Notes: generated by a model from the letters alone, not told the origin. A stretch of 20,723 nucleotides of DNA from Ferroacidibacillus organovorans (GCF_001642725.1 NZ_LSUQ01000044.1:1-20723); one strand, 5' to 3'; positions 1 to 20,723 are shown, counted from the stretch's first letter. Numbers and translations are program-made.

Positions 1-276
1 CTCCCACACGCACTTGACATCGTTCGCGTGACGGCAAAGGTCATCAGACAAAACCTTATCTGGGCGCTCTGCTATAACTTGATTGCACAAGCGATTGCTA
101 TCGACGGGTACGCACAACCCGTTCTCGCGGCAGGGGCGATGGTCTTTTCTAGCCTATTTGTATTGGGTAATTCACTCCGCATCGTCGGCTGGTCACCGTG
201 GCGCTATGTACGTCGGATTGGCCTGACATTCGGCGTGGTTTCGATCCTTGCGCTGCTAACGTATTTTCGATTGTAG
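1..276 (+). CDS. Heavy-metal (Cu+-type, P1B) P-type ATPase, C-terminal part only; 5' end lies outside the window
   Basis: Frame 1 is open from base 1 (LPHALDIVRVTAKVIRQNLIWALCYN...AAGAMVFSSLFVLGNSLR). IRQNLxWA, YN and MxxSS...NSLR are the terminal transmembrane motifs of P1B Cu-ATPases. The ORF-track start at 28 is internal. Confidence 0.88.
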   Translation, partial: LPHALDIVRVTAKVIRQNLIWALCYNLIAQAIAIDGYAQPVLAAGAMVFSSLFVLGNSLRIVGWSPWRYVRRIGLTFGVVSILALLTYFRL

Positions 277-298
277 AACACATCTTGGGGGCGGCTTT

Positions 299-1054
299 AT
301 GAATCTGTGGACAGATATCCATCCGTGGAATTCCTGGCGTCCGGACGTCTTTTTTCTGGTTCTTCTCCTTGGCGTGATGTATCAGGTGGTCACTCGTGAG
401 AAAACAAGGTCGCCGGTCTCCTTTTTTCTTGGTCTCCTTCTTTTGTATTTGGCGTTAGGTCCGCTCGCGGCGCTCGGAGAGCGCGCTTCGTTTACGGCAT
501 ACATCATTCAGATGCTCCTCATGACGATGGTGCTTCCTTGGCTGCTCGTTCTCCGTCAACCCGATTTCGTCCTGCGACCACTGCTTGGCATCGGGTGGAT
601 CAAGCGCTTGGTCAGGTACGCGACGCATCCGCTTATCGCGCTGGTCTTTTTCAACGCCCTGCTCACAGCGATGCTGCTTCCCTCCGTTTTGAATCTTGTC
701 GTAACGATAAATTGGTTGCATATCGTAGCGCAGAGCGTCACGGCGCTCGCGGCAATTTGCTTTTGGTGGCCGATTGCCAACCCGCTGCGTGAAGAGAAAG
801 AGCTCACACGTGGACGGAAAATTCTCTACATCATCTACTCGATGAATTTCATGATGCCAATCCTTGTCGCGCTGTTTGTCTCTAATCACTCGTGGTATCA
901 AGATTTGGCGCGCGGCGCGGGACAACTCGGAATAAACGCACTCGCCGATCAGCAGATTGGCAGTGTCGTTATGCTTTGCGCGATGTATCTCGTTTATGGA
1001 ACGATCGGATCGAGAATCTACGTGCGCCAAGATCAATCGGTTTGGTATGAGTAA
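299..1054 (+). CDS. ctaG: Cytochrome c oxidase assembly factor, Caa3_CtaG family membrane protein
   Basis: Polytopic 251-aa protein with family-like segments W.P near the N-terminus, HP.IA...FN, FWWPI..P and DQQIG..M. It lies directly upstream of ctaA-ctaB. Confidence 0.85.
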   Translation: MNLWTDIHPWNSWRPDVFFLVLLLGVMYQVVTREKTRSPVSFFLGLLLLYLALGPLAALGERASFTAYIIQMLLMTMVLPWLLVLRQPDFVLRPLLGIGWIKRLVRYATHPLIALVFFNALLTAMLLPSVLNLVVTINWLHIVAQSVTALAAICFWWPIANPLREEKELTRGRKILYIIYSMNFMMPILVALFVSNHSWYQDLARGAGQLGINALADQQIGSVVMLCAMYLVYGTIGSRIYVRQDQSVWYE

Positions 1055-1130
1055 GGCGGTCATGCATAGAATGAGAAATTTTGAGACAAAGCTATAGGTG
1101 TAGACACATGTGGTTGGAAATTCCTGCAAT

Positions 1131-1135
1131 GGAGG
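1131..1135 (+). promoter_or_regulatory. Shine-Dalgarno site of ctaA
   Basis: GGAGG lies 6 nt before ATG 1142, which is in frame with the ORF at 1277-2104. Confidence 0.8.
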
Positions 1136-1141
1136 ATTTTT

Positions 1142-2104
1142 ATGACCTATAAATTGCCCCTCGCAACAACGCTGTTTCTCTTTTCGCTCTCGGTCATCGG
1201 CGCGCTTGTCGTTGGACTCAATGCGGGATTTGTCTGACCAGACTGGCCACTCTGCAACGGTTCACTGATCCCACCGTTGCATGGGCTTGTGCTCGTTGAG
1301 TACATGCATCGCTTGATCGCGCTGATTGCAAGCATTCTCATTCCGTTCAATGCAATTCACATGTGGTGGATGCATCGGAAAAATCGTTTGACGTCCCGCC
1401 TCGCACTTTTGTCTATGCTTTTTCTCGCACTGCAAGTTGCGCTAGGCGCGTTGATCGTCGTGTTCGTCCTGCCCGGCGCGTTTACAACGATTGATGTGGC
1501 GAATAGTTTCCTACTCCTCATCGTGCTGTCTGCAATGACGGCAGTCGGTTGGCGGGAGCACAGACAAAAGACGAAGCAACCGAGCGCAGAGAAGCTGCAA
1601 ACGGACGCCGATCGCGCAAAACGGTTTCGCCTTCCCGTTTTTTTTGCGCTCGGAACGATCTTTCTTCAATCACTCGTGGGAGGCTATTTTCGTCACTCTG
1701 GGAACAGTCAAGCGCTGTTCGGGCAACATTCGTATTTGCTCAGTCACCATCAACGGCAGGTGCCGAGTGAATTTGAAGCGTTGTTCTGGCTGGTTGTGCA
1801 CATCAGCGTTACGGCGGCTGTTTTCGCGTCCGTCGTATGGCTACTCACGGTGGCCATGCGTTTTGGACAGTATCGCGCGGGTGCGTTTGGCCTCCTTTGG
1901 CTTGTGATCTACCAGATTATCCTTGGGTTCGTGACGCTTCAAACCAAACTCTCCGTCATCTCGGACACGCTTCACTTTGCCGGAGCGAATGCGATGGTCG
2001 GAGTTGCCGGATATCTCGTGGCGCAGGTTCTCCTCGACCTATCGGCGGTGCGCATCGAGGCGCGCGAAAAAACACGGCGCAAGATGGTTCCGGCACACTC
2101 GTAA
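1142..2104 (+). CDS. ctaA: Heme A synthase (COX15/CtaA family), 320 codons, interrupted by an in-frame TGA at codon 32 (1235-1237); either recoded or a pseudogene
   Basis: Manual translation gives MTYKLPLATTLFLFSLSVIGALVVGLNAGFV*PDWPLCNGSLIPPLHGLVLVEYMHRLIA. The G..C(*)PDWPLC.G and E..HR motifs are diagnostic of Cys-pair heme A synthases. LQ..LGA, VVH and TLH follow, and ctaB is adjacent. Confidence 0.92.
1253..1281 (+). other. Perfect 9-bp stem-loop 15 nt downstream of the in-frame TGA (SECIS-like position)
   Basis: TGCAACGGT (1253-1261), an 11-nt loop TCACTGATCCC, then ACCGTTGCA (1273-1281). The inverted repeat is certain; its function is not. Confidence 0.45.
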
Positions 2105-2129
2105 TGCTTATTACAAAGGGGAATCGGGA

Positions 2130-3062
2130 ATGAGATACCGAAAAGCGGTTGCAACGGGCGCACAGGACATGGCCGTCGATGTGCAATCGGGGGGGGCAGT
2201 ACCGCGCACGATAAGAGGTGTCGTGCGCGATTTAATCAACGTGACCAAACCGGGCATCACGATGTCCAATGCGATGATGACGTTTGTAGGTATTTGGCTT
2301 AGCGCAGGCAGACACCCTGCGTTCTCGCTCGCCATGATGACACTTGCCGGCAGCAGTCTCGTGGTGATGGGCGGATGCGCGATGAACAATTTTATGGATC
2401 GGGATATCGATCAGTTGATGACGCGAACGAAAAAAAGGCCACTGCCAAATCAACGGTTGTCTGGTTGGTCGGTGATCTCGCTCGGCGCGCTGCTCGCGTT
2501 TCTTGGCGTCGCCCTGTTGTGCGTCTATGTCAATCTGCTGTCGGCTGTGATGGCGCTGATCGGGTTATTTTTCTATGTGATCGTATATACAGGACTCACA
2601 AAGCGCACGACCACGCTTAGCACCGTGATTGGAAGCGTGTCAGGTGCGATGCCGCCGCTTATCGGCTGGACGGCGATGTCCGGTACGCTTTCTACAGGAG
2701 CGTGGCTGCTCTTTCTCTTTATGTTCATCTGGCAACCTCCGCACTTTTGGGCGCTCAGCATGCGCCGGGTCAAAGAGTACGCGGCGGCAAGGATTCCTCT
2801 TTTGCCAGTCAAATATGGCTTTGCGCCAACCAAACGACAGATCGTCGCGTGGACAGTTCTCTTAGTGCCTGTATCCCTCTTGCTGTATGTCGCGCATGTC
2901 ACAGATGTCTTCTACCTGATTTCCGCACTGCTTCTCGGAGGTGTTTGGATTGTCAAAGCGTTGCGCGGATTGCGCGCCAAAGATGACATCGCATGGGCCA
3001 CAGAGATGTTCAAGTTTTCACTGATCTATCTCACGGGCATGGCGGCCGCGATGGTGATATGA
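2130..3062 (+). CDS. ctaB: Protoheme IX farnesyltransferase (heme O synthase, CtaB/CyoE)
   Basis: Motifs TKPGI, NNFMDRDIDQLMTRTKKRPLP, GAMPPLIGW, WQPPHFWAL and EYAAARIPLLP. ATG 2130 follows AAAGGGG; the ORF-track start at 1977 overlaps ctaA. Confidence 0.96.
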   Translation: MRYRKAVATGAQDMAVDVQSGGAVPRTIRGVVRDLINVTKPGITMSNAMMTFVGIWLSAGRHPAFSLAMMTLAGSSLVVMGGCAMNNFMDRDIDQLMTRTKKRPLPNQRLSGWSVISLGALLAFLGVALLCVYVNLLSAVMALIGLFFYVIVYTGLTKRTTTLSTVIGSVSGAMPPLIGWTAMSGTLSTGAWLLFLFMFIWQPPHFWALSMRRVKEYAAARIPLLPVKYGFAPTKRQIVAWTVLLVPVSLLLYVAHVTDVFYLISALLLGGVWIVKALRGLRAKDDIAWATEMFKFSLIYLTGMAAAMVI

Positions 3063-3094
3063 GCGGAGCCGCACAGATCAGCGAGCTTAAAAGG

Positions 3095-3880
3095 TCACGT
3101 TTGCGATTGAACGACCATGCAGTTTCGCTCTTCGAGCGCCTTGATGAAGTCGACAGGCGCGTCCTGATTTGTAATCAATGCGCGCGGCTCGTACAGGCGC
3201 GCTACGGGTGAGAATGTCACTTTCCCGAATTTACTGCCATCCGCTACGATGTATCCGCTCGTAGCGGTTTTTAGCATCATGGAATCGGTTCGCCCCTCCA
3301 TTAAGTTAGGCGTTGTAAACCCCGCTTGTAAATCAACACCATCCACGCCGACAAACGCGATATCCGCATTCATGTTCTGCAAGGCTTCATCTGCGAGATG
3401 ACCGACTGCGGCGTAGGATCCGTTGCGCACAACGCCGCCGATCATGACGAGCGTGATGTGATCGACTGCCGCGACTTCTGCCGCAATGTTGATGGCTGTT
3501 GTCACGATGGTGATGTCCTGTTTTTTTAGGAGTTCCCGAGCGATGTGCGTGGTGGTTGTTCCTGCGCTTAGAATGACCACTTGCCCGTTTTTCACAAGTG
3601 ATGCGGCAATTTTTGCGATCTCGCGCTTTTCTTGGGTGTGCGTATTCAACTTTTCTTGAAACAACAATTCGAGAGGTTGCGCTGCATTGGCGACAGCCCC
3701 TCCGCGGACGCGGCGAATGAAATTCTGTGACTCTAGAATCTCCAAATCTCTCCGCAGTGTCACTTCACTCACGGCAAACCAATCTCTCAATTGTTCAATT
3801 CGCACTTCTCCGTGTTCTTCTAAATAGGTAACAATAAAGTTGCGACGTTCAAACGCGCTGTGTCCTTCAAGTGTCTCCAT
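3095..3880 (-). CDS. DeoR/GlpR-family transcriptional regulator (AgaR-like context)
   Basis: N-terminal HTH (VSEVTLRRDLEILE...RVRGGA) and a DeoR sensor domain (SAGTTT, ADIAFVGVDG, ADGSKFG). It is divergent from the sugar operon. Confidence 0.95.
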   Translation of the reverse strand: METLEGHSAFERRNFIVTYLEEHGEVRIEQLRDWFAVSEVTLRRDLEILESQNFIRRVRGGAVANAAQPLELLFQEKLNTHTQEKREIAKIAASLVKNGQVVILSAGTTTTHIARELLKKQDITIVTTAINIAAEVAAVDHITLVMIGGVVRNGSYAAVGHLADEALQNMNADIAFVGVDGVDLQAGFTTPNLMEGRTDSMMLKTATSGYIVADGSKFGKVTFSPVARLYEPRALITNQDAPVDFIKALEERNCMVVQSQT

Positions 3881-3894
3881 GGATGTGTGATTCC

Positions 3895-3926
3895 CTTTCT
3901 AAGGGAGTGTCTAATCCCTTAGAAAG
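3895..3926. repeat. Perfect 12-bp inverted repeat overlapping the ribosome-binding site of the DeoR gene
   Basis: CTTTCTAAGGGA (3895-3906), 8 nt, then TCCCTTAGAAAG (3915-3926). Confidence 0.75.
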
Positions 3927-4065
3927 TATTCTAGTACAGATTAACGTATTGCGCTATGAAAAGCAGCGATCGAATGACGTTTCGAATTACTTTCGTTAGT
4001 ATAAAAATATGTTTATTTTTATGTACGAAATGTGTACAAATACGATTGATTGTGATACTGTTCGA

Positions 4066-4081
4066 ATGAAGACGGTTTCAT
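4066..4081 (+). promoter_or_regulatory. Probable cre site (CcpA catabolite-responsive element)
   Basis: ATGAAGACGGTTTCAT is a near-palindrome with central CG. Its 14-mer core has one mismatch to TGWNANCGNTNWCA. It lies about 40 nt upstream of the first gene of a sugar catabolic operon. Confidence 0.62.
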
Positions 4082-4119
4082 AGTTTTGTTTATATAAACG
4101 GATGGAGAGGAAGAGTGCG

Positions 4120-5523
4120 ATGAACGAAGAAGGTAATCAGGCCGGCAAGGGACTCGTTCGCGGAATCAGCCTTTTTCAAGCGACGGCCATCAACATGTCG
4201 CAAATGGTGGGCATTGGCCCATTCATCACGATTCCCTTGATCCTGTCTGCCATGGGAGGGCCGCAAGCGATCTTTGGCTGGATCGCAGGCGCGATTTTGG
4301 CAATGGCCGACGGGCTCGTGTGGAGTGAACTCGGGGCAGCGATGCCCGGCGAGGGTGGTTCTTATGTGTACTTGCGCGAAGCATTCCAGTATCGGTCGGG
4401 AAAAATTATGCCCTTTCTTTTTGTGTGGTCAACACTGATCGCGACGCCGCTGATCATGTCGACCGGAATGATTGGCATGGCAAACTACTTGAGCTTTTTC
4501 TGGCCTGGAATGACAGCGCTTGACACGAAACTCGCGGCTGTCGCCATCACCATCATCACCGTTGCGCTGCTCTATCGCCGAATCAATTCGGTGGGCAGAA
4601 TTACGACCGTGTTATGGGCTGGCATGATTCTAACCGTTTTGATCATGATCGTGGCAGGCGCCACGCACTTTAATCCGCACCTTGCGTTTGCTTTCCCGAG
4701 TAACGCCTTTCTCCCATCAAAGTTTCTTCTGGGACTCGGTGGGGGCATGCTGATCTCGATTTACGATTACATGGGATACTATACGATCTGCTACATGGGG
4801 GATGAAGTTAAAAACCCTGGTAAGACCATTCCAAAGTCTGTCATTTTGTCGATTATTGCAGTAGGTATTATCGATATCTTTATGAATCTCGGCGTGATCG
4901 GCGTTGTGCCTTGGAAAATTGCGATGAACAGCCAGAATATCGGTACGCTTTTTATGCAGGATGTGTGGGGAAAACCGGGCGCTGCAATCATTACGCTCCT
5001 CATTCTTTGGACTGCGTTCGCGTCCGTGTACACAGGGCTCCTTGGTGCGTCTCGACTGCCCTATAACGCGGCTGCCGACGGGCTTTTTTTCCGAAGCTTC
5101 GGGAAGCTTCATGAGAAGTATAACTTTCCACACATCTCGCTGCTTGTCATGGGGTTGATCACAGCGATTTGCTGTTTCTTTAATCTCTCGCAGATCATCA
5201 ACGCGTTGATGGCCGTCGCCATCGTCGTTCAGTTCATGGGGCAGGTTGCGGCGCTCACGGTGCTGCGCAAACGTCAACCCCATCTGCATCGACCGTTTCG
5301 CCAGTGGCTCTACCCGATTCCGAGTATCATCGCGTTTGTGGGTTGGGCCTACGTGCTTTATTCGTCAGGTTGGTCGGCGATTGAACTGGCGATCGGTTGG
5401 ACGGCGCTTGGCGTCATTGCATTCTTAATCTGGGCGTCTCGGGAGAAGCAGTGGCCGTTTGGCGAAAAAATGATTCATGAACCCTACCTGACAGAGCAGG
5501 AGAACGCGGGATCGCAATTTTAA
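4120..5523 (+). CDS. APC-superfamily (amino acid-polyamine-organocation) permease, probable amino-sugar importer
   Basis: About 12 hydrophobic segments with TM1 MVGIGPF, WSELGAAMPGEGGSYVYL, GDEVKNPGKTIP, SRLPY..A.DG.F and RPFR..LYP. ATG 4120 follows GGAGAGG; ATG 4102 is an alternative start. Confidence 0.92.
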   Translation: MNEEGNQAGKGLVRGISLFQATAINMSQMVGIGPFITIPLILSAMGGPQAIFGWIAGAILAMADGLVWSELGAAMPGEGGSYVYLREAFQYRSGKIMPFLFVWSTLIATPLIMSTGMIGMANYLSFFWPGMTALDTKLAAVAITIITVALLYRRINSVGRITTVLWAGMILTVLIMIVAGATHFNPHLAFAFPSNAFLPSKFLLGLGGGMLISIYDYMGYYTICYMGDEVKNPGKTIPKSVILSIIAVGIIDIFMNLGVIGVVPWKIAMNSQNIGTLFMQDVWGKPGAAIITLLILWTAFASVYTGLLGASRLPYNAAADGLFFRSFGKLHEKYNFPHISLLVMGLITAICCFFNLSQIINALMAVAIVVQFMGQVAALTVLRKRQPHLHRPFRQWLYPIPSIIAFVGWAYVLYSSGWSAIELAIGWTALGVIAFLIWASREKQWPFGEKMIHEPYLTEQENAGSQF

Positions 5524-5575
5524 TTGCACCATTGAATTGAGTACAGATGTGAATGCAAAAGGGAGACTGTTTTGA

Positions 5576-6517
5576 ATGACTCATGCACGCGTGGATGATG
5601 AGTTTGCTCCATTTGTCTTGGCGTTCGATTTTGGCGGCACTAAAATTGCCATCGCGACGGCGACGCGTGACGGTGAGATGCTCCAACGCACAGATTTGAG
5701 CACGGTCGCTTACGGAGATGGAAAGACTGCGTTACACCAAGCGATTCTGGCGGGACAAGCGTTGGTTCGGACGACCACGACGCAAACCAGGGGCACCCTG
5801 GTTTGCGTAGGCGTCGCCACGATGGGAATTACCCTTAAGGATCGCGTGCTGATGGCTCCAAACGTTCCCGGATGGGCGGAACTTCGCATGGAGGACAGCT
5901 TTCAAAGTGCCTTTCCGGGTATCGCGATCCAGATTGACAATGATGTGAAGGCGGCTGCGCTTGCGGAGTTGAAAAAAGGTGCGCTGCAAGATGTGGATGT
6001 TGGATTGTTTGTGAATCTGGGTACAGGTATTGCGCTGGCGTACACACTCGAAGGAAAGGTTCTGCAAGGCGCGCACGGAGCTTCCGGGGAAATCGCCTAC
6101 AACTTGCTCACCAAATTCGAACGGGCAGGCGCGCGTGATAACGTTGCGCCGCTGGAAGAATTTGCGGGTGGGAGATCCATTGGAGAGCGTGCCTCGCTCC
6201 ATTTTGGTGAAAAGATGTCGGCGGGGGATCTCTTTCGCAAAGCGCAGTTTGATATGGGCGCCAAACGATGGGTAGAGGAAACTCTGCAAGAAATCGCATT
6301 TCACTTGACCAATGTAATGATCGCCTGGGATCCGGGCGTTGTCGCGTTTGGTGGCGGTTTGATGGGTGCGGGTGATCTTATTTTACCGTATCTGTCAGGA
6401 TATTCAGAGCGCTTTGTTCCTTTTCCTCCGCAATTAAAAATGGCTCATTTTCGCCGCGACGCAGGGTTATACGGTGCCATCGAATTGGCACTTTTGGGAT
6501 GGAGGAAACACTCATGA
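5576..6517 (+). CDS. ROK-family sugar kinase
   Basis: DFGGTK ATP-binding motif, DNDVKAAALAE, NLGTGI and G.HG.SGEI; there is no N-terminal HTH. Confidence 0.92.
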   Translation: MTHARVDDEFAPFVLAFDFGGTKIAIATATRDGEMLQRTDLSTVAYGDGKTALHQAILAGQALVRTTTTQTRGTLVCVGVATMGITLKDRVLMAPNVPGWAELRMEDSFQSAFPGIAIQIDNDVKAAALAELKKGALQDVDVGLFVNLGTGIALAYTLEGKVLQGAHGASGEIAYNLLTKFERAGARDNVAPLEEFAGGRSIGERASLHFGEKMSAGDLFRKAQFDMGAKRWVEETLQEIAFHLTNVMIAWDPGVVAFGGGLMGAGDLILPYLSGYSERFVPFPPQLKMAHFRRDAGLYGAIELALLGWRKHS

Positions 6518-7560
6518 AAAACCACACACTCACAGAAATCAAAAACCAGCCGGCTTCATGGGAACAAACGCTAAAGATCGTCCCTCAGCAGTGGCGTGAC
6601 ATTGAGAAAGGGCTGACCCTCTCACCGAATACGAAGTTTCTTTTTACAGGTTGTGGCACATCGTTCTACCTCGCGCAAAGTGCGGCGCGCCTGTTCCAGA
6701 CGGTGACGGGACACGACGCGTCGGCGGTTCCTGCTTCGGAGATTTTTCTAAACGATATGAGTGTGTTATCGCGCGTGGCGCCAACCGTTGTGTTTGCGAT
6801 TTCGCGATCAGGCACCACGTCTGAAGTGCTGATGGCAGTCGATCACTTGGCGCAGCATCACAGAGCGGTCGACGTAATTGGCGTGACGTGCACAGCGGGC
6901 AGTACGCTTGAAAAAAATACGAGACACCACATGGTCCTCCCCCACGCAGCCGAAGAGTCGGTGGTCATGACCCAATCGTTTACGAATATGCTGCTCGCAA
7001 TCCAGTGGATCGGGGCAGCGCTTGCAATGCGTACGGATCTGATCGAAGAACTCGAGAGGCTGCCAGAACTGGCTGACCAGTCTCTCGCGGGAGCTGAACA
7101 CTTTGGAAAGACGTACGGGGCGGATGATGATCCGTCGTTTATTTTTCTTGGGCTTGGAGCCTATTATGGCCTTGCCGCAGAGGCGACACTCAAACTAAAG
7201 GAAATGACGCAAGTGCCGTGTGAGTATTACAACACGCTCGAGTTTCGTCACGGCCCAATCTCGATCGTGCGCGCCTCGACGCGGGTCATTATTCTGGCGG
7301 ATGAAGCGCACGCAACGTATACTCAGTCCCTTGCACGCGATGTGCGGGCTGTAGAAGGGCAGGTCGTCTGTCTTACGACGCAGTCGAATAGCACGCTTGC
7401 GGCGGAGCGCGGTGTATTTGCATTGCCGGATGGACTGTCCGATTGGAGCCGCGCGGTGCTTTACATGCCAGCGCTGCACTTTCTCGCTTACGAAAAGGCG
7501 ACGCAGCTCGGTTTTGATCCTGACGCGCCGCGCAACCTGAGTCAGGTGGTGATTCTATAA
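6514..7560 (+). CDS. Double SIS-domain sugar-phosphate isomerase/deaminase (AgaS/GlmD/GlmS-isomerase-like)
   Basis: Motifs TLTEIKNQP, GCGTS, ISRSGTTSE, SVVMTQSF, LKLKEM, EFRHGP and PDAPRNL. The start is an ATGA overlap with the ROK stop codon, with GGAGG upstream. Confidence 0.9.
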   Translation: MKNHTLTEIKNQPASWEQTLKIVPQQWRDIEKGLTLSPNTKFLFTGCGTSFYLAQSAARLFQTVTGHDASAVPASEIFLNDMSVLSRVAPTVVFAISRSGTTSEVLMAVDHLAQHHRAVDVIGVTCTAGSTLEKNTRHHMVLPHAAEESVVMTQSFTNMLLAIQWIGAALAMRTDLIEELERLPELADQSLAGAEHFGKTYGADDDPSFIFLGLGAYYGLAAEATLKLKEMTQVPCEYYNTLEFRHGPISIVRASTRVIILADEAHATYTQSLARDVRAVEGQVVCLTTQSNSTLAAERGVFALPDGLSDWSRAVLYMPALHFLAYEKATQLGFDPDAPRNLSQVVIL

Positions 7561-7563
7561 AGG

Positions 7564-8289
7564 ATGAACATTCGTGTCTTTGAGAATCCACAGTTGGCCG
7601 CCGTTTATGCGGCCGCATTGGTCGAGCAAGTCATTCAATCCATCCGCAATCCGGTCTTAGGTTTGGCGACCGGTTCCACGCCAATTCCATTATACGAATC
7701 CCTGGTGTCGTTTCACCGCCAGGGACTGAGTTTCGCGCATGTGACGGCACTCAACCTGGATGAGTATGTCGGGCTTTCAGCTGACCATCCGCAGAGCTAT
7801 CACTTCTTTATGAATGAACACCTTTTTCGACATGTGGATCTTCCGGAAGAGAAGCGATTTCTGCCAAATGGCGCGGCGCCTGATCTGGCACTTGAATGCG
7901 AGCGCTACGATCAGATCATCCGCGAACATCCGATCGATTTGCAGATCCTTGGCATCGGTTTGAACGGGCACATCGGGTTTAATGAGCCGGACGTTGCGCT
8001 CAAAGCGAACACGCACGTTGTGACGCTGGCGCGCGACACGATCGAAGCGAATGCACGCTTTTTTGGCGAACAAGAGCGCGTTCCGACGGAGGCGATCACG
8101 ATGGGGCTGCAGCCGATCCTGATGGCAAAAAAGGTGTTGTTGCTCGCATTCGGACGTGAAAAGGCCGATGCGGTGGTGAACGCGGTGCGTGGAGATGTGC
8201 GCACCTATTCCCCGGCAAGCATTTTGCAAGTACACCCAAATGTCACGTTTATCTTAGATCGCGAAGCGGCATATGTATTGGAGGCGTAA
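7564..8289 (+). CDS. nagB: Glucosamine-6-phosphate deaminase
   Basis: Motifs LGLATGSTP, NLDEYVGL...HPQSY, LGIGLNGHIGFNEP, AITMG and PASILQ.H. Confidence 0.95.
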   Translation: MNIRVFENPQLAAVYAAALVEQVIQSIRNPVLGLATGSTPIPLYESLVSFHRQGLSFAHVTALNLDEYVGLSADHPQSYHFFMNEHLFRHVDLPEEKRFLPNGAAPDLALECERYDQIIREHPIDLQILGIGLNGHIGFNEPDVALKANTHVVTLARDTIEANARFFGEQERVPTEAITMGLQPILMAKKVLLLAFGREKADAVVNAVRGDVRTYSPASILQVHPNVTFILDREAAYVLEA

Positions 8290-9147
<858 letters not shown>

Positions 9148-10101
9148 ATGAAACCGTACGTCTTGACGGTTACTGCCAACCCGGCGCTTGACAAAACCTA
9201 TTTTCTCGAGGCGTTCCGTCAGGGAGAGGTCAATCGCGTGCGCCGCGTGATGAAAGCGCCTGGCGGCAAGGGAATCAACGTCTTGCGCGTCTTGCACACC
9301 CTTGGCGTAAATGCTTGCGGTACAGGGTTTTTAGGGGGAAACACGGGTGAGTGGATCGCCGCTGAACTGACACGGATGGAGATATGCCACGATTTTTACA
9401 GGATTGCTGACGAGACGCGCACCACGGTCAATGTCCTTGAAACTGGGCTTTCGGAAGCGGCGCGGCGAAGCAGCGAACTGTTGGAACCGGGGCCGACGGT
9501 TGTGGAAGATATGACCCTCTTTTTCAAGCATCTGGAACCGCATTTGTCGATGGCGGATCACGTCGTCATGAGCGGGAGCCTGGCGCCTGGTTTGCCGACA
9601 GACTTTTACGCACAATGGATCAAGCGCACGGCGCGGCGCGGCGGAAAATGTTACGTGGATACGCGTGGGGACGCGATGGTCGAGGCGATCAAGGCGCGAC
9701 CGTATCTCGTAAAGATGAATCAAGTGGAGTTTGAGGAACTGCTTGATGTAAGGATGAGGGATCGCAAGGATTTTTACGATGGGCTTGAGACGCTGTGTGA
9801 AAAGGGATGTGACGTAGCGATCGTCACTTGCGGCGCAAAGGGATTTTACGCCCGCGCAGAGGATGGAAGTGTGTGGAAAGGTACCATGCCTGCGCTTGCC
9901 GCAGTCAATCCGGTGGGGAGTGGAGACGCCTTTTTCGCAGGACTTGTCGCTGCGCTTTCGCGGCATGAAGGCTTTGTTGACGCGTTGCGACTTGCGGGTG
10001 CGTGCGGTGCGAGCAATGCGCTGCGCGCTCAAGTCGCAGAAGTAGAGTATGATGAGGTTATGAAGTTAAGGGCGTGTCTGAAGATCGAAAAAGTGAGGTG
10101 A
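9148..10101 (+). CDS. 1-phosphofructokinase / tagatose-6-phosphate kinase family (PfkB/LacC/FruK)
   Basis: Motifs TVTANPALD, GGKGINV, SGSLAPG, K.N..E and NPVGSGDAFFAG. Confidence 0.93.
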   Translation: MKPYVLTVTANPALDKTYFLEAFRQGEVNRVRRVMKAPGGKGINVLRVLHTLGVNACGTGFLGGNTGEWIAAELTRMEICHDFYRIADETRTTVNVLETGLSEAARRSSELLEPGPTVVEDMTLFFKHLEPHLSMADHVVMSGSLAPGLPTDFYAQWIKRTARRGGKCYVDTRGDAMVEAIKARPYLVKMNQVEFEELLDVRMRDRKDFYDGLETLCEKGCDVAIVTCGAKGFYARAEDGSVWKGTMPALAAVNPVGSGDAFFAGLVAALSRHEGFVDALRLAGACGASNALRAQVAEVEYDEVMKLRACLKIEKVR

Positions 10102-10106
10102 CGGCT

Positions 10107-11063
10107 TTGGCGCAACCGTATGATCTGCCGCTGGAGGAGCTGGAGATGTATCAGCCAAAGCTCACGCGCGAGGTGGACTTTGACGCGTTTTGGGCGTCTA
10201 CGTTGGGCCTTATCAAGGATGCGAATTTGCAGGTTTCCATGCGCGAGATGGACTACCCGGTGGATGGCGTGCGCGTGTATGAACTCTCGTACTGCGGGTA
10301 TATGGGCGCGACGATCCGCGGTTTTTACGCGGTTCCTGATCGGGTCGGTCCGCATCCCGGCCTTGTCGTTTTTCACGGCTACAACTGGTCGTTTGACGGC
10401 GGCATCCACACTGTCGTGAATTGGGCGCTCCACGGTTACGCGACGTTTGGCATGCTGACGCGCGGACAACACAGCAGCCAGGACAATTCGATCAGTTCGC
10501 ACGGCCATCAGCTCGGCTGGATGACGAAGGGAATTCTAGATCCGCAGGAGTATCATTATCGCGGCGTGTACATGGATGCGGTGTTGGCGCTTGAAGTGCT
10601 CGCGCAACAACCGAACATCGATGCGCGGCGCATCGGAGTGACTGGCGGAAGCCAAGGGGGCGGACTCTCGCTCGCGGCTGCAGCGTTGTCTGAACGCGCG
10701 GCGGTGGTTGTCGCGGATTATCCCTATCTCTGTCATTTTCGTCGCGCCATGGATGTCTCACCGACGGGGCCATACCTTGAAATCAACGAGTTTTTTCGGA
10801 GAAATACGGCGCCACAGACTGAAGAGACGGCGATGAAGACACTCTCTTATTTCGATGTCATGAACCTCGCACCGAGGATCACGTGTCCTGTGCTCATCTC
10901 CGTCGGCTTGATCGATGAAATCACACCACCCTCCACGATTTTTGCGGCATACAATCATCTGACGTGCGCGAAGCAGATTCGCGTGTATCGCTATTTTGGA
11001 CACGAAGAGATGCCAGGGTTTCAGACGGAGAAGTTAGCTTATTTAAAAGCGTATCTAAAATAA
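10107..11063 (+). CDS. Acetylxylan esterase / cephalosporin-C deacetylase (carbohydrate esterase family 7)
   Basis: DLPLEEL N-terminus, FHGY, RGQ, GGSQGG nucleophile, GL.D...PP and GHE. TTG 10107 follows GAGGTG; GTG 10098 is an alternative start. Confidence 0.93.
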   Translation: MAQPYDLPLEELEMYQPKLTREVDFDAFWASTLGLIKDANLQVSMREMDYPVDGVRVYELSYCGYMGATIRGFYAVPDRVGPHPGLVVFHGYNWSFDGGIHTVVNWALHGYATFGMLTRGQHSSQDNSISSHGHQLGWMTKGILDPQEYHYRGVYMDAVLALEVLAQQPNIDARRIGVTGGSQGGGLSLAAAALSERAAVVVADYPYLCHFRRAMDVSPTGPYLEINEFFRRNTAPQTEETAMKTLSYFDVMNLAPRITCPVLISVGLIDEITPPSTIFAAYNHLTCAKQIRVYRYFGHEEMPGFQTEKLAYLKAYLK

Positions 11064-11091
11064 GGCGCGATCGCTCAAGGAGGCGTTTGGG

Positions 11092-11988
11092 TTGCGCGTT
11101 GGGATCATCGGTCTTGGCGACATTGCAAAGAAAGCGTACCTCCCCATCTTGGGAACGCGCGCGGGAATTGAACTGAAAATCGCCACGCGAAACGTTGCCG
11201 TGCTTCATGACATCGGGGAGCGATACCGCATTCCGGCACGCTACTCGACGGTCGATGCGCTGCTTGAGGCGGGGATTGACGTTGCGTTTGTGCACGTCGC
11301 GACAGAGGCGCACATGCCTGTCGTAAAGGCGCTGCTTCAGGCGGGTGTTCACGTTTATCTCGATAAGCCGATTGCCAATACCTATGAAGAGGCTCGGTTG
11401 CTTGTACAGATGGCAGAACAACGTGGATGTGTGCTCAGGATTGGATTTAACCGCCGCTTTGCCCCGATGTACCGCCAAGTCAAGACGAATGAAACGCCGG
11501 ATCTGATCGTGATGCAAAAAAATCGCACGTCTCTAGCAGGAAGCCCCCGCTCTGTGATTTTCGACGATTTTATCCACGTGATAGATACGCTGCGATGGCT
11601 TGGAATGAGCACCTATGATACGCTTCATGTGCGGTGGAAGATGAAAGGAAATGAGCTTGCGCACATAGTCGCGCAGCTCAGCGCGAAAGAACATACGGCG
11701 ATTGGCATTATGAATCGCGAGAGTGGATTGAGTGAAGAGACGCTGGAAGTGATGCGTTCTGGAGAAAAATGGATCGTCCGCGATCTCGCAGAGCTTTCGC
11801 ATTGGCGTGGTGCCGCGACGGTGACAAAGCGTAGTGACTGGCAAAATGCGTACGAAGCGCGCGGTTTTAATGCGATTGTTGAGGATTTCTTTGCAGCGGT
11901 TTCGCGCGGGAGAGATGATTTGACGCGAGACATGCTCGATACGCACCGCGTTTGTGAAGAGATCATCCGCATGATCGAAGAAAAGTGA
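11092..11988 (+). CDS. Gfo/Idh/MocA-family oxidoreductase (MviM/YceM-like)
   Basis: GIIGLGDIA Rossmann motif, HVYLDKP, GFNRRFAP.Y and DDFIH.ID. AAGGAGG precedes the TTG start. Confidence 0.92.
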   Translation: MRVGIIGLGDIAKKAYLPILGTRAGIELKIATRNVAVLHDIGERYRIPARYSTVDALLEAGIDVAFVHVATEAHMPVVKALLQAGVHVYLDKPIANTYEEARLLVQMAEQRGCVLRIGFNRRFAPMYRQVKTNETPDLIVMQKNRTSLAGSPRSVIFDDFIHVIDTLRWLGMSTYDTLHVRWKMKGNELAHIVAQLSAKEHTAIGIMNRESGLSEETLEVMRSGEKWIVRDLAELSHWRGAATVTKRSDWQNAYEARGFNAIVEDFFAAVSRGRDDLTRDMLDTHRVCEEIIRMIEEK

Positions 11989-12010
11989 AGGTGTGACGTG
12001 GAGGGATTGT

Positions 12011-12571
12011 GTGACGGTTGTCGCTGTTGTCATTTTTGTGCTTTCGCTTGGAATGGACACATTGCTGATGTCGATGTCCATTGGTGTGACAGCCTACTCA
12101 AAACGCAGTCGGTGGCGAATCGGACTGACGTTTGCCGCAGCTGAGGCGATCATGCCGCTCATTGGATTGATGTTTGGGAGAACGCTTGGAACGCTCGTCG
12201 GGCAGTGGGCGACATTGCTCGGTGGGGTCGCACTTCTCGCAATCGCCGTATGGCTCATCTTTTTTGAAAACGACGACGAAGATGGAAAACGGGCGCGCCA
12301 ATGGACGGGGTGGGGGCTTCTCTTGACTGCGCTCAGCGTCAGTGTCGACGAATGGGCGGTGGGGCTCTCCATGGGATTCATGCAACTCCCGATGGGTCTC
12401 CTTGTGATCTCGGTTGCAATCCAGGCGTTCTTCTTCACATGGCTTGGCTTGACCTTTGGTGGCAGATTAAAAAAATATTTCGGAGAATGGTCAGAAAAAG
12501 CGGCGGGTGGTATGCTCGGTTTGCTAGGGTTGTGGGTTCTTATTTCGGCGCTCCGCCATATCACCTCGTGA
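12011..12571 (+). CDS. MntP/YtaF (DUF204) family membrane protein, putative Mn2+ efflux pump
   Basis: Two repeats with SLGMD and SVSVD..AVG, plus F...E..MP..G and E...G..L. GTG 12011 follows GGAGG; GTG 11993 is an alternative start. Confidence 0.8.
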   Translation: MTVVAVVIFVLSLGMDTLLMSMSIGVTAYSKRSRWRIGLTFAAAEAIMPLIGLMFGRTLGTLVGQWATLLGGVALLAIAVWLIFFENDDEDGKRARQWTGWGLLLTALSVSVDEWAVGLSMGFMQLPMGLLVISVAIQAFFFTWLGLTFGGRLKKYFGEWSEKAAGGMLGLLGLWVLISALRHITS

Positions 12572-12633
12572 CGAATGTGTTGAGCGATATCGTCGCCGTA
12601 ATTCGTCGATGCTTCCTATCGTTCCAAACCATC

Positions 12634-13566
12634 TCAACCCAGTTTGTTTATCTTGCTCGCGTTTACGAGGATACGATTTCCTTGGTTGTACCAGGTGACG
12701 CGCAATTCCGGATAGCGCGCGGCGAGATAGAGAGCCTGTTCTGAACTGCTTTCCACAAAATGCGTATAGCCCAGTTCGAGTGCCTTTTTGCCTTTCCAGT
12801 TCGCTCTGAATTCTGGGTTTTCTGCTACGTCGCCTTCTTCGCGAAGAACGACAGGGATGTCGATGCGAAATTTACGCAACCATTTTTCTGTACGCTCCCG
12901 ATCGATTTCAGGTCTGGACGTAATGATCACGTCTCCCGGTGAAACCATGGGGGCATAGGATCCAAGGGGCATTTCATCGCGTCGCGCAAGCATTCCTGCA
13001 AGATCATCGTTATCCCGCTCGTCATGCTTAAGATCATCCAGAAATACCCCATCCAAATCCCAAGCCGTGTGTTCATATTCGTGATCAGGCAAGTCATCGG
13101 TTCTGCTTTCCCCATTGATGCGATAGCGATTCCACGGGAACAGCACTTGGAGGTCGTCGTTCTTCCAGTCGATACAAATGTATTCCGGGTTGACGAGCGC
13201 CCCCGGCACTTTACAGACGACAAGTGTGGATACGGCATAGCCAGCATTGCGCAAGAAATTTCGGCAATTCAGTAGCGTCGTCCCTTTACCGGCTGAATCC
13301 TCACAGAGCAACACCTTTGCTTGCGCGTTGGGTGCTGAACCTATCCACTCCACCGAACTGTCGGCGCGATGGTATGCGATGAAGTAGACAGGGAGTCCTG
13401 TGAGAAATGACATGTGCATGCCTGCGAATGTTCCGCCACGCAATACAATGACAATGGCGTTAAAGTTTTCAGAGCGAACGCGCTCGGCCAAGGCGTCTAA
13501 TCCCAAGGTTATCGCATTATAGTCAAGATAGGCGTTGCCGAGCCATTCTGTGATATGTGTTGGCAT
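12634..13566 (-). CDS. Type I phosphoribosyltransferase fused to a C-terminal HAD-like phosphatase domain
   Basis: The N-terminal half has IVIVLRGG, a PRPP loop VLLCEDSAGKGTTL and VLFPW. The C-terminal half has WDLDGVF, IITSRPE, WK and HFVES. ATG 13566 follows AAGGAG. Confidence 0.8.
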   Translation of the reverse strand: MPTHITEWLGNAYLDYNAITLGLDALAERVRSENFNAIVIVLRGGTFAGMHMSFLTGLPVYFIAYHRADSSVEWIGSAPNAQAKVLLCEDSAGKGTTLLNCRNFLRNAGYAVSTLVVCKVPGALVNPEYICIDWKNDDLQVLFPWNRYRINGESRTDDLPDHEYEHTAWDLDGVFLDDLKHDERDNDDLAGMLARRDEMPLGSYAPMVSPGDVIITSRPEIDRERTEKWLRKFRIDIPVVLREEGDVAENPEFRANWKGKKALELGYTHFVESSSEQALYLAARYPELRVTWYNQGNRILVNASKINKLG

Positions 13567-13833
13567 AAATTGTACTCCTTGATTCAAAATTATTTTATAA
13601 ACGTGCAAATTAGGAACCGTATGACGGCGTATACCGTGCCATGATTTTGAGATAGACTACTCTCTATGTACCAGTTTTCTTGGCGGTTTACAAGTTGCGT
13701 TTACGTTTACGCATGGTATCCTTTATTCATATTCACTTGTGACATCGGGGGAGATTCTAGGCGTTTTCGCCGGAATATTCGTTATTATTGTTGACCCCAT
13801 TCTCCTTTAGAGGAGTGAGTTGAGATTCCCGAA

Positions 13834-14562
13834 ATGCCTAAAGCAATCCTTCTTGATCTTGATGATACGATTCTCTCCTATGAAAGTGTGGCCGACGTGA
13901 GTTGGCGCGTGGTATGTAACGAAGTAGCAAAAGAGATAGCGCCTGTAACGAAAGAGGACTTGGTTAGCGCATTAAAAGCGAATGCAACGTGGTTTTGGAG
14001 TGACCCTTTGCGTCATAAAGTGGGGCGAATGGATCTTCTCGCCAGTCGCAAAACCATTGTCGACATGACGCTCACTGCTCTTGGTGTGAGTCATCCTTCT
14101 CTCGCTGAATGGATCGCAGTCCGCTTTGAAGAAGAGCGAACGCAAGCGATCGACCTTCTTCCTGGAGCTGTTGAGACTATCGAATTTTGGAGGAAGGCAG
14201 GCATAAAATTGGCGCTGCTCACGAATGGCGCTGGAATCTCGCAACGCGCTAAAATTGATCGATTTTCGCTCTCCTCCCATTTCGATCTCATCCTCATTGA
14301 GAGTGAATTTGGTGTAGGCAAGCCAGAAGAGAAAATCTATCAACATGCTCTAAATGTGCTGGACGTTTCTGCTGTCGATGCGTGGATGATCGGCGACAAC
14401 GCCGAGTGGGAGGTTGTGGCACCGCAACGGATGGGCATCAAAGGCATATGGGTTAATGGAAAAAACGCGTCATGGCCGGAGGCGTTTGCGATCAAACCGT
14501 ATCGAATCATTCGCAGTCTGAGTGATCTCTTGCAGTTTGAAACGATGATCGACGACACGTGA
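13834..14562 (+). CDS. HAD-superfamily hydrolase (YjjG/YfnB-like, subfamily IA)
   Basis: Motifs LLDLDDT, LLTNG, GKP...IY and MIGDN.EW.V. Confidence 0.93.
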   Translation: MPKAILLDLDDTILSYESVADVSWRVVCNEVAKEIAPVTKEDLVSALKANATWFWSDPLRHKVGRMDLLASRKTIVDMTLTALGVSHPSLAEWIAVRFEEERTQAIDLLPGAVETIEFWRKAGIKLALLTNGAGISQRAKIDRFSLSSHFDLILIESEFGVGKPEEKIYQHALNVLDVSAVDAWMIGDNAEWEVVAPQRMGIKGIWVNGKNASWPEAFAIKPYRIIRSLSDLLQFETMIDDT

Positions 14563-14653
14563 GGACGTGTTTCACATGTCGATAACGTTAACCGGGAGAG
14601 GCAGCACATCGCGCGCTGTCCTTTATTTAATCATCGAAGGGTGAGGTGTAACG

Positions 14654-15688
14654 ATGGGGATTCGCGTAGGGATTATCGGCACGGGGTATGGCGCAAAAGT
14701 GCATGCGCCCGTTCTTTTGAAGCATCCGGATTATGAATTGGTGGCGCTTAGTGGCGTAAGGCCGGGAAGGGCGCGCGCGGAGGCAGAGCGACTATCCATC
14801 CCGCACGCCTTTGATGACTGGAAGGAGATGATCGAAGCATCCGCGTTAGAGATGGTGGTTATCGCGTCAGAGCCGATGGTACACGCCAATATGACGATCG
14901 CTGCGCTCGAGGCGGGTGTACACGTGTTGTGCGAGAAGCCGCCTGCTTTGAATCTCGATGAGGTAAAAGCGATGAAGAGGGTCGCGGATGTGCAGGATCG
15001 TCACTTGTTCATCAATTTTGAGTGGCGCTATTTACCGGAGCGCCAAATGATCAAACGTATCCTTGACGAGGGGAGCCTCGGTGACGTCATTCATGTCCAC
15101 TGGCGAGATGCGCGCGGCATGCTCGATCGCATTCGCGAGGCTGAGAACACATGGCTGTGGAAGGCGGAGCGCGGTGGAGGAATGCTCGGGGCCGTCGGAT
15201 CGCACATGATAGACGCGCTGCACCACTGGTTTGGCGAGATGGAGACAGTTCATGGGCAGTTGGTGCGCCAGATCAAAACGCGGCGCGGGGTACAAGGGCT
15301 TGAAGAGAGCACGGCGGATGACTCGTTTATGATTTTAGGAATGTTTCAAAAGGGCGGCACCTGCTCGGTGCAATTCATTTCGTCTGCGATCGGCGTCGAA
15401 CCTCAACTCGAGATTTTCGGTACGAAGGGAACACTCGTCTTGGAGGGGGATTCGCTGCGTGTCGCGACGACTCCGTCGGCAGAATTCAAGGATGTGGGTC
15501 TTTCGGAGCGCATGGATGAGAGCGGTTTCCCTGCAGCGATCCAAGCGTACATTCATCCGCAGTGGACACTTTATACGGAGATCGCACGCGCACTGGCTGG
15601 GGAGAAACCGGACTCGCTCCCGGATTTTGATGATGCGATACGCGTTCAATCGGTGCTGGATCAACTAAGGTATTTTAACAATACATGA
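14654..15688 (+). CDS. Gfo/Idh/MocA-family oxidoreductase
   Basis: Motifs GIIGTGYG, HVLCEKP, NFEWRY.P, GGGMLGAVGSH.ID and IFGTKG. Confidence 0.93.
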   Translation: MGIRVGIIGTGYGAKVHAPVLLKHPDYELVALSGVRPGRARAEAERLSIPHAFDDWKEMIEASALEMVVIASEPMVHANMTIAALEAGVHVLCEKPPALNLDEVKAMKRVADVQDRHLFINFEWRYLPERQMIKRILDEGSLGDVIHVHWRDARGMLDRIREAENTWLWKAERGGGMLGAVGSHMIDALHHWFGEMETVHGQLVRQIKTRRGVQGLEESTADDSFMILGMFQKGGTCSVQFISSAIGVEPQLEIFGTKGTLVLEGDSLRVATTPSAEFKDVGLSERMDESGFPAAIQAYIHPQWTLYTEIARALAGEKPDSLPDFDDAIRVQSVLDQLRYFNNT

Positions 15689-15698
15689 TGCAGAAGGA

Positions 15699-16320
15699 GT
15701 GACAATCCTGGCCGAAGTGTTTGATACATTTGACAAAGACATGAATTGGACTGGCACCGCAACAAGAAAGGAAGTTCATCGTTTCGGATTCTGGCATCAA
15801 ACATTTCACTGTTGGATCTTGCATCGTGATTTAAATGATGATTTTTTGGTACTGCAGCGCCGACATCCGTCAAAGGATATTCATCCGAACAAACTGGACG
15901 TCAGTTGCGCTGGACATTTAGAAGCACATGAATGTCCTTTGGACGGAGTTCGAGAGCTTCGAGAAGAATTAGGCATTGGTATTGCCGATATTAATTTGCG
16001 GAAAATAGGTATTTATAGACATTCAGACAGAAGTAACGGCATTGCGGATAATGAATTCTGTCATATTTTTTTTGTTGGTGCATGAAAATATGACGTTGGC
16101 AAATTATCGGCCAGCATGGGGTGAATTGAGTGGACTGTATTTAGTACGGGTGGACGATATGAGAAATCTTTGTTATAGAGTGGCAACCGAAATCTTGGTT
16201 AAAGGATTCGAGATGGATGAAAACGGTCAACACTTGAAGAGTGTATTGTGGATCACTCTTGGTGATATGATCGAATATGACATATCGTATTTTGAAATGT
16301 TGTTTGCGAACCTTGAATAG
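15699..16320 (+). pseudogene. Nudix hydrolase (IDI type-1-like), split by a +1 frameshift in a T8 run at 16066-16073
   Basis: The first ORF has R.EVH..G.WH.TFHCWI, LQRR...K...P..LD.SCAGH, the Nudix box RELREELGI and DNEFCH. Removing one T joins it to the 16042-16320 frame (IFLLVHEN...ELSGL), giving about 206 aa. Confidence 0.85.
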
Positions 16321-16427
16321 AAAATCCTTGAATTTTTCCTTTAAAGATGTCAAATGAGATCATGGCGGTGAATGGCATTGGTAGCTTTGAATCCGGAAAA
16401 TCTTGAGCGTTATGAGGTGATCGACGG

Positions 16428-17006
16428 ATGAATTCAAAACCAATCATGTTAGATTTTAAAGATCAGTTTGAAACAGAACGATTAACGATTCGATCCCCTC
16501 TTTATGGAGATGGAGCGATGGTCAACGAGGCAATTCGTGAAAGCATAGAAGAACTTCGACCGTGGATGCCGTGGGCGAATCAAGTTCCTTCTGTCGAGCA
16601 GTCCGAAGAGAATGTGCGTATCGCTCGCGTTCGATTTTTGGAACGTTCAGACTTGAGATTTCATGTCTTTCATAAAGAGACAGGAGTTTTTATCGCGTCT
16701 AGTGGTCTTCATCGAATGGATTGGACGGTCCGAAAGTTTGAAATTGGATACTGGATTCGTACCTCTCAGGGTGGAAAAGGATTCATGACGGAGGCAGTAG
16801 AAGGAATTGCGAATTTTGCTATCGATCAACTGTCTGCCAATCGTTTGGAAATTCGCTGTGATTCAAAAAACGTTCGAAGTATTCGGATGGCGGAACGACT
16901 TGGATTCACGTTGGAAGGGATCTTGCGGAGTGAGACTTTCGCTGTAACAGGGGAATTTCTGCGAGATACCATGGTGTTTGCAAAGGTTCGCGGCCAGGAA
17001 TTTTGA
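16428..17006 (+). CDS. GNAT N-acetyltransferase, RimJ/RimL family
   Basis: Motifs ETERLTIR, LRPWMPW, EIGYW....GKGFMTEAV and N.RS...AERLGF.LEG.LR. Confidence 0.93.
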   Translation: MNSKPIMLDFKDQFETERLTIRSPLYGDGAMVNEAIRESIEELRPWMPWANQVPSVEQSEENVRIARVRFLERSDLRFHVFHKETGVFIASSGLHRMDWTVRKFEIGYWIRTSQGGKGFMTEAVEGIANFAIDQLSANRLEIRCDSKNVRSIRMAERLGFTLEGILRSETFAVTGEFLRDTMVFAKVRGQEF

Positions 17007-17028
17007 ATATAGGGAGTGCGATTTGTGA

Positions 17029-17478
17029 ATGAGTCATATTTTGATAAGGCCAGCTTGCTCGGATGATAGGGATGCTTTAACAGATCTTATGGATGAGTAC
17101 ATCGTGGATTTTTATAAAAAGTCGAAACAACCCAGAGAAAGAATCCAAGACCTTATCACATTGTTGCTTGATCATCGTGATGGCATTCAATTTGTCGCAC
17201 AGCAAAACGAGGAACTTGTCGGATTTGCTACTCTTTATTATTCCTTCAGTACATTGCGAGCAGGAAAAATTTCTATAATGAACGATTTGTATGTGATTGA
17301 GGGTGCTCGGGGATCAGGCGTTGCCGCAAAATTGTTTGATGCGTGCCATCACTACTCTAAAGCGCATGGTTGTGCATTCATGTCGTGGACGACTGCCAGC
17401 GACAATATAAGGGCACAGCGTTTCTATGAGAAAATGGGGGGCACCACTGGAGACTGGCTGAATTATTCGATTGAATGA
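17029..17478 (+). CDS. GNAT N-acetyltransferase
   Basis: Motifs LVGFA, NDLYV...RGSGVA..L and N..AQRFYEKMG. Confidence 0.92.
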   Translation: MSHILIRPACSDDRDALTDLMDEYIVDFYKKSKQPRERIQDLITLLLDHRDGIQFVAQQNEELVGFATLYYSFSTLRAGKISIMNDLYVIEGARGSGVAAKLFDACHHYSKAHGCAFMSWTTASDNIRAQRFYEKMGGTTGDWLNYSIE

Positions 17479-17584
17479 TGCACGCTTTCGAGCATTGAAA
17501 GATCGGCGCATCGAGATTTGGGAGAGAGGAGCGTCTAGGTTTGGATGAATTGTGATTCGCTGAAAAGGAGTGTGGAGAAGCGAT

Positions 17585-18061
17585 ATGGATGCGCTAAAAC
17601 AAAGCGCTCAGCGCGTGCAGGATTTTTTGCGGGAGCATGGGTTTGCCAACGTTGTTGTCGAGTTGCCTGACAGCACGCGCACGGCGGCTGAAGCAGCGGC
17701 GGCCGTGGGGTGTTCGGTGGGTCAAATCGCAAAATCGATCCTGTTTCGCCGTGCGGACACGGACACGCCAGTCCTGGTCATCGCGAGCGGGACGAACCGC
17801 GTCAATGAAGAGCGAATCGCCGAGTGGCTTGGCGCGAAACTCTTGAAGGCAGACGCAGATTTTGTGCGCGCGCACACAGGGTATGTGATCGGCGGTGTGC
17901 CCCCGATTGCCCATGTGTCGTCCATGGCGATCGCGATCGATCAGGATCTGCTGCAATACGACGCCATTTGGGCGGCGGCGGGACATCCGAAAGCGGTGTT
18001 TCGATTGACGCCTGACGAATTGTTGGAGATGACGAAGGGGTGCGTGATGGGTGTCGCGTAG
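17585..18061 (+). CDS. YbaK/EbsC family aminoacyl-tRNA deacylase (trans-editing domain)
   Basis: Motifs TRTAAEAA...G....IAKS, V...TGY.IGGVPP and WAAAG. Confidence 0.92.
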   Translation: MDALKQSAQRVQDFLREHGFANVVVELPDSTRTAAEAAAAVGCSVGQIAKSILFRRADTDTPVLVIASGTNRVNEERIAEWLGAKLLKADADFVRAHTGYVIGGVPPIAHVSSMAIAIDQDLLQYDAIWAAAGHPKAVFRLTPDELLEMTKGCVMGVA

Positions 18062-18070
18062 CGCGATGGG

Positions 18071-18808
18071 TCACTCGCCAAAGGGCGTGCCGCTTTGTAC
18101 CGTAGGGGTGTTTTGCGCGGTGCGCGATCGGTGAAGTTGGATCACAAATCCAAGCGTGGCTCCCGTGACGGCACCGAGTACGATGCCAAAGCTCCCTATG
18201 TGAAAAAGGGTTGCGAGAATCGCCAGCGCCGCCCCGCACAGGGCTGCACTAAAATGTGCGAACGTGCGTTTGCCGAGAAACACCAGTGCTAGAAACAGTG
18301 CGGGAAGCGCGAAGCTCAGTGCCGCAGAGAGTTGCGCGGGAACGATGCCGCCGATCCCCGCTCCCGCCACCGTTCCCAAGAGCCATGAAAGGTAGCAGGC
18401 ACCGGCAAACGGAAGCTGGTAGATGGGTACAGCTGGATTCTGCAGAATGCGGCTGCTTGCCACCGCAAACACTTCGTCGGTCATGCCAAACGCGAATGCC
18501 CACTTGCGCCTTTCTTTCCATGATGAAAAAGCGGGTCCAAGGGTCGTTCCGTATAGCACATGACGCAGGTTAACAAGCAGCGTTGTGAGGATCGTGGCGA
18601 CAAAGGATTCACCCGTCGCGATGAAACTGACCAGCATGAACTGCGCGCCGCCTGCATACACGAGTGCGGAGATCAAAAACACCTCGAGAAACGACAGGCC
18701 GCTTCCTGTCGCGATGACTCCGAAGGTGACGGCGATTGGGAAGTAGGCAAAAAGGATCGGCGACGCGTCTTTGAGCGCACGTTTCGCCACATTCAGATTC
18801 GTGTCCAT
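18071..18808 (-). CDS. azlC: AzlC family branched-chain amino acid exporter, large subunit
   Basis: Motifs YAGGAQF, VNLRH.LYG, FGMTDEVFA and FALPALF. ATG 18808 follows AAAGGAG. Confidence 0.92.
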   Translation of the reverse strand: MDTNLNVAKRALKDASPILFAYFPIAVTFGVIATGSGLSFLEVFLISALVYAGGAQFMLVSFIATGESFVATILTTLLVNLRHVLYGTTLGPAFSSWKERRKWAFAFGMTDEVFAVASSRILQNPAVPIYQLPFAGACYLSWLLGTVAGAGIGGIVPAQLSAALSFALPALFLALVFLGKRTFAHFSAALCGAALAILATLFHIGSFGIVLGAVTGATLGFVIQLHRSRTAQNTPTVQSGTPFGE

Positions 18809-18822
18809 GGGTTGTGTCTCCT

Positions 18823-19140
18823 TTACACGAAGTAGCGGATAACCGCAAAACAGACGACGCCTGTCGCGACGGTGAGGAGCAAATGGCGCGTGTACCACGC
18901 CACCACACACGTGGGGAGAGCGGCGAGCAGATCAGCGCTGTGGGAAAGCGAGATGACCCGGTTGTTTTGCATCAGGATCATCGGACCGAGCAGCGCGCCG
19001 AGCACGGCTGGCGTGACAAAAGAGAGCCATGTGCGTACGCCTTCTGGCCACGCGATGCGGCTGCCAAGGCTGAGCGAGCCGGAGCGAAAGAGGTATGTGC
19101 CGATGCCGATGAGCACCGTTTCGAGCAAGACGGGGGACAT
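18823..19140 (-). CDS. azlD: AzlD family small membrane subunit
   Basis: 105-aa hydrophobic protein with GTYLFR, L.FV.PAVL.AL and TR.LL.TV..G, adjacent to azlC. Confidence 0.88.
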   Translation of the reverse strand: MSPVLLETVLIGIGTYLFRSGSLSLGSRIAWPEGVRTWLSFVTPAVLGALLGPMILMQNNRVISLSHSADLLAALPTCVVAWYTRHLLLTVATGVVCFAVIRYFV

Positions 19141-19167
19141 GGGAATTCATCCTCTGGCGGCAATTTT

Positions 19168-19203
19168 ATATATTATAACATATATTTGAGTGTTATAATA
19201 TAT
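19168..19203. promoter_or_regulatory. Perfect 13-bp inverted repeat containing two outward-facing extended -10 elements (divergent promoter/operator)
   Basis: ATATATTATAACA (19168-19180), 10 nt, then TGTTATAATATAT (19191-19203). Each arm reads TGTTATAAT (TGnTATAAT) toward its own gene. Confidence 0.78.
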
Positions 19204-19219
19204 GCGTGAGGTGATGAGC

Positions 19220-19783
19220 TTGAATCCTGAACAGTTGACCGAGCAGATTGGCCACCGCTTGCGGATGCTGCGAAAAGAGCGCGGCTTTACGCTTGAGCAA
19301 TTGGCAGAGAAGACGGGCGTCAGCAAACCGATGCTGGGACAGATTGAGCGCGGAGAATCCAATCCGACGGTTGTAACACTTTGGAAGATTGCGAGTGGTC
19401 TGCACGTGCCTTTTTCTGCTTTCCTGGATGCGCCAGGCGGGCGCGCGACGGTTGTGCGTAAGCGTGAACAGGCGATTGTGACGGATGAGGATGGTCGCTA
19501 TATCGTTCAGAGCTTGTTGGCTGATCGTCGCGCTGTTTCGACAGATCTTTATCAGATCACGCTGTTGCCGGGTTGCGCGCATCACGCCGAGGCGCATGGC
19601 GCCCACGTGACGGAAGGCATCTGGGTTCAGTCGGGCTCTCTTACCCTTTTGCTCGGCGAAGAAACGCATGTCCTCCAGGAAGGAGACGCCCTGTCGTTTC
19701 AGGCTGAATGCGATCACACATACGCAAATGCTGGGAACGAAGCGTGTGTGTACATCGTGCTGTTAACCTATCTGCCATCGTGA
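19220..19783 (+). CDS. XRE-family HTH regulator with C-terminal cupin domain (SutR/PuuR-like)
   Basis: LR.LRKERG.TLEQLA..TGVSK.ML.QIERGESNPT..TLWKIA, followed by a cupin H...E....G.L...L..GD...F...H.Y.N. TTG 19220 follows GAGGTG; ATG 19202 and 19214 are alternatives. Confidence 0.93.
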   Translation: MNPEQLTEQIGHRLRMLRKERGFTLEQLAEKTGVSKPMLGQIERGESNPTVVTLWKIASGLHVPFSAFLDAPGGRATVVRKREQAIVTDEDGRYIVQSLLADRRAVSTDLYQITLLPGCAHHAEAHGAHVTEGIWVQSGSLTLLLGEETHVLQEGDALSFQAECDHTYANAGNEACVYIVLLTYLPS

Positions 19784-19804
19784 GGTTTGGAAGGGGTGTG
19801 CCGC

Positions 19805-20428
19805 ATGCTGCTCGCGGTTTTGCATGGAGCAATGCTTTCTATCGCGCTGATTCTGCCGATCGGGATGCAAAATGGTTTTCTACTGAGCCAAGGGGCGCTG
19901 CAAAAACGGTGGGTTGGCGCGCTTCCGGCACTGATTACGGCGGGGATCTGCGATACGCTTCTCGTGGGTTTGGCTGTTTTTGGCGTGTCGGCGGTGGCAC
20001 TTCACATCGTGTGGCTGCGCGATGCGTTCGGCGCTGTGGGCGTCCTTTTCTTGCTGTACATGGGGTGGGGGACATGGCGCGATCGGACGAAGGTTCATCC
20101 GGATCAATCGGCATCCGCCTGGCCTCCTGGCAGGCAGATCAAATTCGCCGCCTCCGTATCGCTTTTGAACCCGCACGCCTTGATCGATACGCTCGCAGTC
20201 ATCGGCGGGAGCGCCTTGATGTACACATCGAGGGGTGATCGCTTGGCGTTTGGCGTAGCGTGCGCCGCCGTTTCGTGGTTCTGGTTTCTGGTTTTGGTCA
20301 CCGTCGGGCATGTCGCTGGGCGCGCGGCGGTCAGGCGCTCGTCGCTCGGGACGATCAACGCCATCTCTGCGATCATGATGTGGGCGTCGGCCGTCTACCT
20401 CAGTTACGTCATTCTCACCTTTCACTAA
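19805..20428 (+). CDS. LysE/ArgO family amino acid exporter
   Basis: Motifs LILPIGMQNGF...QG, CD..L...V.G, SLLNPHA.IDT..VIG and S..WF. Confidence 0.92.
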   Translation: MLLAVLHGAMLSIALILPIGMQNGFLLSQGALQKRWVGALPALITAGICDTLLVGLAVFGVSAVALHIVWLRDAFGAVGVLFLLYMGWGTWRDRTKVHPDQSASAWPPGRQIKFAASVSLLNPHALIDTLAVIGGSALMYTSRGDRLAFGVACAAVSWFWFLVLVTVGHVAGRAAVRRSSLGTINAISAIMMWASAVYLSYVILTFH

Positions 20429-20723
20429 CTCCCTTTCATACTGTTAAACGCGGCGCGCAGCCGCAAAATGCCATCCTCAATCTCCTCTTCGCGCGAACTC
20501 GCAAATGTCAGCCGCACGGAGCCTGGATCTGCGCCGTACGCGCGACCGGGCGTGATGACCACACCGCTTTCGATCGCTACATCTAGCAGTTTTCGATCAT
20601 CCACATCGACGTTCCATCTTCCCCACACGTGATAGCCACCAGTTGGCAGTGTGAATGCCAACCGATCGTCGAAGTACGCCTTTAGTGCGCTGGCCATGTG
20701 ATCGCGCCGCCGCAAAAGTGCAG
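20425..20723 (-). CDS. PLP-dependent class I aminotransferase-like protein (probably a MocR/GabR regulator), C-terminal part; 5' end lies outside the window
   Basis: RRD.M...L, P.GG...W, GV...PG..Y and VRLTF....EEI..GI.RL. The frame is open to the window edge. Confidence 0.82.
   Translation of the reverse strand, partial: ALLRRRDHMASALKAYFDDRLAFTLPTGGYHVWGRWNVDVDDRKLLDVAIESGVVITPGRAYGADPGSVRLTFASSREEEIEDGILRLRAAFNSMKGS

Follow-up and report, generated by a model that had tools for sequence, protein, structure and literature searches.

The closest described relative of the protein considered here is heme A synthase of Bacillus subtilis, CtaA (6A2J/6IED, type 1B), an eight-helix protein of family PF02628 whose gene lies next to ctaB. 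Its first outward loop carries the Cys pair C35/C42, and a second Cys pair lies in a later outward loop. Enzymes with a Cys pair in loop 1 only are designated type 1C (class C in the scheme of Lewin and Hederstedt) in PMC12808453, which also describes the Cys pair as important for heme A synthase activity. The role of the pair in type-1 heme A synthases is still unsettled. Selenoproteins are rarely kept by aerobic bacteria according to a 2026 review (PMC13188914). Here we describe a ctaA gene from Ferroacidibacillus organovorans in which the codon for the first Cys of the pair is an in-frame TGA. The gene lies in a stretch of 20,723 nucleotides (GCF_001642725.1, NZ_LSUQ01000044.1:1-20723), called the window below, and in our assessment it probably encodes a U-x5-C selenoprotein form of type-1C heme A synthase, with a Sec/Cys pair in place of the Cys pair.

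The gene occupies 1142..2104 on the plus strand, as assigned from translation, Pfam and an AlphaFold model. A Shine-Dalgarno sequence, GGAGG, read directly at 1131..1135 (+), stands 6 nt 5' of the ATG at 1142. Translation gave 320 codons with a single in-frame TGA, codon 32 (1235..1237, +), in the context ...LNAGFV-TGA-PDWPLCNG...EYMHR; 288 sense codons follow up to the TAA stop at 2102-2104, with no other stop. An earlier note on this DNA had reported a strong ribosome binding site and an ATG at 1142 opening a frame with one TGA, continued by 288 sense codons free of a second stop, and our re-reading and translation agree on both points. The 31 codons 5' of the TGA (1142..1234, +), delimited by pN/pS and the AlphaFold model, encode transmembrane helix 1 (model helix 4-25). 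Aligned with Cys42 of B. subtilis CtaA is Cys38, encoded by TGC at 1253..1255 (+), which would be the pair partner of the proposed Sec codon. The upstream neighbor is ctaG (299..1054, +), for a caa3 oxidase assembly factor (Pfam Caa3_CtaG, E = 4.8e-34). Downstream lies ctaB (2130..3062, +), for heme O synthase of the UbiA family (Pfam UbiA, E = 1.5e-60).

The read-through product is predicted to be a COX15/CtaA heme A synthase, converting heme O to heme A. It matched the Pfam family COX15-CtaA (PF02628) with 74.4 bits (cut-off 29.9, E = 1.1e-20), and phmmer aligned it with 6A2J at E = 5e-12. An AlphaFold model made from an alignment of 23 sequences (mean pLDDT 87.9, pTM 0.87) is an eight-helix bundle of two four-helix halves. 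Foldseek matched this model to 6A2J with E = 1.6e-7 and TM scores of 0.73/0.75, and to the Aquifex enzyme 8AW5 with TM scores of 0.59/0.70. Helix 1 (residues 4-25) is encoded wholly 5' of the TGA and is one of the four helices of the first bundle in both the model and 6A2J. Alignment with 6A2J, corrected for an offset of six residues in the chain as deposited, placed codon 32 at C35 and Cys38 at C42, in agreement with the claim that the TGA sits at the conserved first Cys of the pair. The window enzyme differs from B. subtilis CtaA in that this first Cys is TGA-encoded, in a pair spacing of x5 instead of x6, and in sequence generally, being only 22% identical to it when aligned by structure. 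Translation of the second outward loop of window CtaA (residues about 186-205) revealed no Cys, so the window enzyme lacks the second pair of the type 1B enzyme and would be of type 1C. With Cys38 present, this assignment would hold only if the UGA is read as either Sec or Cys.

The conservation of the codon-32 column was assessed in an alignment of 265 homologues, 256 of which cover it. Cys occupies the column in 245 of the 256, and all 245 are C/C at both pair columns. Among the remaining rows ten have V, and look misaligned, and one is G/C; Trp was found in none of the 256. With its TGA at a column that is Cys in nearly all covering homologues, the window gene would form a Sec/Cys pair with these homologues.

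A genome scan yielded nine related loci (L001-L009). The earlier note had named recurrence of TGA at this column in relatives as a test of its proposal, and TGA was seen there in two of the nine: L001 (JAKACY010000138; NAGFA-TGA-PHWPLCDG) and L002 (DAHWJX010000140; NAGFV-TGA-PNWPLCDG), both with about 50% protein identity. L003-L009 carry TGT or TGC, which makes three TGA and seven TGT/TGC codons in the window and the nine loci together. In each of the three TGA carriers a GGAGG-type site precedes an ATG that opens a frame of 310-329 codons with a single TGA, and the order ctaA to ctaB also recurs in L001 and L002. With the same column TGA in two of nine independently assembled loci, the in-frame TGA is, on the sequences compared, far beyond chance.

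Upstream of ctaA the two related loci differ from the window: in L001 (2116-4116) and L002 (7841-9803) the gene is preceded by genes for a rhodanese-metallo-beta-lactamase fusion and a lipoate-protein ligase, not by ctaG. L002 additionally has a CoA-disulfide-reductase-type gene carrying a rhodanese domain. Sec forms of the CoA-disulfide-reductase-type and rhodanese families are known elsewhere; in the L001 and L002 loci these genes are intact.

Synonymous sites are saturated between the three carriers, with a gene-wide pS of 0.76-0.79. Since synonymous sites have reached saturation, the TGA has persisted over a very long period. Pairwise pN/pS was 0.26-0.38 for the 31 codons before the TGA and 0.15-0.18 for codons 33-54. 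Low pN/pS at saturated pS implies that the upstream 31 codons are translated in the ctaA frame, and the ratios indicate that purifying selection acts on both sides of the TGA. Recurrence, the Cys column and selection together support the proposal of the earlier note that this is a Sec-containing or otherwise recoded CtaA; from them we infer Sec itself.

Further carriers may be present among database proteins that begin after the column. Truncation before the column occurred in only nine of the 265 rows: P0010 and P0021, encoded by L001 and L002, and seven further N-truncated proteins known as proteins only (P0003, P0004, P0011, P0014, P0020, P0242 and P0246). The window's own annotated product, of 266 aa, likewise leaves out the N-terminus. 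P0003 (266 aa) is 79% identical to window CtaA. P0004, from Ferroacidibacillus organovorans (284 aa), is 60% identical and begins, five codons past the column, with MCDG. Relatives at a slightly greater distance are complete and have Cys at the column. A search of 1.84 billion representatives added the truncated P0242 and P0246, the latter 41% identical to window CtaA. P0242 (155 aa) is identical to window CtaA over about 110 residues beginning at Met55, runs out of frame after them and has no N-terminus; by this match it represents the window gene in a second assembly variant.

A maximum-likelihood tree was built without the N-terminal columns, with P0242 left out and the other six further truncated proteins included. 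All nine TGA or truncated rows fell into one clade of 16 (support 100/99) together with seven Cys rows, and none of the 16 rows outside this clade was TGA or truncated. The tree needs at least four changes between the TGA and Cys states, two of them forced by well-supported branches, and L002 (TGA) is closest to L003 (TGT). As placed in this tree, the scattered TGA and Cys states within the clade are typical of Sec/Cys exchange between closely related sequences.

A two-tier hairpin, a candidate SECIS, was located downstream of the TGA at 1245..1286 (+), with a lower stem at about 1245-1249/1282-1286, an upper stem at 1253-1261/1273-1281 and a loop at 1262-1272. The upper stem, a perfect 9 bp in which TGCAACGGT (1253-1261) pairs with ACCGTTGCA (1273-1281) across the 11-nt loop, begins 15 nt past the TGA, giving a UGA-to-loop distance of 24 nt. 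Inverted-repeat listing and folding both recovered this stem as the earlier note had described it, and RNAfold added the lower stem, with an MFE of -20.1 kcal/mol for 1235-1294. Among the 25 short-range inverted repeats listed for the 20.7-kb window, seven are true hairpins with separate arms, so that a hairpin in a 30-nt slot is roughly a 1% event. The same two-tier hairpin occurs at the same place in all three carriers. Dinucleotide shuffling gave z = -1.77, -2.50 and -1.92 for the window, L001 and L002, with equal folds in 11, 1 and 5 of 200 shuffles. The nearer Cys loci L003, L004 and L009 have no hairpin (z = +0.59, +1.17 and +0.83); the distant Cys carriers L005, L006 and L008 also fold stably in the hairpin region.

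The contribution of the protein sequence to this fold was evaluated by resampling synonymous codons with the protein fixed. The window then had z = -1.31, and the fractions folding as well by MFE were 0.114, 0.156 and 0.190 in the window, L001 and L002, not significant in any of the three. Under the same resampling the 9-bp stem of the window had P = 0.048 in the window and 0.66 and 0.10 in L001 and L002, the latter two being out of sample. Amino-acid sequence alone yields 6.6-7.1 of the nine stem pairs. The amino-acid sequence thus accounts for most of the fold. Hairpin pS between carriers was 0.79, 0.57 and 0.56 against about 0.78 elsewhere, which over about 10 sites is at most a slight and not a significant reduction; neither the resampling nor the synonymous conservation is counted in favor of the hairpin. 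A 14-pair consensus formed 13, 12 and 14 pairs in the three carriers and 6-10 in the seven Cys carriers, a comparison biased by the derivation of the consensus from the carriers. RNAalifold found compensatory changes at none of the 14 consensus pairs across the three carriers, so the covariation that the earlier note had proposed to look for did not appear. One trace may lie in the protein. The CAT codon of His47 (1280..1282, +; alignment A1) gives three hairpin pairs, and His47 is present in all five TGA or truncated rows covering its column, in two of five Cys clusters within the clade and in none of nine outside it. This distribution suggests that RNA structure shapes the protein sequence at His47.

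The hairpin was also compared with the bSECIS model of Zhang and Gladyshev, as set out in the legend to Fig. 2 of PMC13188914: a loop of 3-9 nt with G in the first two loop positions, a stem of 4-16 bp, a distance of 16-37 nt from the UGA and an MFE of at most -7.5 kcal/mol. Spacing (24 nt) and energy of the window hairpin satisfy the model. Our own implementation nevertheless returned no compliant hairpin in the window, the loop being 11 nt long and G absent from its first two positions. The SECIS-positioned hairpin proposed previously stands as regards position and departs from the bSECIS consensus; the accompanying caveat, that the loop lacks the consensus G, holds. The same scan found two compliant hairpins in L001 and three in L002, and it does not discriminate, because five of the seven Cys carriers also pass. 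Canonical SECIS elements are present in 87.4% of BSepDB entries by that resource's own account, and are thus usual but not universal. Taken together, the hairpin is compatible with a SECIS but is not evidence by itself.

Genes for the Sec machinery were sought around all three carriers. As the earlier note had cautioned for the window, no selA, selB, selD or tRNA-Sec was found within its 20.7 kb, nor in the L001 or L002 loci, and Rfam and tRNA scans of the three gave no matches. Tables S1/S2 of PMC5029168 record SelD, SelA and SelB in two of seven Alicyclobacillus genomes, A. contaminans DSM 17975 and A. pohliae DSM 22757, with no known selenoproteins in the former and seven in the latter. The same tables give Kyrpidia tusciae as lacking the Sec machinery and Sulfobacillus species as having it, with 7-8 selenoproteins. 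By these tables the Sec trait is patchy in the wider group, and at least one member has the machinery but no known client. Sec-CtaA could be the missing selenoprotein behind such orphan machinery, for example in A. contaminans. A literature search on Sec machinery in Ferroacidibacillus or Acidibacillus found nothing relevant; the BSepDB supplement, in the part available, includes F. organovorans in its list of genomes analyzed and gives no Sec status for them.

The absence of machinery genes from these three loci bears on the reading that competes best with Sec, conserved leaky termination or a selenium-free recoding in which the UGA is read by a Trp or Cys tRNA or by a tRNA dedicated to Cys insertion. 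In Bacillus UGA is a leaky stop, and Cys-inserting Sec-like tRNAs exist. Under leaky readthrough little full-length enzyme would be made, and the hairpin would merely slow the ribosome. The UGA-C context of all three carriers and the departure of the window hairpin from the bSECIS consensus also fit such a reading. We nonetheless hold it to be unlikely. Trp never occurs at the column in the 256 covering homologues, Cys38 and its flanks are kept, and the Cys pair is reported to be important for activity (PMC12808453). A throttle could sit anywhere, whereas a stop kept at the exact redox Cys through synonymous saturation is a signature of Sec.

Less probable still, and in our estimate improbable, is a split or decaying gene, in which translation stops at the UGA and a seven-helix protein is made from an internal start, or in which the locus is a pseudogene. 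Gene callers do annotate the downstream part alone (products of 266, 284, 288 and 228 aa), and in-frame TTG 1277 and ATG 1304 are available as starts. Neither codon, however, is preceded by a Shine-Dalgarno sequence, and the called internal starts vary among relatives, Met55 being Ile or Phe in L001 and L002. The 31 upstream codons have their own ribosome binding site and ATG and are under purifying selection, and helix 1, which they encode, is a member of the first bundle in the model as well as in 6A2J. A TGC or TGT misread in sequencing or assembly, although only one base away, has next to no chance of being correct and, like a fresh nonsense mutation, is excluded because TGA recurs in two assemblies of different species with pS saturated between carriers (about 0.78), with N-truncated proteins in seven further clusters that include the 79%-identical relative and the second variant of the window protein. 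General reassignment of TGA (code 4 or 25) was ruled out because TGA terminates 14 of the 24 delimited genes of the window, in which it is the commonest true stop.

In the selenocysteine reading, which we favor, the ribosome would start at ATG 1142, make transmembrane helix 1 and reach the UGA, at which moment the hairpin (1245-1286) would lie 7-50 nt downstream. A SelB-type factor with Sec-tRNA(Sec) would bind the hairpin, and Sec would be inserted in place of termination. The resulting U32-x5-C38 pair would replace the Cys pair in the first outward-facing loop, in a selenoprotein that would occur within a single Ferroacidibacillus-related clade. There the selenol may take over the redox work of the first Cys, probably by forming a selenenylsulfide with Cys38. 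Such a swap would argue that the pair performs redox chemistry beyond serving as a structural staple, and the U and C variants would form a natural series for probing its role.

More tentatively, and on balance somewhat against the odds, window CtaA and its relatives may represent a new selenoprotein family confined to one Ferroacidibacillus-related clade, and the first case of a selenoenzyme in heme-cofactor synthesis for aerobic respiration, with Sec on the acid-exposed outer face. Selenols have a low pKa, and Ferroacidibacillus is an acidophile. If this reading is true, the selenol would stay reactive at the outer, acid-exposed face, where a thiol would be protonated; general pKa values suggest that Sec may be of advantage there. 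Already on the favored selenocysteine reading, selenoproteins would gain an enzyme family and would reach respiratory-chain assembly in aerobic Bacilli, where the 2026 review calls them rare.

A literature search that left aside the website of BSepDB, supplements on bioRxiv and journals behind subscription found no work coupling heme A synthase with selenocysteine. Among the matches listed, the sole relevant paper was PMC12808453, which mentions a selenoprotein only as a selenoprotein-W-like neighboring gene, and COX15 did not appear in the selenoproteome literature among the matches listed. No heme A synthase stands among the 119 families or subfamilies in Table 1 of PMC13188914, a review whose text nowhere names PF02628. 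Neither COX15 nor heme A occurs in the BSepDB paper or the available part of its supplement, or in the deep-Sep text and supplements. The only match in NCBIfam release 20 was weak and to a heme A synthase model of alphaproteobacterial type; models of selenoprotein type gave none. Public annotation omits the first helix, including that of the Ferroacidibacillus organovorans protein, and Cys-based surveys of heme A synthases would miss or misclassify these enzymes.

The remainder of the window was also annotated. A cluster for sugar or amino-sugar catabolism at 3095-11063 comprises a DeoR regulator (minus strand), an amino-acid-type permease, a ROK kinase, a SIS-domain protein, a glucosamine-6-P-isomerase-like protein, a tagatose-bisphosphate-type class II aldolase, a PfkB kinase and an AXE1 esterase. 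By its aldolase, which is 64-66% identical to proteins of named species and 95% identical to that of one further relative, the window falls near Alicyclobacillus. The ROK-family gene contains, at 5772-5816, an inverted repeat of 21 nt with 86% complementarity and a spacer of 3 nt. The 324-aa ORF at 12634-13608 (minus strand) had no Pfam match. A perfect inverted repeat of 13 bp at 19168-19203, ATATATTATAACA / TGTTATAATATAT, extends to the start codon of an HTH-cupin regulator gene (19202-19783) and looks like a candidate operator. A crude search of the window, L001 and L002 for further genes interrupted by TGA, which missed ctaA itself, returned only antisense frames and one adjacent gene pair. 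The frames 19202-19783 and 19787-20428 were ruled out as a recoding candidate, being two adjacent in-frame genes: the HTH-cupin gene stops with TGA at 19781-19783, and at 19787 a LysE-type exporter gene begins in that frame.

Among known systems, the Cys-pair type-1C enzymes of Alicyclobacillaceae relatives (for example Kyrpidia L009; L003; L004) are 39-54% identical to window CtaA along its whole length. They have in common with the window the motif NAGF-x-C-P-x-WPLC, here with TGA at its first Cys, and the ctaA-ctaB order; in contrast, their codon at the column is TGT or TGC, and those that were folded (L003, L004 and L009) have no hairpin. E. coli fdhF-type genes with a SECIS inside the open reading frame share with ctaA a UGA at a redox Cys column and a stem-loop directly downstream. 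The UGA-to-loop distance of 16-37 nt and MFE below -7.5 kcal/mol of fdhF-type/bSECIS genes agree with ctaA (24 nt), and fdhF-type selenoprotein genes, like ctaA, have both Cys and UGA homologues in other species. Window ctaA departs from them in its 11-nt loop (3-9 nt in the model), in lacking an early G and in showing no covariation. The nearest comparison for the proposed location of Sec is with the membrane and extracytoplasmic selenoproteins in Table 1 of PMC13188914, namely YeeE/YedE, the SaoP permease, the SO_0444 transporter (UxC) and DsbA/DsbG-like proteins. None of these acts in heme biosynthesis or oxidase assembly or has a U-x5-C motif, and most come from anaerobes, but they carry Sec in the membrane or outside the cytoplasm within a U...C redox motif, as is proposed here for CtaA.
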